This document shows positions 1 to 64,000 of a stretch of 64,000 bases of DNA, in pieces. The translations under genes were made by a program, and so were the position numbers. The stretch lies in the sequence record MT612988.1; one strand, given 5' to 3'. How positions within the stretch are numbered: the stretch's first letter is position 1; the number at the start of each line of letters is the position of its first letter. Below the pieces are notes generated by a model. The model was not told the DNA's origin, made no database searches, and saw nothing but the letters and a program-made list of their open reading frames with translations.

Positions 1-1213
1 AACGCTTAACGAATTTCGTGAATTTCAGCTCATCACGCGAAATTTCAGTGCCTTGACCGAAGTTGATACCACCATTTTGATCTTCTGTCGCTGCGCGTGA
101 TGTAGGAATACGCATCGCTTTGTACAACTTACGATTGAAGTACAGAACGTCTTCGATGTCACCAAGTGACTGACCGCCAGGTAGTGTGCTTACTTCTGTA
201 CCCTTCGAACCTTCTCGGCGAGGAAGATAGTAATCTTCAAGCATTGACATTGCGTTAGTCGTATTCTTGACTTTACCTGTTGATGTATCATACACAATGC
301 GGTTTTTAACGTTTTGCATGATGCCGTTTACGTATTGCTGTGCTTTCTGAGTTGGCAAGTTACCTACGTCAACATAAAACACTCGACGTTCAGGTGCACG
401 TGCTAGACGGTATATTACCAATGCGTCTTCTAGCATCTTCAACTGGTTCGCAGGTTTAATTGCGCGATCTAAGTAGCCGATAATATACGGCTCGTCAGCA
501 CATCCCTTCATTAACCCGCTGTGAGCAAATACGATAGCATCTTTCGGAATTCTGAATGATGATTGTGAGCGAGAAGAACCACTCATCCATGACGGCATTT
601 TGTAATCAGATTGCTTGTAAACGTAATACTCAAGCGTGCCCTTTACAACTTCAACACCATCAATAGTCTCTTTTTGAATTTCGCGAACTAGTTCCATTTT
701 TGTCGGGTCTAGCGGGCGCAACTCAATGATATTATCTTCTTTGTCTAGAATTTTGTGAAAGTAGATTCGAGAATCAACGTACCATTTTCGAAACCACTTG
801 TAGCCGTGCTTACGCATCTGTAGTAAGCCAACCACTCGATCAAATTCTTCGTTAATTTTAGTCTTGATATTTTCTGAGAAGTCAGTGTTGTCTAAGTTCA
901 ACCACACAACTTCTTTATCGTTTTCATAAACGATAGCCTCATCGACGATTTCTTGAATAGCATCATCGACTTCGTGATATTCTGCTAGTGCTCGATATCC
1001 CTTTATCAACTCTTTTACGGGTACTGTCCCTTGAGCAGATTGACCGTCAGTCGGGATAAAGTTAGTTCCCATTTGAGGTGCTAATAAGTTAGTATGAATC
1101 TCTTTAGCACCATCTACGTTATCTGGCGCAGAAAACGAACGGACAGGGTTTTTATCGATTTGTTGTATTTCCTGTTCTTCTTCTTTCGCCCAGAATTTCA
1201 TAAACTCTAACAT
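1..1213 (-). CDS. gp20: portal vertex protein (runs off window edge)
   Basis: ATG at 1213 gives MLEFMKFWAKEE...SFSAPDNVDGA (T4 portal APDNxDGA motif). It lies directly downstream of gp19, and no stop is reached before the edge, so it is absent from the ORF track. Confidence 0.93.
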   Translation of the reverse strand, partial: MLEFMKFWAKEEEQEIQQIDKNPVRSFSAPDNVDGAKEIHTNLLAPQMGTNFIPTDGQSAQGTVPVKELIKGYRALAEYHEVDDAIQEIVDEAIVYENDKEVVWLNLDNTDFSENIKTKINEEFDRVVGLLQMRKHGYKWFRKWYVDSRIYFHKILDKEDNIIELRPLDPTKMELVREIQKETIDGVEVVKGTLEYYVYKQSDYKMPSWMSGSSRSQSSFRIPKDAIVFAHSGLMKGCADEPYIIGYLDRAIKPANQLKMLEDALVIYRLARAPERRVFYVDVGNLPTQKAQQYVNGIMQNVKNRIVYDTSTGKVKNTTNAMSMLEDYYLPRREGSKGTEVSTLPGGQSLGDIEDVLYFNRKLYKAMRIPTSRAATEDQNGGINFGQGTEISRDELKFTKFVKR

Positions 1214-1252
1214 ATTTTTACCTCAATAAAGGGGCAATTAAGCCCCTAGTCT

Positions 1253-1753
1253 TTAGTCCATTGTGAAGTAGTCTAGGCTGAATGTTACTTCAAACGTTTC
1301 GATTTCGTTGTTTGAGTCCCAATCAAGCGCAACTTCACCGACCATTGTTGGGAAGATACCGAATACAGTTGCTGAAGTAGTCGGGTCGCCATTACGGTCT
1401 AATTGCGTGATTGTACCAGTACGCTTGTACTGATCTGGCGTCTCACCTGAAATGTCTTTACCTAAGCCTACTGCACGAGCTTGCCATGCCAAGATAGCTT
1501 TACGAATGTCGTGATTCTCATCATTGTAAACCGTAACGTTCCAATCATCGAAAGTACGATCACCTGCGATGTTGTATTTACGGTTCTGATATGAGACCTC
1601 AAGCTTTTCAACGCTGCCCGGTGGCATAGAAGAAGCTCGACATTGGAATTTAAAATTTTGTCCCAGATACGGAATCTCAACTTCGAACAAGTTTGGACGA
1701 GCGAAATCACCGTTACTGAAAGCTCTTTTAATGTTGTCTACATTAAGTGCCAT
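1253..1753 (-). CDS. gp19: tail tube protein
   Basis: GDFARPNLFEVEIP, AGDRTFDDWNVTVYND; T4 gp19 motifs and synteny. Confidence 0.97.
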   Translation of the reverse strand: MALNVDNIKRAFSNGDFARPNLFEVEIPYLGQNFKFQCRASSMPPGSVEKLEVSYQNRKYNIAGDRTFDDWNVTVYNDENHDIRKAILAWQARAVGLGKDISGETPDQYKRTGTITQLDRNGDPTTSATVFGIFPTMVGEVALDWDSNNEIETFEVTFSLDYFTMD

Positions 1754-1804
1754 TTTCTCTTACCTTATTATTTAGAGGGGCTAAAAAGCCCCTCGTGATT
1801 GCTC

Positions 1805-3820
1805 TTAGCCGATGATTTCTGCAAAGTCAGCGTCAGTTGACGTTGCTACGAAGTTCAGCGTAATGTAGTTGATTGACTTAGCAGGTTTCACGTAGATACT
1901 TGCTACAAACTCGTTTCTGTCGATGACAGACCCTGGGTTGTTTGTCTCATCACATACAACACGGAAATCGTAAATACCGCCTAGATCTTGAATGTTAGTC
2001 AAGTAAGCGTCGATTTCTGATTTGAAGCTTGAGCGTGTGAACTCATCGTTCAATTCGAATAGACGATACTTAGCAGCATCTGAGATCGCTTTCTTCAGCA
2101 AGTTGAACAGACGACGCACGTTAATGCGGTCAAATGCACTTGCTTGCTGTGTAGCAGTCTTATCACCGTATAGTACGAAGCCTTGACCTGCAAAGCCCAC
2201 TACAGGGTTAATACCGATTTGATATAGCGCATCACGGTGAGCACGACGTAGATCAACTGCTAGACGGTTTACGCCCTTGATTTGACCACGATTGAAGCCC
2301 GCTGGTGACATCCAAGGTTGAGAAACTTGGTCAGTGTAAGCACATAGACCTGCAATATCACCCGCTAGAGGAACCCAACGATTGCGATCTGAGTACTTGT
2401 CGTACTGATACTTATAGTTACCGTCAACCACTGCATAAGTCGTGCTTACGTTTAGATTGTCAGTTACAGGTTGACCGTTAGTCGGGTCGATACCCGTGCG
2501 CCAGCCTTGAATATTCGCTACTGCAACATGCGCTTGTTTGTTGATTACGTGAACACCCGGTGGCGATACGAAAACAACACAGTCTTGACGTACATTACCA
2601 ACTGAGTCAATCGCGTATTTCTGAACAGTCGATGCAATTGATAGCTCTTCTGCCGCAGCATTACCCGCAATGATCAAGTTTGTGTAAAGCACTTCTGGGT
2701 CAGATAGCATATCTAGACCAAGCATCCAGTCGTCTGCGCCAGCGTTAGCGTCGTAACCACCACCAAGATTGTATGCACCTGAGCCAGTATTCCAACCCTC
2801 TGCTATCGCAGTGATGTACGCAGAACCGCTATTTTCAAAGTACTCGTCGATGAAAATAGATTGACCGTTCACGTCTTTGTCACCTGGGTTCGTAGAAACG
2901 ATGAACGCTTCTTCAACTTCACCAGATACGCGAACAATTACAGCGTATTGGTTGCTGTTTGCAGGGCCGAAAGTGAAGTAACTAGCTAGGTTGATTGAAC
3001 GAGTACCACCATCTGGGTAGATTGGTAGATCGATGTCACCTAGTGTATGACCAGCCGCGAATGCAAATGCAGTCTGATAGTCGGAGTAGTTAATCACTTC
3101 AACAGAAATGTTGTCACCATAGCTACCAACATAACGTGCAGCAATACGAGAGAAACCTTGCTTCTCGATTAGATCAGCGTATTTCAATGCACCGCCTTCA
3201 GTTTCAATCTCTGTTAACGCACCTGTTGACAATTCGATATTAGGGAAGTATACTGAACCAGTATCGATAATTTCAATCGCAGAAAGTGCAATATCACCTT
3301 GAGTTGGTTGTAGTGTAACTGTACCCACGCCCGGGTAGTTCCCGTCAGCTTTAGCAGCCGCAACGATCTCTGCCGAAGGCAAGAAAATCTTAGTTGCTGC
3401 GTTGTTGTTACCCGCATCTACTTCAAGTACTTTACCTTTTTCAGTAAGCGGACCAACACCTGAGTAAGTAATCGTGATTTCATCACCAACAACACAGCCG
3501 TTTGATGCACCTAGCGTGTATTCAACAGCGTTGTATAATGCAGTCGCGTTCTGAGCACTTGACTCATCACAGATACGCACTAGACGTAGATCGTTACCAT
3601 ACTTCAAGAAGTTGTTCGCAGTCATGAATGATGCTGCGGTATAGTCGTTTGGACGACCGAAAATAGTAACCAAGTCGGACTCTGAAGTTACTTGAGTGAT
3701 GCTGTATGCTGGACCCCACTCAAATTTCCCCACCATAGCAGCACGCCCTGTAGACGCACGACCGATAGCACTTGCAAGGTTAATCTCTTTATTTTCGACA
3801 CCCGGAGATAAAAGAGTCAT
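1805..3820 (-). CDS. gp18: tail sheath protein
   Basis: MTLLSPGVENKE, FEWGPA, WMSPAGFNRG, FDRINVRRLF. Confidence 0.98.
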   Translation of the reverse strand: MTLLSPGVENKEINLASAIGRASTGRAAMVGKFEWGPAYSITQVTSESDLVTIFGRPNDYTAASFMTANNFLKYGNDLRLVRICDESSAQNATALYNAVEYTLGASNGCVVGDEITITYSGVGPLTEKGKVLEVDAGNNNAATKIFLPSAEIVAAAKADGNYPGVGTVTLQPTQGDIALSAIEIIDTGSVYFPNIELSTGALTEIETEGGALKYADLIEKQGFSRIAARYVGSYGDNISVEVINYSDYQTAFAFAAGHTLGDIDLPIYPDGGTRSINLASYFTFGPANSNQYAVIVRVSGEVEEAFIVSTNPGDKDVNGQSIFIDEYFENSGSAYITAIAEGWNTGSGAYNLGGGYDANAGADDWMLGLDMLSDPEVLYTNLIIAGNAAAEELSIASTVQKYAIDSVGNVRQDCVVFVSPPGVHVINKQAHVAVANIQGWRTGIDPTNGQPVTDNLNVSTTYAVVDGNYKYQYDKYSDRNRWVPLAGDIAGLCAYTDQVSQPWMSPAGFNRGQIKGVNRLAVDLRRAHRDALYQIGINPVVGFAGQGFVLYGDKTATQQASAFDRINVRRLFNLLKKAISDAAKYRLFELNDEFTRSSFKSEIDAYLTNIQDLGGIYDFRVVCDETNNPGSVIDRNEFVASIYVKPAKSINYITLNFVATSTDADFAEIIG

Positions 3821-3857
3821 TTATTTTTCCTTACCATTAAGTTGTTTGTTCATTTAA

Positions 3858-3865
3858 TATTTATA
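3858..3865 (-). promoter_or_regulatory. T4-type late promoter TATAAATA upstream of gp18
   Basis: + strand tatttata, 38 nt upstream of the gp18 start. Confidence 0.8.
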
Positions 3866-3866
3866 A

Positions 3867-6177
<2,311 letters not shown>

Positions 6178-6287
6178 ACGTTCCTCTCTAAAACGCTCTG
6201 TGAGCGTTTTTCAATAATATGAGTACAAACACTCAATACAATAGACAAACGCTGCGTACGTTAAGCACACAGCGATATAAACAGGCA

Positions 6288-6836
6288 TTAAGCGTCAGTG
6301 TCTCCACGAACAGTAATAGTTGCAGTTTCTAATGCTGCCGCTGCACCTGCATTGATAGTACGCCTAACCCAAATTGCTCGATATTCACCTGCCGCTAAAT
6401 TACCGATATCAAGACCTGATTCGAATGTCGAATGTTCACCGAATACAACCGCTGACAATTCAGTACCTGAATCAACTTCGTCATTTAGAGTGATAAGCGA
6501 ATCAACGCCGTTAAGCGCCACTGGGTCTAGACCTAGCTCGATAGTAGAATCTGCCGATGCTGTATTGGCAGACATATACACCATTGCATCATACAAAGTT
6601 AGCGATGGGTGGTTATTTTTGACGTAAATTAAGCGATACTCAACACGACCTGAAGAAGCTTCAGATGAAGGTACCGCATCGAAAAGATCATGAACTTGAC
6701 CTGAAACTAGCTCGGTAGCACTGATACCACCACCCAGTGAATCAACTTCTTGATCGTTTGTGTTGCCGTTTCCCGGCGAAGCCGCAACTACGTGCAGACT
6801 TTTATTAAATCTTAAATCACCTGTTACGATAGGCAT
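6288..6836 (-). CDS. hypothetical beta-rich protein between gp15 and gp16, probably virion-associated
   Basis: 182-aa ORF with GGAG RBS inside the late operon; no family recognised. Confidence 0.7.
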   Translation of the reverse strand: MPIVTGDLRFNKSLHVVAASPGNGNTNDQEVDSLGGGISATELVSGQVHDLFDAVPSSEASSGRVEYRLIYVKNNHPSLTLYDAMVYMSANTASADSTIELGLDPVALNGVDSLITLNDEVDSGTELSAVVFGEHSTFESGLDIGNLAAGEYRAIWVRRTINAGAAAALETATITVRGDTDA

Positions 6837-6888
6837 GATTTCTCTCCAAAAAGATAAGGACGGTCTTCATATTTAGAAGACCACCATA

Positions 6889-7950
6889 TTAGTTTTCAAT
6901 GTTGTACGTCACGTCAGTAGAGCTAATGACAGCTTCACGAGAATGATCCCAAACTACACCGTACGAGCCGCCCACTTCATCTCTGTTATACCAGTAGATG
7001 TTATAATCGCTATCAATTGTAGATCGAGTAGACCAATCAAATTCACTTGATGCGCTCACTGAACTATATGTCGAATACTCAACATCAATATTACCGCTCG
7101 TGCTGAATCGTCTCGACCAATCAACATCAAGCTCGCTGCTTATATCACTACGTGTATTCCAAACAACATCGTATGATGATTCGATTCTATAACGCCAGCT
7201 AATTGAACTAGCAGCATCGACTTGGGAACGAACGCTCCAATCAATGTCACATGAACTAGAAACAGCTTCACGCTCTGCATGAATGATTGCTTGCTCTTCG
7301 TCTTGGAAGTTCAAGTAGATTGTTCTAATCTCACCGAACTGAGCATTTGTAGGCGGGTATAACCAGCCTTTTAGTCGCAAGTTCAACGTCCATTCGATAT
7401 GTCGCATATCGCCAGCCGCGCCTTCAAATGTGGTTTCAGGTACGGCAGATTCTAAAATGATAGGAATGTCACGTTCATCGACTACTACCTCATTTTCATC
7501 AAGCTCTTTAATCATCGTGTTAAATTGAGGTTGAAAATAGGGTAGTACTTGTTCTATAATCTGATATGCATCATCTTGATGTCGCGTGTAAACACTGACT
7601 TCAAATTCGAAGTCGTAAGGAACAGGGTTGAACAGTTTGTTCGACTTCGGTCGATCTCCTGTGTAATCGCGTGTCAACTTACGGTTTGCAATATTAGTTT
7701 TTCTAGTCGCGTCATATGTACACGACACCATGTCCAAGCCAATTCTTGGTAGTAGCGTAGCTACATTAGCTACACTATTGTCGCCGTTAAGCTCTTGACT
7801 GTTCAAAGACGCAACGAATTGCTCCTTTGATGAAACTGTAATTGGCACCTTTCTATACGCATCCCCGCGAGACACGTATATGTTAGAGAACAAGTTTCCC
7901 ATCAAGAGAACGTATTTGCGTATCGATCTGTGATAGAAATACCCTTTCAC
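6889..7950 (-). CDS. gp15: tail sheath stabiliser/terminator with C-terminal repeat extension
   Basis: YFYHRSIRKYVLLMGNLFS, PVPYDFEFE, QIIEQVLPYFQP; extra ~120 aa of Trp-periodic repeats. Confidence 0.9.
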   Translation of the reverse strand: MKGYFYHRSIRKYVLLMGNLFSNIYVSRGDAYRKVPITVSSKEQFVASLNSQELNGDNSVANVATLLPRIGLDMVSCTYDATRKTNIANRKLTRDYTGDRPKSNKLFNPVPYDFEFEVSVYTRHQDDAYQIIEQVLPYFQPQFNTMIKELDENEVVVDERDIPIILESAVPETTFEGAAGDMRHIEWTLNLRLKGWLYPPTNAQFGEIRTIYLNFQDEEQAIIHAEREAVSSSCDIDWSVRSQVDAASSISWRYRIESSYDVVWNTRSDISSELDVDWSRRFSTSGNIDVEYSTYSSVSASSEFDWSTRSTIDSDYNIYWYNRDEVGGSYGVVWDHSREAVISSTDVTYNIEN

Positions 7951-7959
7951 GATGCCCCC

Positions 7960-8799
7960 TTAAAAACTATCGAATGGATTACTGTTATTTACATTAAACC
8001 CGATTGGTGCTTCTTGACGTGGGTCTGTTGGTTTAACATCACTACCCTGAGGCACAACTTGCTCAGATTCGTAGTATTTTTCAACTTCATCTTCAATTTG
8101 AGTAATTTCATCACCTTGCTCGATGCCGATGTCCCAGCGACCATCAAGTGAATTGATCTTGTCAATATCAATCATTTCGTCAGTATCTTGACCAAAGTTT
8201 AAAATGTCGTCAATCGAGTCAACAACTGCGTCTGGCTTCTCAAGATTGATTTCCTCACCAGAGTATACGAATTTCGTCATTTTCATCTTACGCATAGGCA
8301 AAACACCATTCATATACCACGGGTCTTCTCTTTCAACCCAACTAATCTCAAATAGACTGTTAGCAAGAGGGAAATATATCAAGTCACCCATTAGCGGTTG
8401 ATTGCCATCTCCTTGTTGAGCGAACAGTTTTGGGTTGATACAGACATTCATTTCATCGTTAACTTGAAAGCCGAACTTACTATACCAATCGCCGTCGCCA
8501 TCCCAGCCGTCAAATGATTCAACATACAACGCCATTCTGAAGTTCTTTGTAAATTTACTCAACGGATCTTCGCCGAATACAAGGTCGACGTTTTGCATTT
8601 CACGTCGAATGTAAACACATTCAACGCCACGGTTGATGATAGACTCTGCAACAAGCATGTCTGTTAAATTCTGTTCGTTGGTATGATTTACCCAGTTGAA
8701 ATAAGGGTTGACTAAATGATCATTGTAGATCTTGTCAAACCCTTTTTGACTTTCCAACTTAGCGAACATACCACCTGTATTGTCGTCGTATGCTCCCAT
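7960..8799 (-). CDS. gp14: neck protein
   Basis: NPYFNW, LVAESIINRG, SKFGFQVNDE, GDLIYFPLANSLFEI. Confidence 0.95.
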   Translation of the reverse strand: MGAYDDNTGGMFAKLESQKGFDKIYNDHLVNPYFNWVNHTNEQNLTDMLVAESIINRGVECVYIRREMQNVDLVFGEDPLSKFTKNFRMALYVESFDGWDGDGDWYSKFGFQVNDEMNVCINPKLFAQQGDGNQPLMGDLIYFPLANSLFEISWVEREDPWYMNGVLPMRKMKMTKFVYSGEEINLEKPDAVVDSIDDILNFGQDTDEMIDIDKINSLDGRWDIGIEQGDEITQIEDEVEKYYESEQVVPQGSDVKPTDPRQEAPIGFNVNNSNPFDSF

Positions 8800-8802
8800 A
8801 AA

Positions 8803-9732
8803 TCACCCCATGAATACGCCAAGCGGAACGGTCAGTGACATAAGTTCTTCACGTAAGCGATTCATTTCTTCTTCTGCCTCTGCGTAAATCTCTTTACCGT
8901 CTACTGTAATACCACCTGGTAATTGAAGCCCTTGGTGCTTCTTCAGAATCGTACCGTTAAGCTGTTTAACCATAGCAGTAGCCATGTCTTTAACCCAACG
9001 CACCGAATATGCGTTCTGTTCAGCGAACTGGTTAGGGTTACCGATTGTGTTATTCTGTCTTAGAATCGCATACGGGTCATCCCAACGCTCTTGCGCTGTA
9101 GTGTCTTCATATGAACCAATTGTTGCTGCTTTGTTACCGATGATACCAGTCGCAGATTCAGAAACTAACAATGCACTAGGAACATATGCTTCGACTACAA
9201 CAACTTCATTCGGTTGCAAATTGGCATTGATGCGCAATTGTTTGTTAACACCATTATACCAGTAATCGTGTTCTGGTGACATTAAGTCCATCATCAAACT
9301 TTTGTATGACATCAAGTTCCAATAATCACTTAAACCGCCACCACTACCACCTAACATACCTTGATGATACGAATTGCATGAACCTTGTCCTGCACCGCCC
9401 GCGAGACCTTGTAAAAAGTCGCTGAACCATGAGTATGTCGCAGTCCCGTCCATTGTGAAGAAGCTACTCTCACCGCGCAAAATTTTTGTGATCGCAGTCG
9501 CAGGGATATCAAGATCTATGATACCTGTTTGAGCTTGTTCTTCAGACAATGAAATGATAGAATATGTTTTGTTCACCCCGTCTGGGTGATATTCAATGTA
9601 AAGTTCTAGCGCACGTGAAATGCAGTCGTATATCTGATCTTCAGATACTTCGACATTGACAATAGGCGCACCAAGGCGCCTTAAAATCAAATCTTTCATT
9701 TCACGAGGCGATGTAGCGTTATACGCTTGCAT
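8803..9732 (-). CDS. gp13: neck protein
   Basis: ILRRLGAPIVNVEV, WVKDMATA, LPGGITVDG. Confidence 0.95.
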   Translation of the reverse strand: MQAYNATSPREMKDLILRRLGAPIVNVEVSEDQIYDCISRALELYIEYHPDGVNKTYSIISLSEEQAQTGIIDLDIPATAITKILRGESSFFTMDGTATYSWFSDFLQGLAGGAGQGSCNSYHQGMLGGSGGGLSDYWNLMSYKSLMMDLMSPEHDYWYNGVNKQLRINANLQPNEVVVVEAYVPSALLVSESATGIIGNKAATIGSYEDTTAQERWDDPYAILRQNNTIGNPNQFAEQNAYSVRWVKDMATAMVKQLNGTILKKHQGLQLPGGITVDGKEIYAEAEEEMNRLREELMSLTVPLGVFMG

Positions 9733-9742
9733 AACTTACCCC

Positions 9743-11425
9743 TTATACTTTTAGTACAAATGATTCATGGTCGATAGTAACATTAGCCGCTGTACTAGCC
9801 AATACTCGAATCTCACTCAAGTCATCTAGATTCGCAACGTTAGTGATTGTAACTGGAGTAACTTGGTTTGCACGAAGCGTACGTGTTTTCTCGATTGATG
9901 AGCTTGTGCCGTTATCATGATCGAAATCAATTCGAATCGTGATTGTAGTGTTTACTGGTGAAACAACAACCCAATGAATAGACATCGTTTTGCTCAATGA
10001 TAGACCGTTACGTGTCAATACACCACCTGCATACGTGTAACCACTCACATCTGTCTCAAGATTAAATAAACTGAATACATCTGTAGGTGTAGTTGTCAAA
10101 TCAACTGTACTCGGAGTATCAGAAGACAATAATGCATGATCCAACTGTGCTTCAAGTTCCAGAACACGAGCACGCAATGTACCCACTTCGCTATCACTCT
10201 GACCAACTACAGCCAATAGACCGTCAACGTCTGCCTGAGCAGATTCAACTAAGCCACGGTTTTCTTGAATCGTGTACCATGCAGTGAATTCAACAGGGTT
10301 TGTACGCTCACCTAGACTAGACTCAAGCTGTGACACTCTGTAAGACACTGTGCCAGTTTCTGCGTCAGTAGCCCCTAAACGACCCCACAAGCTATTGATA
10401 TCGTCGTTAAACGTCGATAGACGAGCTTTCATGCTACCCGAGTACACGTCATCTACTGCGTATGAACCGATATCAGTTGACATTTCAATAAATAAATTAG
10501 TAACGGAGCCAATTTGTGACTGATTATCTGCAATTGTAACTTCATTCGCGCTAACGCGATCAAGTAGACCTGTAGTCGGCGTTTCAACTTCCTGTTGTAA
10601 TAATGCAATATCTGATGCGTTGTCTGAAATAGAACTTTCAGCATCATCAAGACGAAGATACACTGGACGACCAGAGTCAGCATCTGCCGTTTCACCTAGT
10701 TCATCACGAATCTGATCAACAGAACCAACTTGCGAGTTTTGTTCTAGTTCGTATAAACGACCGTTGATTGAAAGCGGGATTGCGTTCTCGCCGATTTCAG
10801 CGTTGATCGTAGCTGTTTTGTTGTACAGGTCTTCGATCTGATATTTCATACCAGTCGGGTTTGTACTAGGAGATGGGTTGCCGTTGACATCGTAGTTACG
10901 GTCATTACCAATACGACGCTTGATGAAATATAGATCTTTACGAACTGTATCGTTGTTTTCAACTTCGTTTGGAATATCTAGGCTGTTACGAACACCAATA
11001 TCTGCTTCAACATCTTCGATGCCTTTATGCAGACCTGTTGCAAGTACGTCAACGCTACTCGGTACACCGATGTCATCAATGACGTTAGTCATTTGACCTT
11101 CAAGTACATCAATATCAAACTCGTTTTGTGACACACGAGAACCTAAGTTAGCGTCACCGCCACCTGTCAGTTCGTTAACAGTATCAACAAGTTCTTCAAT
11201 TGCGCTTTGCTGTGCTTTTGTGTTGTAATGAGAGTTTAGAACGTTTTCTTGAATCTGTACTCCTGCGCGGTTTAATACACCGTCTGAAGTCGTGTCACCA
11301 GAAGCACCGTTGATGCTTTCACCGTTCTTAGCCCAATTGATTCGAGTCTGATCGGGACGTTGAGAAGGATCTGGTTGACCATTTACATATCTAAGCTCTT
11401 CAATGATAGGCTTTTGAATTGTCAT
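9743..11425 (-). CDS. wac: fibritin (whisker/collar fibre)
   Basis: LRYVNGQP..Q.RINWAKNGE...GVLNRAGVQIQEN N-terminus, then segmented coiled coil. Start taken at MTIQKP (11425), which follows an AGGG RBS. Confidence 0.88.
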   Translation of the reverse strand: MTIQKPIIEELRYVNGQPDPSQRPDQTRINWAKNGESINGASGDTTSDGVLNRAGVQIQENVLNSHYNTKAQQSAIEELVDTVNELTGGGDANLGSRVSQNEFDIDVLEGQMTNVIDDIGVPSSVDVLATGLHKGIEDVEADIGVRNSLDIPNEVENNDTVRKDLYFIKRRIGNDRNYDVNGNPSPSTNPTGMKYQIEDLYNKTATINAEIGENAIPLSINGRLYELEQNSQVGSVDQIRDELGETADADSGRPVYLRLDDAESSISDNASDIALLQQEVETPTTGLLDRVSANEVTIADNQSQIGSVTNLFIEMSTDIGSYAVDDVYSGSMKARLSTFNDDINSLWGRLGATDAETGTVSYRVSQLESSLGERTNPVEFTAWYTIQENRGLVESAQADVDGLLAVVGQSDSEVGTLRARVLELEAQLDHALLSSDTPSTVDLTTTPTDVFSLFNLETDVSGYTYAGGVLTRNGLSLSKTMSIHWVVVSPVNTTITIRIDFDHDNGTSSSIEKTRTLRANQVTPVTITNVANLDDLSEIRVLASTAANVTIDHESFVLKV

Positions 11426-11465
11426 TTTTTGTTCCCTTGTATTGTAAATGAACATAGCTTACTAC

Positions 11466-11473
11466 TATTTATA
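11466..11473 (-). promoter_or_regulatory. late promoter TATAAATA upstream of wac
   Basis: + strand tatttata. Confidence 0.75.
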
Positions 11474-11555
11474 GCAATACAAAGAAACAGAGAGGGAATG
11501 TCTTTATGTGTTAATAATAGCAAGCATATTCATGGTATTAAACACGTATTTAATA

Positions 11556-11644
11556 CTAATCATACTAATACTTCTAATATCACTAAAACCACTAATACTA
11601 CTAAGATGAGACGGAATTTTTCCGCCTCTTGCCATTTCTTCGCT
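11556..11644 (-). repeat. dispersed intergenic element copy 1 (hairpin plus six TTAG units at 9-nt period)
   Basis: Homologous to 37477-37572 in inverted orientation. Confidence 0.8.
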
Positions 11645-11654
11645 GCGCTAATAC

Positions 11655-11682
11655 AAAAAAGGGTGAGAAATCAATCTCACCC
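11655..11682 (-). terminator. intrinsic terminator after gp12
   Basis: GGGTGAGA/TCTCACCC stem with a T6 tract on the - strand. Confidence 0.8.
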
Positions 11683-11722
11683 GTTTATTAGCATTGACTT
11701 TCAAGCTATAATATGCTTGTCT

Positions 11723-13150
11723 TTATGCAGTTCTTTCCCACATGTAAACAGTATAGTATGGCTGTACGTTATTATGTGGTTGACCACCACCTTCTGGTGA
11801 TGAGTAATACAAGTAGTTGTCGTTATCAGTGCGACCTGAACCTGGGTTGCTTCTACCATATTCGTATGCAACTCCAAACCCTAGTCCGTTGCCACCGTAA
11901 GTCCAACGATCACCCCAACCCGCGTGTTTGTGAGTTGGCATTGTTTCTTCAGTTAAGATAACTTCGTATTCACCACCTGTTTGTCTTACGTTGAATGTTC
12001 TACCACCATGTGTACCTTCAGATACAAGCACGCGACCTTCTGCAATTCTAGACCATGTTCCGCCGAATAGCGTAGCTGGTGATGTAGATTCAAGTGACAT
12101 GTAAATAGCACCAACAGGGTACATATTCAACATAGCTGATGATTCAATCAGACCATTTGTCATTAACTGAGTACCACTTACAGATTGAACATCGTCGATT
12201 TTCAATGTACCAGTTACTGTCCCGCCTGAAACCCCAATCTTTTCATTATTCAACTTATAACCCATTGCCGCACTTAGTGCTTGAGTCGCATCGTTTGTTG
12301 TTAGATTGTTTGCAATTTTCGCAACACCGACACGTGAGCTAGTCGCAGTGAATAAATCTAATGTACCGACTGTGACTGCATGGTCATTAGATGTACGCGC
12401 ATTTGCAACTGTTGAGTTCGGTAGATAGAAACCTGCCTTTCTCGTAGTTGTCGCTGTGCGTTCATTGAATCGATACGGTGAAATTGCTAGATTGTTTTCT
12501 GATGCTGATGTGCTGTTTACTTCAGTTGCATTTGCTAATCGAATCAACCCTTTCGTCGTTTCTGTAGCATCTGATGCGGTAGTATTCGCCCACACGTCAA
12601 GCATTTCTTTAACTCTCTGAGGGGTCATCGCTACGCTATTAGATAATGTACCTGTTGTCGTTGCTTGTGCATATGTCGCTAGCCGTACAGCACCCGGCGA
12701 AGATTCAGTTGCATAGAAACGAGTATTCAACGCGTAGTTCAATGTTTTAAGCGTGAATGCATGTTTCTGTGCTTCTTCTACTGCGGCTGTCGGGTCAATG
12801 TTATCAATCGTGCTGTTTGTAATCAGCTTCACAAAACCGTATTGAAGTTCTGTTGCAGTCGCGTGATTTTCCATCCAATAATTTAATGCAGATGGTGTCA
12901 CCGCGCTTGTGTTATTAAGCTCATCTGCGACTGCTGCATTATCACTTAACAATGTAATACCCGCGACAGATGTTGATGCTATAGGGTAATCGGGTAATGG
13001 TTGAAGTGCATGAGCTTGTACAAGCTCAAGACACGTTTGGAGATCGTTATTACCCCCAGTAAGACCATCAAAGGAAGTACCTTCGACTTCAACTGTAACC
13101 GTACCCGCATCGTCAATCACGTGATTGAAAATTTGAGTTCCTTTGCTCAT
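11723..13150 (-). CDS. gp12: short tail fibre paralogue A
   Basis: gp12-type repeats (ASTSVAGI, ATETTKGLIRLA); C-terminal PTHKHAGWG...PHNNVQPYYTVYMWER. Confidence 0.85.
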   Translation of the reverse strand: MSKGTQIFNHVIDDAGTVTVEVEGTSFDGLTGGNNDLQTCLELVQAHALQPLPDYPIASTSVAGITLLSDNAAVADELNNTSAVTPSALNYWMENHATATELQYGFVKLITNSTIDNIDPTAAVEEAQKHAFTLKTLNYALNTRFYATESSPGAVRLATYAQATTTGTLSNSVAMTPQRVKEMLDVWANTTASDATETTKGLIRLANATEVNSTSASENNLAISPYRFNERTATTTRKAGFYLPNSTVANARTSNDHAVTVGTLDLFTATSSRVGVAKIANNLTTNDATQALSAAMGYKLNNEKIGVSGGTVTGTLKIDDVQSVSGTQLMTNGLIESSAMLNMYPVGAIYMSLESTSPATLFGGTWSRIAEGRVLVSEGTHGGRTFNVRQTGGEYEVILTEETMPTHKHAGWGDRWTYGGNGLGFGVAYEYGRSNPGSGRTDNDNYLYYSSPEGGGQPHNNVQPYYTVYMWERTA

Positions 13151-14685
13151 TTAACTCGTCTCCAAATGTAAACTGGGTAGTATGGCATCATATTCTCATG
13201 CGGCTCATTACCACCAACTGCTTCGTTGTAATACATGTAATTATCACGATCAGTAGATTTCGAACCGGGATTATTACGCGAACCTGTTATACCGAATCTC
13301 CAGTAACTGACAGTATTATATTCATCACACGTATATGTTACACCATACGGGCTTCGATGAGTTTCGTAGCGAATACACCCCTCGCGTGAGCCTGTATATG
13401 CTTCACCCCAACCTGCGTGTTGGTGTTGTGGTAAATTACTCTCGTATAACTGAACACGGTCGATGTCACTGAACGAACCCGCTGCGTAATATCTGCGAGT
13501 GAACCCATCATCACCGATACCCTGCCCCATCATAGTTCGACCTGCTCTCATCTTATACCATACGCCACCGAAAATCTCATTCGGGTCAACTGATGAAGTG
13601 CAGTGAAAAATACTACCCACAGGGCGCCCTTCGAGACCGATCTTCGCGTCTAATTGGTTGTTTGGGAACATTTCTCTCTGCTCTCGCACAGTTGTGTAAT
13701 ATGTTCCACCATAGCTGCTCTGCTTTTGACGAGAAATGATGTTTGTGTAAATGTTGTCGCACTTCAAAACACCAGTAATTGTACCACCGTCTGGTCCCAA
13801 TAGTGTATTCAAATCAACACCAAGTGCAGCACTTGTGGCTTTCGTTGAGTCGTTTACATACGAGCTTGGTAGTTCAAAGAACCCGTGCTTAGTCGGTGTC
13901 GCTATTAGATTGTCAATTGTACCGGGAGTTATAGCATATTCATCTGAATCGCTTGCATTACGGTCATAGTTGTTCTGTGTTAATTTGAATGCACCACGCT
14001 TAGATGTCGTCGCTTTAACGTAATTAAGACCTTTAACTGTAATTGCAATCGAACCGTCTGATTTATACCCGTCTCGTTCTGCTACAGTACGAAGCACGCC
14101 CGTGTATGTTTCTGTCGCTTGAGCCCAAGGGTTTGGTATCTCTGCTTTAATTAAGTTCCACGTTCTAAGTGGGGAAATGAATCGATCAGGGTTATATGCT
14201 AAAGTTTCGCTTAGATTTGCAAACTCAGCAAAACCTTGTGATTCGTTTGTTGTGTCATCTGCTAGTGCATTACGAGTCGTCATCATTTCATTTAGACGGC
14301 GATATGACAGCAAACGACTTGCATCTGATGACGAATATGTTCTTGTCAAATCAGTATTACGCAATTCTTGTAGATTACCTAACTGAGTACTGGTTGCTGG
14401 TGACACGAACTGATCAACCCCGTCTAGTGACGCTGGTGTGATTACAGTTAATAAGTCGTCAAGTGCATTAGCTTCTGTTTGAGTTGCGTACTCAACAATA
14501 CCAGCCTCAGTCGTTGTCGCATACGGAAGTGACGGAAGTGGTGCTAATGCGCTATCGTCAAATAGCTCCATTATACTCTGCACATCACCGCCTGACTCAA
14601 ACGCTGAACCAGGCGATGTGAAGGGCTGTAGGTAAACATATTGCGCTGCATCACTAGCGTGCGTGAATATGTTTGTTCCTGACAT
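13147..14685 (-). CDS. gp12: short tail fibre paralogue B
   Basis: Same architecture as paralogue A (ATTTEAGIVEYAT; PQHQHAGWG...PHENMMPYYPVYIWRR). Confidence 0.75.
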   Translation of the reverse strand: MSGTNIFTHASDAAQYVYLQPFTSPGSAFESGGDVQSIMELFDDSALAPLPSLPYATTTEAGIVEYATQTEANALDDLLTVITPASLDGVDQFVSPATSTQLGNLQELRNTDLTRTYSSSDASRLLSYRRLNEMMTTRNALADDTTNESQGFAEFANLSETLAYNPDRFISPLRTWNLIKAEIPNPWAQATETYTGVLRTVAERDGYKSDGSIAITVKGLNYVKATTSKRGAFKLTQNNYDRNASDSDEYAITPGTIDNLIATPTKHGFFELPSSYVNDSTKATSAALGVDLNTLLGPDGGTITGVLKCDNIYTNIISRQKQSSYGGTYYTTVREQREMFPNNQLDAKIGLEGRPVGSIFHCTSSVDPNEIFGGVWYKMRAGRTMMGQGIGDDGFTRRYYAAGSFSDIDRVQLYESNLPQHQHAGWGEAYTGSREGCIRYETHRSPYGVTYTCDEYNTVSYWRFGITGSRNNPGSKSTDRDNYMYYNEAVGGNEPHENMMPYYPVYIWRRVK

Positions 14686-15371
14686 TATGCAATCCTTCTG
14701 TAATAATACACAGGGTCTGTGAATGTAGTTGAATCAGTGTGATATAATTCCCACTCGCCGTAACCAAGACTCGTCTGACCGTCTGATGTACCCGTGACAA
14801 CGCTTTTCGCTTGAATCCCAGTTGGTGCCCCTAAAGGGTCTAGAATGTCTGCAAACGTCGCTGTGTACGCTGTATTGTGCGGTCTTGAGCTTCGGTGCTT
14901 CAAAAGAAACGTATTTGATGGTGGTACATGATCTGTCGGAACCATGTCAAACAGATCTGATTCTAGTAACGCAGTGAACACTTTCTCTGCAATATCGTTA
15001 TCAGAATCGCCTACTTCTAGTTGAACAGGAACACCGTATAGCGTTATGTATTCAACTCCCGATGTACCGTTGTACGTAATCGTTTCATTAAATTGATTTG
15101 TGTTGAATGGGTTCGAAGCGTCAGTTGAAGCAATGATTGTCCCTACTGGCATAATTGCTGCCATAGCAAGCTGCATAATCGCAGCTTGCACGTTTGGGTC
15201 CCACGCACCGTCTTGAATCTCATCGACTGTCGAATCGCCCAATACCGCACCGCGGAAATTGAAGCGATCACCCGGGAATAATCCCGAGTCGCTAATCGCA
15301 TCTTGATCGAAAACTTTCATGCGTGAGTCATTACTCCACACTTGTGACGCATGTCTTGCTTTAGTCGTCAT
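14685..15371 (-). CDS. gp11: baseplate wedge subunit / tail pin
   Basis: Position between gp10 and gp12; IMPVGTII; GYGEWELY; TAATG coupling to the gp10 stop. Confidence 0.75.
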   Translation of the reverse strand: MTTKARHASQVWSNDSRMKVFDQDAISDSGLFPGDRFNFRGAVLGDSTVDEIQDGAWDPNVQAAIMQLAMAAIMPVGTIIASTDASNPFNTNQFNETITYNGTSGVEYITLYGVPVQLEVGDSDNDIAEKVFTALLESDLFDMVPTDHVPPSNTFLLKHRSSRPHNTAYTATFADILDPLGAPTGIQAKSVVTGTSDGQTSLGYGEWELYHTDSTTFTDPVYYYRRIA

Positions 15372-17617
15372 TATGCAGTCCTTATCCAAGTGTATGCAGT
15401 GATATATGGCTGAGTTACGTCAACCGCCTGAGCCACCTGACCATGATTGACCTTGATTGGCTCTTCTTTGTAGTAAGCTAGTGGCGTAGTGTTTTCAGGG
15501 TCGCCTAAACAACCATTCAAGTTAATGTCACCGCCTGAAGTAGCTGAACGTGCAACTAAGCTGTATTGTTCTGTGATGTTGTTAATATCACGCGAAGAAT
15601 CATTCGCGTAATCTGGGTTTGTTGTACTGATTAGCTCAGGGATATTCTCTTGAGTAAGAGTCACACCAATTGAACCACCCGTACCACCTGCTTGAACGAT
15701 ATTTTCATTGTTATTGTTTCGGTGGAACTTACCGTCGTCATTTGGGTTCCAACCCACGACTGTACGCCCCTCTGCATATCGAACCCATGTACCAAAGCCC
15801 ATATAATCGGCTGGGTTATTCGGGTTGTTTGCATTTGTGTATACCGAACCAATAGGGAAGATACTTTCAAACAGTGATGTCAGCGTACCGCCCGGTGCAA
15901 ACGTCTCAGGGTCTGGCAGAACTTCAGTTACTGCCGATGATGGGTTTTGCGGGTCGGTGTACATGATCTTGTTTGAGCGTCGTACGTCTGCCCAGTCGTC
16001 ACGTGAAACGAAAATCTCACGGGTTCTTTGTTGCAAGTTATCGTCGCCGTCATCCCACGTAAGCAATGTACCTATCACGTTGTCATACCAACGAACTGTT
16101 ACAATGTCGCTATCGATTAACGGGTCAGCGAAAACAATCGTATTCCAACGACCTTCCGAGTCTTGAATATAATCGTAATCATACTCACCGCCTGCTAGAC
16201 TATCACCATTACCTGCTGTATTCGACTTGGTTAACTGAGAACCATTGACTAATACTTCTAGTGTTTCGGTGTTAAACTGCGTATAATCAGGAAGACCGAA
16301 ATCACTCAACGTGATTTGCATGTCAGGTACGAAATCTTTACGTACGATTTGTCCCGGTGATTCGTCTACCGCGTAGTTGTTTTGGTCGATTACTTTAATT
16401 GATTTTAAAACGTAGCTACTACGGAAGCTCGACACGTCACTCAAGTATGTAATAAACGCAATTGGGTCAGCGTCATTTGCAGCCAAACGCAAACGAATCG
16501 TTCTACCGTCAAGCGGAGCTAGATCATCGTTTGTCAACTGTCTCCAACGAGAATCAGCCGTTAGATCTGTATATCCCGATGCTGATGTATGTGAAATCAA
16601 ACATTCAAATGTCTGAGAGTAACCATTGTGGTCTTGAGTTACGATATCACCAACTGCATATGCAGTACTACCCGCGTGGTCTACATACTCTGGGAAATCT
16701 GCGAATTCAGCCCATTTAGACTCTTCCCATGCGCCGATGCTGTTGTGTTCTTCTAGACATTGCCAGATGCGGTCATCACGACCTGTAACAGCGTCACCTC
16801 GTACTAAATCACCAACGTGATATGTTTCTGGGTTGTTTGATACCCATGCTTCAACAGTGTGAAGCGGGATTGAACCATAGTCGCTAAAGTCGCTAAGTTC
16901 GTCACCGAAGTATAACAAGTTACCACGACGATACACTTCTACCGCAGCTTGGTTGTATAACCCACCATTTAATTCAAGTGATACGTTGAAGTCACGCTGA
17001 TCTTGTCGTGCGATGATTGCTCGACGTAGAACACTAGGGATGTCACCGAATGTCAAACCGTTTACGTATTTCTGTGCAACATATTCCCAATGACGTGGTG
17101 GGGTGAATACAAGCTCAAGATCTTGATATGCATTCCCGAATTCCGCGCCAGAACCTAAGTCGTTTTGAGTTGAACCTGCGACACGTTTTATCGAGTCTTT
17201 AGGGTCTGGGTATACTGTTACAAGCTGCTTAGACCATGTGCCTTTAACGTCACGTAAACGAATCGCTTTACCGTAGTCTGCCTCTTCAACACCACTCGGT
17301 AGATATACATCAACTGGACCCAGTGACGTATCGATAGTCCATGATTCACCAAAACTTACGCGCAATTCAGGTCCCTGACCATCGCCGTTCTCGTCGAAAT
17401 ACAGTTCAGCGTTAGCAGGGTTGTACGATGTATCACCGTTTAGATATGTAGATGCAAATTTCCAATTGCGCCAAGCACCGGCAGCATATAATCTGCTACC
17501 GTCGCCTAATTGACTGTATATTTCGTCGAAGTTGTCACGGGTCTTAATGCCACCTACTCTTAGGTAATCACCAGTACCGTCATCAACAATTTGTCCGACG
17601 TTGATCGTCTGTTTCAT
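15371..17617 (-). CDS. gp10: baseplate wedge subunit with two inserted CBM5/12-like modules
   Basis: MKQTINVGQIVDDGTGDYLR, IFPIGSVY, NPADYMGFGTW, QPYITAYTWIRTA. Confidence 0.95.
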   Translation of the reverse strand: MKQTINVGQIVDDGTGDYLRVGGIKTRDNFDEIYSQLGDGSRLYAAGAWRNWKFASTYLNGDTSYNPANAELYFDENGDGQGPELRVSFGESWTIDTSLGPVDVYLPSGVEEADYGKAIRLRDVKGTWSKQLVTVYPDPKDSIKRVAGSTQNDLGSGAEFGNAYQDLELVFTPPRHWEYVAQKYVNGLTFGDIPSVLRRAIIARQDQRDFNVSLELNGGLYNQAAVEVYRRGNLLYFGDELSDFSDYGSIPLHTVEAWVSNNPETYHVGDLVRGDAVTGRDDRIWQCLEEHNSIGAWEESKWAEFADFPEYVDHAGSTAYAVGDIVTQDHNGYSQTFECLISHTSASGYTDLTADSRWRQLTNDDLAPLDGRTIRLRLAANDADPIAFITYLSDVSSFRSSYVLKSIKVIDQNNYAVDESPGQIVRKDFVPDMQITLSDFGLPDYTQFNTETLEVLVNGSQLTKSNTAGNGDSLAGGEYDYDYIQDSEGRWNTIVFADPLIDSDIVTVRWYDNVIGTLLTWDDGDDNLQQRTREIFVSRDDWADVRRSNKIMYTDPQNPSSAVTEVLPDPETFAPGGTLTSLFESIFPIGSVYTNANNPNNPADYMGFGTWVRYAEGRTVVGWNPNDDGKFHRNNNNENIVQAGGTGGSIGVTLTQENIPELISTTNPDYANDSSRDINNITEQYSLVARSATSGGDINLNGCLGDPENTTPLAYYKEEPIKVNHGQVAQAVDVTQPYITAYTWIRTA

Positions 17618-17626
17618 TATTGTCCC

Positions 17627-18595
17627 TTACGATAGTCTGATTGTTTCGATAGATTTGATAGCAATTGAAACATTGTCGTCGTTTGATGTAATATCAAGAA
17701 CGATGTTGCCAGCGTCAACTCGCGGTTCAATCAGAATCAAGTTACCAAAATCTTTGTCTGTATTGATTACTGAGTATTCATCAATATAAACGTCTGTTAT
17801 GTTATTTAGCAGCAACAATTCCGATGACATGCGTCGAGTAACAGCACCACCCTGTAGAGGGTCGCTATTCTCTGCATAAACCATCAATTTACATGCTGCA
17901 TACGATTGAATATCGAATAGCGGCATTGTAACTGTCACCGTGTCTGGAATTGAGTAAATCGTGTCATTAACTGGCGCACCGAAGTCACCTGCAATCGGGT
18001 TGATTTTGACACCCCACTGCGGCGTTCCTGCTAATCCCGTACCATCGTCAATGACAGTGCAGATGATATGACATCGATTTGTACGAACAATTTGAGTTCC
18101 GTTAAGTTCTGGGGCACCTACAATAGCGTCTCCTGATGATGGTGCTAGTACAATCGGGTTTGTATCTAATGTTGCTGTTGTGTTCTGAAACTCTATTCGC
18201 TCACCGCGTTTTGCCATCCCTGCTGTCGTGCCAATCTTCGGTAAATTCAACGTCATCGATGCACCGCCGCCTAATGATGACGTGTCGATGTCATATTTAC
18301 CACCTGTTACGATTGATGTCAGTAAGTTTGTATTGTTCGGACCACCCGAACCGCCCGCAGTAGAACTCGGTGGAATTCTCTGCCAATAACCACCTGCATG
18401 AGGTCTAGGTGCGATGTCATTATATGCAGGGATATAGTTTTCACCTGCATCGGTTAGCTCAAAGTCTGCATTAATATGGTAAAACTCATCTGAGTTATCA
18501 CGCAGCTTATTACCACCATTGTGAATTGTATCACCAGTACCGACCGAACCCGCCGTACCAGTTTCTAATCTATTACGTCCCATTTCTTTCTCCAA
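17627..18595 (-). CDS. gp9: baseplate tail-fibre connector
   Basis: GSVGTGDTIHNGGNKL N-terminus; position between gp8 and gp10. Confidence 0.85.
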   Translation of the reverse strand: MEKEMGRNRLETGTAGSVGTGDTIHNGGNKLRDNSDEFYHINADFELTDAGENYIPAYNDIAPRPHAGGYWQRIPPSSTAGGSGGPNNTNLLTSIVTGGKYDIDTSSLGGGASMTLNLPKIGTTAGMAKRGERIEFQNTTATLDTNPIVLAPSSGDAIVGAPELNGTQIVRTNRCHIICTVIDDGTGLAGTPQWGVKINPIAGDFGAPVNDTIYSIPDTVTVTMPLFDIQSYAACKLMVYAENSDPLQGGAVTRRMSSELLLLNNITDVYIDEYSVINTDKDFGNLILIEPRVDAGNIVLDITSNDDNVSIAIKSIETIRLS

Positions 18596-18636
18596 GAAAG
18601 GCGCATATGCGCCTTATGAGTTATTTACTGTATTTA

Positions 18637-19668
18637 TTAGAAGTTGTAGATCAGATTGAATTCTTCTACCTGGTCTAATGTTTTACGAATCGGCTGACGG
18701 TTTTCCATGTAGATAATTTGACCTGTTCCTGCTTGTATCTCATGCGGGTCGTATCTAACTTCAGTCGCTTTCGTGTCTTCGGTATCGCCTTCTTGACGAA
18801 TCAATAATGGGTTCTGAACAAGTGAAATCTGACGATACCCGTTATTCCCGGGACCGAATAAGTGAATAAAGTCAGAGCCTGCTAATTTAGCTCGGAATCG
18901 TAACTGAACTGCACCTACGTTGAAAATAGTTTCGTCGTAGTTCTCGTTGAATACGATATTCTGATCAAGACCCCACGCAACTCGATTTTCGATGATGTCG
19001 TTAGGGAACGGACAAACGATGTATTCTTTTGTCACGTTCGTTAAGACTTCATTCGGCGGGATAGTGTATAGATATTCCCATACGTAACCGTCACCTGTTT
19101 CAATCGCATTCCCTGTACCATGAGGGATATTCTCTTGGTTACCGGGTGACGACGGTGCATTCCATTCACCGCCAACTGCTACACAGTCATTTTTATTTGT
19201 GACTGTTGATATTGAACATGTACCACGAATGTTTGTGTTATTCGGGTCAGTCTCTGGAATATCGACACATCGATAAACCATATAGCCGTTCAATGCGCTC
19301 GGGTGACTGTTGATTGACATCGTATTAACTGTCACGATATCGCCAAATGTGAAACGAAGTGAATCGTTTAGGTCAGGGTCGCCCCAGTCCTTACGAGGAA
19401 TAACAGGGCGAAGCTGTGATTTTGGAATCTTAATCAGACCTAGCGCACGCGCCCAAACGTCTGCTTTCCCATCTGGGCTATCGTTTGGGTAAGGTGGCGC
19501 GAAGTTTATTTCATCTTCGCGGTCTGACCAAGGCTCGTTACGACCGAACATAAGGTAAATTGTGTTCTTGTCGTCGTCATCACCTACGTTTTCGTAGAAG
19601 TTCATCAAGTTATTAACTCGATACTCTGTTGTGATTGTTGATCTGTAAATTTTTGCCACTTTATTCAC
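18637..19668 (-). CDS. gp8: baseplate wedge subunit
   Basis: YLMFGRNEPW, PRKDWGDP, GDGYVWEYLYTIP, YRQISLVQNP. Confidence 0.95.
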   Translation of the reverse strand: MNKVAKIYRSTITTEYRVNNLMNFYENVGDDDDKNTIYLMFGRNEPWSDREDEINFAPPYPNDSPDGKADVWARALGLIKIPKSQLRPVIPRKDWGDPDLNDSLRFTFGDIVTVNTMSINSHPSALNGYMVYRCVDIPETDPNNTNIRGTCSISTVTNKNDCVAVGGEWNAPSSPGNQENIPHGTGNAIETGDGYVWEYLYTIPPNEVLTNVTKEYIVCPFPNDIIENRVAWGLDQNIVFNENYDETIFNVGAVQLRFRAKLAGSDFIHLFGPGNNGYRQISLVQNPLLIRQEGDTEDTKATEVRYDPHEIQAGTGQIIYMENRQPIRKTLDQVEEFNLIYNF

Positions 19669-22600
19669 CTATTTGTTTTTGAGTCGGCGTTACTGGGTCA
19701 TATGGGTTGCCAACGTTGTCTTTCAATCTGTAATCAGAATCTTCGTACATATCTGAAATACTCGTCGATGCTGCTGACCAGTCAAACATAAATGCAGGAG
19801 TTCGTTCGTATGCTGTCATTCCCCAATATACCGACCCGTTTGCGTCTGCTGATTGAACTTTCGCAGTTGGGTTGTAATTGGGATTCAGAACACGTTTCTT
19901 ACCGCCCCATTCATCGTTGATATCACCCGTGTCTGTTTCTATATATCGTTGCTCGTCGATAGCTGAATACTCATCTAAAGCAATCACACGATCATTAGCC
20001 CAGTAGTTGTTGTAGTCGATGATTGTAATACCCTGTGTATTAGTCAATCGATCTTGAATCGCATGATCAAGCGGGTCTTCTAGTGCTAACGGGTGTGGCT
20101 TCAATTGAAGTTCACCGAACGAGTTGTAAATTCTATCGTCGTTACCATCAAGCAATGAAGTTTCTTCAGTGAAGTTATTCCCTATACCGTTGTCATAGCG
20201 AATCAATCTGTATGAATCTACAATCGTTTCGTGGTGGTTGACTGAGATACCGTGATTGATCAATACTGTCAGCAACGTAATACCTAAGAACCCAAACCCA
20301 ATTGGGTGTACAAATCGAATTACATCATCTTTGTACTGACTAAGCTGAATCTCAGAACGAATCTTCATAACGTAGTATGATTTGCTTCGATCAAGAAATT
20401 CATTTGAATCGTAGTCGATTCGTTCACCTTGTACGCGAGTAATCGCAGTTGCAGTGAATTCCAGACCGTCGATTTCTAACGTGTCGCCGATGTTCAACTC
20501 ACCGATTAAGTTGTTCAAAGTCAATTTCCAGTAACGTTTACCTTCAATGTAATGACGGTCAACATATGTCACGTCTGCGTTGCCTGTCTCTGAATAAATT
20601 CTACGACCTACCACATCATCGGTTACGTCATTTGAGTTAACAACGATTGAATATTCAAACGTGTTAAGCGATTCTATTTCAACTTCAACATCTTCGTTGT
20701 ACAGTAACTTGAACAAGAACTTGTATGAGTCTAAAATACCTTTAGTGCTGTAAAAATCTGCACGTCGTGCCAAGAAAAATTTAACAACTGCATCACGTTT
20801 CTCTGGCTCTAGAATACGATTTCGCTCGTATACTAATTTGTGTAGATACTCAGTGTAATGGTCGTCAAGTGGGTTTTTGCTGTTAAGCAAGTTATACACG
20901 TTATTATAAGCCGTACCATCACCTTTACTGATGAAATCTAAGTAGTGCTTTGCAAAACTCTTGTAAAACCCGTCTGCATCGAGATAATTCTCTGGCATCA
21001 TCTTGTAAATCAATGGTGTCAGAGTCGGGTCGAGCATACTTGTTGGGTCTTCTTCAGGCGGCTCGATAATTACTGGAGAATAATTAGACAAACTAGCCGT
21101 GATTACACGACGCTCAGGCGACCAGCGAATTGGCGCTGTGATATCAACGCGGTATGGAAACTTGTAGTAACCTATTACCTTGTTGTCGTTCGCGCTGTGA
21201 ATGATCGCACCTGCTGCATAACCATTAAACCCGAAAATCGATAGATTAGGAGCTTCCAGTTTGTATTCACCTTCGTCAAATGTCTCTTTCCATTTATATT
21301 CGTCTAGATCTTCAAAATCGCTTCTGAAAATTGACTCTTTCTTGTAGTACATGATTTCATTTGCCCAAGATTTCCAATCACGTGTTTCAGCACGCTGCAT
21401 CCAGTTGAAATGCGCGGATCCGTAATAATCTTGCGGCTTGTAGTACCAATCATCACCGTCTTTCGTCGCGATAATCTGTGTCATCGGCTTAACGTATGTT
21501 GTAAAGAACGGTTTAGTGAACATACGAACAGCTTCGTCAACTTCATCGTTGTCTGAAACTAGATACGGGTCATCTATTGTACCGTAGTTATCACCCGCAG
21601 TTGAGTGGAAATTACCAGGTGCACCGCTAGACTCTTGACGATTGTCGTAAGCTGGGTTGCCTTCTTCACCGTAGTTCTTTGTTAGATCGTGACCTACAAT
21701 CAAATGAGTGTTGTCACGTGAAATAACTGAACGATCGTTTAGAAGTTCGCGTTCTTCTTCAATGTTTCCGTATACACGTTCCCATGTCAAGCCAGTGTAA
21801 CCAATAACGATACCATCTCTCAATGTCGCTGTGCGATTTAGTCGATAAACACCGCGAATCTCATTCGGGTCAGATGTACCGATTCGTTTACCGTTCTCGT
21901 CATGCTCCCACTCACCTATGACTAGCGCGAACATATTTCCGTCTTGATAATCGAGACCTTGCTCTGGGTCGTCGAAGTACTGAATTTTCTTAACACACAC
22001 ATCTGCTGTGTTTTCATCAAAATTAGGTCGACTCGCGTCGTTTTTCACAATCTTATCTTCAAAGTAAACAGGTTCGTTGTTTAATTCGCCCGTTGTTTCG
22101 AAAATACGTTCGCCATATAGTTCTGATAATACGTTATCGAAAATTCGCGGGATTCTGTTGTTATGCCACACGTAGGTGTTTGCGTATGTTACAACGGACA
22201 TTACATCATCAACGCCGAAAGCGTCTGCTTTGTTACGCACTTGTGGTGGTAATATAGCCAAATCTTTGAAACGCTCAACATCGAACCCAAACCCTAAGTC
22301 GAAGTCTAGTTTATCGAACGTCAAATCAACCGATGCATGTGAATATTCAAGCCCATTATCGTGCGAGTAATCAACGTCATTCGATTGTACGCCTTGAATA
22401 AGGTAATCATACCCTAGTAGGTAACTAAATGCGTTAGACTGCTTACAGATGCAATCATAGACTGGGTTCCCTAGTCTTGAGTTCGTTGCTTTATATGTCT
22501 GCCATGTTCTACCGCCGTCGTTAGACACTTTACAAACTTGTTGCCAGCGTTCGAACGCATATATAACATCGTCTATAACAACAGGGATTACGCGATCAAC

Positions 22601-23158
22601 GTTCTGACATACAGTTGGGACTTTGCCATAATTTGCACTAAAACCGGGATTTGTAACAAACCAATATGCCGCTGATTCGACGTTAAACATATTAGGGTCA
22701 AATTCAAAACCTGGTCGCACTAGGGTAGCTTGTAGGTTGTTGCGACTGTTTAGGTATTGGTCGTTGTCGTTATTCAAACGCTCTTCAATGAATGAAGATG
22801 CGGGAATGAATTCGTCTTGAGTCGTGATGTCGTAATCGTTTGTGTCCGACGTATACCCGATATCAGATGTAACCCACTCACTCGGTTCAAAACCCTTGTA
22901 AACAGAACGAATTCTCCATTGATAATAACGAACTGAACTGTTAATATTCGTAAACAACCTCGTTTCGCTAGTAAACGGGTTAGGGTATAACGCTGTGAAA
23001 CTTTGTGTTAGAAGAATTTCTGCACTAACAGCCGAACGAACATGAATCTCGTAGCGAAAGTTTTCACCTACGGTTGACCATGAAAGTTCAGCATAGTTTC
23101 GCGTCAATTTGTCAATAGACACCCCCATAATTGGAGGTGCTTGTAATACGTTTGCCAT
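19661..23158 (-). CDS. gp7: baseplate wedge initiator
   Basis: 1165 aa; FYSTKGILDSYKFLFKLLYNEDV, FVHPIGFGF. Confidence 0.93.
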   Translation of the reverse strand: MANVLQAPPIMGVSIDKLTRNYAELSWSTVGENFRYEIHVRSAVSAEILLTQSFTALYPNPFTSETRLFTNINSSVRYYQWRIRSVYKGFEPSEWVTSDIGYTSDTNDYDITTQDEFIPASSFIEERLNNDNDQYLNSRNNLQATLVRPGFEFDPNMFNVESAAYWFVTNPGFSANYGKVPTVCQNVDRVIPVVIDDVIYAFERWQQVCKVSNDGGRTWQTYKATNSRLGNPVYDCICKQSNAFSYLLGYDYLIQGVQSNDVDYSHDNGLEYSHASVDLTFDKLDFDLGFGFDVERFKDLAILPPQVRNKADAFGVDDVMSVVTYANTYVWHNNRIPRIFDNVLSELYGERIFETTGELNNEPVYFEDKIVKNDASRPNFDENTADVCVKKIQYFDDPEQGLDYQDGNMFALVIGEWEHDENGKRIGTSDPNEIRGVYRLNRTATLRDGIVIGYTGLTWERVYGNIEEERELLNDRSVISRDNTHLIVGHDLTKNYGEEGNPAYDNRQESSGAPGNFHSTAGDNYGTIDDPYLVSDNDEVDEAVRMFTKPFFTTYVKPMTQIIATKDGDDWYYKPQDYYGSAHFNWMQRAETRDWKSWANEIMYYKKESIFRSDFEDLDEYKWKETFDEGEYKLEAPNLSIFGFNGYAAGAIIHSANDNKVIGYYKFPYRVDITAPIRWSPERRVITASLSNYSPVIIEPPEEDPTSMLDPTLTPLIYKMMPENYLDADGFYKSFAKHYLDFISKGDGTAYNNVYNLLNSKNPLDDHYTEYLHKLVYERNRILEPEKRDAVVKFFLARRADFYSTKGILDSYKFLFKLLYNEDVEVEIESLNTFEYSIVVNSNDVTDDVVGRRIYSETGNADVTYVDRHYIEGKRYWKLTLNNLIGELNIGDTLEIDGLEFTATAITRVQGERIDYDSNEFLDRSKSYYVMKIRSEIQLSQYKDDVIRFVHPIGFGFLGITLLTVLINHGISVNHHETIVDSYRLIRYDNGIGNNFTEETSLLDGNDDRIYNSFGELQLKPHPLALEDPLDHAIQDRLTNTQGITIIDYNNYWANDRVIALDEYSAIDEQRYIETDTGDINDEWGGKKRVLNPNYNPTAKVQSADANGSVYWGMTAYERTPAFMFDWSAASTSISDMYEDSDYRLKDNVGNPYDPVTPTQKQIGE

Positions 23159-25116
23159 TAAGAAATACCCTCAAGAACGATATCTGTGTATTGAGGACGA
23201 AGCTCGTTCTCATATACGATCAAGCTACCGTCATCTGTGTATATATTAGATCGAGTAGGCGAAGCTGATACAATCAAATTACCAGTCACATCCCAATCTG
23301 CTGAGTTTATCCCCAAGTTGATGAAATCATAGTCCATCATACCTGATGCGTAGTTGATAGTACCAATTCGGTAGTATAAGCTGCGCGAGCCGATTACTTC
23401 ACGATCAAAGTCGTTATCAGTATAAGCACCCGTAGGCAAGCCAGTTTCTGGGTCTAGCGGGTTTGTAATATCACCGGGTGCAAATGGACCCAATAACATC
23501 GTACCGATATCTTCTTCGGTCGGTGCAGTTCGTGCGGCTGTCGTTCTGATCTGCACGTCATACCCGCCCGGTGTGAACATGATATCTTCTGATTTTACAG
23601 AACGCTCAGTAATCGGGTTTAAGAAACTATAGCCACTCATAGGCGTTTGAGCGAAATTCGCTAATTCACGAATTAAGCTAATGTCACATCTAGAACCTAG
23701 AATTGACGGGTGAGCTTCATCAACATAGCTCAACATCTTAGAAACATGGAACGATGCATTGAAGATCTCAACATCATTGTAGTAATAATCTGAAATCGCA
23801 TTGATGATTTGAGCTTTCAAATAATCAGCACCTTCAGCCAATGAACCTGTACGGTAGTTGATTCTCAGATTATGTTTTACATACAAGTAATCTGGGTCAA
23901 CGACTTTAGGTGTCACTGTAACGATATTGAATTCTTTCAAATATTCTTCGATGTCTTGTCGCGCTACTTGTGGTAGTGTCAACCCGCTCTTCGGCTTAAT
24001 CGAGATAAACACATAACCTGGCTTATCTGAGCTTCCGAACGCCTGAACAGACTGAACGATGTTACCGAACTTCTGAGAAACAAAGGTTTCATAGTCAAGT
24101 TTAGTAACACAACGACGCTGCGACTCTCTAAAAATCGGGGCTAGTTCGCGAATACGCTCTGTGCCTTCCGCATAACCACCACCAATCGAACCGACAAAGT
24201 TTTCATCGTTATTCGGGTTATCGTCGATGTTTTTATCATCTAACTGGAAGTTAGGAATGTCATCTGCCCATGTGAATCGTTTTGAGCCGTTAGCAACTGG
24301 TCCCTGTGTTTTCACATATTGAACACGAATGCGTTGACCTTCGATTGGACGCAGACCGCCGATATAACCCGGGTCGTAAGCACCACCACTTTCTACAAAG
24401 TCAGTTAGTTCGCCTTCACCGAAGTAAACCTCAGTGTAACCATCTACAGTTTCACGCAGATAGAATACGTTTGAACCGCCTGTTACATTGACTATCGATT
24501 TGTCTGTCCAGTTAGTCCATTCCGTGTTATCAACGAACACACGCACATAGTTTCGATCTAAATCTGGGTCTTTGATCGTAATCGATTCGGTTTCACTAAA
24601 TAGCGCCTCATATCGACCTAGAGTGCCTTGAACAAGGTCTATCTGGTCTTGATATACAAGCGGGCTTTGTGGATCTAATGGGTCCTGCTTTGCTCCGATT
24701 AGAATGTGAGGTTCCCACACGATGTAGCTGTAGTAATCAACCCCATCAACGTCAGCACTGAAACGAGTACCCGTACCTAGCGTAATTTCAACTGGGTTTT
24801 CAGCGTGATACGCTTTGATACCGATTGTATGTGTTGCTGCCGATAAAGAACTAGGCGCGTAACCCATATCTTGAGCGTGCTGAACTACACTGCTGTGTTT
24901 TTGAGCAGTGCGAATAAAACTCTCGAACAATGCTGCATTCGAGTAGTGCTGCATGTACATTGTGCTGTATGCAAGCAAATCTGTTAGTACGTTCAGACGA
25001 CTTCCCTTGAAGTCATAATCCTTGAACTCGTCTTGACCTTTCAGATATTGAATAAGATCTTGCTTGATTGTCTCAAACGAGCCAGAACTAACAGGCAAAT
25101 TCGAGTTAGTTGTCAT
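23158..25116 (-). CDS. gp6: baseplate wedge subunit
   Basis: DYDFKGSRLNVLTDLLAY, QRRCVTKLDY, PGYVFISIKP. Confidence 0.96.
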   Translation of the reverse strand: MTTNSNLPVSSGSFETIKQDLIQYLKGQDEFKDYDFKGSRLNVLTDLLAYSTMYMQHYSNAALFESFIRTAQKHSSVVQHAQDMGYAPSSLSAATHTIGIKAYHAENPVEITLGTGTRFSADVDGVDYYSYIVWEPHILIGAKQDPLDPQSPLVYQDQIDLVQGTLGRYEALFSETESITIKDPDLDRNYVRVFVDNTEWTNWTDKSIVNVTGGSNVFYLRETVDGYTEVYFGEGELTDFVESGGAYDPGYIGGLRPIEGQRIRVQYVKTQGPVANGSKRFTWADDIPNFQLDDKNIDDNPNNDENFVGSIGGGYAEGTERIRELAPIFRESQRRCVTKLDYETFVSQKFGNIVQSVQAFGSSDKPGYVFISIKPKSGLTLPQVARQDIEEYLKEFNIVTVTPKVVDPDYLYVKHNLRINYRTGSLAEGADYLKAQIINAISDYYYNDVEIFNASFHVSKMLSYVDEAHPSILGSRCDISLIRELANFAQTPMSGYSFLNPITERSVKSEDIMFTPGGYDVQIRTTAARTAPTEEDIGTMLLGPFAPGDITNPLDPETGLPTGAYTDNDFDREVIGSRSLYYRIGTINYASGMMDYDFINLGINSADWDVTGNLIVSASPTRSNIYTDDGSLIVYENELRPQYTDIVLEGIS

Positions 25117-25170
25117 GTTATTCCCCTGTTGGTAAAATTATGTAAATTTCGTTTCTTATATTTAATATAC

Positions 25171-25196
25171 AAAAAAGCCCACTCAATGAGCGGGCT
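25171..25196 (-). terminator. intrinsic terminator after gp25
   Basis: AGCCC-CTC/GAG-GGGCT hairpin with a T6 tract on the - strand. Confidence 0.6.
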
Positions 25197-25201
25197 ATCG
25201 T

Positions 25202-25621
25202 TTATAGACGATTTACTAGTCTAGTTGACAAGGCAAACAATCTATCGAAGTTAGTTTTTAAGTGATACTGTATAGACACGTCATACGTGTTTTCATCATA
25301 TACAGGGATGACATCAATTCGCTGAATAGCAACACGAGGTTCCCATCTTGAAATCGCATTTTCAATACTATATTTGATTGAGAACGCGCTTGCTGGAGAA
25401 ATATTCTCAAACAATTGATTGTTAATGTCACAGCCGAATTCAGGGTTGAACGGTCGTTCTCCTTTATTCGTACTCACGATACCTACGATAGATTCTTGTA
25501 TTGCTTTTAAGTCATACGATGCGCTCAAGTCATTGTTTACAACACTTTTATTAAAGTTTGCAGGGATGTCACTGAAATAGAAACTCCCTGGCTTTAACGT
25601 GTTCAACTCTGCAATTGCCAT
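25202..25621 (-). CDS. gp25: baseplate wedge subunit
   Basis: TNKGERPFNPEFGCDI, AISRWEPRV. Confidence 0.95.
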   Translation of the reverse strand: MAIAELNTLKPGSFYFSDIPANFNKSVVNNDLSASYDLKAIQESIVGIVSTNKGERPFNPEFGCDINNQLFENISPASAFSIKYSIENAISRWEPRVAIQRIDVIPVYDENTYDVSIQYHLKTNFDRLFALSTRLVNRL

Positions 25622-25644
25622 AGTTTTTTCTCCGATTTTAAATT

Positions 25645-25652
25645 TATTTATA
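25645..25652 (-). promoter_or_regulatory. late promoter TATAAATA upstream of gp25
   Basis: + strand tatttata. Confidence 0.75.
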
Positions 25653-25660
25653 GAAAAGTG

Positions 25661-25689
25661 TTGACAGGCATATCTTATTTACCTATTAT
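25661..25689 (+). promoter_or_regulatory. sigma70/early promoter for the SPFH cassette
   Basis: TTGACA-17 nt-TATTAT. Confidence 0.8.
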
Positions 25690-25763
25690 GTACTCCTCAG
25701 CGCAACGAAGCGCACAAACAAAATAGATTGTGATATTAACTTCATTAACTAAGAGAGCAAAAC

Positions 25764-26639
25764 ATGTTTAAGAAACTTGCAAAACTATTATCAGTATCTG
25801 CGCTAGGTCTAGCACTTGTAGGCTGTGGCACACCTGCTGAAATCCCAACGGGTTTCGTCGGTAAGATTCAAACGCCTAATGGCTTCAATTTAGAAGCAGA
25901 GCCGCGACAACCGTCTAAATTTCGTCTCGATTGGGCATGGCGCTACCCAGATCGTCTAGTACTTCTTGACGTATCTGACAGCTTCTACCAAATGAACTTC
26001 AACACGTTCATGCCAAAAGATGAGCTTATGCTTGCTTACTCAGTCGAAATGACAATGGCGATTGACCCTGCGAAGTACAACTTCGTATTCGCTAAAGTAC
26101 CGTTCCGAGCACAGACAGATCAGCTTGGTGTAATTGATCAGAAAGACGTGTTTAAACGTTATGCGAAAGCTAAACTAAACACGATTGTACCTAGTATTGT
26201 AGCTGAATACAGCATCAAACAGGTTGCGTCTGAACGTCAAAAACTGAACTCGTTCGTTCTTAATCGCTTGAATCAAGAGCTGAAAGATACGCCGTTCGTT
26301 CTTAAAGTCGTGGGTGTTACTAACGTAGATTATCCTAAGACAATCACAGACGCACAAATCAAATCTGCTGAACGTCGTCAAGAAGAAGACACAGTTAAAG
26401 CACAACGTAAGCTAGACTTGCTACAAATCACAACTCGTGAAGAAGTGTCAAAGCGTCAGCGTGAAATCGAACTGTACGAAGCTGAAACTAAAAAGCTAGT
26501 AGCTGACAAGCTGATGAACTCTAACGTTCGATTCATCGAAGAGCAAAAAACTCTACGTGAGCTTGCGAAGTCGAATAACAAAGTGTTCGTACCAACGAAA
26601 ATGCTTGATGATATCGCAGTACAAACACCAATCAAATAA
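25764..26639 (+). CDS. SPFH/band-7 (prohibitin-like) lipoprotein
   Basis: Signal peptide with lipobox LVGC; VVGVTNVDYPKTI followed by an A/E/R-rich coiled coil. Confidence 0.8.
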   Translation: MFKKLAKLLSVSALGLALVGCGTPAEIPTGFVGKIQTPNGFNLEAEPRQPSKFRLDWAWRYPDRLVLLDVSDSFYQMNFNTFMPKDELMLAYSVEMTMAIDPAKYNFVFAKVPFRAQTDQLGVIDQKDVFKRYAKAKLNTIVPSIVAEYSIKQVASERQKLNSFVLNRLNQELKDTPFVLKVVGVTNVDYPKTITDAQIKSAERRQEEDTVKAQRKLDLLQITTREEVSKRQREIELYEAETKKLVADKLMNSNVRFIEEQKTLRELAKSNNKVFVPTKMLDDIAVQTPIK

Positions 26640-26688
26640 TAACCACAAAGGGCAGTGAAACACTGCCCTCTCTTAAAAAGGAAACGTA

Positions 26689-27048
26689 ATGGAATTTCTT
26701 CTACCTGTTTTGCCAATTATTGGCATGTTTGTAATCTTACTTCTAATTCTAGCAGTGTCTTTCTTCATGGCGAAGATTTTCAAGCTAGACATCAAACTAC
26801 CTTACGGTAAAATCATCACTGCTGCGCTTCTACTTACAGTTGCTGCGAGTGGTTTTAAAATTGCAACATCGCCAATTACTCGTCCTACAATGAACGAAGC
26901 AGTCAACGACACAGCCAAGTACAAAGTAGACGAATTTACTGAGCTTGAAGCACCTGTACTTGAAGACAAGTCATTCAAGGCTGAAGATGTTGATGTTACT
27001 ACGCTAGACAGCGAAGAGCGTATCAAAAATCACACTAAGAACTTGTAA
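26689..27048 (+). CDS. membrane protein (2 predicted TM helices)
   Basis: Two hydrophobic stretches; GGA RBS; 3' end overlaps the PAAR gene. Confidence 0.75.
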   Translation: MEFLLPVLPIIGMFVILLLILAVSFFMAKIFKLDIKLPYGKIITAALLLTVAASGFKIATSPITRPTMNEAVNDTAKYKVDEFTELEAPVLEDKSFKAEDVDVTTLDSEERIKNHTKNL

Positions 27049-27331
27049 CCTTCCCTGCGCCTCCTGCAACCGTATCGCCACATGTTAACGTGTCACCGAT
27101 ACGGATTGCATTGCTACCCTCGATAAACACTTTCGGACTGAACGATGCTGCGCTACCTGCGTGGCAATCGTGGTTCGGAACTGTATTACAGTGCGTTACG
27201 TGAATCATGTTATCTTTTGATAATGCAGGTTTACCTTGCACTGTTACTTTCCCACTCCCACCCGTTACTACTGTTGGCGGGTATGTCCCGTGACCTGTTG
27301 TTGGTTCATCTGCACCTGCTAAAGCTGGCAT
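27035..27331 (-). CDS. gp5.4: PAAR-type spike tip protein
   Basis: TTGHGTYPP, H..THC..H, IRIGDTLTCGDTVAGG. Confidence 0.92.
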   Translation of the reverse strand: MPALAGADEPTTGHGTYPPTVVTGGSGKVTVQGKPALSKDNMIHVTHCNTVPNHDCHAGSAASFSPKVFIEGSNAIRIGDTLTCGDTVAGGAGKVTSS

Positions 27332-27816
27332 TAGTTACCTCCTGCTGCTATATAATCTCTAAGTTGCTGCGCCCATGTATCCCACTTACCTTTAACGTTC
27401 TGAGTAAATGTTTCAACGAGCTGCCGCTCTTCAATTACTCCCGGTACAAGCGGGTCTTCGTATTCGTAATCAACTGTAACTGTATATGTGTAGTCAGTTG
27501 ATAACACGCTCGGCGCTTCGAATCTATACACGTGACCATGTTCAGGGTTGTTCGGTAGATCGCTAAATCTACTCACTTCATGATCGCTATTGTCTCGTGT
27601 ATCTCTGTATTTCAGACCACTAGGTCCCAGATCAAACGAATCTTGATACTGACCGTAATATCTTGCGCCTGAGACATTAATACCCGCATTCGCTCGATGA
27701 TCAGTTATTGATATCTGAACAAGTGTCTCACCTTCGTCCATAACCGCGGAGAACGTCACATCGACGTTCTCCGCTTCTGTAATGATCGGTAAAGTGATTG
27801 GTGTAATACTAGCCAT
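27331..27816 (-). CDS. gp5.1-like conserved hypothetical protein
   Basis: Position between gp5 and 5.4; C-terminal W..WAQQLRDYI. Confidence 0.65.
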   Translation of the reverse strand: MASITPITLPIITEAENVDVTFSAVMDEGETLVQISITDHRANAGINVSGARYYGQYQDSFDLGPSGLKYRDTRDNSDHEVSRFSDLPNNPEHGHVYRFEAPSVLSTDYTYTVTVDYEYEDPLVPGVIEERQLVETFTQNVKGKWDTWAQQLRDYIAAGGN

Positions 27817-27820
27817 TCAA

Positions 27821-29038
27821 TTACCCTAGGCTCACTGTTGAACCGTCTAATGCCGCAGCTCCTGCGAGACTAAGCGTTGCGCCACCACCGTCATCACTAA
27901 TTGATGACGCCGAACGTGTATAAGACGAACTAACGCTTTCTGACATCGAGCCACCGACTGTTATTGTGTAATTACCGCTGATATTCTGCGTGTAATCGCC
28001 CGTGACGTTACTTTGAACATTCCCGCCCACAGTTTGATTAACATTCCCGTCAACGTTCTGTGTGACGTTCTGATGCACTGTCTGGCTAACATCTTTATCA
28101 ACTGTTTGAGTAACATTCATTTCAACATGCTGATCAACATTACCCTTAACATGCTGCTTCAAATCACCATCAACTTGCTGCGTGACATTTTGCTGGCAAT
28201 AGAACGTCGCGTCACCAACAACGGTTATATTCAAGTTCCCTTTGATAAAGACATTCTGATCTTTTTGAACAATCTCAAAATCATCACCAACAATCTTTGT
28301 AACTTTACTGCCGTCAGGATGAATTTCTTCAAATGTACCTGTTCGATGATACGTATGTAAACGCTCTGCACCCACAGTGTCATCAACCTCTCTGATGTGC
28401 CCAGATTCAGACTCGTGTACATGATTGAACGGGTACTGCGCTGCGTACGGCGTCTCTTTCTCGTTATAAACGGGACCGTTTTGATTATATCCCGCAATCG
28501 GAATGTCTTTCTCTTCGGCTGCGCGTTTACTAGCGATTATTTCATGTGGTCTATACACATAAGGCGCATCGCCACTATCAAAATCGCTCTGAGATTGATT
28601 TTCATCATACACATCGGGATCTACATCGTTTCGAGCTAAACGGTTTGTATCGGGCTCATTAAGTTTATCAGCTAACGGGTATTTTTCGTTTGGGTCATTA
28701 AACCCCTTACTGCCGTTAGCTAATTCTTCAGGTATACCAGGCAAAACACCCATCGCAATTGCATCTTGATGCAACTTATCTCTGAAAAAGCCGAATACCC
28801 ATGTACCTTCAACTACCCCTATTGGTGTATTACCAATCCCGTTCATCGCAGCGTTATCAAGCGACTGCATAGGGTGAACCCAAAGAAGTTCTTCAGTTCG
28901 AATACCTTGATTTGAACTTTTCTTCTCGGGGTGAAACCCAATCATTCTGACTTTAATTCTACCGAGTTTGAGTGGGTCGTTTGTTCTATCTTCAACAACA
29001 CCAGTCCACCAATCAAACCCATCTAATCCCATAAACAT
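27821..29038 (-). CDS. gp5: baseplate central spike (OB fold plus beta-helix, no lysozyme domain evident)
   Basis: WWTGVVEDR.DPLKLGRIKVR, YPFNHVHESESGH, 8-residue VxGNxxQx repeats. Confidence 0.93.
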   Translation of the reverse strand: MFMGLDGFDWWTGVVEDRTNDPLKLGRIKVRMIGFHPEKKSSNQGIRTEELLWVHPMQSLDNAAMNGIGNTPIGVVEGTWVFGFFRDKLHQDAIAMGVLPGIPEELANGSKGFNDPNEKYPLADKLNEPDTNRLARNDVDPDVYDENQSQSDFDSGDAPYVYRPHEIIASKRAAEEKDIPIAGYNQNGPVYNEKETPYAAQYPFNHVHESESGHIREVDDTVGAERLHTYHRTGTFEEIHPDGSKVTKIVGDDFEIVQKDQNVFIKGNLNITVVGDATFYCQQNVTQQVDGDLKQHVKGNVDQHVEMNVTQTVDKDVSQTVHQNVTQNVDGNVNQTVGGNVQSNVTGDYTQNISGNYTITVGGSMSESVSSSYTRSASSISDDGGGATLSLAGAAALDGSTVSLG

Positions 29039-30309
29039 TATTTCTTGCTCCCCGCAACTGCTACATTCATCGACGAATCACTTGATAATTCAAGCGTAGT
29101 AATGAATGAATTAGGCTCAACGCGATGCTTCAATTCATGAACAATCCATTTCCCTGACACATCAAGACTCGAATGGTTGTCACCAGTTACTGCGTGATAG
29201 TCAAGAAACACAACATCACCAACTGTAATGTTCGTATTACCTGGTATTTCTACAAGTATCTGTTTTGCATTCAAGTACGTTTCTTCCATTAATGAAACGC
29301 CATGAACAGACCCTAGAGGGTGTTTATTGTCATGCTCGTAAAAGCCATCGTTTGATATCAATTGAATGCTATTCAACGGTTGTTCTGTTACTGGAACTTC
29401 ACTAGGAAATTCTGATTCGCTCGTGTACATATGAGCTTTGTCATTTAAAATCCCAACCTTTTCAATATAATCACCACGACGAACATCTTTAGTCGTCAAC
29501 TTTTTGCGAATTAAACTATGAGAATATGTTCTAGAACCGAATAAACCACTAGAAATCTCATGCATATTAGACTGTTCTTTCACCACAACGCGCAATGCTG
29601 TGATTGTTTTACCGCGACCAGATGTCCATTTACCGTCACCTGTATCAGCACCTTTACGAATTATATAATCGTAATCTTTGTTTCTGATCGTACCAAGAGA
29701 CGTGAATTTAACCGAGTCCCGATCTTCGTAAAACATGAACTTACAACTGTTATTCACGTCAGTACTTGCATGGTCTACAAGACTGCTGATGATGTCGTAA
29801 GGTTTACCGATCTGCGTCACGTAATCACGTTGATAAAGAGAAGATTCAATTTCATACACGGGCTTCTCATCACCCAAATTGTCTAAAATCGTTTTGATTA
29901 TGTTCGATATACTAGTTTTCTTGAACACATACGGGCGTTTAACGTAATCATTCAATGTCAATAGATTATTAGTAAAACGAACAATTATAGTTTCGAAACC
30001 ACCAGTCGTTGACGGCATTCTTGATATGCCAGTAGCACGAAACGTTTTTCGATATACCTTATTTGCTTGCTCCCCGACATATGAAGCAAAATCAACATCG
30101 ATAGCTTCAAACCCCGTCATTCGAACAGTGTCTACGATTCCGACTGAATCTGTGAACATGAACATGCCCGAAACTAACCCGTCAAGCGACTCATAAATTT
30201 CCATGTGTGTGATTTCATTTTCAACAGCCGAGGCGAAATCAACACCACGAATGTGAATTTTGCTAACCACAAAGTTCTCAATTGGGTTAGCGGAGCGCAT
30301 TTCAAACAT
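29038..30309 (-). CDS. baseplate hub subunit (gp27-like)
   Basis: IYESLDG..SG...D..G N-terminus; IPGNTNITVGDVV, GKWIVHELKH C-terminus. Confidence 0.7.
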   Translation of the reverse strand: MFEMRSANPIENFVVSKIHIRGVDFASAVENEITHMEIYESLDGLVSGMFMFTDSVGIVDTVRMTGFEAIDVDFASYVGEQANKVYRKTFRATGISRMPSTTGGFETIIVRFTNNLLTLNDYVKRPYVFKKTSISNIIKTILDNLGDEKPVYEIESSLYQRDYVTQIGKPYDIISSLVDHASTDVNNSCKFMFYEDRDSVKFTSLGTIRNKDYDYIIRKGADTGDGKWTSGRGKTITALRVVVKEQSNMHEISSGLFGSRTYSHSLIRKKLTTKDVRRGDYIEKVGILNDKAHMYTSESEFPSEVPVTEQPLNSIQLISNDGFYEHDNKHPLGSVHGVSLMEETYLNAKQILVEIPGNTNITVGDVVFLDYHAVTGDNHSSLDVSGKWIVHELKHRVEPNSFITTLELSSDSSMNVAVAGSKK

Positions 30310-30310
30310 G

Positions 30311-30889
30311 TTATACCCCTGCTAATTTCATAAACGTGCTGATGTATGTACTAATATCGTCACGCGAAAGAATGTTAATCACGCGATTCGTTTCATTCTT
30401 ATTGAACTCAAACTCATCAACTGATACTGGAATCATAACGCCGTGATACAACAGTTCTCGAAAATCTTCCTGACCTTCTTCAGGTACATTATTTTCCCAG
30501 TCGAACTTGTTATACCAATTACGCGGGTTTTCAGGGTCTTCAATCATATCAAACCACCAACGACCTTGTTCATCGACGTGATGATGAACTTGCTCATTCC
30601 CACCAATATACTGATAACGATAAATAGCATTCTCAGCTACAGATTCATTGGGCTGAACCCAATCATAAAACGGGTCAACGCGCTGATTGAGAAGTAATAT
30701 CAACCAATACAACGACGTGTCACCGTACAATTCATATGCAATTTGTTCAGGGCGATAATCACCCCTGATTTTATACTGAATCGTCGTAAACGACGGGATG
30801 ATCTGCTTATGATAATAATTCAAATTCTTGAATATGTCCGCAGTTTCAACCCCTTGATAATCAGTCTTTTCAAATATCGAAAAAATCAT
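30311..30889 (-). CDS. gp53: baseplate wedge subunit (LysM-like)
   Basis: RPEQIAYELYGDTSLYWLILLLN..DPFYDW. Confidence 0.92.
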   Translation of the reverse strand: MIFSIFEKTDYQGVETADIFKNLNYYHKQIIPSFTTIQYKIRGDYRPEQIAYELYGDTSLYWLILLLNQRVDPFYDWVQPNESVAENAIYRYQYIGGNEQVHHHVDEQGRWWFDMIEDPENPRNWYNKFDWENNVPEEGQEDFRELLYHGVMIPVSVDEFEFNKNETNRVINILSRDDISTYISTFMKLAGV

Positions 30890-32022
30890 TTAATCAATCC
30901 CTCAATATCACCAAAGAACGAACCAGAGTTTGTATTACTACCACTAGCCGTTTTCGTTCCACTGTCATAACCTCGAACATTACTGTTAAGGTCGCGTTGA
31001 TACATAGCACGATCAAGTGGGATAAGTTCGCTAAATGTAATCTCAAGCTCAATACCCGCTGGGTCACCAGCCGTACCTCTAAATGTGCGCCAGTACTGAT
31101 CAGGTGTACGATTCAACTTCACAGATGTGATACCAGCTGGCCCGAAAATAAAGCGAGGTGTGTATCGCGTCGCGTCTGTGTCTGACACTTCTTCAATCAT
31201 CCATACAGGCGGAGTTTTCAATAACGTCGCGTATTTCGCAAAACCTGCTGCAAAACCCGAGCCTAAATTTGCTGTCCCTGTATCTAATAACTGCGAATCA
31301 ATCTGACCTTTCACTGGCAACGATAGCCCATAGAACGTCTTTATAATCTCTGCAACTACTTTCAATTCATCTAACGACTTAGGGTGGAATTGATATACCA
31401 TTGTTTGTGTACGCTGCGCTGTACCTTTATACGCAGTTACAGTCACGTTGTCTGTTACGACACTGCTGTTCTTCTCCAACTGTCCTGCTGCATTCGATTG
31501 AATGAATGAACGTTTAATCTGAGCCAGTGTTGCGCCTGCTGCTGTCGCGACTGCTCGTTTACCGCGATCAACACCTTCAGACACTGTATCTGAGCCTGCT
31601 GCTGAAGCTGCACTAGCAAGAAAGTCATTTAACACTGAAGTCGGTGTTTTATCATATTCGTGAGACACTTCTTCAACGATATTAGGCGCGTAAAGTGCAA
31701 GTGTAGCCTTCAGTTCGCTAGGAACTTCACCAGATTGTTCATTTTCAGTTTGCGCGGCAGTAAACGAACTACGCATGTCCGTATAGTGTTGTTTTGTTGT
31801 GTGTGCCAAGTCATACGCTCTAAAAATAAAGAAATTCGGGTGTCCAGACTCAGCCCCTAAATTAAGCGGGTATGTCAATGCTACATTATTCGAGTCACGA
31901 CCGAGTTTAGTAACATCTTCACCTGTCGAAAGCTCTTGTGTAGTACTTTGAACTCCTCCTGATATTGTTTCTACTAGAGTGCTACTTTTTGCAGCGATTG
32001 TACTAGTAAGATTCATTTTCAT
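30886..32022 (-). CDS. gp48: baseplate tail-tube cap
   Basis: YQFHPKSLDE...I.TF, PAGITSVKLN, ELEITFSELIPLDR. Confidence 0.8.
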   Translation of the reverse strand: MKMNLTSTIAAKSSTLVETISGGVQSTTQELSTGEDVTKLGRDSNNVALTYPLNLGAESGHPNFFIFRAYDLAHTTKQHYTDMRSSFTAAQTENEQSGEVPSELKATLALYAPNIVEEVSHEYDKTPTSVLNDFLASAASAAGSDTVSEGVDRGKRAVATAAGATLAQIKRSFIQSNAAGQLEKNSSVVTDNVTVTAYKGTAQRTQTMVYQFHPKSLDELKVVAEIIKTFYGLSLPVKGQIDSQLLDTGTANLGSGFAAGFAKYATLLKTPPVWMIEEVSDTDATRYTPRFIFGPAGITSVKLNRTPDQYWRTFRGTAGDPAGIELEITFSELIPLDRAMYQRDLNSNVRGYDSGTKTASGSNTNSGSFFGDIEGLIK

Positions 32023-32089
32023 GATCTCCTTTTTAAAAATATATATCTGTATTTAGATGCGATACTAAATATATGAAAGGAGGCGCTAC

Positions 32090-32545
32090 ATGGCATATTC
32101 TGGAAAATTTGTTCCGTCGAACAAGTCAAAATACAAAGGCAATTATCAAAAGATTGAGTATAGAAGCTCATGGGAATTGTCGTTTATGCGTTGGTGTGAC
32201 AACAACCCACACGTAGTTCGCTGGAATTCTGAAGAGATTGTAATCCCATATGTTAGTTCGGCTGACGGCGGGAAAAAACGTAGATATTTTATGGACTTTT
32301 ACGTGAAGTTCAGCGATGGGCGCGAATTCATATTTGAAATTAAACCGCACAAAGAAACGATGCCGCCTGAGAAGCCACAGAGGCTTACTGAAAAGGCTAA
32401 GAAACGTCTTTTAAAAGAAGTATATACGTTTCAAGTGAATCAAGATAAATGGGCTGCTGCGATTAAATTCGCAAAGCAGAAAGGTTGGCAATTCAAAGTC
32501 TTGACTGAACACGGACTGAGAAAATTGATAGGACTGAGAGTGTAA
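32090..32545 (+). CDS. gp4: head completion protein (PD-(D/E)xK fold)
   Basis: MAYSGKF.P.N..KY, YRSSWE, RYFMDF, EIKP, NQDKWAAA. Confidence 0.95.
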   Translation: MAYSGKFVPSNKSKYKGNYQKIEYRSSWELSFMRWCDNNPHVVRWNSEEIVIPYVSSADGGKKRRYFMDFYVKFSDGREFIFEIKPHKETMPPEKPQRLTEKAKKRLLKEVYTFQVNQDKWAAAIKFAKQKGWQFKVLTEHGLRKLIGLRV

Positions 32546-32546
32546 T

Positions 32547-33143
32547 ATGGCTAGACCAGAACGAGCAAAGAAGAAAAAGGAAAGTTTGCTTGATAGCTTC
32601 AAAGCTCAAACGCACGAGCTTGGTCGTCAACCAATCGCGAAGAATCAACGCAAATCATTAGCATGGTTCAAAAAGCGTGTTCATGATGCAATACGTAGTC
32701 GAAAAGTACAGCGACCACACAAAGGCAACATGTATGTATTCGCATATGATGCTAAACACAAAGACAAACTTCCGTATTGGGATAAATTCCCGTGTATTAT
32801 CTGTCTCGGGGTCGAAAAGGGATATATGTTAGGCTTGAACTTGCACTACATCCCACCGAAAGATCGCGAGAAGTTTTTAACAATTTTACTACGATACGCA
32901 ACTACAAAAACAGTAAGTAACACAACTCGACTATCGGTTGATTGGGGTCGAGTGAAAAACATCAAGTTCAGTAAACATATGGTTAAATTGTACATTCTAA
33001 AGCGAATTAAAGGTTCACTTGAAGAAGTCAAACCACATGATTGGTACAATGTTATTCACATGCCACTACAGCAATTCGTTGCTAAAAATGGTCGTAACAT
33101 TTCTGCTGTTCGTGCGTACGATGATCGTTATAGAAGGAGATAA
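32547..33143 (+). CDS. gp2: DNA end protector protein
   Basis: YDAKHKDKLPYWDKFP, GLNLHYIPP. Confidence 0.95.
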   Translation: MARPERAKKKKESLLDSFKAQTHELGRQPIAKNQRKSLAWFKKRVHDAIRSRKVQRPHKGNMYVFAYDAKHKDKLPYWDKFPCIICLGVEKGYMLGLNLHYIPPKDREKFLTILLRYATTKTVSNTTRLSVDWGRVKNIKFSKHMVKLYILKRIKGSLEEVKPHDWYNVIHMPLQQFVAKNGRNISAVRAYDDRYRRR

Positions 33144-33146
33144 CGA

Positions 33147-33893
33147 ATGGCAATCGGTATTGACGTTAAAAAGTTCTTATCTCAGATCAATAAGAACGAT
33201 TTAGCAAGACAAAACTTGTATGCGGTGCGTTTTGCATCGCTGCAAGATACAGCAAAGCAGTTAATGAACACTGGTGAAACGTTCTCGAATGCTGCATCGA
33301 CTAGAGTAAACGGTATCGGGGTTAAAGATGCATTAGCCTCGACTGCTGCGTTATTCGGTAGTGGGTTTGAATTCGAGCGAAACATCGGGATGATGGTTAA
33401 ATCAGTAAATATACCTGGGTCATCATACGAAACAGATATTGATAGATCGAGAAGACGTCCGCATCATGTAATCAAAACGAAAACTGATGAAACGGTAACG
33501 ATGTCGCTGTATCTTTCACCCTCACACCCTGAGCGTAAAATGCTATTAGGTTGGTTCAAACAGATTTATTCAAACGATTCTGCGCAAGTCGGGTTCTTCT
33601 CGAATTACGCACGCACTATCGAGATTTACACGTACGACCGCAACGCGAACATGGTTACTATGACCAGTTTAAAAAATGCGTTTCCTATTCGAGTCGGTGG
33701 AGTTCAGTTGGGCTATGAAAATAGCAATGCAGTTGCCGAATTCGAGGTTGAATTTGTTTACGAAAGTGCAACGTACATGACTGAAGATTTATCTAGCACA
33801 ATTGCAGACACGTTAGATATAACACAGAATTTCGAAAAAACATATAACAGCATTTACAATACTGCGGCAGAAACATTCCCAAACTTATTTTAA
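33147..33893 (+). CDS. gp54: baseplate tail-tube initiator
   Basis: gp19-like fold: DLARQNLYAVRF, SVNIPG, AFPIRVGGVQLGYE. Confidence 0.8.
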   Translation: MAIGIDVKKFLSQINKNDLARQNLYAVRFASLQDTAKQLMNTGETFSNAASTRVNGIGVKDALASTAALFGSGFEFERNIGMMVKSVNIPGSSYETDIDRSRRRPHHVIKTKTDETVTMSLYLSPSHPERKMLLGWFKQIYSNDSAQVGFFSNYARTIEIYTYDRNANMVTMTSLKNAFPIRVGGVQLGYENSNAVAEFEVEFVYESATYMTEDLSSTIADTLDITQNFEKTYNSIYNTAAETFPNLF

Positions 33894-33905
33894 GGCAAAA
33901 ATATC

Positions 33906-34754
33906 ATGACAAAACCATTTGATTTGAGCGTACTTGCTGCGCCTCAATATACTGTAAAACTACCATCTACTGGCGAAGAGATCAAGTTACGTGCCATGCT
34001 TGCAAAAGAGCATAAAACACTGTTGATCGCTAACGAATCAGATGAAAAGGTTGATGCAATCGAGCAATGTCTTGAAAACTGTATTGTTTCAGACATCAAG
34101 ATGGAAGACCTAACGGTTGGTGATGCTGAATACTTGTTCATGCACATGTATATGAACAGCAATGGCGTAACTGAAATTCAAGCGGAATACAACTGCTGTG
34201 CAGATAAGCCAGAAGAAGAACTCAAGCAGCTAGACGCACAAGAAGAAGCTGAACTTGAGAAATCTGCCGATGACTTGTTCGCAGAGATTGTTAATCAATC
34301 AAACGAAGAAGCAATCGAAGCGGTATTCGCACCTGAAAAGCGTCTATGCGGTGAACGAATCACGGCAAATATAGACCTAAACGCTGCGTTTGTGCCTGCA
34401 TTCACTGGTGAAGATACAGTTCGTGTTAACAAACAAGTATTAATCAAACTTCAACACCCGAATATTCGCGTGTATGAGAACAACGACCCTAACACACCTG
34501 AAGGTCTGTTCAATATTGCTGTTGAATCAATCAAAGAAGTTCACGTTGGTGATACTGTGTACAGCAAAGAAGAGCTTGCAGCACAAGGTCAGTTGATCAA
34601 TATCATGGGTGAACTAGACACTGCTGCATTCAAGAAAGTTCAAACTTTCGTCGATGCAGTGCCGCGAATCACCACTTATGTTGACGTTAAATGTCCTAAG
34701 TGTGGTAACGCAGAGAAAGTAACTCTACGAGGCATCGAAGATTTTTTCGTATAA
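33906..34754 (+). CDS. gp26: baseplate hub subunit
   Basis: KLPSTGEEIKLRAMLAKE, DAEYLF, KCPKCG..TLRGIEDFF. Confidence 0.9.
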   Translation: MTKPFDLSVLAAPQYTVKLPSTGEEIKLRAMLAKEHKTLLIANESDEKVDAIEQCLENCIVSDIKMEDLTVGDAEYLFMHMYMNSNGVTEIQAEYNCCADKPEEELKQLDAQEEAELEKSADDLFAEIVNQSNEEAIEAVFAPEKRLCGERITANIDLNAAFVPAFTGEDTVRVNKQVLIKLQHPNIRVYENNDPNTPEGLFNIAVESIKEVHVGDTVYSKEELAAQGQLINIMGELDTAAFKKVQTFVDAVPRITTYVDVKCPKCGNAEKVTLRGIEDFFV

Positions 34755-34921
34755 TGCTCGGTAGATACTCACTCGAAGAGTATTACAAAGAAAACTTTGC
34801 CATGATCACTCATGGCAATTTTTCGCTATACGATTTAGAGACAATGGTTCTATTCGAGCGCGAAATCTATGCCGCACAGCTTATACATCACATCAAAGAA
34901 AAGAATAAGGAACAACAATAA
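34754..34921 (+). CDS. gp51: baseplate hub assembly catalyst (55 aa, not in ORF track)
   Basis: MLGRYSLEEYYKENFAMITHGNFSLYDLETMVLFEREIY; TAATG-coupled to both neighbours. Confidence 0.85.
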   Translation: MLGRYSLEEYYKENFAMITHGNFSLYDLETMVLFEREIYAAQLIHHIKEKNKEQQ

Positions 34922-36894
34922 TGGCGGCTGATGAAAAAAAGATGAATGAGATAATCGGAAGATTAGATCATTTGATTCTCCAACAAGAAGACCGACCTGA
35001 AGTTTACACGATGCAGCGTGTGGCTCGTCATATCAACAACATTGATATAACAACGTCAACGATGCTCGAAACAATGCAATCGGTCTTCAAAACTAACGAA
35101 AAGGCAGTTGCACAACAGAAAAATCTATTTCAGCGCGTCATTGAAAACTTCGAACAGACATCAAACAGAGTCCGCGCTTCGATTATATCACTAACTGATA
35201 TCATCAAAACTACTTTAGATTTCAAAGGTCACTTGTCTAGAATTGATCGCGGTATTCAAGAGATGCGATTGACTGCAAAAATGCAGTTTGCTCGTATGCA
35301 GGAGGGGTTTACTCGATGGTTTGAACGACTGATCTTCAGAGTCAATGACATGAAGCGAATAATCGGGCTTCAGAAGACGACTGCCGACGATTTAAATAGT
35401 TTCTTGACGAACGGTGCGGGTAACAACTCTCCGCTTACTGTGGGCTTTATAAGCGCGTTATACAAGAAGATATTTGCATATCAAGTCGTTACTGATACCC
35501 GTGCTCGTAAAACTGAGCAATTTCGTTACAAAGAAAACATGAAAGTGCAACGCAATCAAGCGAGTGATCTACGTCGAATCGCGAATCACCTAACAGGCGA
35601 AAAGCTAGGATGGATTGCCAAGTTGTTTAGACTAGTTGGTGTAGGTCTAGTAATGCTAGGCGGTCAATTAGTAACGTTTTCAACATCTATGGCAGCGGCT
35701 GCATCAACGGCTAGTAAATTTGGTAAACTAGGTCGAATCGCTTCAAGCATTCTCTTAGGGTTTGGTAAGTTTAGCCAAGGGACGGGTAAAATCGTTCAAG
35801 AACTTGCAACTGACATGAGAGGCACGGTCAAAAAATGGATGTGGGCAGTTGTTCGTCAAACATTCTTAGGACTAGGTCGTATGATTTCAATCATGTTAAA
35901 CCCAATCGCATTAGCTGGTATGCTTGCGGGTTATGGCATTTACAAGTTATTTGAAGAAGAAATCGACCGAATCTTCGTTGCATTGAAGAGTATTTTCAGC
36001 GACCCCGAAAAACGGGAAATGTTGTTTAATATAGTGTCGAACTGGTTTAGCGATATGGTTCGAGGTATCGGAGAATGGTTCGGTATTGTCAGTGACAATA
36101 TTCAAGAAGCAGTACCCGAAGGTGCAGTTGATGGAATTGTATCTGGCTTCAATGCAGTGACATCTTTCGTTAAGAAAGCTTTCCGAATGTACGTTAATGC
36201 AATTAACAAAATCATAGCTGGTTGGTTATCAATTCCTGATTCGTTTAGATTGCTTATGTTAGCAATAGATGACTTGATGTTAAACGTTAAATCATTCGTA
36301 GTTGATGCATTAGATGCATTACCAGACTGGATGCGTTCAGAAGGCATGGACAAGTTCATAGCCGATGCTGACATTGAAGGTAAAAGAGCGAAACTAGATG
36401 CTGACAAAGCTGAAGTTCGTGAAAGACTCAATGCGCGTTATCAAACAGACTATCTAGGCAAAGCTGGGGATATGATCGTTGATGGGGCTAAGAATACAGC
36501 ACAAGCGGTTATAGACGGTGCTAAGAACGCTGCTGATGCTATCAAAGACCCTGCTAAGAATTTAGCAACGTCTGCCGAATCTCTTGACAAGTTCTTGCAA
36601 GCTGAAGTCGAGAAGAAGCAAATAGCAGAAGACGCAATTGTAGCGGCTGAACGTCAACGTATGATTAATGAGGGGATCATTAAGCCAATGCAAGAAGTTA
36701 AGCGTTCAATCATCTTAGAAGCTGTCGCAGCGCGAGAAGCAGCATTCCGAGCAGCACAGCAAACGAAAGAGGTTGGAACTAACTTCGTGAACAATGCGGT
36801 CAATTCAGTTCAGAATACAACGAACTTCAATAGACCGTTAAGCGTAAACAGTGAAGCGAAAGTGCCTTCACCAAATAGAAGAACGGTGAATTAA
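34921..36894 (+). CDS. tape-measure-like protein (gp29 position)
   Basis: 657 aa, helical, central hydrophobic segments, located after gp26/gp51. Confidence 0.7.
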   Translation: MAADEKKMNEIIGRLDHLILQQEDRPEVYTMQRVARHINNIDITTSTMLETMQSVFKTNEKAVAQQKNLFQRVIENFEQTSNRVRASIISLTDIIKTTLDFKGHLSRIDRGIQEMRLTAKMQFARMQEGFTRWFERLIFRVNDMKRIIGLQKTTADDLNSFLTNGAGNNSPLTVGFISALYKKIFAYQVVTDTRARKTEQFRYKENMKVQRNQASDLRRIANHLTGEKLGWIAKLFRLVGVGLVMLGGQLVTFSTSMAAAASTASKFGKLGRIASSILLGFGKFSQGTGKIVQELATDMRGTVKKWMWAVVRQTFLGLGRMISIMLNPIALAGMLAGYGIYKLFEEEIDRIFVALKSIFSDPEKREMLFNIVSNWFSDMVRGIGEWFGIVSDNIQEAVPEGAVDGIVSGFNAVTSFVKKAFRMYVNAINKIIAGWLSIPDSFRLLMLAIDDLMLNVKSFVVDALDALPDWMRSEGMDKFIADADIEGKRAKLDADKAEVRERLNARYQTDYLGKAGDMIVDGAKNTAQAVIDGAKNAADAIKDPAKNLATSAESLDKFLQAEVEKKQIAEDAIVAAERQRMINEGIIKPMQEVKRSIILEAVAAREAAFRAAQQTKEVGTNFVNNAVNSVQNTTNFNRPLSVNSEAKVPSPNRRTVN

Positions 36895-37430
36895 TGAAAA
36901 ACTTAACGATGAAGAATAATTTCCGAATCGACATCCCTGATAATAACGCAACTCAAACGTTCCAGTGGCAGATACAAACTGCCACTATCCCGGGTGTTAC
37001 GATGGAAATTGCAAGCATTACTCGTGGTCCGAAGTATGCCAAACTAGCAAATAACCATGTTGCAGGTTCTGGTACATCATATGACGATCTTTCGATTCAA
37101 TTTCTAGTCGATGAAGAAATGCGGACGTATGCCGAGCTGTATAGATGGTTGATCACAATGAATAACCCAACAGGTGCTAGTACAAGTGACGGGATTGTTC
37201 CAGTTACTATGCTTCTACATGTTCTAGACAACAACAAAGATAAAATTGTAGCAACATATCGTTTTGTCAATGCATTTCCAAAGTCACTCAGTGCTGTAGA
37301 ATGGAACTATACTGAATCTGGTGATGTTGAAGTCGTAACTTGTGATGTCGAGTTTGAATATTCATATTTTGAAATGATTCATAAAGTCGATGGCAAAGAA
37401 GAAGTAATAACACCCTATATGGGTTCATAG
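36894..37430 (+). CDS. gp3: tail tube terminator / completion protein
   Basis: QTATIPGV, YDDLSIQFLVDEEMRTY.ELYRW, AFPKSLS. Confidence 0.9.
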   Translation: MKNLTMKNNFRIDIPDNNATQTFQWQIQTATIPGVTMEIASITRGPKYAKLANNHVAGSGTSYDDLSIQFLVDEEMRTYAELYRWLITMNNPTGASTSDGIVPVTMLLHVLDNNKDKIVATYRFVNAFPKSLSAVEWNYTESGDVEVVTCDVEFEYSYFEMIHKVDGKEEVITPYMGS

Positions 37431-37440
37431 AAAGCAATTA

Positions 37441-37462
37441 AGCCCCTTACGGGGCTTTTTTT
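37441..37462 (+). terminator. intrinsic terminator after gp3
   Basis: AGCCCC-ttac-GGGGCT followed by a T tract. Confidence 0.85.
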
Positions 37463-37476
37463 GTATCTGAATCTAG

Positions 37477-37572
37477 AGCGAAGCGGCAGAATTTGGTGTG
37501 AGGCCCAAAAATTGGGCATCATCTTAGTAGTATTAGTAGTTTTAGTGAAGTTAGAGGTATTAGTAATATTAG
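37477..37572 (+). repeat. dispersed intergenic element copy 2 (hairpin plus six TTAG units at 9-nt period)
   Basis: Homologous to 11556-11644. Confidence 0.8.
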
Positions 37573-37660
37573 AGAATAGGCACCTTGTCGCATTGTTTAG
37601 AAATCACCAGATCTGTCGTATAATCGTGAGACGAAACACACTATTAATAGGTAACTCATT

Positions 37661-38305
37661 ATGATTATAGGAATCAATGGACAAAAGCGTTCAGGGAAAG
37701 ATACCCTTGCTGCTGCCATTAAAAAATCTCATAGTGATAGCACTTACATTTACAAATTTGCCGACCCGATTAAAGAAGGGTTGTTCATTGGGTTAAAAGA
37801 ATATGGCTATGATTATGCAGACATAGACGGTCAAACAGATTGTGACCGCGAAGTTCCAGTATTTACGTTAGACGAAGCAATTGAACTTGTATTGAAGTGC
37901 TGTGACTACGCAAACGTAGATGCTGATTATGATTACGTATACTTTACTCTACTTCCACACACTGGTCTTTTTAGTATTCGAGATCTCTTACAAATGACAG
38001 GTACTGATGTTGCACGTTCTCTTAACGATCAGCATTGGATCAATTATGCACGTGATAAATACAATCAGTTAGTGTTTAACAACCCCGACTTGCTCTTTAT
38101 AATTACTGATGTTCGTTTTGAAAACGAAATGAATTTAGTATATGAGCTTGGTGGCACGATGTTACAAGTTAACCGAGAAGGTTCTCTGGCATCTAATCAC
38201 ATTAGCGATACCGAATTGGGTTTTATTGAAGACGCTATTCAAATAGACAATAACGGTTCTCTTGAAGAACTGTATGAACAAATTGATAATTTAAATTTAA
38301 GGTGA
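37661..38305 (+). CDS. gp1: deoxynucleoside monophosphate kinase
   Basis: GINGQKRSGKDT P-loop, FADPIK, LQMTGTD, ITDVRFENE. Confidence 0.95.
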   Translation: MIIGINGQKRSGKDTLAAAIKKSHSDSTYIYKFADPIKEGLFIGLKEYGYDYADIDGQTDCDREVPVFTLDEAIELVLKCCDYANVDADYDYVYFTLLPHTGLFSIRDLLQMTGTDVARSLNDQHWINYARDKYNQLVFNNPDLLFIITDVRFENEMNLVYELGGTMLQVNREGSLASNHISDTELGFIEDAIQIDNNGSLEELYEQIDNLNLR

Positions 38306-38310
38306 AAAAC

Positions 38311-38577
38311 ATGTCACAACAAACTGCTGAACAAGTAATCGAACAGAAAGACGCACAAATCAAAGATCTGAAAGTGCGTACCTTTGACCTACAAGAGACT
38401 CTTCAAGAAGAACGCAACTCTTTTGGTCAGTTCGTGGGTGTACTAGCTCAACTACTCGATTTCGATCAGGCGCAAGCAAGTTCTCTACAGAACTACGTTG
38501 ACGAAATCGCAATTCTAACCGGTAAAGCTGAACGTCCTGCTGAAGGCGACGGCGAACAAGAAAAAGACGCTGAATAA
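38311..38577 (+). CDS. gp57A: tail fibre assembly chaperone
   Basis: Coiled coil with LKVRTFDLQE; position between gp1 and 57B. Confidence 0.8.
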   Translation: MSQQTAEQVIEQKDAQIKDLKVRTFDLQETLQEERNSFGQFVGVLAQLLDFDQAQASSLQNYVDEIAILTGKAERPAEGDGEQEKDAE

Positions 38578-39032
38578 TGAAACTATCTAAGTTCCTTGAA
38601 AGTCAGGGAACTTACGTTGGTATCAGATTAGACGAGGCGAGTAAGCAAGAGTTAGTTCGATTGCAGAAAACGCTTCGTCTAAAAAATCCGTTAGAACCAG
38701 ATAAATTTCACGTGACTGTGCTTTATAGTCGTAAGCAAATTGATGTACCTGTTGTCGATACCACTTTCGTTGCTACTGTTGAACATATCGACTGTTGGAA
38801 AACGCAAGACGGCAAATATGCAGTTGTTGCTAAGATGGTATGTCCAGAACTTGTAGAACGTCACGATGATCTTATCTCTATCGGTGGTACTCACGACTAC
38901 CCTGACTATACCCCTCACGTTACGTTGTCTTATGACGACGCGATCACACCTATGCCCGTCAACGCTGAAGTTCGGCTTGTTGATGAATATCTTGAACCAC
39001 TTGATTTAAATTGGGTTGATAGTAATGACTGA
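38577..39032 (+). CDS. 57B: 2H phosphoesterase, anti-CBASS nuclease Acb1 homologue
   Basis: Two HxT motifs (HVTVLYS, HVTLSY), WKTQDG, GTHDYPDYTPH, EYLEPL.LNW as in T4 gp57B/Acb1. Confidence 0.9.
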   Translation: MKLSKFLESQGTYVGIRLDEASKQELVRLQKTLRLKNPLEPDKFHVTVLYSRKQIDVPVVDTTFVATVEHIDCWKTQDGKYAVVAKMVCPELVERHDDLISIGGTHDYPDYTPHVTLSYDDAITPMPVNAEVRLVDEYLEPLDLNWVDSND

Positions 39033-39279
39033 TTTATCTACTGAAGCAGTATTAAAGAAGTACAATGAAGCTCCCGAAACTCTAACTACTGAAGAGAACG
39101 TTGTATTATTGACGTATATCATCGGTATGCAGACCGATCAGATTGCTTTACTTAAAGAGAACAACAAACTTTACGATAAAGCTATCACTGAGCTTCAACA
39201 AGCTGTATCTCAGCTTCAAATCAAGCACGCTGCGCTTGAACGAGGTGAGACAGAAAGCGGTATCATTCTTTCAGTATAA
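39025..39279 (+). CDS. hypothetical coiled-coil protein
   Basis: ORF overlapping the 57B end; heptad pattern. Confidence 0.7.
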   Translation: MTDLSTEAVLKKYNEAPETLTTEENVVLLTYIIGMQTDQIALLKENNKLYDKAITELQQAVSQLQIKHAALERGETESGIILSV

Positions 39280-39295
39280 AAACTTTCAAAAAGTT

Positions 39296-39324
39296 GTTGA
39301 CTTATTCTGAAAAGCATGTAGAAT
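39296..39324 (+). promoter_or_regulatory. T4-type early promoter P1 of the tRNA island
   Basis: A-tract, GTTGAC-17 nt-TAGAAT. Confidence 0.8.
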
Positions 39325-39388
39325 GTATTTCATCGAGTCGAGAGACAGAACACAAACTTTCAACTCGATGAAATATTTGAAAAAAGTT

Positions 39389-39417
39389 GTTGACTTACAC
39401 TGAAATGATGTTAAGAT
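39389..39417 (+). promoter_or_regulatory. T4-type early promoter P2 of the tRNA island
   Basis: A-tract, GTTGAC-17 nt-TAAGAT with TGn extension. Confidence 0.8.
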
Positions 39418-39425
39418 TAACACAG

Positions 39426-39534
39426 TTGATTAAGCGAGCTAAGTTCATCGTTCTCGCCTCTTATTGAAGATGAACAATATTGATTAAGCAGACTAAACTC
39501 ATCGTTTCTGCCTCTTCTCTGAAGATGAGTAATA
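39426..39534 (+). ncRNA. two tandem 54/55-nt repeats, each an H-type pseudoknot
   Basis: S1 GCGAG/CTCGC vs GCAGA/TCTGC; S2 GTTCATC/GATGAAC vs ACTCATC/GATGAGT; five compensated pairs. Confidence 0.8.
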
Positions 39535-39613
39535 TTTTAAATGTGCGTTAGCCGCAATGAATACATGGAGCCAGTATACGTTCTGGCGTGCAAGTAGCGC
39601 ACATTTAAAATAT
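39532..39613 (+). ncRNA. long-stem RNA with a CCGCAA variant of the helix-CWGCAA module
   Basis: 16-bp perfect IR (39532-47/39598-613) extended inward; CCGCAA at 39552. Confidence 0.5.
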
Positions 39614-39628
39614 CGAGAGTACATTGGT

Positions 39629-39751
39629 CGAGTGTTGGTGTAGTGGCAGCACACGTAGCATACTGTAATCAGACATGATTATATTCAGCAACCAATTTAC
39701 GCATATCATAGGGAGATCGTGGGAACGGTTCGATTCCGTTACACTCGACCA
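39629..39751 (+). ncRNA. tRNA-Pro(AGG)-like RNA with a 49-nt insertion between positions 28 and 29
   Basis: Acceptor CGAGTGT/ACACTCG+ACCA, D arm, CG|ATC-ATAGGGA-GATCG anticodon arm, T arm. The insert 39656-39704 holds a hairpin plus CAGCAA. Confidence 0.8.
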
Positions 39752-39784
39752 ATGTACTCTCACTAACAAAGCGAGGTGGACAAT

Positions 39785-39940
39785 TTGATTGTATATCTTC
39801 TCGCACTAGTATTCATCGTCCTCTTTGCCTTGGACATTGAAGAAGAAAAGGTGCGCATTCATACTTTTGCGCTAATCACATGCGAACGGGTCATTCATCC
39901 CGTAATTAAAGCGCACGATTCCAGATTGTGTTTTGATTAG
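39785..39940 (+). CDS. small membrane protein (TTG start)
   Basis: GAGGTGG RBS; N-terminal hydrophobic helix LIVYLLALVFIVLFAL; 51 aa. Confidence 0.5.
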   Translation: MIVYLLALVFIVLFALDIEEEKVRIHTFALITCERVIHPVIKAHDSRLCFD

Positions 39941-40010
39941 CTAAGGCAAATATAACTAGAGGATTTTTGGTGCTTGTGGTTAATCACAAGCACTCTCAAG
40001 AACATATTGA

Positions 40011-40132
40011 GCAGGGTTGGTGTAGTGGCTAGCACACGTAGCATAAACGCAAGCTGTTAAGTTTGTATTCTGCAATCAATTTAGCATATCATTTCCAAGA
40101 TCGTGACGCAGGTTCGAATCCTGCACCCTGCT
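40011..40132 (+). ncRNA. tRNA-Gly(TCC)-like RNA with a 49-nt insertion between positions 28 and 29
   Basis: GCAGGGT/ACCCTGC with U73; 8-nt loop ATTTCCAA; insert 40039-40087 holds a hairpin plus CTGCAA; no encoded CCA. Confidence 0.8.
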
Positions 40133-40150
40133 CAATATGTTTTTACATTG

Positions 40151-40264
40151 GTGAAGTTAGTTCAGTTGGTTAGAATGCCGGCCAAAAAAAACGAAGTCTG
40201 ATAAGATTTCATTCTGCATTCACATGCACGCCGGAGGTCGCAGGTTCGAGTCCTGCACTTCACC
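40151..40264 (+). ncRNA. tRNA-Asp-like body with ~43 nt inserted in the anticodon loop
   Basis: GTGAAGT/ACTTCAC, Asp-type D arm, CCGGC/GCCGG stem, T arm; insert has GAAGTC-TGATAA-GATTTC hairpin plus CTGCAT. Confidence 0.75.
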
Positions 40265-40274
40265 TTCAAATTCT

Positions 40275-40399
40275 GGAGAGTTAGCTCAGTCTGGTAGAGC
40301 AAAAGAATGTTAAAGAATACTGACAAGCATTCATGCTGCAAACCTTAATAACTAGGTAAATCTTTTTGTCACGCGGTTCAAATCCCGTACTCTCCACCA
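40275..40399 (+). ncRNA. tRNA-like RNA with an expanded anticodon loop
   Basis: GGAGAGT/ACTCTCC+ACCA, D arm, AAAGA/TCTTT stem enclosing GAATAC-TGACAA-GCATTC plus CTGCAA. Confidence 0.75.
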
Positions 40400-40413
40400 A
40401 TTTTCGAGGGTTT

Positions 40414-40782
40414 ATGAATAAGTTTAATGACATAAATGACGAACTTGATTGTATATTGCATCGTTGTGAGATTGTAAAGCGCAATCTTCGAAAATATTGT
40501 ACATTTGCTGTTGAAATGCAGTATAGACTTATGATAAACTTCATTGGCATGGGTTGCTATCAACAAGTTCTGCCGATATTAGACAATCTAAATTATCACC
40601 CTGATACAAGTCAGTTTGATAATATTGAGATTATGCAAACTATAAAAGAATTGATGAAATGTGCAGATAAGCTCGATTTGCTGCATCAACAAGACGCATT
40701 TCATCAAATTAAATCGACTGCTCGTATTACAGAAGAAGCAAACATCTTCGCTGCGAAAGTTGGTCGATTTCTAGAGAAATGA
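40414..40782 (+). CDS. hypothetical protein
   Basis: GAGGG RBS before ATG 40414; the track start overlaps a tRNA-like RNA. Confidence 0.7.
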   Translation: MNKFNDINDELDCILHRCEIVKRNLRKYCTFAVEMQYRLMINFIGMGCYQQVLPILDNLNYHPDTSQFDNIEIMQTIKELMKCADKLDLLHQQDAFHQIKSTARITEEANIFAAKVGRFLEK

Positions 40783-40783
40783 T

Positions 40784-40861
40784 GGCCCTATAGCTCAACA
40801 CGGTTAGAGCAACCGACTCATAATCGGTAGGTTACAGGTTCGAGTCCTGTTGGGGTCACCA
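40784..40861 (+). tRNA. tRNA-CAT (Ile2/lysidine type most likely)
   Basis: Cloverleaf, loop CTCATAA, GGCCC acceptor, CCA. Confidence 0.9.
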
Positions 40862-40881
40862 AAATAAATTGAAAAAAGTTG

Positions 40882-40910
40882 TTGACAGACGTTTCATCAA
40901 CGTGTAGTAT
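40882..40910 (+). promoter_or_regulatory. early/sigma70 promoter
   Basis: TTGACA-17 nt-TAGTAT. Confidence 0.8.
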
Positions 40911-40940
40911 ACACATTATCAACTACACGAGGAAAACATT

Positions 40941-41171
40941 ATGTCACATAAATTGCTAGTTATCACATCAATGCACGGTTGCTACGTCGATTACGATTTC
41001 AGAACTGAAATGTTTGACAGATACATGTGTGATGTTGTGATTCCGAACGACTCTGTTGTTTTGTACTCGGGTACAGTTTCAATAGATGAAATTCAAGCAG
41101 TTGCGAACGAATGTTACGCTGACATCAAGATTGAAGAAGTCAGTGATGATGTTTTTGACAGCTATCTTTAA
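40941..41171 (+). CDS. hypothetical acidic protein
   Basis: GAGG RBS, downstream of a promoter. Confidence 0.75.
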   Translation: MSHKLLVITSMHGCYVDYDFRTEMFDRYMCDVVIPNDSVVLYSGTVSIDEIQAVANECYADIKIEEVSDDVFDSYL

Positions 41172-41175
41172 AAAT

Positions 41176-41415
41176 GCCGCTAACTGGCGTACAATACACA
41201 GTGTATTCCCAACATTAGTGCAGACGTAGGCTCGCAACCTACGTTGGTACCGAATCACTGGGACCGAGTAGAAAGTGCATGTGAGATGTCGAAGTCTTGT
41301 ATGTAGAAATAACGCTCGGCTGCTCTGAAATGCTGATTAGCTCTTACTTCGAAACTCTAATTGGGTGGAAGAGGTGTTGTGTTTGACGTGTGTTCGATTC
41401 ACACGAGCGGCGCCA
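41176..41415 (+). ncRNA. 240-nt RNA with tmRNA-like tRNA termini
   Basis: GCCGCT/AGCGGC acceptor + GCCA, T arm GTGTG-TTCGATT-CACAC preceded by GAC, stemless D loop, helix ACAATAC/GTGTTGT. Confidence 0.7.
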
Positions 41416-41428
41416 AGAGGAAATTATA

Positions 41429-41950
41429 ATGAAACCATTGAAGTTCGTTGAAGCGTTCTCTAAAGAAGAACGTGCTGCTATGACGATTGAAGAACGTAGC
41501 AGACTTCGTAAAATATATAACGAACGCTATCAAGAGTATGTTGATAAGTACATCAATGTATTCACTCGAAAAGACTTTCGAAGAGAGCGTTGCTGGGTTA
41601 TTCTTGCACGATGTAAAAAGACTGGTGAAATCATCGGTCGAATTGAAAATAGTTTTAGTATGGGATGGTCTAAAGAGCGTGTTCGTGTTATTCGACCGTA
41701 TCTAAACGGTAATTTCACGGGCGATGACCGCTTCTCTAAAGCTGAGTACAACAAAGCGTGTGCTGAGTACATAACTCATCATGAGAAACAAGTAAAGTCT
41801 CTCAGAGAAGCTTACAAAGACACTCACGACGTTTTCTTATCTCGTGTGGGTAGTAAGAACTGTCCTGTTTCTATTGATTGGGATACGTATTACAGTAAAA
41901 AAGACAAACGAAACTTTGAATATCGAAATTTGAAATTCAAAGTTAAATAA
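41429..41950 (+). CDS. hypothetical basic protein
   Basis: GAGG RBS before ATG 41429. Confidence 0.75.
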   Translation: MKPLKFVEAFSKEERAAMTIEERSRLRKIYNERYQEYVDKYINVFTRKDFRRERCWVILARCKKTGEIIGRIENSFSMGWSKERVRVIRPYLNGNFTGDDRFSKAEYNKACAEYITHHEKQVKSLREAYKDTHDVFLSRVGSKNCPVSIDWDTYYSKKDKRNFEYRNLKFKVK

Positions 41951-41955
41951 TTCAT

Positions 41956-42071
41956 AGTCGGGTAGCTCAGTGGTAGAGCACGAAGAATGATACTGACAAG
42001 TATCGCTCCAGCACTCCTTCAATTGCCTGTTAAGCACGTGGTCGCTGGTTCGAATCCAGCCCCGACTACCA
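41956..42071 (+). ncRNA. tRNA-Asn(GTT)-like RNA with a 41-nt insertion between positions 28 and 29
   Basis: AGTCGGG/CCCGACT+ACCA; CG|TGC-CTGTTAA-GCACG; insert 41983-42023 has GATAC-TGACAA-GTATC plus CAGCAC. Confidence 0.82.
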
Positions 42072-42097
42072 TTTTTGATAAACTAGTGAGGTATAAC

Positions 42098-42334
42098 ATG
42101 AGCGGAACATTTAATATCAACAAAACGTTACTGACTCCGAAACAATTGCGCAATCTAACAGATGAGCGTCTGAATGAATATCGCAAGTCGTTTCGTAAGC
42201 CTCTTGGGTTTTTGAAGCATCTGAACGATACAAACGAATTGACTTCAGATCAGCACAAGAAATTCGTTGAGCTTAATAAGCACTACAACGACGAAATTCT
42301 TGCTGAAATGAACAAGCGAAAACACTTAGGTTAA
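42098..42334 (+). CDS. hypothetical protein
   Basis: GAGGT RBS before ATG 42098. Confidence 0.7.
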   Translation: MSGTFNINKTLLTPKQLRNLTDERLNEYRKSFRKPLGFLKHLNDTNELTSDQHKKFVELNKHYNDEILAEMNKRKHLG

Positions 42335-42604
42335 TAAAATCGCAGAAAATTGAAAAAAATTATCAATTTTCTGCGAAAATACCGCAAATCGTCAGATTTA
42401 GTGTTATAAGTACTATAAAGAAACAAAACAAATTTTAATTTTTATTTCAAGAGAGCATTCAATGACGCATTCGTTTACACATTCATCTGAGACATTACGC
42501 AGCGATTTTTTGCGCTCAGAATTCGTGTATCTAGCGAATCCGATTGCGAACCAGAAGTGGGATACCCTCTTGTAGTCCGATAGTATAACATAGAAGTATA
42601 CTTG

Positions 42605-42628
42605 AGGACGCAAATAGCGTCCTTTTTT
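42605..42628 (+). terminator. intrinsic terminator
   Basis: AGGACGC/GCGTCCT followed by a T tract. Confidence 0.8.
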
Positions 42629-42705
42629 ATGGGCGTAAGAAAGTTAAGAAATTTTGTTTAACGTACTTTGATTACAGAGTATGATAAACAAAGTTAAAGA
42701 ACAAA

Positions 42706-42779
42706 CGGGACGTGGCGTAAAGGTAGCGTTCATGCTTTGGGAGCATGTGGTAAGAGTTCGAGTCTCTTCGTCCCGACCA
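42706..42779 (+). tRNA. tRNA-Pro(TGG)
   Basis: Cloverleaf, loop TTTGGGA, CCA. Confidence 0.93.
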
Positions 42780-42788
42780 ATTTAAAAT

Positions 42789-42865
42789 CCGTGACTAGCT
42801 CAATCTGGTAGAGTACTCCGTTTGGGGCGGAGAAGTTAAGCGTTCGAATCGCTTGTCACGGACCA
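42789..42865 (+). tRNA. tRNA-Pro(TGG), second copy
   Basis: Cloverleaf, loop TTTGGGG, CCA. Confidence 0.93.
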
Positions 42866-42872
42866 GTTTAAT

Positions 42873-42948
42873 GCCCGATTAGCTCAATTGGAAGAGCAGC
42901 GCCCTACGAAGGCGAAGGTTACAAGTTCGAATCTTGTATTGGGTGCCA
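42873..42948 (+). tRNA. tRNA-Arg(ACG)
   Basis: Cloverleaf, loop CTACGAA, CCA. Confidence 0.93.
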
Positions 42949-43150
42949 GTTAGTGTTGTTTGATTGAAGCTCGCTTTCGCACATTCCCGAAACTGCTTCT
43001 ACGAATTGATACGCTTAGGACCGTATCTCGTTAAGTACTGTCGAGATGATAGAATTTAACGAACTTTTCATAAATTAGTGTTTATGATGTCTTGAGCGAG
43101 TGTTAATATTAACACATAGAAAATGAAAACGTTAAGTTCTTCAAAATAAA

Positions 43151-43283
43151 TTCAAAAAGATGTTTACAACGATATAAACATCGTGTACAATGAAGAAAAG
43201 CGAAACATCATTCAAAATCGAATGAAAAGTTTTTCAAAAAAGATGTTTACAACGATAAAAACATCATGTACAATGAAGAAAAG
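43151..43283 (+). promoter_or_regulatory. duplicated early promoters (two ~50-bp direct repeats)
   Basis: TTTACA-17 nt-TACAAT at 43163-43191 and 43246-43274. Confidence 0.85.
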
Positions 43284-43301
43284 AAGTTTACAAAATTTAA
43301 T

Positions 43302-43378
43302 GCGCAAGTAGCCCAATTGGCAGAGGCACTGGTCTTAGAAACCAGAAGTTAAGAGTTCGAATCTCTTCTTGCGTACCA
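43302..43378 (+). tRNA. tRNA-Leu(TAG), short variable loop
   Basis: Cloverleaf, loop CTTAGAA. Confidence 0.9.
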
Positions 43379-43379
43379 A

Positions 43380-43454
43380 GCACCCTTAGCTTATCAGGAA
43401 AAGCGGCGGATTGAAGTCCCGCAGTGCTCGGTTCGATTCCGAGGGGGTGCACCA
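43380..43454 (+). tRNA. tRNA-Phe(GAA)
   Basis: Cloverleaf, loop TTGAAGT. Confidence 0.88.
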
Positions 43455-43543
43455 TATTATAGCTTGTTTGTAAGAGTTAAATCAAGCAAGGGGTTTTAGT
43501 TTTGGGTTATTTAGCAAACGCTCTTAACGTGAAAATCAAATCT

Positions 43544-43618
43544 GGGTCGTTCGTATAACGGTAGTACATCTGGCTTTTAACCAGAACGGTGAGAGTTCGA
43601 ATCTCTTGCGACCCACCA
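43544..43618 (+). tRNA. tRNA-Lys(TTT)
   Basis: Cloverleaf, loop CTTTTAA. Confidence 0.92.
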
Positions 43619-43629
43619 GATTTTATAAT

Positions 43630-43706
43630 GCGTCGGTAGCTCATCATGGAAGAGCAGGGAGCTTTTAACTCTCAGGTGTCTGGTTCGAGTCCAGGGCGGC
43701 GTACCA
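43630..43706 (+). tRNA. tRNA-Lys(TTT), second copy
   Basis: Cloverleaf, loop CTTTTAA. Confidence 0.9.
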
Positions 43707-43769
43707 AATTAGATACATTGTGTATCGCTTTGCAAGTTAGATAGCTTGCAAATCAATATACAATTTAAT

Positions 43770-43844
43770 TCTCCCGTGGACTAACGGTAGGTCATCACCC
43801 TTTCAAGGTGAAGTGCGCGAGTTCGAATCTCGTCGGGAGAACCA
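43770..43844 (+). tRNA. tRNA-Glu(TTC)
   Basis: Cloverleaf, loop CTTTCAA. Confidence 0.92.
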
Positions 43845-43850
43845 AATTAC

Positions 43851-43936
43851 GGAGCGTACGTCTCAAGGTGAGACAGGGGACTGTAAATCCCTGACCCTTA
43901 ACGGGTAGAGAGGTTCGATTCCTCTACGCTCCACCA
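43851..43936 (+). tRNA. tRNA-Tyr(GTA)
   Basis: Loop CTGTAAA, long variable arm. Confidence 0.92.
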
Positions 43937-43941
43937 GTTTT

Positions 43942-44028
43942 AGCTTGCATACTGCAATTTAACTTAATCTATTGATCGCTCGGCGAACTCAGTTCAGACA
44001 GCGATAAACAGACCAAAGAACGCAAGCT
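43942..44028 (+). ncRNA. free-standing helix-CTGCAA RNA
   Basis: AGCTTGC/GCAAGCT closing helix, ATA-CTGCAA, inner ATCGCT/AGCGAT hairpin. Confidence 0.65.
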
Positions 44029-44038
44029 GTTGAATAAT

Positions 44039-44115
44039 TGCGGGGTAGAGAAGTGGTCATCTCGTCGGTCTCATAAGCCGGAGAACGCTGGTTCGAATCC
44101 AGCCCCACGCAACCA
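44039..44115 (+). tRNA. tRNA-fMet(CAT)-like, bulged acceptor stem
   Basis: TGCGGGG/CCC(A)CGCA-ACCA, loop CTCATAA. Confidence 0.8.
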
Positions 44116-44161
44116 AATTTATTTCGACTAAATATTGTTTTACGCAATAAGGAAAATTACA

Positions 44162-44404
44162 ATGAAAACATTTGATGAATTCATTACCGAGTCGAAAGAT
44201 GTTACTTTCGGAGTTTCTGGCTCACTTTTTAGTGGTGCAATGGATAGAGAGAGACATCGAAACATGATGCAAAAACTTGGCGCTGTTAGAGACACCAAAT
44301 CAAAATCACAAGATAATGTTTGGGTTGTCAGTCAAGCGAATGCTGATGCAGTTGAAGAATATCTTAGTCAGTTTGATAAGCTGATGTGGGGTAGACACAA
44401 ATAA
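44162..44404 (+). CDS. candidate internal head protein (capsid-targeting sequence)
   Basis: MKTFDEFITE|S; late-promoter-like ACTAAATA at 44127. Confidence 0.75.
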   Translation: MKTFDEFITESKDVTFGVSGSLFSGAMDRERHRNMMQKLGAVRDTKSKSQDNVWVVSQANADAVEEYLSQFDKLMWGRHK

Positions 44405-44410
44405 TTAATT

Positions 44411-44509
44411 GGAAGGCTTAGCCGAGAGATTCTGGGTAGCGGCAACGGTCTTGAAAACCGTCGGTCACCGGGAGGTGATGTTAGGGTTCGAATCCCTAGT
44501 CTTCCGCCA
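44411..44509 (+). tRNA. tRNA-Ser(TGA), enlarged D loop
   Basis: Loop CTTGAAA, long variable arm. Confidence 0.88.
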
Positions 44510-44573
44510 ATTAGTTAACCGGTAAGTTTAGTCACTTAACCGATTAACACGAGCACTGAAATGTGCTCACTTT

Positions 44574-44647
44574 AGTCCCTTAGCTCAACGGTAGAGCGTG
44601 CGACCGATAATCGCTTGGTAAGAGTTCGATTCTCTTAGGGACTACCA
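44574..44647 (+). tRNA. tRNA-Ile(GAT)
   Basis: Loop CCGATAA. Confidence 0.9.
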
Positions 44648-44653
44648 AATTTT

Positions 44654-44727
44654 AGGGGCATGATGTAAAGGCAGCATGACGGATTCCAAACCCGTTCGTT
44701 AGAGTTCGAATCTCTATGCCCCTGCCA
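44654..44727 (+). tRNA. tRNA-Trp(CCA)
   Basis: Loop TTCCAAA, G73. Confidence 0.9.
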
Positions 44728-44732
44728 GTTTA

Positions 44733-44790
44733 AGTAATCTTACAGCAAACAATACAAAACTTTTATTTGGAAAAAGCAAAAAGGATTACT
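44733..44790 (+). ncRNA. free-standing helix-CAGCAA RNA
   Basis: AGTAATCT/GGATTACT helix, TA-CAGCAA, inner CTTTT-ATTTGGA-AAAAG anticodon-like hairpin. Confidence 0.65.
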
Positions 44791-44802
44791 GTTTAAATTC
44801 AA

Positions 44803-44877
44803 GGGTGTGTAACTCAGAGGCAGAGTAGCAAGCTGTTAACTTGCAAGTCGAGATTTCGAAATTCTCCACGCCCGCCA
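44803..44877 (+). tRNA. tRNA-Asn(GTT), atypical T stem
   Basis: Loop CTGTTAA. Confidence 0.85.
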
Positions 44878-44878
44878 C

Positions 44879-44954
44879 GCTTCATTAACTCAGTTGGTAG
44901 AGTGTCTGACTGTTAATCAGAGAGTCGTTGGTTCGAGTCCAACATGAAGCGCCA
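44879..44954 (+). tRNA. tRNA-Asn(GTT), second copy
   Basis: Loop CTGTTAA. Confidence 0.93.
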
Positions 44955-45023
44955 AATTCGGAGAGTCACTACCGTTAAGTGTGAACTTGAAAAAACAAAG
45001 CAACTAATTTAAGTTGTCTTTGG

Positions 45024-45099
45024 GGAGCCGAGGTGTAAAAGGTTGCATGTCTCCCTGTCACGGAGAAGGTAGCGGGTTCGAAACCCGTCGGTTCCGCCA
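45024..45099 (+). tRNA. tRNA-Asp(GTC)
   Basis: Loop CTGTCAC. Confidence 0.92.
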
Positions 45100-45118
45100 A
45101 AGATAATTTAAGAACAAT

Positions 45119-45192
45119 TGGGGATTGGTGTAAAGGCAGCATAACGTACTTTGAATGCGTTGGTATCAGTTCGAATCTGTTATCCCCAGCCA
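45119..45192 (+). tRNA. tRNA-Gln(TTG)
   Basis: Loop CTTTGAA, U1-A72. Confidence 0.92.
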
Positions 45193-45201
45193 AATACCAT
45201 A

Positions 45202-45315
45202 GAGTGTTTTCAGCAAACAATTTACTAATATTCTTCTGATGAAAAGAAAAGTTCGAGGTTCGATTCCTCTTCAGTGTCGGTATCACTGGTCTGGACGACG
45301 CTAGTAATAACACTC
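45202..45315 (+). ncRNA. circularly permuted tRNA mimic (YrlA-like topology) with CAGCAA
   Basis: GAGTGTT/AACACTC closing helix; order is CAGCAA, anticodon-like hairpin, T arm, loop-capped stem CAGTG/CACTG, D-like GTC-TGGAC-GAC. Confidence 0.75.
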
Positions 45316-45321
45316 AGTTAC

Positions 45322-45396
45322 GCTCCTGAAGCATTGATGGCGATGCAGCGGTCTTGTAAACCGCAGAATTCGGTTCGATTCCGAACGGGAGCACCA
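45322..45396 (+). tRNA. tRNA-Thr(TGT)
   Basis: Loop CTTGTAA. Confidence 0.92.
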
Positions 45397-45421
45397 TATT
45401 GATTAGAAAGTGTTATCATGA

Positions 45422-45429
45422 TATAAATA
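45422..45429 (+). promoter_or_regulatory. late promoter TATAAATA
   Basis: Exact consensus, 31 nt upstream of the 45460 ORF. Confidence 0.8.
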
Positions 45430-45459
45430 GTCATGTAACTACATTTTAGAGGTAATAAC

Positions 45460-45735
45460 ATGTCTATTAAAACATTTTCTGAATATCTTAACGAAGCAAA
45501 GCATCGTGGGTCTGGCGTAGACACTCATGACGGTAAGATTCCGTATGTATACGCTGACAGTAAAGACGCTGCTGCATTTGCTGATTTCGTATCGTCAATA
45601 GGTATGAAGCTTGATTCGAACGGTGAATTGAAGCTTTCTACACGAGATAAAGTACGAAAGTTCTTCTCAGAGCTTGATCAAGAAGCAACTAATTTCATGC
45701 TTCATGGCAACTTTGATATTATTGAATATATGTAA
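45460..45735 (+). CDS. candidate internal head protein (capsid-targeting sequence)
   Basis: MSIKTFSEYLNE|A; late promoter and GAGG RBS. Confidence 0.78.
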   Translation: MSIKTFSEYLNEAKHRGSGVDTHDGKIPYVYADSKDAAAFADFVSSIGMKLDSNGELKLSTRDKVRKFFSELDQEATNFMLHGNFDIIEYM

Positions 45736-45750
45736 AAATTGGTGATTGTA

Positions 45751-45960
45751 ATGGTATATATTTCTGTATGGTGTGAATATGACATTGGTGGGGATTTCGG
45801 TGGCAACAATAACGAAGATGTTTTTTCCGTTAGTGAAGAATTATCTAATGAAGAAGTTGAAGCAAAAGTTGCTGAATATATTTCTGACATTGTTGGTGAG
45901 CCGATTGAAGAACTTGAAGGTTTATACGGTTGGGAATATATTTCAATCACACAGTTGTAA
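45751..45960 (+). CDS. hypothetical acidic protein
   Basis: GGTG RBS before ATG 45751. Confidence 0.65.
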   Translation: MVYISVWCEYDIGGDFGGNNNEDVFSVSEELSNEEVEAKVAEYISDIVGEPIEELEGLYGWEYISITQL

Positions 45961-45967
45961 AAAATAT

Positions 45968-46042
45968 GGGCCGTTAGCTTAATTGGGAAAGCGCCTCACT
46001 TGCAATGAGGAAGATAGGGTTCGACTCCCTGCGTGTCCACCA
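45968..46042 (+). tRNA. tRNA-Ala(TGC), irregular acceptor stem
   Basis: Loop CTTGCAA, G3-U70. Confidence 0.82.
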
Positions 46043-46116
46043 AATTTCGAACACATGAGCGTAGACTCTCTTTACTACCATCGTCTACACTAGTTCATGG
46101 TTCGAATCTTTTCAAT

Positions 46117-46192
46117 GCGCTGTTAGCTCAATTGGAAGAGCACGTCCCTTCTAAGGATGGGGTTATGAGTTCGAATCTCATACGGCGTGCCA
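46117..46192 (+). tRNA. tRNA-Arg(TCT)
   Basis: Loop CTTCTAA. Confidence 0.93.
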
Positions 46193-46204
46193 TATTAAGC
46201 TCTT

Positions 46205-46715
46205 ATCATGCGACGAATGATACTTTGCTTCGGCATATCACGAGCATGGTGAGAGAGACAATATACAGCAAACAATTGAAATTACTTAAAAGAAGTGATG
46301 ATCTTAACCTGGGCTGATTTTAACCTGAGCTTGCTTAGGCGCAGCTTGAAAGGAAAGATTCTCTCTGTCTAGAAATAGTCAGATAGGCGCGTCGCTGAAA
46401 CAGACGATATTTGCTTGTTGAGAATCAATAAGCTAGTCAACTCCGATTTATGCAAAAGACGAAAAAACACTTCGGTATTGTCTGTACTTAATTCGTCGGA
46501 AACGACACTGTAGCCGAAAGGCAAGATACGCTAACTTAGATGTTAGCAGCGATATAGGATGTATCGCGTGGCATTATTATGAACGTTTCTAGTCATCGTC
46601 ATGTAAAACAATCAAAACTAAGCAGAGGTAACAGTACCCACTATGTGGTTCCTCACTCAGACCATGAATATATGGTGTCAGCCAGTGTGCGATTAAATGA
46701 GTTAATTACTGCAAT
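46205..46715 (+). ncRNA. ~500-nt highly structured non-coding region containing a helix-CAGCAA module (46252-46366)
   Basis: Many stable hairpins (C-UUCG-G and GAAA tetraloops); no RBS-led ORF. Confidence 0.6.
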
Positions 46716-46716
46716 T

Positions 46717-46792
46717 GGTGATGTAGCTCAAGTGGCAGAGCAACGCTTTCATACGGCGTAAGATCCGATTTCGAGTATCGGTGTCACCTCCA
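46717..46792 (+). tRNA. tRNA-Met(CAT), atypical (U73, T stem lacks G53-C61)
   Basis: Cloverleaf, loop TTCATAC. Confidence 0.75.
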
Positions 46793-46812
46793 AATTCAAA
46801 AACAAAGAGGTT

Positions 46813-46977
46813 ACGAAGCATGACTACTTTACACTAAGCAAGGGCAACATACGCGATAAAATTCGATATGTTGAAAAATGTCTCGCGAATGAGACCAACC
46901 CGTTCTTTATAAGAACACTTACTGTAGAGCTTACGAATCTACGTGCAATACGTGATTTGTTCGACGCTTCAGATTAA
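46813..46977 (+). pseudogene. 54-codon open frame beginning ACG after a GAGG RBS
   Basis: KHDYFTLSKGNIRDKIRYVEKCL...; no ATG in frame. Confidence 0.4.
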
Positions 46978-46981
46978 CAAT

Positions 46982-47055
46982 GCGGGTATGATGTAATGGT
47001 AGCATGACGTCCTTCCAAGTCGTTCGTCTCGGTTCGAGTCCGTGTACCCGCTCCA
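46982..47055 (+). tRNA. tRNA-Gly(TCC)
   Basis: Loop CTTCCAA, U73. Confidence 0.9.
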
Positions 47056-47061
47056 AATTTT

Positions 47062-47135
47062 GGTCCCTTAGTATAATGGCAGTACGTCTCTTTTACACAG
47101 AGAAAGAAGTGGCTCGATTCCACTAGGGACTACCA
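47062..47135 (+). tRNA. tRNA-Val(TAC)
   Basis: Loop TTTACAC. Confidence 0.88.
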
Positions 47136-47158
47136 TTCTTTATGATGAGAAATAAATT

Positions 47159-47398
47159 ATGACGCCTGCATTACTTGAAACTCATGAATACGTAAACCAC
47201 AACCAAATCGAAAAGCTACAGCAAATGGACAGACTTATGTTTGATTGTTGGCGTGCTGGGTATAAACGTGGCAAGATTTTAGAGCTTGCATTGTCGATTG
47301 AGTCTTCAACAACCGAAGCAGACATCGAAATTTATTTCAAAAATATGTTTACAAGAGAACTATCGGCTGATAGTATCTACTTAAAGAAAACTGTATGA
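47159..47398 (+). CDS. hypothetical protein
   Basis: 79-aa ORF between tRNAs, GAG RBS. Confidence 0.65.
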   Translation: MTPALLETHEYVNHNQIEKLQQMDRLMFDCWRAGYKRGKILELALSIESSTTEADIEIYFKNMFTRELSADSIYLKKTV

Positions 47399-47550
47399 CG
47401 GAGTAGTGCTCCGACCGAATGACACACGCAAATGAGTCCGGTTGACAAACGTTATATGTCCCAAAGTATTGCAGGTAGCGACGGCGGTGTTGCTAGTAGA
47501 TTTATCTATTTCTCCAAGACATAATGCAAGCTTTTAAAGTGTACTTTGGT

Positions 47551-47627
47551 GTGGCAGTGGGTGAAGTGGAAATACCCCCGGGTTGTGATTCCGGAAGATG
47601 CGGGTTCGATCCCCGTCTGTCACCCCA
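47551..47627 (+). tRNA. tRNA-His(GTG)
   Basis: Loop TTGTGAT, C73. Confidence 0.9.
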
Positions 47628-47639
47628 AAGTACATTTAT

Positions 47640-47713
47640 GCTCGAATCGTATAATGGAAGTATGACGGATTGCAAATCCGCAGGTCAGGGTTCGATTCCC
47701 TGTTCGAGCTCCA
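47640..47713 (+). tRNA. tRNA-Cys(GCA)
   Basis: Loop TTGCAAA, U73. Confidence 0.9.
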
Positions 47714-47715
47714 AT

Positions 47716-47792
47716 GCGCACGTGGTCCAATTGGCAGAGGCATGAGGCTTAAAATCTCAGGGATGGCGGTTCGAATCCGCCCGTGCGTACCA
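47716..47792 (+). tRNA. tRNA-Leu(TAA), short variable loop
   Basis: Loop CTTAAAA. Confidence 0.9.
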
Positions 47793-47908
47793 AATTCTAG
47801 CATAAGCCGCGTTCTATACGAAGCTAGACTACCGCCGTTGAAAAACGGTCTCAGCCGAGCGAAAGCTGACAGGTGTTAGGGATTAAAGAGTCGCGGCAGT
47901 TTATTCAA

Positions 47909-47985
47909 GCCCAACTAGTCCAATTGGCAGAGGCACTAGTTTCAAACACTAGGAGTTCCGAGTTCGAATCTCGGGTTGGGCACCA
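47909..47985 (+). tRNA. tRNA-Leu(CAA), short variable loop
   Basis: Loop TTCAAAC. Confidence 0.9.
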
Positions 47986-48153
47986 AATTCACTTAGCAAC
48001 GCGAATCGAAAGAGAGTGGATAGACCTGCTAAGAGTCCCGCTAGGTCTTTAAATTATCTAAAGTGGATCTGCGAAGCGCGTGGCACACGTCAGCAATAAG
48101 AGCAAATATGTGTCTGAGCATGAGAGCAGCATGCCATTAATTGATGAGACGTT

Positions 48154-48242
48154 GGAAGCATGGTCTAAAGGTATGACAGCACCCTGCTAAGGTGTCGGAC
48201 GTTAATAGCGTTCTCTGGGTTCGATTCCCAGTGCTTCCGCCA
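48154..48242 (+). tRNA. tRNA-Ser(GCT)
   Basis: Loop CTGCTAA, long variable arm. Confidence 0.92.
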
Positions 48243-48247
48243 AATTC

Positions 48248-48507
48248 GCAATAAGACATTGTACAGCAATCATTACAAAATCAAAGCAAACTTTAATAGT
48301 AATGAGGCGCACTAGCTGCTTTCTCAGTGATGACGTGAGCCTGTCGCATTCTCATGGTAGGAAATGACCATTAAGACGGTGTTCGTACTGTCAAACGAAA
48401 TAGGACTCATGCCGAATCATGAGTATTTTTCCGATGAGAAACATCGTTATAGTCAATTGAGATTTAAGGAAAGACGATAAAACATTTCTCGAATGTCTGT
48501 GTATTGC
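48248..48507 (+). ncRNA. ~260-nt helix-CAGCAA RNA at the end of the tRNA operon
   Basis: GCAATA-AGACATT/AATGTCT-TATTGC closing helices, GTA-CAGCAA, multiple internal hairpins, terminator immediately after. Confidence 0.7.
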
Positions 48508-48514
48508 ACATTAG

Positions 48515-48538
48515 AACCTGCCTTGAGCAGGTTTTTTT
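48515..48538 (+). terminator. intrinsic terminator ending the tRNA operon
   Basis: AACCTGC/GCAGGTT followed by a T tract. Confidence 0.85.
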
Positions 48539-48628
48539 GTTTATGGCGTTTGATAATTGATATAGTCTAAAGAAACAGTTAGATATGATTCTAAATACAG
48601 ATGAACTCAAATCAATTGGAGAAATGTC

Positions 48629-48835
48629 ATGAGTGATAAAACATTCGATAAGTTCATGTTAGAACTAGAAGAACAAAAGCCAGAAGATAAAAAGAAAAAG
48701 AAACGTTCAGTAAAAGATCGTGTCAAGTCTGGTGCAAAGAAAGCTGGTAAAGCTGCGAAAACTGGTGCTAAAGTAGCCGCTGGTGCTGCTGCGGTAGGTC
48801 TTGCAACTCAAGTAACAAAGAAATCTAACGAATAA
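48629..48835 (+). CDS. Lys/Ala-rich candidate internal head protein
   Basis: MSDKTFDKFMLELEE; TCTAAATA at 48590; highly basic body. Confidence 0.65.
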   Translation: MSDKTFDKFMLELEEQKPEDKKKKKRSVKDRVKSGAKKAGKAAKTGAKVAAGAAAVGLATQVTKKSNE

Positions 48836-49062
48836 TGAAGAACATTCATCAAAAGTCTCATGCTCGTGAAGGGCGTGGTTCTGGTAATGGGCACAATGAA
48901 AATTGGCGCAATGCACCTCTTTGGAAGAACATTGGTCCCAATGCTGAAAAGATTAAAAAGGAAGCAGAAGCCGCAGAGAAAGACGAAGAGATTGATAAAC
49001 CCAATCTCGATGAGTTATCGCAGCGTGAGCGTATGCGCCGTTTACAAAGCATAGCGCATTAA
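48835..49062 (+). CDS. hypothetical protein
   Basis: TAATG-coupled to the upstream ORF. Confidence 0.65.
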   Translation: MKNIHQKSHAREGRGSGNGHNENWRNAPLWKNIGPNAEKIKKEAEAAEKDEEIDKPNLDELSQRERMRRLQSIAH

Positions 49063-49086
49063 TCTGAATTGGCGTAACTTCTCAGT

Positions 49087-49131
49087 GGGAGATATGTGGT
49101 CAAGGCAATAGGTTCGATTCCTGTGTCTCCC
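49087..49131 (+). ncRNA. 45-nt minimal tRNA-like element (acceptor, D-like loop, T arm; no anticodon arm)
   Basis: GGGAGAT/GTCTCCC, ATAGG-TTCGATT-CCTGT. Confidence 0.5.
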
Positions 49132-49160
49132 GTATTCTATTAACTAAGAGGTGAGCAATC

Positions 49161-49373
49161 ATGGAAATACTTTCTGAAGAAACACTAAAAAGCATGGAAT
49201 TGTCTGAAGTTTGCAAAGTACGCAAAACGCTTAATAAATTTATTGCACGTCTGCGCAAAGATTTTCGAGACTTTCAATGTAACCGAGTTGATGAGAAATA
49301 TTATAAAGAACATCTTATGTACTCCACGATTGTAGATCGAATGATCGAAAAAAAGTTACGCCATTCACACTAA
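49161..49373 (+). CDS. hypothetical protein
   Basis: GAGGTG RBS. Confidence 0.75.
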   Translation: MEILSEETLKSMELSEVCKVRKTLNKFIARLRKDFRDFQCNRVDEKYYKEHLMYSTIVDRMIEKKLRHSH

Positions 49374-49374
49374 C

Positions 49375-49400
49375 AAAAAAGCCCCAATTAAGGGGCTTTT
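49375..49400. terminator. bidirectional terminator
   Basis: A6-GCCCC/GGGGC-T4 between convergent ORFs. Confidence 0.8.
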
Positions 49401-49404
49401 ATTT

Positions 49405-49776
49405 TTATAGCTTATGTTGAATCATTAGCTCATGTAAACCTTCAACTGCAAAATCATTCAGCCTATCTAGCTCGACATCTAACTTGTCCATTGCCATTCT
49501 TAGTTCATCACTAATACCTTTCTTATAGCGTAGCTTATTGATCAGCCTCTTCGCGTCTAACACGTTCATCTTGATGTGTTCGTAATTATATCGCACTGCT
49601 TCATATCGATATTTGTTTTGCTTGGCTTTCTGTTCGATATGCAACAATTTAGTGTGCATCTTGGCTAGTTTCTTAATGCTGCGCGAGTCAGCCCCTGCTT
49701 TGTATCTAGACCATTGTCTTTCAAACCAACCTTCGTTTAGGTACTCTTCAAAAGATTTTATTTTTTCGTCATTCAT
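49405..49776 (-). CDS. candidate internal head protein (capsid-targeting sequence)
   Basis: MNDEKIKSFEEYLNE|G; GATAAATA late-like promoter at 49810-49817 on the - strand. Confidence 0.75.
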   Translation of the reverse strand: MNDEKIKSFEEYLNEGWFERQWSRYKAGADSRSIKKLAKMHTKLLHIEQKAKQNKYRYEAVRYNYEHIKMNVLDAKRLINKLRYKKGISDELRMAMDKLDVELDRLNDFAVEGLHELMIQHKL

Positions 49777-49841
49777 GTGTTGACTTCCTGTTGTTAAACC
49801 TGTATCATGTATTTATCGGAAATAACTAACGAGAATTTACT

Positions 49842-50189
49842 ATGTTTGTAATGATTGATGATATGCGTGATATCGATAAGTTCACTGCGCCTGAAATTTC
49901 CGCAGATCAGAAGCTTGTTTTGCGTACGTATGAAGACGGTATGAAATTCGTCAAACATACGAATCTTACAGATATTACTTTATTCATGGACAATGATCTA
50001 GGCGGTGCTCTTGGTCATGAGGGATATGATATTCTCTCTCATGCAATTGATCATCGTAACTTCCCACGCACAGTTGTTCTAGTAACGAGTAACCCTGTTG
50101 CTCACTCTAAGATGACTATGATGTTGATGGGTACACTTCAATATAAACGTGTGGGTTCTATCTTTATGAGGCAAGATACATGCACTTAA
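49842..50189 (+). CDS. cyclic-phosphate-processing receiver-domain protein
   Basis: IDDMR...FMDNDLG...GYDIL...TSNPV matches the LDDxR/LDHDLG/GYD/SxNPxG signature. Confidence 0.75.
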   Translation: MFVMIDDMRDIDKFTAPEISADQKLVLRTYEDGMKFVKHTNLTDITLFMDNDLGGALGHEGYDILSHAIDHRNFPRTVVLVTSNPVAHSKMTMMLMGTLQYKRVGSIFMRQDTCT

Positions 50190-50545
50190 ACGTAATTTCT
50201 GCTGCTGCAAATGCAATTAGAGTCACTTTACCAAATGGCGAAGAGAGGGATATTGTTGTTGCAGATAGCTGCCATTTTGGTCGAAACATGCAAGGCGTGT
50301 TTAAGCTATTGAAAGAACTTGGCTGTACATATGAACATCGAAGCGAACTTGGTGATCGTGGGCAGGGATTCATCAATTATTGTGGTGAATACTTCAATCG
50401 CGCTGATGCTTATGAACTCGCGAAAGAAAGCGGTCAACCATTCAATGATGGGTACACGCTACCAGATATTGACGGTGATGGTCGTCTGCGTCTCGATAGT
50501 TCATGCATTCGACATTTTTCAAAACCAATTAAGGAATATCTATGA
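50180..50545 (+). CDS. conserved phage hypothetical protein
   Basis: HF..M...QGFINYCGEYFNRADAYELAKESGQ motif. Confidence 0.75.
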   Translation: MHLNVISAAANAIRVTLPNGEERDIVVADSCHFGRNMQGVFKLLKELGCTYEHRSELGDRGQGFINYCGEYFNRADAYELAKESGQPFNDGYTLPDIDGDGRLRLDSSCIRHFSKPIKEYL

Positions 50546-50877
50546 GCAATCTATATGATATTTTAACTCAACGAGTCAAGCAGAATCGTTCAAAACGCGA
50601 AGAATTGTTCGTCGTTGAAATGCGTAAATCAATTGAGCGTAAGATCGGTGGTGTTTCGGGATTTCAGTTCCCGATTACGATTCAAGTTAATCTTGAACGA
50701 AATGAATGTTGTGATGAAATGATGACTCTCATCAAGAGTGTCATGCGACGTGAGGGATTTCACAATTTCGATGCACAGTTCGGTCATTATTCTGGCGACC
50801 CTCGTGATGTGAGAGACTATTCATATTCTTTTGTGAAATTGACAATTCGAGAAAATAAACAAGCGGGGTTTCAATGA
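50542..50877 (+). CDS. hypothetical protein
   Basis: ATGA overlap with upstream ORF. Confidence 0.7.
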   Translation: MSNLYDILTQRVKQNRSKREELFVVEMRKSIERKIGGVSGFQFPITIQVNLERNECCDEMMTLIKSVMRREGFHNFDAQFGHYSGDPRDVRDYSYSFVKLTIRENKQAGFQ

Positions 50878-51188
50878 TGCTTAGTCATGACGAACTTTCA
50901 AAACAAATTAATCAACGAGAGCAAATAGCTCGTAAAGTTCTTAGCGAACATTATAATGGTGAATGTGAAAAAGAATTCACACATGCAGTTGAAAACGGGG
51001 CTTTTTTCCCGATTAAAATCAAAGTACCAATTCACATTAGTGATTGTGATAAGAAAGGTTCTGGTTTCATTCGTGCATTCTTCGAACAGCATGGCTACCG
51101 AAATTTACGCACTTGCTATGAATCTGGTGGTTATGTATCTGTTGAAATATTCAAAAATGGTACGAATATCAGTCGTCATTATCGATAA
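50874..51188 (+). CDS. hypothetical protein, weakly similar to 50542-50877 (FPI.I.V motif)
   Basis: ATGA overlap; similar length and motif. Confidence 0.7.
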   Translation: MMLSHDELSKQINQREQIARKVLSEHYNGECEKEFTHAVENGAFFPIKIKVPIHISDCDKKGSGFIRAFFEQHGYRNLRTCYESGGYVSVEIFKNGTNISRHYR

Positions 51189-51200
51189 ATTAAAAAAAGT

Positions 51201-51229
51201 GTTTACATGCATTAAAATTCGCGTATAAT
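51201..51229 (+). promoter_or_regulatory. T4-type early promoter of the TROVE/vWA gene
   Basis: A-tract, GTTTAC-17 nt-TATAAT. Confidence 0.85.
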
Positions 51230-51241
51230 CACTTCATCAAA

Positions 51242-51282
51242 GACATTTTACAGCAATTAATTATGAGGAAATGAACAATGTC
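51242..51282 (+). promoter_or_regulatory. leader helix-CAGCAA module enclosing the RBS and start codon
   Basis: GACATT (51242-47) pairs with AATGTC (51277-82), which includes ATG 51278; TTA-CAGCAA at 51248-56; RBS GAGG in the loop. Confidence 0.75.
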
Positions 51283-52714
51283 AGTATTTATGAACGCAAT
51301 GCAAACAAACGATTCACGCACAGCAAACGGTGCAGTTACTCACAGCACTTCAGGTAACGAGTGTCTAAACTTGTTCTTCGGTATTGCTGCTATGCGTGGC
51401 AACGATCAGTCTAAAACACTGTTCGGTCGTGCGTTTGCAGAAAACCCAGAACTAGCGACTCGCATTCTTTTGTGGTCTCGTGATGTTCGAGGTGGTGCGG
51501 GTGAACGTGGTACTTTCCGTACTCTATTCACTAAACTTTGTAATGAACAGCCTGACGTAGCTCGTGCTGTAATGTCGAAAATTCCAGAACTAGGTCGTTA
51601 CGATGACTTGATTTCTGCTTTCGGTACACGTCTTGAAAAAGATGCGATTACAATGTGGTCGAACGCAATTGTCAATGACAAGAATGGTCTTGCTGCGAAG
51701 TGGTTCCCACGTGAAAACAGCAAAAACGGTCATGTGTTCAAGCGCACAATCAAGTCTCTTGGCGTAACTGCGAAGCAGTGGCGTAAGATTCTGTCGCTTC
51801 TGTCTGACACTGTTGAGCAGAAGATGTGTGCGCAAAAATGGGATGCAATCGACTTCGGTAAGTTGCCTTCTGTAGCGTCTGCTCGTTATCAACAAGCATT
51901 CGGTCGTAACGCTTCAACACGTTACACAAACTACATCGAGTCACTTCAAAAAGGTGAAGCGAAGATCAACGCTGGCGCATTGTTCCCATACGATGTCGTT
52001 AAGAGCGTTAGTCACGGTAATGCGTCTGTAGCGAACGAGCAATGGAAAGCTCTGCCAAACTACATGGAAGGTTCTGATGAACGCATCATCCCTGTTGTTG
52101 ACGTGTCTGGCTCTATGAGCACGCCAATTAACGCAGGTACAGACCGTTCAGGTGTGACTTGTAAGCAAGTTGCAATGTCTCTTGGGATTTATGTTGCTGA
52201 ACGCAATGAAGGCATCTTCAAAGATCAGTTCATTTCGTTCTCAAGCGACCCGCACTTCCACCAGTTGCGCGGCTCTTCATTGAAAGAGCGTCTTGATAAC
52301 ATGAATCGTTCAGGCGAAGACATGAGCACGAACATCGGTAAGTGCTTTGATGTTCTGTTAGAACGTGCGAAGCGTGCAAATCTTTCACAAGAAGATATGC
52401 CAACCAAGTTGCTTATCATGAGTGACATGGAATTCGATCAAGCAAACACTGGTGGTGGTTGGTACGGTCGCGGTGAACCTGCGAACTTCGATGCAATCAA
52501 AGCCAAGTACGCACGTGCTGGTTATGAAATGCCACAACTGGTCTTCTGGAACATTCGTGGTCGTCTTGGCAACGTTCCGGTTAAAGCTGGTGAAGCGGGT
52601 ACTGCACTGGTATCTGGTTGTAGCCCATCTATCTTGACTTCACTGTTGGGTGGTGAGCTTGAGCCAATCAAGATCATGATGAAAACTGTAGGCGTCGAAC
52701 GCTACAGCTTTTAA
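51278..52714 (+). CDS. TROVE-like + vWA domain protein (Ro60/Rsr-related, DUF2828-like)
   Basis: N-terminal T.NGA..H.TSGN.CL.LFF, RDVRGGAGER, GRYDDL, AAKWFPRE helical region; vWA MIDAS DVSGSMS; SDMEFD; LVFWN. Confidence 0.88.
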   Translation: MSVFMNAMQTNDSRTANGAVTHSTSGNECLNLFFGIAAMRGNDQSKTLFGRAFAENPELATRILLWSRDVRGGAGERGTFRTLFTKLCNEQPDVARAVMSKIPELGRYDDLISAFGTRLEKDAITMWSNAIVNDKNGLAAKWFPRENSKNGHVFKRTIKSLGVTAKQWRKILSLLSDTVEQKMCAQKWDAIDFGKLPSVASARYQQAFGRNASTRYTNYIESLQKGEAKINAGALFPYDVVKSVSHGNASVANEQWKALPNYMEGSDERIIPVVDVSGSMSTPINAGTDRSGVTCKQVAMSLGIYVAERNEGIFKDQFISFSSDPHFHQLRGSSLKERLDNMNRSGEDMSTNIGKCFDVLLERAKRANLSQEDMPTKLLIMSDMEFDQANTGGGWYGRGEPANFDAIKAKYARAGYEMPQLVFWNIRGRLGNVPVKAGEAGTALVSGCSPSILTSLLGGELEPIKIMMKTVGVERYSF

Positions 52715-52723
52715 ATAAGTGAT

Positions 52724-52750
52724 AAGGGCGGCATTGTGCTGCCCTTTTTT
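52724..52750 (+). terminator. intrinsic terminator
   Basis: AAGGGCGGCA/TGCTGCCCTT followed by a T tract. Confidence 0.8.
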
Positions 52751-52757
52751 GTAAGAG

Positions 52758-53288
52758 GTGAAAATGTTCGATTGGGAAGCGATAGAAACAGCTATCAATA
52801 ACAGTCATCCAAATAGCACAATATACGTTGGGTGTGATAGTAAGCGTAAAAGTGACATGATTAGTTACGCGACTGTGATCATAATTCATCTTGAAGGTAG
52901 TAAAGGTGCTCAAGTGTTTAAAGCAGTTGAGACTGAACCTGCATACTTATCATGTAAAGATGGTATCAGAAGTCGATTGATGAATGAAGTATACAAAGCG
53001 GGTGAAACTGCACTAATGGTTAAGCCAATGTGCGGTACTAGAGGCTTTGAAGTTCACGTTGACATCAACCCTGACCCTACACACAAATCTCACGTTGCCT
53101 ATAACGAAGCTAAAGGCACGATCATGGGATATGTTGGTCAAGAGCCCGTGTTCAAACCTGATGCGTTTGCTGCGTCTTGTGCTGCTGATTATGACGCAGT
53201 TCGAAGAGCAGATAAAATCGCTAAACGAAAAGAACTTAGACGGGCTAAACGAAAAGCAAAGAAACAAAAAACAAAAGGGCGCAAATAG
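52758..53288 (+). CDS. RNase H-fold protein (DUF458-like) with basic C-tail
   Basis: IYVGCDS, RLMNEV, EVHVDIN, ASCAAD acidic residues; GTG start with GAGG RBS. Confidence 0.75.
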   Translation: MKMFDWEAIETAINNSHPNSTIYVGCDSKRKSDMISYATVIIIHLEGSKGAQVFKAVETEPAYLSCKDGIRSRLMNEVYKAGETALMVKPMCGTRGFEVHVDINPDPTHKSHVAYNEAKGTIMGYVGQEPVFKPDAFAASCAADYDAVRRADKIAKRKELRRAKRKAKKQKTKGRK

Positions 53289-53299
53289 CGCCCTTTTTT
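53275..53299 (+). terminator. intrinsic terminator
   Basis: AAGGGCGC/GCGCCCTT followed by a T tract. Confidence 0.8.
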
Positions 53300-53355
53300 A
53301 CGGCTATACTAAATACTGTCATATATTCTAATTTCACATACATGGAATAACGCTA

Positions 53356-54894
53356 ATGGCAGAATTAAGATCAACTACCGCAATCGGCGGTAAACTAGTT
53401 TGGCACGGAGGTAATTTACGATTTGACCCACAAGGTGAAACTGTTCTTTACAACGGCTACAAAATTTATACAGAACATGACAAGCCAGACCCGCATACCG
53501 ATTTAACCGAATCTGTTGTTAAGCGTGCTGGTGATTCAATGTCGGGTGAATTGAAAGTTAATGCACTCGGCGAAGTAATGAGATTTGATGGTGGTTACTC
53601 GGATGGTCAAGGTGACAATCTTGGGGGCGCTGACGCATGGATTTATATAGGTAATAATGCATATGCGTGGAATTTGAAATATCGTGGTACTTCATCTGGC
53701 AATGATGGCAACGAATTCATGATTGAATCTGATCAATCAGGTAGATACTGGTCGTTTGATCATCTCGGTAATATGGAATATTACGATGGTTCAACTCATC
53801 GAACTATGCTGCATACCGGGAATCAGTCTTTACTTGACGGTCGATTTATAAATGCGTCTGGTGATTCAATGACGGGTGTTTTCAATACGTTGACTGCGCC
53901 AGAGACTAACGAAGGGTCTAGACAACTTCGTTTCCCTTCATCTAGACCGTGGAACTTTCAGACTCGCGGTATCGGTGCTGGGGCGGTGTTATATCTTTCA
54001 AGTGAAAGTACCGACAAAGCATTCAAAATCGAAGATAGTAGTCAGATAACTGCATTGACAGTTGGTGTTGGTGCAAATTCATATGTGGACGCTGAACGTG
54101 AATTGAGGGAACGAGGTAATCGAGTATTCAGCCCAAATAACAGAAACATCACTGACTCGGTTAGCACAACAAGCTCGACTGTATATGCATCTGCGACTGC
54201 CGCTAAGACAGCAAATGATAACGCGAATACTCGTGTTCTTAAATCAGGTGATACGATGTCTGGGCATTTATTGTTTGATGTGGGATTTGGTATTCGTCGA
54301 ACAAGCGAGTACTTCTTAGATTTCAATAGTACTGATATTCACATGTCATCTATTGGTGACATTACAATTGAAGCTGACTCAAACGACAATGAAACGACTC
54401 GTCATTTGAACTTGATTGCAGGGTTAAACTCGTTGACTATTGATGGTGGTTCTCAGAACAGTGCAAGCGCATTGAAATTCAACGATAACGTTGTACTACA
54501 CACTGGAAACTTCACGACGAATCTAGACGGTCGTTACGTAAACGCCGCAGGTGATTCGATGACGGGTAACTTGACGATGAATGGTAATCTCATCTACGGT
54601 TCATCTACAAGTCGCTATCTGAAGTTAAGTAGTGACACTGAACTTGTTACTCCTGCAAGCGTGTTTGTTTCAGCGGATACCGACTCTAGTAGCACTGTAG
54701 AAGCGGTTAATTTAGAAGCGGGTGTTAACATATTAAAAATCAAGTCAAACGCTGCTGCGACGCATACAGACAATATAACGTATAACGGTAGCGTAGTTCA
54801 GCACGATGGTCGAAGTGAAATGAAATTCGACGACGGTGCAGCGTCGATTGTGTATAACTCAACGAGTGAATCAATCGACTTTATTTTCTCATAA
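53356..54894 (+). CDS. tail fibre-related protein
   Basis: Repeated RYVN..GD.MTG.L fibre motifs; N-terminus shared with the 60196 ORF. Confidence 0.8.
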   Translation: MAELRSTTAIGGKLVWHGGNLRFDPQGETVLYNGYKIYTEHDKPDPHTDLTESVVKRAGDSMSGELKVNALGEVMRFDGGYSDGQGDNLGGADAWIYIGNNAYAWNLKYRGTSSGNDGNEFMIESDQSGRYWSFDHLGNMEYYDGSTHRTMLHTGNQSLLDGRFINASGDSMTGVFNTLTAPETNEGSRQLRFPSSRPWNFQTRGIGAGAVLYLSSESTDKAFKIEDSSQITALTVGVGANSYVDAERELRERGNRVFSPNNRNITDSVSTTSSTVYASATAAKTANDNANTRVLKSGDTMSGHLLFDVGFGIRRTSEYFLDFNSTDIHMSSIGDITIEADSNDNETTRHLNLIAGLNSLTIDGGSQNSASALKFNDNVVLHTGNFTTNLDGRYVNAAGDSMTGNLTMNGNLIYGSSTSRYLKLSSDTELVTPASVFVSADTDSSSTVEAVNLEAGVNILKIKSNAAATHTDNITYNGSVVQHDGRSEMKFDDGAASIVYNSTSESIDFIFS

Positions 54895-54905
54895 GGTGAA
54901 TTTAT

Positions 54906-57900
54906 ATGTCATTAATTGCATGGTACCCTTTACATAAAGATCTTAAAGACTGGAGTGGTAATGAAAACCACTTGAGTCTTTATAACGATAGCGGTGCAAT
55001 CGTAGATAGTCAAGGTAAATTGGGTATGTGTCAAGAGCGCACAGTTTACAATACTACTGACCATCTACGAAGTGAGCGCAAAGTTAATCTAAACAAAGAT
55101 TTCACGTTGGCTGCGTGGATCAGACCAATGGGGAATTATCATCTTTCAACTGCGAATGGTATAGTTACTCTGCATAGCCACTCCGACGACACAGGGCCCG
55201 GGTTGACGCTTAAATGTGATAGTGTCACTTCTGCTTTGTTGAGTTGTAATACAGGTAATGGTACGTCGCGAACATATCACACGTACTACGGTACGACTAA
55301 TATGCACTTGAAATGGCATCACTGTGTTATGAGATATGCTGATGGCGTCGTGACACTATGGGTTGATGGCGTAGTTGAGAGAACTTTCTCGTATGACATG
55401 GCATATCAAGAAGATTACATTGCTCTATTCGCATGGTCTACTACATACCTAGGTGCGAGTAATTATCGACCGACGTGTAAGCTGAATGATGTTCGAGTGT
55501 ATGACCACGCGCTTTCGACTGCTGAAATCAAAGAACTTGCACGTGGTCTTCAGGTGCATTATACATTTGACGATCTAGAACCGGGATTTGAAAACCGTAT
55601 TGTGAATAGCTCATTGTTAGGTGCAGTTCCGTTTGACCCGTTAGTGCATACAAACATCGGCTGGAATCCCGACTTGCATGAAGACGCGCTAATCGTACCG
55701 GGTTGGTCTAGTGGTTGGAACGGTGGCTCAGACCCCGACAATAATCGTATTCATGCACACTTTAAAGAGTTTCAAGGTGAAACTGTCGGGTATGCGAATA
55801 ACATTGATGGTGGTTGGCTTGGGTTAACACACACGACCCTTAATAATGAATTACTAGACCCTGGTTTAGAAACTGACCCGAATGGTTCGCCTAATGATCG
55901 TCGTATCGGTCGTAAGATGATTTTATCACTTGACGTTTATACTGAAGACGTTGGTAGTGGTATTCCGTATTGGGATATCGGATTATATCGACCAGTGATC
56001 GGCGGCAATCGTTCGTTTGCGAAGCGTATGTACGTAAGACCAACTCGCTCCAAAGCATGGGAACGAATTCAAGTTGAATTCGAAATCGACGCTCAATGGG
56101 ACTGGGAATCAAATTCAAGCGCGACTATTTACTTTTACGGGCATTACGGGCCGACAGGACCAAAATACTTCAAGAATGTTCAGCTTGAATTGATGACAGA
56201 TCGTGCAAATGATTATAAGGTATCAAATACTACGGGTCGTTTCATCAATCCTGCTCAGTATGATCTACACGATGCATCTGGGTTGAATCACGACGCTGAG
56301 TATATCATTCACCCCGACGTTGAGGCTAGGGATTACACTTCAGTTTCTTATTCTCATATGTCGATTAATAACACAAAACAGCCAGTAGTTTATAACGTTT
56401 TTGATGAAAGAGATATCAAACCATCTCCCGTAGGTCACACTGTATACTGGGCACCGGGTAGTGACGCAATATGGTATAGTTCTAATGGTTACGATATGAC
56501 TCAAGGCGAACCGGGAGCGTGGGTTGTTGACGGGTACGTTCCGCCAGAAGATAGCTTCACGTGGATGGCATGGATCAATAAACGAAATCAACGCGCTCGC
56601 GATTCAGTTCTAGTATCGTGTGGTGGTGGATGGGATACATCAAGTGGGTTTGAAATCGGCTATGGTTGGGGAGATTCGAACTACGCCGGGATTGCAGGTG
56701 AGCGTGTTGCATCTGGCGGTGCTGCTGGATTTCCTGGGTCTGTTAATGAATGGAGTCACTGTGCTCTAGTGTTCGATGGTGAAACTGGTATCACTAAATG
56801 GTACGTAAATGGCGTTGTGACTAAAACTCATAGCGGATCGCCTCGTGACATCGGTTTCGGTTTTGGATATCTTAAAGTTCTCAATACCGGTGCGTTTAGA
56901 AATTCTATTAGTGATGGGTTCTACGGTGGCGTTGCTGATTATAAGATTTATGCGAAAGCACTTGAACAATCTGAGATTCAAGAGTTAATGAACATCAAAA
57001 CAAGCATCGACAATAAAGGTCAGCTTAATAGCTCGCGTTTAGTCGAGGGTTGGGATGATTCTGCTGAAACTGAGATTCAAATTCGTTCGAGTTCTGAGTC
57101 ATTTGATGACGGTACAGCCACGTTCATTGATGGTGTTAAACAAGGAGCCATGTTATCAAGACGCGGGTTAAATTTCTGTATCTTTGATCATGGTATGAAT
57201 CTGCGTGGGTTTGGTAACCTCGACACTTATGCTGGTACTGTTGTATCTCAGTATTATGAATTTGACGGTGAGGTTTATGTATCAACCGGTGATGATGTAA
57301 CAGACGCACAAGACGCGCATAATTGGGTCAAACACGCCATTGATAAAATGGAAGATGGGTGGTTATTGAGTATTGCACGGTGTGATGCATCTTCAGCGCA
57401 AGATGGTACGCTAGATGAGTACTTCAAAACGTACTTCAGTGCAGATTATGCACCAAGTGAAATCATTACACGTGGTACATGGTCATTGATTGCTTTCAAG
57501 AATGGTCAGAAACTACTCGAAGAAAAGGAAGGTCGTCGATATAACGAACAAGGTGTTCGTATTAATTATACTCGTACGTCGTTTTTGCGTGGTAGCTTCA
57601 ATACTCCAAATGTCAACAAGGATGGTACAACGTATGCAGGTGTGTTTGATGAAGTAGGTAATACAGATTCGCTTTATGCATATCTTGATTTTACTGATGT
57701 AGAACCATTTGAAGACAAATCATTGTCGCGAACTTCGATAACACAGTTCAACAATCCAATGATTGATAAAGGCGGATTGTATACTGACGGTACGTTAGCT
57801 GCGAATGGTGGTGTATTCATCGACAACTCATTAGATGTAACATTCAGTGATGTTAATTGGGATACGAGTGAGTTCACTATGACTGTTTTGTGTACATCGT

Positions 57901-58364
57901 TATCGAATACGCAAGACGCTGAAGCATTGATTATGGCGAGCCGTGGGTTTCATACGGGTATCGTTGCAAACAATGGTCGCTATGACGCTCGCATTTCAGT
58001 ATCAGAAACATCGGGTGATCGATGGTATACGCTTGCAGGTTCTCCTCATACAATGAACGAAATGACTGTCATATCTCTAGTTAAAAAGGCTAAAGAGTTT
58101 AGATTGTATGTGAATGGTTCATTACTAGATACTGCGACACTAGATGATGATTTCATAGAATTTAAATCTGATCATGATATTTCATTCGGGTATAGTTCAT
58201 CAACGAGCGAAGATTTTCGATTTAATGGCGTGACTCATAAAGGCAAATTGCATACAAAGGCATTAAGTAATATTGAAATTGAGCGCGAACACAAGCTGTT
58301 TCTTGAGTCTGCGAGTTTCAATAAAAATGGTGCAGTGTCTGTGGTAGAACTGAGTGAATCATAA
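54906..58364 (+). CDS. large multi-LamG (concanavalin A-like) domain protein, probable tail/receptor-binding component
   Basis: LIAWYPL...D.SGN, FTLAAWI, WHHC...LWVDG, LNDVRVYDHALS; about three LamG repeats. Confidence 0.8.
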   Translation: MSLIAWYPLHKDLKDWSGNENHLSLYNDSGAIVDSQGKLGMCQERTVYNTTDHLRSERKVNLNKDFTLAAWIRPMGNYHLSTANGIVTLHSHSDDTGPGLTLKCDSVTSALLSCNTGNGTSRTYHTYYGTTNMHLKWHHCVMRYADGVVTLWVDGVVERTFSYDMAYQEDYIALFAWSTTYLGASNYRPTCKLNDVRVYDHALSTAEIKELARGLQVHYTFDDLEPGFENRIVNSSLLGAVPFDPLVHTNIGWNPDLHEDALIVPGWSSGWNGGSDPDNNRIHAHFKEFQGETVGYANNIDGGWLGLTHTTLNNELLDPGLETDPNGSPNDRRIGRKMILSLDVYTEDVGSGIPYWDIGLYRPVIGGNRSFAKRMYVRPTRSKAWERIQVEFEIDAQWDWESNSSATIYFYGHYGPTGPKYFKNVQLELMTDRANDYKVSNTTGRFINPAQYDLHDASGLNHDAEYIIHPDVEARDYTSVSYSHMSINNTKQPVVYNVFDERDIKPSPVGHTVYWAPGSDAIWYSSNGYDMTQGEPGAWVVDGYVPPEDSFTWMAWINKRNQRARDSVLVSCGGGWDTSSGFEIGYGWGDSNYAGIAGERVASGGAAGFPGSVNEWSHCALVFDGETGITKWYVNGVVTKTHSGSPRDIGFGFGYLKVLNTGAFRNSISDGFYGGVADYKIYAKALEQSEIQELMNIKTSIDNKGQLNSSRLVEGWDDSAETEIQIRSSSESFDDGTATFIDGVKQGAMLSRRGLNFCIFDHGMNLRGFGNLDTYAGTVVSQYYEFDGEVYVSTGDDVTDAQDAHNWVKHAIDKMEDGWLLSIARCDASSAQDGTLDEYFKTYFSADYAPSEIITRGTWSLIAFKNGQKLLEEKEGRRYNEQGVRINYTRTSFLRGSFNTPNVNKDGTTYAGVFDEVGNTDSLYAYLDFTDVEPFEDKSLSRTSITQFNNPMIDKGGLYTDGTLAANGGVFIDNSLDVTFSDVNWDTSEFTMTVLCTSLSNTQDAEALIMASRGFHTGIVANNGRYDARISVSETSGDRWYTLAGSPHTMNEMTVISLVKKAKEFRLYVNGSLLDTATLDDDFIEFKSDHDISFGYSSSTSEDFRFNGVTHKGKLHTKALSNIEIEREHKLFLESASFNKNGAVSVVELSES

Positions 58365-58394
58365 ATATTATAAAACAACTAATAGGAATATGAA

Positions 58395-60125
58395 ATGGCA
58401 AAATTAGGTCCTACTAACGTTTTCGGTACATTGAATGTATCGTCAACAGCTAAGGTTGGGAGTCTAGTTGTTGATACTGAGCTTTTTGCACAAAACACGC
58501 AAAAGGTGTTTCATGATGCCTATCACCCAAATGCAGATAAATGGACTACCGCTCGTACGTTGAATTTAAGCGGCGACGCGAGTGGTAGCGTCTCTTGGGA
58601 TGGTAGTTCAGATGTTACATTGAATGTCACAGTGGCAGACGACTCACATACACACGAAACGCAATACATTAGTAAAACTCAATCATACAATAATAATATT
58701 CTAGCCGGGGCAATTGGTGGTCAAGACGGAAAACCTTTACTACAAGTTATCGGAAATGATGCGTATTTAGGATCGACTGGGCGAGCGGGATTGCAACTCG
58801 CGTCAAGCGTCAATCCTGAGTGGATTAGCAGTGCTGGTACATATAAGCTATTCAATGACGCTTATCACCCAAATGCAGATAAATGGACTACCGCTCGTAC
58901 GTTGACATTGAGTGGGGATTTGAGTGGGTCAGTTTCTATTGATGGTAGTTCTAACGTAACGTTATCAGCCTCAGTTGCTAATGACTCACATACCCACGAT
59001 GGTAGATATTATACTGAATCTGAAGCAGACTCTAGGTTTGCAAATGTATCAGGTGATACGTTCACTGGCGACGTTTATATAAACGCTGCATTGATGATGA
59101 GGGTAGGTACAACTCCTGCTATACAGCGAGCTGATGCTAGAGTCGATGATACCAATTACTCTAGATTGCATTGGTATGGTCGAAATAATACTGGGGCGAC
59201 TAGCAACTTTCGACATGCTTGGTATGATGGGTCTGATTACATTAATGTCAGTGCATCATCTAGTAGCGTGAACTTCGATAGAGTTAGTGGAACTGCAATC
59301 ATGCGACTTCAAGGGAATCGCGTATTTGCTGACAATTATCATCCAAATGCAGATCGATGGACTACGTCTCGTACACTAACCTTGAATGGCGATGCAAGTG
59401 GATCAGTTTCAATTAACGGTAGTTCTAATGTAACATTAACAGTTGCTGTTGCCAACGATTCTCATACGCATGATGGTCGTTATTACACAGAATCTGAATC
59501 CAATTCGAGATACGTGTATAAATCTGGCGATACGATGACCGGCGAATTGAAACTAAAGGCAGGTTCGCACGCAGGCGCGTCGATTAAAGCATTGGACGGT
59601 GGAGTCAATGGTACGAACTTGATTATAACGTCAGGTGGTAACACCGTAATTGCATCGGGTGAGACGACCGCTGCAAATGCAGTATTGTCGGGAAATACAA
59701 GCGAAGATCTTCATGTTGGTTCCGATGGTACGATATACATGTACACTAATGCTCAATCATGGGGTAGTCGCAAAACGTTCACATTATCTACGGGTGGTAA
59801 TTTCACTGCGCCGGGCAATATCACTGCGTATTCTGATATAAGAATCAAAACTGATATTAAGCGCATTGTTAACCCTCTTGAAAAGATTGACATGCTGAAT
59901 GGTTATACGTATGAGCGTACTGACATAGACACACCGCGTCAAACTGGTGTAATTGCTCAAGAAGTAATTGAAGTTCTACCAGAAGCAGTCGTTGAGCAAA
60001 ACAACATGTATTCTGTTTCATACGGGAACATGGTTGGTTTGTTGATCGAAGGTATCAAGGAAGAGAAGAGAAAACGCGAAGATCTTGAAAAACGACTTGA
60101 AAAACTAGAAAAACTACTTAATTAA
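58395..60125 (+). CDS. tail fibre protein with C-terminal intramolecular chaperone (peptidase S74)
   Basis: YSDIRIKTDI...GVIAQEV..VLPEAV...SVSYGNMVGLLIEGIKE; three YHPNADKWTTART repeats. Confidence 0.9.
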   Translation: MAKLGPTNVFGTLNVSSTAKVGSLVVDTELFAQNTQKVFHDAYHPNADKWTTARTLNLSGDASGSVSWDGSSDVTLNVTVADDSHTHETQYISKTQSYNNNILAGAIGGQDGKPLLQVIGNDAYLGSTGRAGLQLASSVNPEWISSAGTYKLFNDAYHPNADKWTTARTLTLSGDLSGSVSIDGSSNVTLSASVANDSHTHDGRYYTESEADSRFANVSGDTFTGDVYINAALMMRVGTTPAIQRADARVDDTNYSRLHWYGRNNTGATSNFRHAWYDGSDYINVSASSSSVNFDRVSGTAIMRLQGNRVFADNYHPNADRWTTSRTLTLNGDASGSVSINGSSNVTLTVAVANDSHTHDGRYYTESESNSRYVYKSGDTMTGELKLKAGSHAGASIKALDGGVNGTNLIITSGGNTVIASGETTAANAVLSGNTSEDLHVGSDGTIYMYTNAQSWGSRKTFTLSTGGNFTAPGNITAYSDIRIKTDIKRIVNPLEKIDMLNGYTYERTDIDTPRQTGVIAQEVIEVLPEAVVEQNNMYSVSYGNMVGLLIEGIKEEKRKREDLEKRLEKLEKLLN

Positions 60126-60129
60126 AAGG

Positions 60130-60150
60130 GCTCCTTCGGGAGCTTTTTTT
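60130..60150 (+). terminator. intrinsic terminator
   Basis: GCTCC-TTCG-GGAGC followed by T7. Confidence 0.88.
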
Positions 60151-60195
60151 ATACATGATAAATAAATGATAAAACGTACTCAATGAGAGAATAAC

Positions 60196-63100
60196 ATGGC
60201 AGAACTAAGATCAACTACCGCAATTGGTGGTAACATAGTTTGGCACGGAGGGAATCTTCGCTTTGACCCGCAAGGCGAGACAATTCGCTACCAAGGCCAC
60301 AAAATTTATACAGAACATGATACACCACTACCAGGCGAATTAGGTAACGGTGGGCCGACTTCTGCATTCACGAAAGCTGAATCTGATGATCGTTTTGCTC
60401 CGATTGCTGTCGGCGGCTACGTGAAGAAAACCGGCGATACAATGTCAGGTAAATTGACAAACACGGCAAACGAAATTGAGATCAACGGGGCATCGCCACG
60501 TCTGTTGTTGCGCGACAACGACAACTCAAAAAACTGGTACATTATGAACTCGACTGATAGTTTCAGTATTCGAGAAAATGATGTAGTCACTACTCGCTTC
60601 AGAATTGATGCTACTGCTGCCGACTTTTCTGTTGATAGTATTGATATCAACATGAAAACAGCATTGCGTGGGTTTGATGATTGGTTGAGAATCAATGATC
60701 AGAATGAGTTTGCGTCTGGGGTTTATTACGGAAGCTCTCTATTACGTACAGACGGAACGTTGCAAATCGGCAACAATGGTTCAACTCTGAGTGTAAACGG
60801 CTCTGCGTTCACGTATGAAGGTAATAACGTCTTCACTGAAGCATATCACCCAAATGCGGACAAATGGACATCTGCACGCACTCTTACAACGACTCTAACG
60901 GGCGATGTAAGCGGTTCTGCGTCTATGACTATTGATGGATCGGCTAATGCGACCGTGACTGTTACAGCGACTGTAGCGAACGATTCACACACACATGACG
61001 GTAGGTACTACACTGAAGCTGAATCTGATGCGCGATTTGCAAATGTTACAGGCGATACATTTACGGGAAACGTTGCGATCAGCAAAGCAGGTGCGCGTTT
61101 AAGCTTCAACGAGACTCTATATGCAACCGAAAACTCAGGTATTAACTGGATTACGGGTGCGAATCAGAATCTGGAATTAATTCATGAGATTAGTGATGTT
61201 GACATCAACACTGATGGTGGTAACGGTCAAGCGTTGATCATTCGTGATAATGGTTCAACTGCATCGGTTGCAGGTCTTGAAGTACAAGGTGAAATTTTCG
61301 CGAAAGTTAATCAGCGTGTGTTTCACGATGCTTATCACCCAAATGCTGATAAGTGGACTACTGCTCGTACAATCACACTAGGCGGTGATTTAACAGGTTC
61401 GGTTTCAATTGATGGTACTTCAAACGTCACGTTGAATGCATCTGTCCCGTCACTATCAAACTATCCGACATTTGCTGAAGTTGGTATACGCGCAGATCAG
61501 CCGAATTACTTAGCAACTGGTCGAACAATGTCAGGTGTTGATACTACAGTTGATTGGGATACGTTGACACAAGGTGGTTTCTACTACAAGTTATCACAAG
61601 GTACAAATAGACCAAGTGGCTTTACTGGTTACTGGTATGTTCAGAACATGACATATGGTTCAACTTCGAATACTACTCAAGTTGCATACCCTTACGGTCT
61701 AGCTGGAAATACCGGTACAATGGCGATGCGTACTCGTTATAGTGAAGTATGGGAAGACTGGGTATACATGTACCATACAGATTACCACCCATATGCAGAC
61801 AAATGGACAACTGCACGTTCATTATCTCTTGGTAATGAATTGAGTGGTTCGGTGTCTATTGATGGTAGTTCGAATGTTACTCTAAACGCATCGGTTGACC
61901 ATATCGACAACGTATTGAACATCAATCGCGTTGGCGAATCTAACCCGTCTATTCTGTTGAACAATGATACAGGGGAAACTCGTGGTAACATTTACTGGAA
62001 TCGCGTTGATGGATCGTTACAATTCAGACTAAACGGATCTGATGGAACTACGGCTGAAAACATAATATCAATGTACTCAGATCGTACAGTGTTTACTGAT
62101 CAAATTCATACAAGTACATTGTTAAATGATGCAAACACTGAACAAGGATTGTTAATGTTCAGTGGCGGTACTACTCGCTTGGGTGGTAGTGGTGCAAGTG
62201 CTATGTATTTCTGTCCGCTTGGTGTTAATTCAAACGCGTCGAGTGATTTTGCAGCATCGCTCAACACGTCTGGTGTAATGTCATTGAATGCATCATCATC
62301 GACGCCGCTTTCTGTACATCGAGTTGAAGAGTCTTCAGTCCCGAACGTTAATATTCGATTCCAAGGAAAGAGTACTGACGGAAATGCACTAGGTGAGGCG
62401 TGGTATGCAGGTTCGTTCACTAACGGGGCCGGGTTTGGTATTGGTACAAATGCAGACTTATCCACAGCATCGAATCGATTGTTCGAAGTTGGTGGCGCAG
62501 GAGCAGTTGTGCGCAGAGAAGGTTCTGGTGCAACGAGTCTGACAGTTCAAGGTACTGACCCGTTCTTGTTGTTTGACCAAACAGATATTGGCAAATCTGG
62601 TTACATTGGGATGGACGGTTCGGGTGTTGATTCGCTTTATGTTCGTACCCCGGACGATTCTACAAGACGCAGTATTTACCATGAATCGAATAAACCAACT
62701 GCGAATGATGTAGTCAATAACGTAATCAGTCTAGATGGTTTAGATGCTACTAAGTTCTATCCAGTTGTTTTTGATGCAAACAATACTGCTGGTTATACGT
62801 GTGAATTTACACTGTCTGTTGGTTCAGGACAAGGCAGCTCACCATATAACAACAACACTATAACTGGTGTTGCACGTGGCGGCGGTTGGTCAGATCACAA
62901 TGCATATTATGACTTGATTGTGCAGAAGTATGTTGATTCAGAAACAAACATACATTCAATATGGGAAGGGACTCAGGGATTCACGGGTGTTGTTATCTAC
63001 GTTCGCGGTGGTCAGAGTATAAATCTGCGTAGTAACTCTCGCGCTCAAGTGTATACTTCAGACTACTCATTCGGTGGGTCGGTTTTCCCTGCGGGGATTT

Positions 63101-64000
63101 CAAATCCATTGGGTGCTGCAACTAATGCTACTATGTTTGCGTACTTCTCACAGTCTGGTAGATATACATCAAGTTCAGCGACTCGTTACAAGCTGAATAC
63201 AGGGGAGATGAATTTAGCGTCTGGTTCAAATCACGGTTTGTTTAAAATTGAAACTGATGCGAACTACGATTCTATAATTCGAATGTCAGAAGATGGGGCT
63301 GCTCATGGTGGGTTTATTCACTATCTAGGGGCTACGACCAATGAATTTAAAATTGGTACACGTCAGAGTGATGTAGATACTACTGCACTGACAATCCCTC
63401 GTGGTACTTCTAATGTGTTCGTTGGCGGGAATCTGTATGCTAACGGTGGTACAGTTCAGTTGGCATCGAAGATTAACTTGACTTATGATTCGACTAGAGT
63501 GTTAACTGTTTACAACGGTAATAATAGTAAATCTGCATGGTTCGGTTGTCGTAATTCGTCATATGCTCACATGGAGACTAATGCAACTAATGGGTTCTAT
63601 TCATACAGTAAATTCAACTTCGGCTCGGATGTTGATGTATTATTAAACAAAGACCTTCGATTAGGTGGAAAGAGGGCTTTCAGGAACAATGAAGGCGCGT
63701 GGTTGAGATTGAACCCATATGCTGATTTCAGCTCTGGTATTTATTGTGGTAGTTCATTGCTACGTACAGATGGTCAAATCACTTCAGGTTCGTGGTCTGG
63801 CTCGAATAAATCAGCTAGAGTTGCTAGTAACTTTTACGACTCTACGTGGGCGGGTAACGGTACTGCTGCATTCAGTGTAAACAACCCAGATACGGCTGGT
63901 GCTCACTGGGCATTTGCTTCTTTCTACAACGGTAGTAACATTCGTTCGGGTATTCAGATTCTATCGAACTCTGATGGTCGTATGCGATTCTATACTAACC
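60196..64000 (+). CDS. long tail fibre protein (partial, runs off window)
   Basis: ATG 60196 with GAGAG RBS; MAELRSTTAIGG...; frame checked at several points up to the edge; three YHP.ADKWT.AR repeats. Confidence 0.88.
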   Translation, partial: MAELRSTTAIGGNIVWHGGNLRFDPQGETIRYQGHKIYTEHDTPLPGELGNGGPTSAFTKAESDDRFAPIAVGGYVKKTGDTMSGKLTNTANEIEINGASPRLLLRDNDNSKNWYIMNSTDSFSIRENDVVTTRFRIDATAADFSVDSIDINMKTALRGFDDWLRINDQNEFASGVYYGSSLLRTDGTLQIGNNGSTLSVNGSAFTYEGNNVFTEAYHPNADKWTSARTLTTTLTGDVSGSASMTIDGSANATVTVTATVANDSHTHDGRYYTEAESDARFANVTGDTFTGNVAISKAGARLSFNETLYATENSGINWITGANQNLELIHEISDVDINTDGGNGQALIIRDNGSTASVAGLEVQGEIFAKVNQRVFHDAYHPNADKWTTARTITLGGDLTGSVSIDGTSNVTLNASVPSLSNYPTFAEVGIRADQPNYLATGRTMSGVDTTVDWDTLTQGGFYYKLSQGTNRPSGFTGYWYVQNMTYGSTSNTTQVAYPYGLAGNTGTMAMRTRYSEVWEDWVYMYHTDYHPYADKWTTARSLSLGNELSGSVSIDGSSNVTLNASVDHIDNVLNINRVGESNPSILLNNDTGETRGNIYWNRVDGSLQFRLNGSDGTTAENIISMYSDRTVFTDQIHTSTLLNDANTEQGLLMFSGGTTRLGGSGASAMYFCPLGVNSNASSDFAASLNTSGVMSLNASSSTPLSVHRVEESSVPNVNIRFQGKSTDGNALGEAWYAGSFTNGAGFGIGTNADLSTASNRLFEVGGAGAVVRREGSGATSLTVQGTDPFLLFDQTDIGKSGYIGMDGSGVDSLYVRTPDDSTRRSIYHESNKPTANDVVNNVISLDGLDATKFYPVVFDANNTAGYTCEFTLSVGSGQGSSPYNNNTITGVARGGGWSDHNAYYDLIVQKYVDSETNIHSIWEGTQGFTGVVIYVRGGQSINLRSNSRAQVYTSDYSFGGSVFPAGISNPLGAATNATMFAYFSQSGRYTSSSATRYKLNTGEMNLASGSNHGLFKIETDANYDSIIRMSEDGAAHGGFIHYLGATTNEFKIGTRQSDVDTTALTIPRGTSNVFVGGNLYANGGTVQLASKINLTYDSTRVLTVYNGNNSKSAWFGCRNSSYAHMETNATNGFYSYSKFNFGSDVDVLLNKDLRLGGKRAFRNNEGAWLRLNPYADFSSGIYCGSSLLRTDGQITSGSWSGSNKSARVASNFYDSTWAGNGTAAFSVNNPDTAGAHWAFASFYNGSNIRSGIQILSNSDGRMRFYTN

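Follow-up and report, generated by a model that had tools for sequence, protein, structure and literature searches.

What kind of gene occupies positions 41176-41415 (plus strand) of the DNA analysed here is the question raised by this locus, which the original prediction had described as a tmRNA-shaped RNA of 240 nt lacking alanine identity. The whole stretch analysed (the window, 64,000 nt) matches at 100% identity Vibrio phage vB_ValM_R10Z, a KVP40-like relative of T4 in the genus Schizotequatrovirus. The element lies in the phage tRNA region, between tRNA genes, with an ORF of 76 aa before it and an ORF of 173 aa after it, and carries no annotation in the records of KVP40 and R10Z. The two flanking proteins showed no informative domains and belong to phrog_18680 and phrog_15953, both of unknown function. 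ARAGORN called 28 tRNAs in the whole window, to which Rfam added a tRNA at 45968-46039 that ARAGORN had missed and three long genes resembling tRNAs; a CCA is encoded in each of the 29 ordinary tRNAs, including every member of a dense cluster at 42706-48242. A homologue of Acb1 (anti-CBASS 2H phosphoesterase, 57B in T4) was found at 38577-39032 (plus strand; Pfam E = 8e-46), 2 kb upstream of the element and just ahead of the tRNA region, an arrangement comparable to that at the T4 tRNA cluster.

By blastn over the phage collection, the element was found in 49 vibriophage records and in no others, and a further blastn search, with the most divergent member as query, added nothing to these 49 vibriophages. 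Motif scans yielded KVP40 and VH7D alone in IMG/VR, six matches, all due to chance, in the JGI metagenomes, and zero matches in 185,579 bacterial and archaeal species genomes. A distant homologue of the downstream protein is encoded on a 369-kb viral contig, with no element adjacent to it. No Rfam family matches the element, and no description of it was found in the literature searched, which did not extend to the KVP40 genome paper. Twelve orthologues of 236-241 nt, sharing 59-94% identity, were aligned; they represent about seven clades (R10Z/VH7D, KVP40/phi-pp2/PG216, D482, F86, VS1/QD01, nt-1/CZ01 and 1.081.O). Each genome locus holds one copy. In nt-1 and CZ01 the element is preceded by tRNA-Met, in the other phages by an ORF; the downstream gene varies too, and the spacing from the element to the next start codon is kept across clades despite the changing neighbours. 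The element is a portable, autonomous, single-copy module.

From the alignment, RNAalifold predicted 68 base pairs, of which 36 had compensatory changes. An unbiased all-against-all column scan revealed an 8-bp helix, P6, which was superior to two small RNAalifold hairpins in columns 163-208; these hairpins were superseded by the covarying P6, and the final model after this revision comprises 63 pairs. Standard pairs fill 94.2% of the cells of the 63-pair model, as against 37-45% when the partners are slid by one to three columns, and none of 500 shuffles equalled any of the observed structure measures. The covariation across relatives that had been called for was clearly found, with two-sided (compensatory) change at 38 of the 63 pairs, a count that draws on few independent lineages because the family is limited to one phage group (49 records, about seven clades). 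Invariant columns make up 50% of the unpaired positions and 28% of the paired ones, and 1-nt indels occur at six alignment columns; the higher conservation of the unpaired columns together with these indels indicates a structured RNA and not a coding region. The single-sequence MFE z-score is just -1.64, which counts against the explanation favoured below.

The ends of the element form a tRNA-like module, and the acceptor stem, T arm, stemless D region and 7-nt-loop hairpin that had been read from the sequence are all present in 41176-41415. The acceptor stem P1 pairs 41176-41181 (G1-U6) with 41406-41411; its 6 pairs, 4 of them with compensatory changes, are formed in 100% of the cells, and an A7/G66 mismatch is present in every homologue. 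All 12 homologues have U at position -1, which is what an RNase P site would show. A stemless D-loop analogue of 10 nt (41182-41191) carries an invariant GG (41186-41187), the counterpart of tRNA G18-G19, and the column scan detected no supported pairing, i.e. no D stem, in this segment. The stack of D stem and anticodon stem is replaced by the long helix P2, in which 41192-41201 is joined to 41377-41385 by 9 pairs (100% paired, 3 compensatory, of the kinds AU/UA and AU/GC). A helix of this sort had been proposed in the register ACAATAC/GTGTTGT; the long helix is real, but that register is unsupported and breaks in the VS1/nt-1 clade, and covariation places the pairing at the coordinates given here. 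A linker of 2 nt leads from P2 to the T arm GUGUG-UUCGAUU-CACAC (41388-41404), which has a 5-bp stem with compensatory changes at 4 of 5 pairs and a canonical loop, UUCGAUU, invariant bar one position. The acceptor, T arm and P2 helices are each 90-100% paired. In R10Z the module ends with the discriminator G73 (41412) and an encoded CCA (41413-41415). With its D stem absent and a long helix replacing the anticodon arm, the module does have the layout of the tRNA-like domain of tmRNA, as had been recognised at the outset.

Three further arms, referred to here as the cargo, lie between the strands of P2. Arm 1 (41207-41263) is closed by P3 (41207-41211 with 41259-41263) and continues in inner stems (41214-41230 with 41238-41255) capped by the 7-nt loop L3 (41231-41237), the sequence of which depends on the clade; 13 of its 20 pairs are compensatory. 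It contains the inner hairpin ACGUAGG-CUCGCAA-CCUACGU (41224-41244) and the near-invariant GAAUCAC (41252-41258). Arm 2 (41265-41318; 15 pairs, 12 compensatory) consists of P4 (41265-41268 with 41315-41318) and the covarying P5 hairpin (41276-41287 with 41294-41305), whose hexaloop L5, GUCGAA (41288-41293), is invariant. Arm 3 is the 8-bp stem P6 (41333-41340 with 41357-41364), paired in 100% of the cells, in which the alignment pair 169/191 alternates between UA, AU and UG; it bears the 16-nt near-invariant loop L6, CUCUUACUUCGAAACU (41341-41356), and is followed by the junction J6/2 (41365-41376). Counted by segment, the invariant columns are 6 of 6 in L5, 7 of 8 in the GAAUCAC stretch and 13 of the 17 in the L6 stretch. 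L5 and L6 each have a T-loop-like UUCGA, the columns of which are all invariant, and these two loops could contact one another, the element's own elbow or another tRNA.

Environmental RNA variants show extra compensatory changes in P5, at 41285/41296 and 41286/41295. A variant in run X3 has GUCGGA in place of GUCGAA at 41288-41293 and a 1-nt deletion at 41233, within the 7-nt loop of arm 1; L5 and the arm 1 loop are therefore not absolutely fixed in nature.

Several other structures were considered and rejected. A 95-nt alternative fold resembling tRNA-Sec, with GCUGCUC at 41319-41325 paired to 41405-41411, can be drawn in the R10Z/KVP40 clade alone, and the Rfam tRNA-Sec match on the 3' 95 nt is below threshold (14.1 bits, E 3.6). 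The core positions of a hammerhead-like CUGAU...CGAAAC are not kept (D482 reads CUAGUAA), the segment corresponds to the 5' strand of P6, and no Rfam ribozyme match was obtained. An antisense RNA against a target in the window was also discarded, as loop L6 has no match there beyond the element itself.

The RNA data consisted of assembled metatranscriptome contigs from two independent studies; they represent related environmental phages of about 96% identity and are not R10Z reads. In the RNA runs 0.48 of the element's sampled words were found, as against 0.07 for the surrounding 1.6-kb stretch. When contigs were mapped on 40000-42400, those of 229, 203 and 172 nt fell wholly within the element (41189-41414, 41209-41412 and 41205-41376, respectively), and the contig depth was zero over both flanking ORFs (40891-41133 and 41458-41943). 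The zero depth of the flanks and the confinement of these contigs to the element indicate a discrete, comparatively stable RNA. The discrete transcript that the original prediction presupposed therefore exists; it has a tRNA-type 3' end, and neither its exact termini nor a non-templated CCA appeared in these assembled contigs. We concluded that the element represents a genuine and new family of RNAs, found in KVP40-like vibriophages only.

The strongest sigma-70-like promoter match of the region, TTGACA-17-TAGTAT at 40882-40910 (plus strand), identified by consensus match only, stands directly after tRNA-Met and ahead of the 76-aa ORF, and probably drives a transcript comprising this ORF, the element and the downstream ORF. 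No terminator-like site was detected between the element and the next ORF, and the next ribosome-binding site begins directly after the 3' end of the element. Because the best promoter precedes the upstream ORF and no terminator follows the element, the RNA would have to be cut from a longer transcript.

The nucleotides by which the tRNA-like end might be identified are conserved in part. C3-G70 is present in 12 of the 12 homologues and G1-C72 is likewise invariant; pair 2:71 varies, and the discriminator is G, A or C according to clade. The encoded CCA, G73 and the GAC ahead of the T stem, all listed in the original prediction, do occur in R10Z but are specific to the R10Z/KVP40 clade, the other clades having discriminator A or C and no CCA. 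The element is without an encoded CCA in D482, F86, 1.081.O, VS1, QD01, nt-1 and CZ01 (five of about seven clades), and the CCA of the R10Z/KVP40 clade is one base apart from the F86 sequence. The adjacent tRNA-Met has an encoded CCA in six of the seven CCA-less phages, CZ01 not being among those checked. The variation of discriminator, CCA and GAC suggests that selection acts on the shape of the tRNA-like end and not on its identity for aminoacylation or SmpB binding. Action of the tmRNA type requires that a single conserved synthetase charge the RNA, and the non-conserved identity nucleotides speak against this. Such variation fits a putative role of the end as a handle for processing and stability; the tmRNA-like topology and the invariance of C3-G70 and G1-C72 could also reflect recognition of the end itself by a specific factor. 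As to the novel class of CCA-ended RNAs that had been proposed, the RNA is indeed conserved, covarying and discrete and falls in no Rfam family, but 'CCA-ended' does not hold family-wide in the genomes.

The explanation that we tentatively favour, with somewhat less than even confidence, is a tRNA-scaffolded non-coding RNA, in which the tRNA-like module would provide for excision and protection and the three-armed cargo would be the working part that binds a partner. The gene product would be a non-coding RNA, stable and about 237 nt long without its CCA. It would have the build of a tRNA in which a three-armed cargo domain of about 175 nt takes the place of the anticodon arm, and would be transcribed within a polycistronic message of the phage tRNA region. 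The minihelix of acceptor stem and T arm, together with the elbow of GG and T loop, would be recognised by RNase P, whose cut would leave G41176 as the 5' end, and the same module would be a substrate for tRNA 3' maturation. In T4, RNase BN/Z and the CCA-adding enzyme mature those tRNAs that have no CCA in the gene; in a comparable way, the RNA of the CCA-less clades would undergo cleavage of the RNase Z/BN type and then CCA addition. The tRNA-like module would thus serve as a handle for excision and stabilisation, while the cargo arms would display the near-invariant loops and junctions GUCGAA, CUCUUACUUCGAAACU, GAAUCAC and CAGUGU. That the strongest conservation is found in the loops and junctions of the cargo suggests tertiary folding or a surface for binding, and the cargo probably adopts a compact tertiary fold and binds a partner in the infected cell, be it a protein, an RNA or a ligand. 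The proposed split into scaffold and cargo, which we infer from the conservation patterns, is supported by three more tRNA-bodied RNAs with a conserved anticodon-loop module in the same phages and by T4 RNA C, which also joins an acceptor/T-arm end to a hairpin cargo.

A comparison with tmRNA (RF00023, clan CL00001) is called for by the layout of the ends. Both RNAs have the acceptor stem, a canonical T arm, a stemless D region with GG and a long P2 in the position of the anticodon arm, enclosing a large structured insert; both are stable, and the element would likewise be processed by RNase P. However, tmRNA has the G3-U70 alanine (AlaRS) determinant and usually A73, whereas the element, as the original prediction had noted, has C3-G70 and, in R10Z, G73. 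The resume codon, tag frame, stop and C-terminal degradation signal of tmRNA have no conserved equivalent in the element; no counterpart of the tmRNA pseudoknots (PK1, usually PK2-4, between P2 and the tag region) is supported, the arms being modelled as plain hairpins on a multi-helix junction; and the element's discriminator is variable and its CCA mostly not encoded. With 237 nt, the element is no longer than the smallest tmRNAs. Three-frame analysis of the 12 homologues bore out the remark that no tag ORF is visible: the open frames stop at different alignment columns, with unrelated C-termini, and none is conserved. No covarying crossing helix (pseudoknot) was detected by the all-against-all column scan, in which the candidates AGUG/CACU and UCGAA/UUCGA sit in invariant columns, where covariation is uninformative.

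The tmRNA scans suggested at the outset also returned nothing: Rfam gave no tmRNA match on the element at the gathering threshold or up to E = 10, and ARAGORN did not call it at the default or 90% thresholds. At thresholds of 80-85%, ARAGORN called a tmRNA with exactly the element's ends in R10Z, KVP40, VS1, nt-1 and QD01, with the report 'tag not identified' and peptides different in each clade; on shuffled DNA the relaxed setting produced about 13 tmRNA calls per 64 kb. With no tag and so many calls on shuffled DNA, the relaxed call therefore just restates the tmRNA-like look of the ends. Given the invariant C3-G70, the absence of a conserved tag frame and the lack of an Rfam or default-ARAGORN match, the tmRNA reading was rejected, and we concluded from these sequence features that the element does not act as a tagging tmRNA.

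A tag-less analogue or decoy of tmRNA is a different matter. Its tRNA-like domain would bind SmpB and/or EF-Tu and enter or block stalled ribosomes, thereby inhibiting or diverting host trans-translation during infection. The tmRNA topology of the domain, with P2 joined to the T stem by the 2-nt linker, the exact ends of the relaxed ARAGORN calls in five phages, and the arm-hairpin-arm order of the cargo, which loosely parallels PK1, helix 5 and PK2-4 of tmRNA, would all agree with such a decoy. We nevertheless regard it as unlikely: all 12 homologues have C3-G70 and not G3-U70, the discriminator is variable, most clades have no encoded CCA, the GAC is not conserved, and there is no frame with a conserved end or C-terminus and no covariation-supported pseudoknot; the tmRNA searches, moreover, were null in Rfam to E = 10 and in ARAGORN at default and 90%, and the relaxed setting is noisy on shuffled DNA. 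More doubtful still is a phage-made, tag-less, non-alanine counterpart of tmRNA that SmpB, EF-Tu or a phage factor would bring to stalled or empty A sites, where it would block or re-route the ribosome rescue of the host; such an RNA, if it exists, would have no known viral precedent in targeting trans-translation.

Mitochondrial tRNAs and plant t-elements punctuate polycistronic transcripts, and the tRNA-like end of the element might merely direct RNase P and 3' nucleases to cut between ORFs, the released RNA being functionless. This would agree with a position between ORFs, where a ribosome-binding site follows immediately and there is no terminator, and with variable flanking genes and the behaviour of a portable module. 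A minimal acceptor/T-arm hairpin would suffice for punctuation, however, whereas the element has a cargo of about 175 nt that is kept in length, forms three covarying arms and contains the most conserved nucleotides of the whole; the released RNA, in addition, accumulates relative to the flanking mRNA. We consider mere punctuation distinctly improbable.

The element might also be a tRNA-like RNA that can be aminoacylated, or a tRNA gene interrupted by a very large intron, and would then act as an amino acid donor for translation or for a tRNA-dependent enzyme. Features that such an RNA would share are the canonical acceptor stem, T arm and elbow nucleotides, the CCA of the R10Z/KVP40 clade, the invariant G1-C72 and C3-G70, and an inner 7-nt loop with Y32-U33-like features. 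Yet the D arm and the anticodon arm are both absent, the 'anticodon' of the loop is CGC or AAU according to clade, position 37 is U in half of the clades, and the discriminator is not conserved. Rfam RF00005 was null to E = 10, the sub-threshold tRNA-Sec match being the sole weak match in the tRNA clan, and ARAGORN was null with a 300-nt intron allowed. A tRNA with a large intron, a group I intron and a known ribozyme were all rejected for want of Rfam or ARAGORN matches, and we hold a chargeable tRNA-like RNA to be very improbable.

GenBank CDSs overlap the element in D482 (VPHD482_0399, locus 1379-1495, minus strand), F86 (VPHF86_0308, locus 1229-1333, plus strand) and QD01 (QD01_344, locus 1207-1338, plus strand); these calls, which differ in strand and frame, are probably spurious. 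That the region codes for a small protein, as open frames of 13-49 codons and these annotations might suggest, is hardly tenable, because stops and frames are not conserved, 1-nt indels occur at the six columns mentioned above, substitutions in the stems are compensatory, and the annotated ORFs vary in strand and position.

For the favoured explanation, a tRNA-scaffolded non-coding RNA, the closest analogues are T4 RNA C/D, without detectable homology. The T4 species 1 and 2 RNAs (rnaC and rnaD) are stable small RNAs encoded at the edge of a T4-type tRNA cluster, and RNA C has a canonical T arm and an acceptor-like stem enclosing a hairpin cargo. Shared with the element are a gene in the tRNA region, Acb1/57B nearby and a discrete stable RNA, which for the element is known from contigs only. 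The likeness to RNA C/D that had been pointed out thus extends to the niche and the tRNA-like end, but not to detectable homology. The T4 RNAs are 139 and 119 nt long, against 237 nt for the element, and their cargo architecture is unlike. The covariance model of the element scored 10.4 bits on T4 rnaC, on the tRNA-like end only, and 11.6 bits on T4 tRNA-Arg; since rnaC is scored no better than an ordinary tRNA, no homology to it is indicated. The function of T4 RNA C/D is still unexplained after about fifty years, and there is no trans-acting small RNA of known function in a T4-type phage (PMC3014915). In an evolution experiment, a convergent SNP arose in T4 rnaD during adaptation to a semi-permissive host (PMC12685909).

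At the 90% thresholds of ARAGORN, T4 rnaD and rnaC (T4 locus 2910-3163, minus strand) were jointly called as one tmRNA-like gene of 254 nt, to which rnaD supplies the 5' domain and rnaC the T arm and 3' end. The two may be pieces of a tRNA-ended RNA similar in size to the element; the joint call could just as well be an artefact of the threshold.

The three long tRNA-like genes of the window (KVP40 tRNA-Pseudo-3/4/5; 40151-40264, 40275-40396 and 41956-42068; 113-122 nt) combine ordinary acceptor, D and T arms with an insert of 43-54 nt at the anticodon loop. The tRNA bodies resemble different tRNAs (Asp-like, Asn GUU-like and Ile/Val-like), and one module recurs in their inserts, namely a covarying hairpin of 7 bp, closed by a GNNA loop, and then AUNCNGCA. 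These genes are conserved in KVP40, D482, F86, VS1 and nt-1. With the element they share tRNA-type ends, extra structured RNA at the anticodon loop, the region and the phage group, but they keep the D arm and score 50-54 bits as Rfam tRNAs, neither of which is true of the element, and no homology was detected between their insert module and its cargo. The inserts are not simple introns, because the first gene has no CCA and its anticodon is not restorable by removing the insert. No splicing of the pseudo-tRNAs was found in the RNA contigs; one contig 'joint' was rejected as splicing, as it had foreign flanks and belonged to another organism's tRNA-Asp.

YrlA (RF02553) is likewise a non-coding RNA with a tRNA-like module used outside decoding. 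In YrlA the tRNA-like module lies inside the molecule, whose two ends pair as the Ro-binding stem; this arrangement is reversed in the element, whose ends are the acceptor stem itself. Rfam gave no YrlA match on the element, and the YrlA matches in the region were junctions of adjacent tRNAs only. In the tRNA scaffolds of Ponchon and Dardel, a cargo RNA is reportedly grafted in the place of the anticodon loop, and tRNA processing and fold excise and protect it. The principle would be the same, but these scaffolds are a laboratory design, whereas the element is natural and has also lost the D arm.

The element belongs with the stable tRNA-like-ended phage RNAs and the tmRNA-type tRNA-like domains, as a separate family without established function. 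It would be a larger relative in kind of T4 RNA C/D, with far better comparative support. At a minimum, spurious CDS calls can be corrected and an RNA family missing from Rfam can be added. The secondary structure is clear and the invariant loops can be mutated singly; KVP40-like phages and their Vibrio hosts are culturable, so that deletion and pull-down are practical. Together with the three pseudo-tRNAs, the element suggests that KVP40-like phages routinely use tRNA bodies as natural scaffolds. Should SmpB, EF-Tu or a tRNA-targeting defence prove to be engaged by the tRNA-like end, the element would represent a new kind of viral interference with translation or immunity.

What the first reader, a model, noticed from the sequence alone, without database searches (positions are those of the whole stretch)
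44127..49817. Four dispersed late-promoter genes with T4-type capsid-targeting sequences: candidate injected anti-defence proteins
Seen: N-termini MKTFDEFITE (44162), MSIKTFSEYLNE (45460), MSDKTFDKFMLELEE (48629) and MNDEKIKSFEEYLNE (49405, - strand). Each has its own (T/A/C/G)-TAAATA late-like promoter inside an otherwise early region. Known: T4 IPII/IPIII start MKTYQEFIAE, gp21 cleaves after (I/L)xE, and IPI* near the T4 tRNA cluster blocks GmrSD. The mature parts are mutually unrelated. Inference: these are four uncharacterised internal proteins co-injected with the DNA.
Basis: partly seen in the sequence, partly recalled or inferred. Interest (0 to 1): 0.7.

Follow-up and report, generated by a model that had tools for sequence, protein, structure and literature searches.

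The report
Packaged internal proteins of a vibriophage
Four small genes scattered through the tRNA cluster of a T4-like Vibrio phage start with the short address tag that phage T4 uses to load proteins into its head, and relatives of three of them have been detected in phage particles, so they are very probably head-packaged proteins; what they do in the host is unknown.

Summary
The window is Vibrio phage vB_ValM_R10Z, a KVP40-like Schizotequatrovirus. A pattern built only from these four N-termini hits nothing else in the 64 kb. In the T4 genome it picks out ipII, ipIII and gene 61.1 among 3,468 ORF candidates. Each tag ends in (L/I)-x-Glu. The phage has a gp21-type protease 49% identical to T4's, and its gp23 keeps the maturation site as LNE|A.

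Independent evidence comes from the published particle proteome of the related phage 6E35.1a. It contains the orthologues of A (6 and 10 counts), C (14 and 15) and D (3 and 0, weak), plus a fourth tagged protein from the same locus. Only 1 of 19 untagged neighbours was seen. B has no orthologue there.

The mature parts are unrelated to each other and to anything known. The best reading is T4-type internal proteins addressed to the prohead core. Cleavage, injection and an anti-defence role are inferred, not shown. C and D are conserved core genes. C is a Lys/Ala-rich basic peptide, so it may instead be DNA-associated. This is a new member of a known kind.

The parts
40784..48242 (+). Cluster of 28 tRNA genes in which genes A, B and C are embedded (context)
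   Evidence: ARAGORN. The same arrangement is seen in KVP40, V07, phi-Grn1 and 6E35.1a.
44127..44134 (+). Late-promoter-like octamer ACTAAATA, ending 27 nt before the start codon of A
   Evidence: The C at -12 is the variant reported for Aeh1 late promoters. The same variant precedes a tail-fibre gene in this genome.
44162..44404 (+). Gene A (R10Z_242), 80 aa. Predicted propeptide is residues 1-10, ending ITE. Predicted mature part is 70 aa, pI 9.2.
   Evidence: Weak PHROG hit to 'internal head protein' (E=0.0022). The 6E35.1a orthologue is 67% identical in the mature part and was detected in particles at 6 and 10 counts.
45422..45429 (+). Perfect late-promoter octamer TATAAATA, ending 30 nt before the start codon of B
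   Evidence: Conserved in phi-Grn1.
45460..45735 (+). Gene B (R10Z_243), 91 aa. Predicted propeptide is residues 1-12, ending LNE. Predicted mature part is 79 aa, pI 5.5.
   Evidence: Among the eight sampled loci it is found only in R10Z and phi-Grn1. No proteomic data.
48513..48535 (+). Terminator-like hairpin just upstream of the promoter motif of C
   Evidence: 9 pairs plus a T run.
48590..48597 (+). Late-promoter-like octamer TCTAAATA, ending 31 nt before the start codon of C
   Evidence: A TAAATA-type octamer (TCTAAATA or ACTAAATA) is kept at 28-31 nt in all eight related loci.
48629..48835 (+). Gene C (R10Z_246; KVP40.0308), 68 aa. Predicted propeptide is residues 1-15, ending LEE. Predicted mature part is a 53-aa Lys/Ala-rich peptide, pI 10.6.
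   Evidence: PHROG 24717. The 6E35.1a orthologue has the same PHROG and was detected at 14 and 15 counts.
49377..49400 (.). Bidirectional terminator-like hairpin directly after the stop codon of D
   Evidence: scored on both strands.
49405..49776 (-). Gene D (R10Z_249; KVP40.0305), 123 aa. Predicted propeptide is residues 1-15, ending LNE. Predicted mature part is 108 aa, pI 9.8, modelled as three long helices.
   Evidence: PHROG 14513. The 6E35.1a orthologue has the same PHROG and was detected at 3 and 0 counts. The motif positions are invariant at about 34% overall identity.
49810..49817 (-). Late-promoter-like octamer GATAAATA, ending 33 nt before the start codon of D
   Evidence: Kept at 30-33 nt in the relatives; PVA23 has GCTAAATA instead.

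Best explanation
A, B, C and D are internal head proteins of the T4 type.

Proposed mechanism:
1. Each gene is transcribed late from its own gp55-type promoter.
2. Each protein is made with a 10-15 residue N-terminal capsid-targeting sequence. This tag binds the gp22-based scaffolding core, so the protein is built into the prohead.
3. The gp21-type prohead protease then cuts after the Glu of the (L/I)-x-Glu that ends the tag.
4. The mature peptides (about 8.0, 8.8, 5.4 and 13.0 kDa) stay in the head with the DNA and are expected to leave with it at infection.

Shown: the tag, the protease site, the promoter motifs, the protease and its conserved gp23 site, and the presence of orthologues of A, C and (weakly) D in particles of a related phage.

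Inferred: binding to the core, the cleavage itself, ejection into the host, and any function there.

On function I would split the set.
- A and B are patchily distributed, as are the extra tagged genes seen in relatives at this locus. This is the pattern expected of host-specific first-response counter-defence cargo, as for T4 IPI and IPIII.
- C is a conserved, very basic Lys/Ala-rich peptide. It more probably has a general role such as binding or neutralising the packaged DNA.
- D is a conserved basic helical protein whose role is open.

The confidence of 0.75 is for 'tag-addressed head proteins' taken over the four: higher for A and C, lower for B and D. For the anti-defence role alone I would give about 0.3.
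For: Tag:
- It is specific to these ORFs in the window and rare in the whole genome.
- The same pattern retrieves T4 ipII and ipIII.
- It fits the published CTS definition.
- The motif positions stay invariant in D-family members only about 34% identical overall, and in the A and C orthologues.

Protease:
- The gp21 homologue is 49% identical to T4's over its full length.
- T4 gp23's LTE|A aligns with LNE|A here, and B and D end in LNE.

Promoters:
- The same octamer variants lie 15-56 nt upstream of gp22, gp23, gp24, sheath, tube, fibres and Alt.
- They occur before only these four of the 16 CDS in the locus.
- Strict-tag genes versus the TAAATA motif gives Fisher p = 9e-4.
- The literature agrees on these variants.

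Particles:
- In 6E35.1a all 4 tagged ORFs of the tRNA locus were detected, against 1 of 19 untagged neighbours (Fisher p = 5.6e-4).
- Tagged proteins elsewhere in the genome were also detected: the R10Z_106 orthologue at 31 and 79 counts, and the PARP-like R10Z_267 orthologue at 18 and 4.

Other points:
- T4 IP genes also flank the T4 tRNA cluster.
- Precedent for function: IPI blocks GmrSD, and IPIII is needed to infect ECOR17.
- The N-terminal residues are of low confidence in both models (residues 1-13 in D; 1-4 and 9-11 in A), as expected of a flexible propeptide.
Against: - No data come from R10Z itself. The proteome is from a relative about 34-67% identical in these proteins.
- Those particles were only PEG-precipitated. 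Clearly non-structural proteins also appear at 1-10 counts (SSB, dUTPase, thymidylate synthase, ligase), so D's 3 and 0 is not above background.
- B has no orthologue in that phage.
- Only protein-level counts are published, so cleavage after the Glu is unproven.
- The loosely tagged R10Z_107 orthologue was not detected, so loose matches are unreliable.
- T4 IP genes do not each have a late promoter within 100 nt, so that detail differs from the model system.
- For the anti-defence part: there are no hits to anti-defence models, no homologues outside the genus, and no structural neighbours. C and D are core genes under strong purifying selection, with dN/dS of 1.6e-5 and 0.009 in Table S8.
Confidence: 0.75

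Rival explanations
1. The proteins are addressed to the prohead, but they are assembly or DNA-packing components and not injected counter-defence effectors. In this reading C would be a polycationic DNA-neutralising peptide. D would be a helical core or scaffold accessory. Both could be partly degraded or simply retained.
For: C and D occur in every Schizotequatrovirus locus examined. They belong to the 18-of-18 core set with very low dN/dS. Mature C has 17 Lys+Arg in 53 residues, pI 10.6. In T4, lysines of internal proteins contact DNA phosphates. D is modelled as three long helices.
Against: A and B, and the extra tagged genes p0246 in 6E35.1a and phiGrn1_0052, are patchy and unrelated to one another. 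That pattern suits accessory cargo better than assembly parts. T4's basic IPIII also has a host-specific role, so being basic does not exclude a function inside the cell.
Confidence: 0.3
2. The late-type promoters are there mainly to keep the downstream tRNA genes transcribed late in infection. The small ORFs would be incidental leader ORFs, and their N-terminal likeness to the CTS would have no packaging role.
For: A, B and C lie on the tRNA strand, with tRNA genes downstream (A is followed 20 nt later by tRNA-Ser). No terminator-like site was scored directly after A or B.
Against: D is on the opposite strand with its own terminator and no tRNA downstream. The ORFs and their tags are conserved as proteins across diverged phages. 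The products were detected in particles. A peptide pattern that also retrieves the T4 IPs cannot be incidental.
Confidence: 0.04
3. The mass-spectrometry signals come from abundant late cytoplasmic proteins carried along with PEG-precipitated particles. The shared N-terminus would serve another purpose, such as efficient translation initiation or binding a common cytoplasmic partner.
For: The particle preparation was not gradient-purified, and it contains non-structural enzymes at low counts. All four 5' ends share A-rich codons right after the start.
Against: Detection tracks the tag and not the neighbourhood: 4 of 4 tagged against 1 of 19 untagged. At DNA level only the codons of the motif and the promoter octamer are shared. 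The tag ends in the protease site that this phage's own gp23 uses. The homologous tag in T4 is experimentally sufficient for packaging.
Confidence: 0.1

Closest known systems
T4 internal proteins IPII and IPIII (ipII, ipIII)
   Same: The N-terminal ten residues are of the same type. T4 has MKTYQEFIAE and A has MKTFDEFITE, with aromatic residues at 4 and 7, an aliphatic residue at 8 and Glu at 10. The proteins are small and mostly basic. The genes lie within a few kb of the tRNA cluster. The same pattern retrieves both sets.
   Different: The mature parts are not similar. B, C and D carry 2-5 extra residues before the motif. Each R10Z gene has its own late-type octamer about 30 nt upstream. T4 ipIII and ipII have none within 100 nt, and the nearest perfect octamers lie upstream of gene e.
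T4 IPI / IPI* (inhibitor of the GmrSD type IV restriction enzyme)
   Same: Small size and charge: mature A is 70 aa with pI 9.2, and IPI* is 76 aa with pI 9.0. Both share the first residues of the tag. IPI also sits next to the tRNA genes. It is the paradigm of an injected anti-restriction protein.
   Different: No sequence similarity. No PDB sequence or fold match for A or D. The IPI propeptide is 19 residues long. No evidence for a GmrSD-type target in Vibrio was sought or found.
T4 Alt (packaged ADP-ribosyltransferase) and the polymorphic internal-protein loci of T-even phages
   Same: Alt shows that unrelated cargo domains can be sent into the head and trimmed by gp21. This genome has an Alt homologue with a late motif whose orthologue is abundant in particles. 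It also has a second, PARP-like tagged protein. The patchy presence of A, B and other tagged genes mirrors the variable IP sets of T-evens.
   Different: Here the variable tagged genes sit between tRNA genes. All belong to families with no members outside KVP40-like phages.
Ejection proteins of giant phages (phiKZ, 201phi2-1, SPN3US)
   Same: Head-internal proteins whose propeptides are removed by a gp21-related protease cutting after Glu.
   Different: Those proteins are large, lack the T4-type N-terminal tag and form an inner body. There is no sequence relation.

Membership tests
T4-type internal proteins (CTS-addressed prohead cargo) | N-terminal propeptide of 10-19 residues resembling the IPIII capsid-targeting sequence, with key residues at positions 4 and 7 (targeting) and 8 and 10 (processing) | tested here: met
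   Definition. The N-termini of A-D and the real T4 IPs fall under one pattern that hits nothing else in the window and only ipII, ipIII and 61.1 in T4.
T4-type internal proteins (CTS-addressed prohead cargo) | Propeptide ends in a prohead-protease site (cut after Glu in L/I-x-Glu) | tested here: met
   The tags end in ITE, LNE, LEE and LNE. In the C orthologues the aliphatic residue is kept while the middle residue varies; the 6E35.1a orthologue reads LDEE at this point, so the cut position there is ambiguous. Only the sequence was tested, not cleavage.
T4-type internal proteins (CTS-addressed prohead cargo) | The phage encodes the gp21-type protease and a gp22 scaffolding core that receive and process such cargo | tested here: met
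   gp21 is 49% and gp23 60% identical to T4's. The gp23 maturation site aligns as LNE|A (the position of the T4 site is from my own knowledge). gp22, gp67-like and gp68-like genes are annotated.
T4-type internal proteins (CTS-addressed prohead cargo) | Synthesis at the time of head assembly (late transcription) | tested here: inconclusive
   Late-type octamers lie 27-33 nt upstream, the same variants as before structural genes. No transcript data exist in the searched literature.
T4-type internal proteins (CTS-addressed prohead cargo) | Presence in mature virions: A and C | tested here: met
   Orthologues in 6E35.1a particles: 6 and 10 counts for A, 14 and 15 for C. The evidence is from a relative and from PEG-precipitated particles only.
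T4-type internal proteins (CTS-addressed prohead cargo) | Presence in mature virions: D | tested here: inconclusive
   The orthologue gave 3 and 0 counts, within the range of evident contaminants.
T4-type internal proteins (CTS-addressed prohead cargo) | Presence in mature virions: B | not testable with these tools
   No orthologue in 6E35.1a. Among the sampled loci B occurs only in R10Z and phi-Grn1.
T4-type internal proteins (CTS-addressed prohead cargo) | Removal of the propeptide in the virion, and ejection into the host with the DNA | not testable with these tools
   Only protein-level spectral counts are published. There are no peptide-level or infection data.
IPI*-type inhibitors of type IV restriction (GmrSD) | Sequence or fold of mature IPI* | tested here: not met
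   No BLASTP alignment of A to IPI. No significant PDB fold or sequence match for A or D. The A model is of modest confidence (pLDDT 68).
Catalogued anti-defence protein families | Match to an anti-defence profile | tested here: not met
   The Antidefense_HMM_hit column of Table S8 is empty for the C and D orthologues; the passages shown for the A orthologue and p0246 also list no hit. That was the authors' DefenseFinder run, not mine. Pfam and PHROGs give no function.

The most novel reading that the evidence does not exclude
KVP40-like phages may carry a large modular arsenal of tag-addressed cargo, with at least seven proteins per genome. It would include a second, PARP-like ADP-ribosyltransferase and a ParB-C-terminal-like domain. 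The tRNA cluster would serve as the exchange site where new cargo cassettes (late promoter, tag, novel domain) are swapped between phages. These injected cassettes, and not only receptor-binding proteins, would then help explain the unusually broad host range of this genus by disarming first-response defences of different Vibrio species.
Probability: 0.25. Interest if true: 0.7.

Novelty: new member of a known kind. Interest (0 to 1): 0.5.

Why it matters
Injected internal proteins are the first phage products to meet the host. So far only T4 IPI has a defined target, and IPIII a host-specific phenotype. Four families in the window can now be named as probable head cargo, along with at least three more elsewhere in the genome. 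All are annotated 'hypothetical' in every record, and several were already seen, without interpretation, in a published particle proteome. That gives concrete candidates for new counter-defence or host-takeover functions in marine Vibrio phages, which are used in aquaculture biocontrol. It also shows that the T4 targeting tag and its protease site are conserved across the deep split between T-even and schizo-T-even phages. A simple N-terminal scan can therefore annotate such cargo in other Straboviridae.

Tried and rejected
Searches that gave nothing:
- Homology. Word-indexed searches of 5.8 billion proteins with A, B and D found only KVP40-type phage proteins. A full HMMER profile search of 1.84 billion representatives with the D family found four representatives, all of the same family.
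- Domain libraries. Pfam gave no hit for A-D. PHROGs gave only family-of-unknown-function hits, plus one weak 'internal head protein' hit for A that is driven by the N-terminus.
- PDB sequence searches gave nothing better than E = 0.09.
- Structure. The D model (pLDDT 73, three helices) and the A model (pLDDT 68, small alpha/beta) have no Foldseek match at E <= 0.001 in PDB. In BFVD, A matches only its own identical entry. Hits to T4-type 'internal head protein' entries there have E > 0.5 and mean nothing.

Ideas tested and rejected:
- Recent DNA duplication of a 5' cassette. The four upstream regions align only at the octamer and the motif codons.
- Direct homology of A to T4 IPI or IPII beyond the tag.
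- R10Z_107 as a tagged protein. It fits only a loose pattern, and its orthologue was not detected in particles.

Literature that could not be checked:
- The KVP40 genome paper (PMC180978) and the T4 genome review (PMC150520) are not held. I cannot exclude that CTS-like ORFs of KVP40 were already remarked on there.
- Full-text searches for KVP40 with 'capsid targeting sequence' or 'internal protein' found no such statement.
- No transcriptome of a KVP40-like phage was found.

Slips and disclosures:
All T4 letters in this report come from NC_000866.4 as read.
- I also recalled two T4 accession strings and used them only as search terms inside a paper. I fetched the record only after the paper displayed NC_000866.4.
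- For scanning, I joined tiles of the public R10Z and T4 records end to end, unchanged, in scratch files.

Full report
**Identity of the window.** Window 44000-50000 is 100% identical to Vibrio phage vB_ValM_R10Z (MT612988.1, record 168000-174000). This is a 247-kb KVP40-like member of Schizotequatrovirus, Straboviridae. The flagged stretch lies inside a cluster of 28 tRNA genes (40784-48242, + strand). Downstream are small ORFs and then the long-tail-fibre genes. All four flagged ORFs are annotated 'hypothetical protein' here and in KVP40.

The four ORFs and their N-termini are exactly as quoted.
- A: 44162-44404 (+), 80 aa.
- B: 45460-45735 (+), 91 aa.
- C: 48629-48835 (+), 68 aa.
- D: 49405-49776 (-), 123 aa.

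I wrote a pattern for what the four share: Lys, Thr/Ser, an aromatic residue, two residues on, another aromatic, an aliphatic residue, any residue, then Glu, all within the first 16 residues.
- It hits these four and nothing else among 1,387 start-to-stop candidates on both strands of the window. Shuffling residues 2-31 of every candidate gives 0.003 hits on average.
- Because the pattern came from the data, the real test is an independent genome. I fetched T4 (NC_000866.4, accession shown). There the same pattern hits three of 3,468 candidates: ipII, ipIII and the 54-codon gene 61.1. ipI shares the first seven residues.
- The tag therefore matches the T4 capsid-targeting sequence. A review defines that sequence as a 10-19 residue propeptide in which residues 4 and 7 matter for targeting and 8 and 10 for processing.
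- A has exactly that spacing. B, C and D carry two to five extra residues in front.

**Protease site and protease.** Each tag ends in (L/I)-x-Glu: ITE, LNE, LEE and LNE.
- R10Z encodes a gp21 homologue 49% identical to T4's over its whole length, and a gp23 that is 60% identical.
- The T4 gp23 maturation site reads LTE|A (its position is from my own knowledge). It aligns with LNE|A in R10Z gp23. This is the same tripeptide that ends the tags of B and D.
- Cleavage of A-D is inferred, not shown.

**Promoters.** I made a crude gene call of the whole R10Z record, with its tiles joined as they stand. It gives 411 genes, of which 50 have TAAATA within 100 nt upstream.
- Those 50 include gp22, gp23, gp24, tail sheath, tail tube, baseplate and fibre genes, inh and Alt. 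The motif ends 15-56 nt before the start codon in these.
- The variants include TATAAATA, TCTAAATA, ACTAAATA, GATAAATA and CATAAATA.
- A-D carry ACTAAATA, TATAAATA, TCTAAATA and GATAAATA at 27, 30, 31 and 33 nt.
- Among the 16 annotated CDS of the locus (R10Z_239-254), only these four have the motif.
- Published work agrees. The T at -13 is poorly conserved in T4 relatives including KVP40, and the schizo-T-even Aeh1 uses C at -12.
- C's motif follows a terminator-like hairpin at 48513-48535. D is a self-contained minus-strand unit ending in a bidirectional hairpin at 49377-49400.
- At DNA level the four 5' regions share only the octamer and the codons of the motif. This is convergence or ancient modularity, not recent duplication.
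The tRNA block is on the strand opposite to the replication genes, several sigma-70-like sites are scored on it, and I found no transcriptome.

**Relatives.** In seven other Schizotequatrovirus loci, C and D are always present with a TAAATA-type octamer at the same distance (KVP40, V07, VS2, VH7D, phi-Grn1, PVA23, QD01).
- Besides R10Z, A occurs only in PVA23 among these, and B only in phi-Grn1.
- phi-Grn1 has a further tagged gene at the edge of the tRNA cluster (phiGrn1_0052), with an unrelated mature part and CATAAATA 28 nt upstream.
- In the D family the motif positions remain invariant in members only about 34% identical overall.
- Whole-genome scanning of R10Z adds tagged genes outside the window:
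  - R10Z_90, which matches a PHROG called 'ParB C-terminal domain';
  - R10Z_106;
  - the long-start form of R10Z_267, with a weak Pfam PARP hit and CATAAATA 20 nt upstream.

**Independent evidence for packaging.** An ISME J 2025 paper analysed PEG-precipitated particles of the Schizotequatrovirus 6E351A (GenBank MW824377) by tandem mass spectrometry. Its Tables S4 and S8 are held.
- I matched PHROG numbers and GenBank tags and read the locus. All four proteins below carry a late-type octamer 25-30 nt upstream:

| 6E35.1a protein | Relation to the window | Tag | Counts (two replicates) |
|---|---|---|---|
| VP6E351A_0394 (p0245) | Orthologue of A, 67% identical in the mature part | MKTLQEFLAE | 6 and 10 |
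| VP6E351A_0391 (p0246) | Tagged protein with a new mature part | MKTLAEFLGE | 12 and 13 |
| VP6E351A_0380 (p0252) | Orthologue of C (PHROG 24717) | as in C | 14 and 15 |
| VP6E351A_0377 (p0255) | Orthologue of D (PHROG 14513) | as in D | 3 and 0 |

- Of the 19 other CDS between p0239 and p0261, only p0251 was seen (5 and 0). Tagged against detected gives Fisher p = 5.6e-4.
- Elsewhere in that genome the orthologue of R10Z_106 gave 31 and 79 counts. The orthologue of the PARP-like R10Z_267 gave 18 and 4. Both have tag-like N-termini.
- The loosely matching R10Z_107 orthologue was not detected.
- Caveats. The particles were not gradient-purified. SSB, dUTPase, thymidylate synthase and ligase appear at 1-10 counts, so D's signal is not above background. 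No peptide-level data show the cut. B has no orthologue there.
- The paper lists these proteins as hypothetical and does not discuss them as internal proteins.

**What the mature parts are.** They are unrelated to one another and to the T4 IPs.
- They have no homologues outside KVP40-type phages in 5.8 billion proteins, or in a full profile search of 1.84 billion representatives.
- They have no Pfam domain, no PDB sequence match and no significant structural neighbour.
- Predicted mature forms:
  - A: 70 aa, pI 9.2, close to T4 IPI* in size and charge.
  - B: 79 aa, pI 5.5.
  - C: 53 aa, pI 10.6, with 17 Lys+Arg.
  - D: 108 aa, pI 9.8, modelled as three long helices.
- The N-terminal residues are of low confidence in both models (residues 1-13 in D; 1-4 and 9-11 in A).

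**Mechanism and function.** The best-supported account has five steps: late synthesis, tag-mediated incorporation into the gp22 core, trimming by the gp21-type protease, retention with the DNA, and release into the cell at infection. The first three rest on sequence plus strong analogy. Retention rests on a relative's proteome. Release is pure analogy with T4.
- For function, T4 offers two precedents of host-specific counter-defence: IPI against GmrSD, and IPIII, which is needed on ECOR17.
- The patchy genes fit that pattern. These are A, B, p0246 and phiGrn1_0052.
- C and D do not fit it. They are present in all 18 phages of the ISME set, with dN/dS of 1.6e-5 and 0.009. C looks like a DNA-neutralising polycation, in line with the lysine-phosphate contacts described for T4 internal proteins.
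- No anti-defence profile is listed for these proteins in the Table S8 passages I could read.

**Comparison and novelty.** These are members of the known functional class of CTS-addressed internal proteins. They are not members of any known sequence family.
- Differences from T4: extra residues before the tag in three of the four; an individual late-type promoter for each gene, whereas the T4 IP genes have none within 100 nt; and placement between tRNA genes.
- I found no description of such proteins in KVP40-like phages in the searchable literature. The KVP40 genome paper itself was not available.
It is a new member of a known kind and of moderate interest. The functional claim remains open.

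Noticed in passing
L006:4333-5442 (-) = R10Z record 192232-193341 (R10Z_267, read from the upstream ATG): A 369-aa protein with a tag-like N-terminus (MKNLKSFMEELQLVTE), a weak Pfam PARP catalytic-domain hit (E=1e-4) and CATAAATA 20 nt upstream. Its 6E35.1a orthologue was detected in particles (18 and 4 counts). It may be a second packaged ADP-ribosyltransferase besides Alt. The annotated start in R10Z cuts off the tag.
   Followed up: partly
L004:11139-11786 (-) = R10Z_106: A 215-aa protein starting MKKFGEFLTE, of unknown function and just downstream of gp24, gp55 and R10Z_107. Its 6E35.1a orthologue is abundant in particles (31 and 79 counts).
   Followed up: partly
L004:1061-1498 (-) = R10Z_90: A 145-aa protein starting MKTYTEFLSE. 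The rest matches the C-terminal third of PHROG 2579 ('ParB C-terminal domain', E=1e-49). 6E35.1a has no counterpart at this position. It looks like another variable tagged cargo gene.
   Followed up: partly
L008:18966-19130 (-) = T4 gene 61.1: This 54-codon T4 ORF of unknown function starts MKTFKEFIKE. It is the only T4 hit of the strict pattern besides ipII and ipIII. I could not check whether it is already regarded as an internal protein.
   Followed up: no
L015:43-339 (+) = phiGrn1_0052; L019:7632-7856 (+) = 6E35.1a p0246: Two further tagged genes with novel mature parts sit in the tRNA locus of relatives, each with a late-type octamer 28-29 nt upstream. p0246 was detected in particles (12 and 13 counts). 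The locus behaves like a cassette site.
   Followed up: partly
L015:7035-9098 (-) and L014:6367-8430 (-): phi-Grn1 and VH7D carry a two-gene minus-strand insertion (571 aa and 112 aa) between the last tRNA-Ser and gene C. R10Z, KVP40, V07 and 6E35.1a lack it.
   Followed up: no
L005:9139-10671 (-) = R10Z record 109139-110671: A 510-codon ORF with TATAAATA 43 nt upstream has no CDS in the R10Z record, and locus tag _181 is skipped there.
   Followed up: no
window 45751-45960 (+) and 47159-47398 (+) (R10Z_244, R10Z_245): Small untagged ORFs between the tRNA genes are conserved as proteins in 6E35.1a (p0247, p0249). They have no late-type motif and were not detected in particles. They serve as useful internal negative controls, and their function is unknown.
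   Followed up: partly
window 29038-30120 (-): This is the only other window ORF that fits a looser form of the N-terminal pattern (MTGFEAIDVDFASYVGE). The motif starts 11 residues in, and the ORF lies in the structural-gene block. It is probably chance.
   Followed up: no

What the first reader, a model, noticed from the sequence alone, without database searches (positions are those of the whole stretch)
45202..45315. Circularly permuted tRNA mimic with YrlA-like topology
Seen: 5' and 3' ends pair (GAGTGTT/AACACTC). Inside, in order, are CAGCAA, a TTCTT-CTGATGAA-AAGAA hairpin, a T arm GAGG-TTCGATT-CCTC, an acceptor-like stem capped by a loop (CAGTG/CACTG) and a D-like GTC-TGGAC-GAC hairpin. 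Known: the T arm, capped acceptor stem, D arm order closed by the Ro-binding helix is the YrlA arrangement. It is the permuted counterpart of the 28/29-insertion tRNAs, which supports one shared 3D architecture.
Basis: partly seen in the sequence, partly recalled or inferred. Interest (0 to 1): 0.82.

Follow-up and report, generated by a model that had tools for sequence, protein, structure and literature searches.

The report
Phage Y RNA with permuted tRNA-like domain
A 114-base conserved RNA gene hidden between two tRNA genes of a T4-like Vibrio phage folds like a tRNA whose parts are in rotated order, and it belongs to a widespread, unannotated family of small phage RNAs that sit next to a Ro60-like RNA-binding protein gene, so it is most likely that protein's "Y RNA" partner.

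Summary
The window is Vibrio phage vB_ValM_R10Z (KVP40-like), and the element lies between tRNA-Gln and tRNA-Thr.

- **Structure.** Folding energy alone is not significant. Seven distinct homologues keep all 27 proposed pairs, with compensatory changes in the T stem and the capped stem. RNAalifold recovers the same five helices.
- **Independent model.** A covariance model built only from two metagenomic phage RNAs finds the element at exactly these coordinates. It also finds relatives in an E. coli Felixounavirus and a mycobacteriophage.
- **Family covariation.** Across 18 family members, 24 of 27 pairs covary.
- **Shared module.** All members have a terminal helix followed by (U/A)CAGCAA. They lie on the same strand as a DUF2828+vWA gene (window 51278-52714). 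Its predicted fold has Ro60 (1yvr) as its only full-length match among solved structures.
- **Relation to YrlA.** Rfam's YrlA model matches relatives only below threshold and misses this element. This element has a reduced D hairpin and lacks the GNCGAA motif.

Verdict: a divergent, unannotated phage YrlA-type Y RNA. Protein binding and function are inferred, not shown.

The parts
45202..45208 (+). 5' strand of the terminal (closing) helix, GAGUGUU. It occupies the anticodon-stem position of the tRNA-like fold.
   Evidence: Pairs with 45309-45315 in all 7 homologues, with one U-A to U-G change. All 7 pairs covary across 18 family members.
45209..45225 (+). Conserved single-stranded module UUCAGCAAACAAUUUAC. 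The core (U/A)CAGCAA is the family hallmark and the proposed recognition site for the Ro60-like protein.
   Evidence: Invariant in all KVP40-like homologues. Exact TTCWGCAANCAATTTA occurs only 3 times in the window, each in a tRNA-like RNA. CAGCAA follows the closing helix in relatives from marine phage contigs, Felixounavirus and a mycobacteriophage.
45231..45248 (+). V hairpin UUCUU-(6-8 nt loop)-AAGAA, the counterpart of the YrlA 'V' stem-loop upstream of the T arm.
   Evidence: The stem is invariant and the loop varies in sequence and length. All 5 pairs covary across the family.
45255..45269 (+). T arm: 4-bp stem GAGG/CCUC with T loop UUCGAUU.
   Evidence: Two stem pairs change on both sides within the subfamily (GC, GU, AU, CG at one pair). 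The loop keeps U54 U55 C56 G57 A58, and the G53-C61-equivalent pair is GC in 18 of 18 family members.
45272..45288 (+). Acceptor-like stem closed by a loop: CAGUG-UCGGUAU-CACUG.
   Evidence: Two pairs change on both sides within the subfamily. All 6 pairs covary in the family. Relatives have a 6-7 bp stem in this place.
45289..45299 (+). Reduced D-like hairpin GUC-UGGAC-GAC. The GG in its loop is invariant.
   Evidence: Always paired, with only one one-sided change. GG is invariant while its neighbours vary. It cannot be aligned to the canonical D arm of relatives: gaps in 10 of 18 rows.
45300..45308 (+). 3' linker GCUAGUAAU (GCAAGUAAU in most relatives). G99 and C100 can pair with G12 and C13 of CAGC, as a remnant of anticodon-stem pairs 27-28/42-43.
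   Evidence: GC.AGUAA is invariant. The L047 and L046 A-type copies have CAAGUAAAAAG in the same place. The pairing is never tested by variation.
45309..45315 (+). 3' strand of the terminal helix, AACACUC.
45119..45192 (+). Upstream tRNA-Gln (UUG) with encoded CCA, 9 nt before the element. Its 3' maturation would define the element's 5' side.
   Evidence: The spacer is variable.
45322..45396 (+). Downstream tRNA-Thr (UGU), 6 nt after the element. RNase P cleavage at its 5' end would release the element's 3' side.
   Evidence: There is no terminator-like site on the + strand between the promoter-like sites at 43163/43246 and the site at 48513.
51278..52714 (+). Gene for a 478-aa Ro60-like protein (helical-repeat domain plus vWA with DVSGSM), the proposed protein partner.
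   Evidence: Pfam DUF2828 + DUF7788. PHROG 850 'RNA-binding protein'. AlphaFold model with pLDDT 74.7. Its best and only full-length PDB match is Ro60 1yvr (E 2.9e-7, TM 0.59/0.55). It is 32-34% identical to mycobacteriophage 'Ro-like RNA binding protein'.
51241..51277 (+). 5' UTR of the Ro60-like gene. It carries the same module (AGACAUUUUACAGCAAUUAAUUAUGAGGAAAUGAACA) just before the ATG.
   Evidence: A promoter-like site with an 11/12 match lies at 51202-51229.
44733..44790 (+). 'Mini' member of the same module family: AGUAAUC-UUACAGCAAACAAUA...AAGCAAAAAG-GAUUACU, with no tRNA-like domain (YrlB-like).
   Evidence: The same ~57-nt type lies about 28 nt after the Ro60-like gene in many phage contigs.

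Best explanation
The element is a phage-encoded Y RNA of the YrlA type.

**Shown**
- It is a conserved, structured 114-nt RNA gene with five helices in the order terminal helix, V hairpin, T arm, loop-capped acceptor-like stem, small D-like hairpin.
- It is a member of a family found in many phage lineages. Family members lie on the same strand as, and usually close to, a Ro60-like (DUF2828+vWA) gene.

**Inferred**
1. It is transcribed as part of the polycistronic tRNA cluster. The enzymes that mature the flanking tRNA-Gln and tRNA-Thr cut it out, and the 7-bp terminal helix protects its ends.
2. The terminal helix, the invariant UUCAGCAA on its 5' side and GCAAGUAA on its 3' side form the docking site for the Ro60-like ring protein. 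This would parallel the bulged lower stem of Y RNAs binding Ro60.
3. The T loop and the GG of the mini D hairpin build a tRNA-elbow-like handle. This handle would recruit a tRNA-recognising partner such as host PNPase, a tRNA-processing or tRNA-modifying enzyme, or a tRNA-targeting defence nuclease. The complex would then act in RNA quality control, repair or counter-defence during infection.
For: **Structure**
- 100% pairing and 4 compensatory pairs within the subfamily.
- De novo RNAalifold agreement.
- Family alignment of 18 RNAs: 96% of cells paired, 24 of 27 pairs with changes on both sides. Controls with partners slid by 1-3 columns give 37-51% paired.

**Family membership**
- Model R1, built from KVP40-like sequences only, hits L047 and L046 copies at E 3e-5 in 1.34 Mb and E. 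coli phage VpaE1 at 26.8 bits.
- Model R2, built only from the two metagenomic L046/L047 copies, returns window 45202-45315 full length at 30.3 bits (E 4e-5). It returns the nt-1 homologue at 41.8 bits, VpaE1 at 48.4 bits and the mycobacteriophage Nicholas YrlA-like RNA at 33.5 bits.
- Rfam YrlA aligns its T/AS/D core to relatives at 28.7-38 bits.

**Association with the protein gene**
- The gene is in the window.
- L047 carries a 42%-identical homologue 2 kb downstream of two tandem copies.
- 45 of 78 phage contigs holding the gene have a 'closing helix + CAGCA' RNA starting within 700 nt downstream of it.
- Short module hits number 115 on the gene strand, 25 on the opposite strand and 19-25 in shuffles.
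- All 18 hits of model R3 in 79 gene-bearing contigs plus the window are on the gene strand.

**Literature**
- YrlA RNAs lie next to Ro60 genes in bacteria and 22 phages, and have the T/AS/D order plus an optional V arm (PMC4201824).
- The YrlA tRNA-like fold has been solved (bioRxiv 10.1101/312249).
- A Thermus phage Ro60 binds phage Y-like RNAs and host PNPase (PMC12135203).
- A Ro60-like protein encoded just upstream of the tRNA genes of E. coli phage Bas63 counters the Ppl defence system. Its authors guessed that Y RNAs hide among those tRNAs (bioRxiv 10.1101/2024.10.10.617714).
Against: - No experiment shows that the RNA accumulates or binds the protein.
- Rfam YrlA and Y_RNA give no hit on this element even at E<=10.
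- The published Ro-binding motif GNCGAAN0-1G is absent.
- The D arm is minimal and has no covariation.
- The element lies 5.96 kb from the gene, beyond the 4 kb used to define YrlA loci.
- The protein is Ro60-like by predicted fold only. Pfam TROVE is not matched, and sequence or profile searches of the PDB do not find Ro60.
- R2's score for the R10Z copy (30.3 bits) is only slightly above what is probably a tRNA-tRNA junction false positive (about 28 bits) in the same search.
- The family alignment was fitted to the model, which inflates pairing counts.
Confidence: 0.68

Rival explanations
1. It is a tRNA mimic that acts on its own, as a decoy or sponge for tRNA-binding factors such as anticodon nucleases or other tRNA-targeting defence enzymes, tRNA-modifying enzymes, or RNase P/Z. 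It would have no functional link to the Ro60-like protein.
For: It has a genuine, covarying T arm and capped acceptor-like stem. It is embedded in a cluster of 28 or more phage tRNAs. It lies 6 kb from the Ro60-like gene.
Against: The best-conserved part is not the tRNA-like domain. It is the CAGCAA module, which is shared with mini RNAs that lack any tRNA-like domain and that lie directly next to the Ro60-like gene in many phages. The same module sits in that gene's own 5' UTR.
Confidence: 0.13
2. It is a cis-acting processing or stability element of the polycistronic tRNA precursor, for example a guide structure for RNase P, RNase E or RNase III. It would not be a stable trans-acting RNA.
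For: It lies 9 nt after one tRNA and 6 nt before the next, inside one transcription unit. T4 also carries non-tRNA stable RNAs (rnaC, rnaD) in the syntenic tRNA cluster.
Against: Relatives occur outside tRNA clusters. In mycobacteriophage Nicholas they follow the Ro-like gene directly and there is no flanking tRNA. A five-helix architecture that covaries across distant phages is more than a spacer needs. T4 rnaC scores only 18.3 bits with the family model.
Confidence: 0.1
3. It is a decaying remnant of rearranged tRNA genes: the T arm of one tRNA joined to the D region of the next.
For: ARAGORN and Rfam's tRNA model do not call it. tRNA-tRNA junctions mimic the T/acceptor/D order and score up to about 33 bits with the family model. 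KVP40's annotators labelled the related insertion-bearing RNAs tRNA pseudogenes.
Against: The two strands of the capped stem pair with each other and covary. The element is more conserved than its flanks. Its boundaries coincide with a 7-bp helix that encloses the conserved motif.
Confidence: 0.04
4. It is a miniature permuted tmRNA-like RNA. GCA AAC AAU UUA CUA AUA UUC UUC UGA, starting in the motif, would encode a tag (ANNLLIFF).
For: Permuted tmRNA precursors also have a T arm, a capped acceptor stem and a D-like region in that order. The frame starts with GCA AAC, as I recall the E. coli tag reading frame does (my recollection, not checked here).
Against: The frame's length and C-terminus are not conserved: ANNY stop in KVP40, 8 residues in nt-1 and 13 in VH7D, read. 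In the paralogue at 40068 the frame runs on without a stop. ARAGORN finds no tmRNA. Rfam tmRNA and tmRNA_permuted do not match. The acceptor-like stem is closed, so there is no CCA end to charge.
Confidence: 0.02

Closest known systems
YrlA (Y RNA-like A; Rfam RF02553) of Salmonella Typhimurium, Mycobacterium smegmatis and mycobacteriophages (Chen et al. 2014, PMC4201824; crystal structure 6CU1, bioRxiv 10.1101/312249)
   Same: The 5' and 3' ends pair in a lower stem. The order of V stem-loop, T arm, loop-capped acceptor-like stem and D stem-loop is the same. The T loop is tRNA-like. It is linked on the same strand to a Ro60-type gene. Minis without a tRNA-like domain accompany it, much as YrlB accompanies YrlA. 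The mycobacteriophage Nicholas RNA that Rfam YrlA hits at 37.9 bits is also hit by the model built from relatives of this element (33.5 bits with R2, 61.9 bits with R3). It carries CACAGCAA after its closing helix.
   Different: There is no match to RF02553. GNCGAAN0-1G is replaced by (U/A)CAGCAA. The D arm is reduced to 3 bp and a 5-nt loop, with no U8/N9 linker. The T stem has 4 bp. The element is embedded between tRNA genes and lies 6 kb from the protein gene. The partner protein is the DUF2828 type, which Pfam's TROVE model does not recognise.
Deinococcus radiodurans Yrn1 and Thermus phage phiLo Yrl1/Yrl2 (PMC4201824; PMC12135203)
   Same: They are Y RNAs encoded next to a Ro60 homologue. 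A 5'-3' stem flanking an internal loop binds the protein, and a second module tethers an effector (PNPase).
   Different: Those RNAs use a CGAA-containing bulge and have a different or absent tRNA-like arrangement. Binding has been shown for them and not for this element.
Non-permuted tRNA-like RNAs of the same phage: window 39615-39765, 40004-40136, and the 'tRNA-Pseudo-3/4/5' type at 40151-40264, 40275-40396 and 41956-42068
   Same: They share the motif (UUCAGCAACCAAUUUACGCAUAU against UUCAGCAAACAAUUUACUAAUAU). They have the same order of segments when read as a circle: D arm, linker, helix, motif, variable region, T arm, acceptor.
   Different: In them the acceptor stem is open, and three of the five (39615-39765, 40275-40396, 41956-42068) have an encoded CCA. 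The helix before the motif is closed by a GNNA-type loop. In the element the reverse holds: the acceptor-like stem is capped and the helix is open.
Phage T4 stable RNAs rnaC and rnaD (species 1 and 2 RNA)
   Same: They are non-tRNA stable RNAs of unknown function encoded in the syntenic tRNA cluster downstream of genes 3, 1 and 57. rnaC has a T-arm-like hairpin near its 3' end.
   Different: No significant match to the family model: rnaC scores 18.3 bits, E 0.31. Neither has the CAGCAA module.
Circularly permuted (two-piece) tmRNA precursors
   Same: The gene order is T arm, then acceptor strands joined by an intervening loop, then a D-like region.
   Different: There is no conserved tag frame, no pseudoknots and no processing to a free CCA end. 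The element is 114 nt long. ARAGORN and Rfam are negative.

Membership tests
YrlA-type Y RNA | Scores at or above the gathering threshold of Rfam RF02553 (69 bits) | tested here: not met
   No YrlA or Y_RNA match on 45150-45360 even at E<=10. Relatives reach only 28.7-38 bits.
YrlA-type Y RNA | 5' and 3' ends pair to close the RNA, enclosing T stem-loop, acceptor-like stem-loop and D stem-loop in that order, with an optional V stem-loop before T | tested here: met
   All five helices are present, fully paired in 7 homologues and recovered by RNAalifold. The same order covaries in 18 family members.
YrlA-type Y RNA | Nearly invariant tRNA-like T arm (U54 U55 C56 R57 A58, G53-C61) | tested here: met
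   The loop is UUCGA(U/C/A)U with invariant UUCGA. The closing pair is GC in 18 of 18. The stem has 4 bp rather than 5.
YrlA-type Y RNA | Nearly invariant tRNA-like D arm (U8, A14, G18 G19, 3-4 bp stem, 7-11 nt loop) | tested here: inconclusive
   Only GUC-UGGAC-GAC, with an invariant GG, no U8 linker and no covariation. Relatives (L046, L047, L084, VpaE1, Nicholas) have canonical D arms.
YrlA-type Y RNA | GNCGAAN0-1G motif near the 5' end (proposed Ro60/Rsr contact) | tested here: not met
   Absent. The invariant UUCAGCAA occupies that position. The mycobacteriophage relative also has CAGCAA there.
YrlA-type Y RNA | Encoded within about 4 kb of a Ro60 orthologue, on the same strand | tested here: inconclusive
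   Same strand, but 5,963 nt upstream of the Ro60-like gene at 51278. Relatives lie 0.1-2.1 kb from it. Family hits are all on the gene strand.
YrlA-type Y RNA | Bound by the Ro60 orthologue; carries pseudouridine 55 and dihydrouridine made by tRNA-modifying enzymes | not testable with these tools
   Needs immunoprecipitation, gel shift, and CMC or alkali primer extension.
Ro60 / TROVE protein (for the partner gene 51278-52714) | Matches Pfam TROVE (PF05731), or matches Ro60 structures by sequence | tested here: not met
   Pfam gives DUF2828 + DUF7788 only, even at E<=10. phmmer and a profile search of the PDB find only armadillo-repeat designs.
Ro60 / TROVE protein (for the partner gene 51278-52714) | Helical-repeat ring domain followed by a vWA domain with a MIDAS motif, superimposable on Ro60 | tested here: met
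   The AlphaFold model (pLDDT 74.7, pTM 0.71) has Ro60 1yvr as top hit: E 2.9e-7, TM 0.59/0.55, 569 aligned columns. All other hits cover the vWA domain only. DVSGSM is at residues 275-280.
tRNA | Cloverleaf in standard order with an anticodon arm, detected by ARAGORN or Rfam RF00005 | tested here: not met
   Not called by ARAGORN. No RF00005 hit on the element.
Permuted tmRNA | Detected by ARAGORN or Rfam tmRNA models; conserved tag reading frame | tested here: not met
   The frame is not conserved among homologues.
Phage 'closing helix + CAGCAA' RNA family (defined here) | A 6-7 bp helix formed by the ends, followed after 1-4 nt by CAGCA(A), on the strand of a DUF2828-type gene | tested here: met
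   A model built without KVP40-like sequences finds the element full length.

The most novel reading that the evidence does not exclude
KVP40-like phages encode a whole repertoire of at least 8 RNAs built on one protein-docking module: a helix plus (U/C)(A/U)GCA(A). These come in three topologies.
- Minis without a tRNA-like domain.
- This permuted tRNA-like RNA.
- Normal-order tRNA-shaped RNAs whose anticodon loop is replaced by the module. Three of the five keep an encoded CCA end.

If all of them dock the Ro60-like ring, the phage would be attaching that ring to tRNA-shaped adaptors. Some of those adaptors might enter tRNA pathways such as CCA addition, charging or repair. This would be a general, previously unrecognised ribonucleoprotein system of tRNA-rich phages, used for tRNA surveillance or to counter tRNA-targeting defences. 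The protein might also regulate itself through the same motif in its own 5' UTR.
Probability: 0.3. Interest if true: 0.8.

Novelty: new variant of a known kind. Interest (0 to 1): 0.62.

Why it matters
**Unannotated and missed by Rfam.** Y RNAs and Ro60 are well studied in animals and a few bacteria. What their tRNA-like module recruits is still unknown. This analysis shows that T4-like vibriophages, E. coli and Salmonella Felixounaviruses, mycobacteriophages and many marine phage contigs carry unannotated Y-like RNAs. These RNAs share a simple hallmark, a terminal helix plus CAGCAA, and Rfam does not detect them.

**Experimental access.** The finding gives a sequence-level handle for locating these RNAs. 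It also gives tractable laboratory systems, such as Felixounavirus on E. coli K-12. A recent preprint reports that the Ro60-like protein of E. coli phage Bas63 counters a defence system; whether that protein belongs to this DUF2828 family was not checked here.

**Structural comparison.** One genome holds both permuted and non-permuted versions of the same tRNA-like RNA. That is a natural test of which three-dimensional features matter.

**Annotation.** The RNAs labelled 'tRNA pseudogenes' in KVP40 need to be re-annotated.

Tried and rejected
- **Rfam** at gathering and permissive thresholds on the element: nothing relevant.
- **ARAGORN:** no tRNA or tmRNA.
- **Single-sequence folding energy:** not significant.
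- **Exact 17-mer scan of IMG/VR:** only chance hits plus KVP40 and VH7D themselves. A gapped pattern was what found L046 and L047.
- **Promoter reading of the motif:** rejected. The spacing between the hexamer-like parts is 11 nt, read from the sequence.
- **tmRNA-like tag reading:** rejected because the frame is not conserved.
- **T4 rnaC and rnaD as relatives:** not supported.
- **MAFFT alignments mixing subfamilies:** the T arm and the 3' strand were misregistered. Models were therefore built from single subfamilies and extended by model-guided alignment.
- **R1-guided alignment A9:** it contained tRNA-junction false positives and was not used.
- **Sequence and profile searches of the PDB and Pfam TROVE for the protein:** negative. 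Only the fold comparison links it to Ro60.
- **Supplementary tables of Chen et al. 2014:** not held, so I could not check whether KVP40-like phages were in their list of 22 phages.
- **Python sandbox:** lost. The planned BLAST comparison of the paralogues in nt-1, VS1 and KVP40 was replaced by pattern searches and one alignment.
Full report
**Context.** The window is identical to Vibrio phage vB_ValM_R10Z, MT612988.1:124001-188000, a KVP40-like Schizotequatrovirus. The finding lies inside a large tRNA cluster (ARAGORN tRNAs). It sits 9 nt after tRNA-Gln (45119-45192) and 6 nt before tRNA-Thr (45322-45396). No record annotates it, including the curated KVP40 genome. Promoter-like sites at 43163 and 43246, and the next terminator-like site on the + strand at 48513, place it inside one polycistronic tRNA transcription unit.

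**Observation.**
- Terminal helix GAGUGUU/AACACUC.
- CAGCAA.
- UUCUU-CUGAUGAA-AAGAA hairpin.
- GAGG-UUCGAUU-CCUC T arm.
- CAGUG-UCGGUAU-CACUG capped stem.
- GUC-UGGAC-GAC hairpin.

The fold of the single sequence is not better than shuffled sequences (z = -0.52), so the case rests on comparison with relatives.

The element is present in 30 KVP40-like phage records at 81-100% identity. Its flanking spacers vary, while the element is 93% identical on average.

On 7 distinct homologues, all 189 pair cells of the proposed 27-pair structure are standard pairs. Four pairs change on both sides. In the T stem one pair takes GC, GU, AU and CG, and a second switches between GC and AU. In the capped stem the switches are CG to UA and UA to AU. 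Sliding the 3' partners by 1-3 columns gives no such pair and 43-62% pairing. RNAalifold predicts the same five helices on its own. The terminal helix, the UUCUU hairpin and the D-like hairpin are invariant or change on one side only within this subfamily, so they are not tested at this level.

**Relatives outside the KVP40 group.** A gapped pattern scan of IMG/VR found two contigs, L046 and L047. Each has two tandem copies of a clearer version of the same RNA, inside a tRNA cluster. Their layout is:
- closing helix 5' strand;
- (A/U)UCAGCAA;
- in one of the two copies, a UCUUU...AAAGA hairpin;
- a 5-bp T arm;
- a 6-7 bp acceptor-like stem closed by a loop;
- a U8-like base and a canonical D arm (UAGCUCAAUCGGUAGAGCA or UGGUGUAAUGGUAGCAC);
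- an A-rich linker containing CAAGUAA;
- closing helix 3' strand.

The covariance-model searches gave these results.
- Model R1, built only from the KVP40-like sequences, hits the L047 and L046 copies full length at E 3e-5 and 5e-5 in 1.34 Mb. It hits an RNA of E. coli phage VpaE1 at 26.8 bits.
- Model R2, built only from the two metagenomic copies, is independent of the finding. It returns window 45202-45315 full length at 30.3 bits, E 4e-5, as the best hit in the window.
- R2 also returns the nt-1 homologue (41.8 bits), VpaE1 (48.4), L099 (49.1), L084, L119, L090 and L094, and the RNA next to the 'Ro-like RNA binding protein' gene of mycobacteriophage Nicholas (33.5 bits).

One caution applies. 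In tRNA-dense DNA these models also score what are probably tRNA-tRNA junctions, up to about 28 bits with R2 and 33 bits with R3. The R10Z copy is therefore only modestly above background on its own. What sets it apart is the exact coincidence with the terminal helix and the motif, and the higher score of the nt-1 copy.

The model-guided alignment of 18 RNAs gives 96% paired cells and 24 of 27 pairs with changes on both sides. Support by helix is: closing helix 7 of 7 pairs, V hairpin 5 of 5, T stem 4 of 5 with the loop-closing pair GC in all 18, capped stem 6 of 6, and D stem 2 of 4. Controls with the partners slid give 37-51% pairing. This alignment is fitted to the model, which favours the structure. 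The KVP40-type D hairpin does not align to the canonical D stem.

**The protein.** Window 51278-52714 (+) encodes a 478-aa protein matching Pfam DUF2828 + DUF7788 and PHROG 850 'RNA-binding protein'. It has a MIDAS-like DVSGSM.
- Pfam TROVE is not matched, and neither a sequence nor a profile search of the PDB finds Ro60.
- An AlphaFold model (pLDDT 74.7, pTM 0.71) has Xenopus Ro60 (1yvr) as its best and only full-length match in the PDB: E 2.9e-7, TM 0.59/0.55. All other matches cover the vWA domain only.
- The family is very large: more than 7,000 clusters and 710 phage records. The records include Felixounaviruses at about 46% identity and mycobacteriophages at 32-34%, where it is annotated 'Ro-like RNA binding protein'.

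**Association of RNA and protein gene.**
- In L047 a 42%-identical homologue lies 2 kb downstream of the two RNA copies, on the same strand.
- Among 80 IMG/VR contigs holding the gene, 45 of the 78 with enough sequence downstream of the gene have a '7-bp helix + 1-4 nt + CAGCA' RNA starting within 700 nt after the gene. It often starts about 28 nt after the gene.
- Short hits (70 nt or less) number 115 on the gene strand, 25 on the other strand and 19-25 in shuffles.
- These ~57-nt minis keep the helix through many sequence changes. That count is circular, because the minis were selected for pairing.
- The broader model R3 finds tRNA-like members in 11 of the 79 contigs searched, including several not used to build it. 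All 18 hits, including the window element, are on the gene strand.
- In E. coli phage VpaE1, three minis and one permuted tRNA-like RNA (8402-8535) follow the gene within about 1 kb, among the tRNAs.
- In mycobacteriophage Nicholas, two minis and one tRNA-like RNA follow the gene directly. All three have (A/C)ACAGCAA after the closing helix.
- In the window the same module lies in the 5' UTR of the protein gene (UUUUACAGCAAUUAAUUAUGAGG, then the ATG). A mini lies at 44733-44790.

**Comparison with YrlA.** Chen et al. 2014 defined YrlA RNAs by four features: linkage to Ro60 (within 4 kb, same strand), a GNCGAAN0-1G motif near the 5' end, nearly invariant T and D stem-loops with an acceptor-like stem-loop between them, and an optional V stem-loop before T. 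They reported such RNAs in 254 bacteria and 22 phages. The tRNA-like fold was confirmed by crystallography.
- Rfam's YrlA model aligns its T/AS/D core to relatives of this element at 28.7-38 bits, below its 69-bit threshold. These relatives are L084, the L047 A-type copy and Nicholas. The alignment shows a good match to the tRNA-like core and none to the Ro-binding part.
- The element itself gets no match.
- So the topology, the T arm, the capped stem and the V arm are met. The Rfam score and the GNCGAA motif are not met. The D arm and the distance criterion are borderline.

I therefore file the element as a divergent variant of the YrlA kind. It belongs to a phage branch characterised by CAGCAA and a DUF2828-type Ro60-like protein.

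**Relation to the other odd tRNA-like RNAs of the window.** The exact motif TTCWGCAANCAATTTA occurs three times in the window: at 39684, 40068 and 45209.
- The first two copies lie in tRNA-like RNAs with an open acceptor stem, a normal D arm and a T arm. In these the anticodon arm is replaced by a 2-3 bp remnant plus a helix capped by GACA or GUUA. The motif follows that helix directly.
- Read as a circle, the order of segments is the same as in the element: D, linker, helix, motif, variable region, T, acceptor. Only the opening differs.
- The RNA at 39615-39765 is 99% identical among R10Z, KVP40, VS1 and nt-1. One of the few differences is a compensatory change in the T stem.
- Three further tRNAs with 46-54-nt inserts at the anticodon position carry a capped helix followed by UUCUGCA, UGCUGCAA or CCAGCAC. 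KVP40 annotates them as tRNA pseudogenes.

**Mechanism.**
- Shown: a conserved structured RNA gene, a family tied to a Ro60-like gene, and a tRNA-like T arm and capped stem.
- Inferred from established knowledge of Y RNAs: the lower stem binds Ro60 and the other module tethers an effector such as PNPase (PMC4201824, PMC12135203). By analogy, the terminal helix plus CAGCAA and GCAAGUAA would dock the phage Ro60-like ring, and the T loop plus the GG mini hairpin would form an elbow-like handle for a tRNA-recognising partner.
- Inferred from position: the RNA is released by maturation of the flanking tRNAs.
- Function: a role in RNA surveillance or repair, or in counter-defence, is plausible. A Ro60-like protein next to the tRNA genes of phage Bas63 counters the Ppl system, and its authors speculated that Y RNAs hide among those tRNAs. 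I did not test whether Bas63 gp130 belongs to the DUF2828 family. No function is shown for the element.

**Novelty.** YrlA-type RNAs and phage Ro60 homologues are known. Three points are not in Rfam or in the papers I could search.
- This element and its KVP40-like homologues.
- The CAGCAA hallmark shared by marine phage contigs, Felixounavirus and a mycobacteriophage.
- The presence in one genome of mini, permuted and normal-order forms.

I could not read the supplementary phage list of Chen et al.. Prior detection of some relatives, certainly the mycobacteriophage ones, must be assumed.

Noticed in passing
window 39615-39765 (+): A tRNA-like RNA in normal order. It has a D arm, a T arm, a 7-bp acceptor CGAGUGU/ACACUCG, discriminator A and an encoded CCA. 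The anticodon arm is replaced by a GACA-capped helix followed by UUCAGCAACCAAUUUAC. Leader and trailer extend the acceptor stem to about 21 bp. It is 99% identical in R10Z, KVP40, VS1 and nt-1, with a compensatory T-stem change. ARAGORN and Rfam do not call it.
   Followed up: partly
window 40004-40136 (+): A second RNA of the same kind (UUCUGCAAUCAAUUUAGC after a GUUA-capped helix), with a 9-12 bp terminal helix and no CCA.
   Followed up: partly
window 40151-40264, 40275-40396, 41956-42068 (+): Three tRNAs by the Rfam model (50-54 bits) with 46-54-nt inserts in place of the anticodon loop. Each insert holds a helix capped by GAUA or GACA and then UUCUGCA, UGCUGCAA or CCAGCAC. Two have an encoded CCA. 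KVP40 annotates the homologues as tRNA-Pseudo-3/4/5.
   Followed up: partly
window 44733-44790 (+): A 58-nt 'mini' RNA between tRNA-Trp and tRNA-Asn: AGUAAUC-UUACAGCAAACAAUA...AAGCAAAAAG-GAUUACU. The same type lies directly after the Ro60-like gene in many phage contigs.
   Followed up: partly
window 51241-51277 (+): The CAGCAA module (UUUUACAGCAAUUAAUUAUGAGG) lies in the 5' UTR of the Ro60-like gene and runs into the GAGG just upstream of the start codon. It is downstream of a near-consensus promoter at 51202-51229. This may be a site of autoregulation.
   Followed up: no
window 45202-45208/45309-45315 versus 39629-39635/39741-39747: The element's terminal helix (GAGUGUU/AACACUC) has the same sequence as the acceptor stem of the RNA at 39615-39765 (GAGUGU/ACACUC). 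Under the permutation model these two helices are not equivalent. Unexplained; possibly recombination between paralogues or a shared processing signal.
   Followed up: no
window 46193-46716 (+): A 520-nt stretch between tRNA-Arg and tRNA-Met with no ORF call and no Rfam hit. It contains UACAGCAAACAAUUGA at 46264, enclosed by GAGAGAG...CUCUCUC (46252-46367). It may hold further non-coding RNAs.
   Followed up: partly
window 45968-46039 (+): A tRNA found by Rfam (44.9 bits) but missed by ARAGORN. Read from the sequence, the anticodon loop is CUUGCAA, giving anticodon UGC (Ala).
   Followed up: no
window 43100-43300 (+): Two near-identical repeats of about 83 nt, each with a TTTACA-17-TACAAT promoter-like site, lie just upstream of the tRNA-Leu that opens this part of the cluster.
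   Followed up: no
L132 (E. coli phage vB_EcoM-VpaE1) 7748-8535: Three mini CAGCAA RNAs (about 7748-7822, 7917-7985 and 8316-8393) and one permuted tRNA-like RNA (8402-8535) lie among the tRNAs just after the Ro60-like gene. None is annotated. This offers a convenient E. coli system.
   Followed up: partly
L084 8605-9054: A phage contig that carries the Ro60-like gene and three tRNA-like Y RNAs also encodes a full tmRNA (Rfam 75.4 bits).
   Followed up: no
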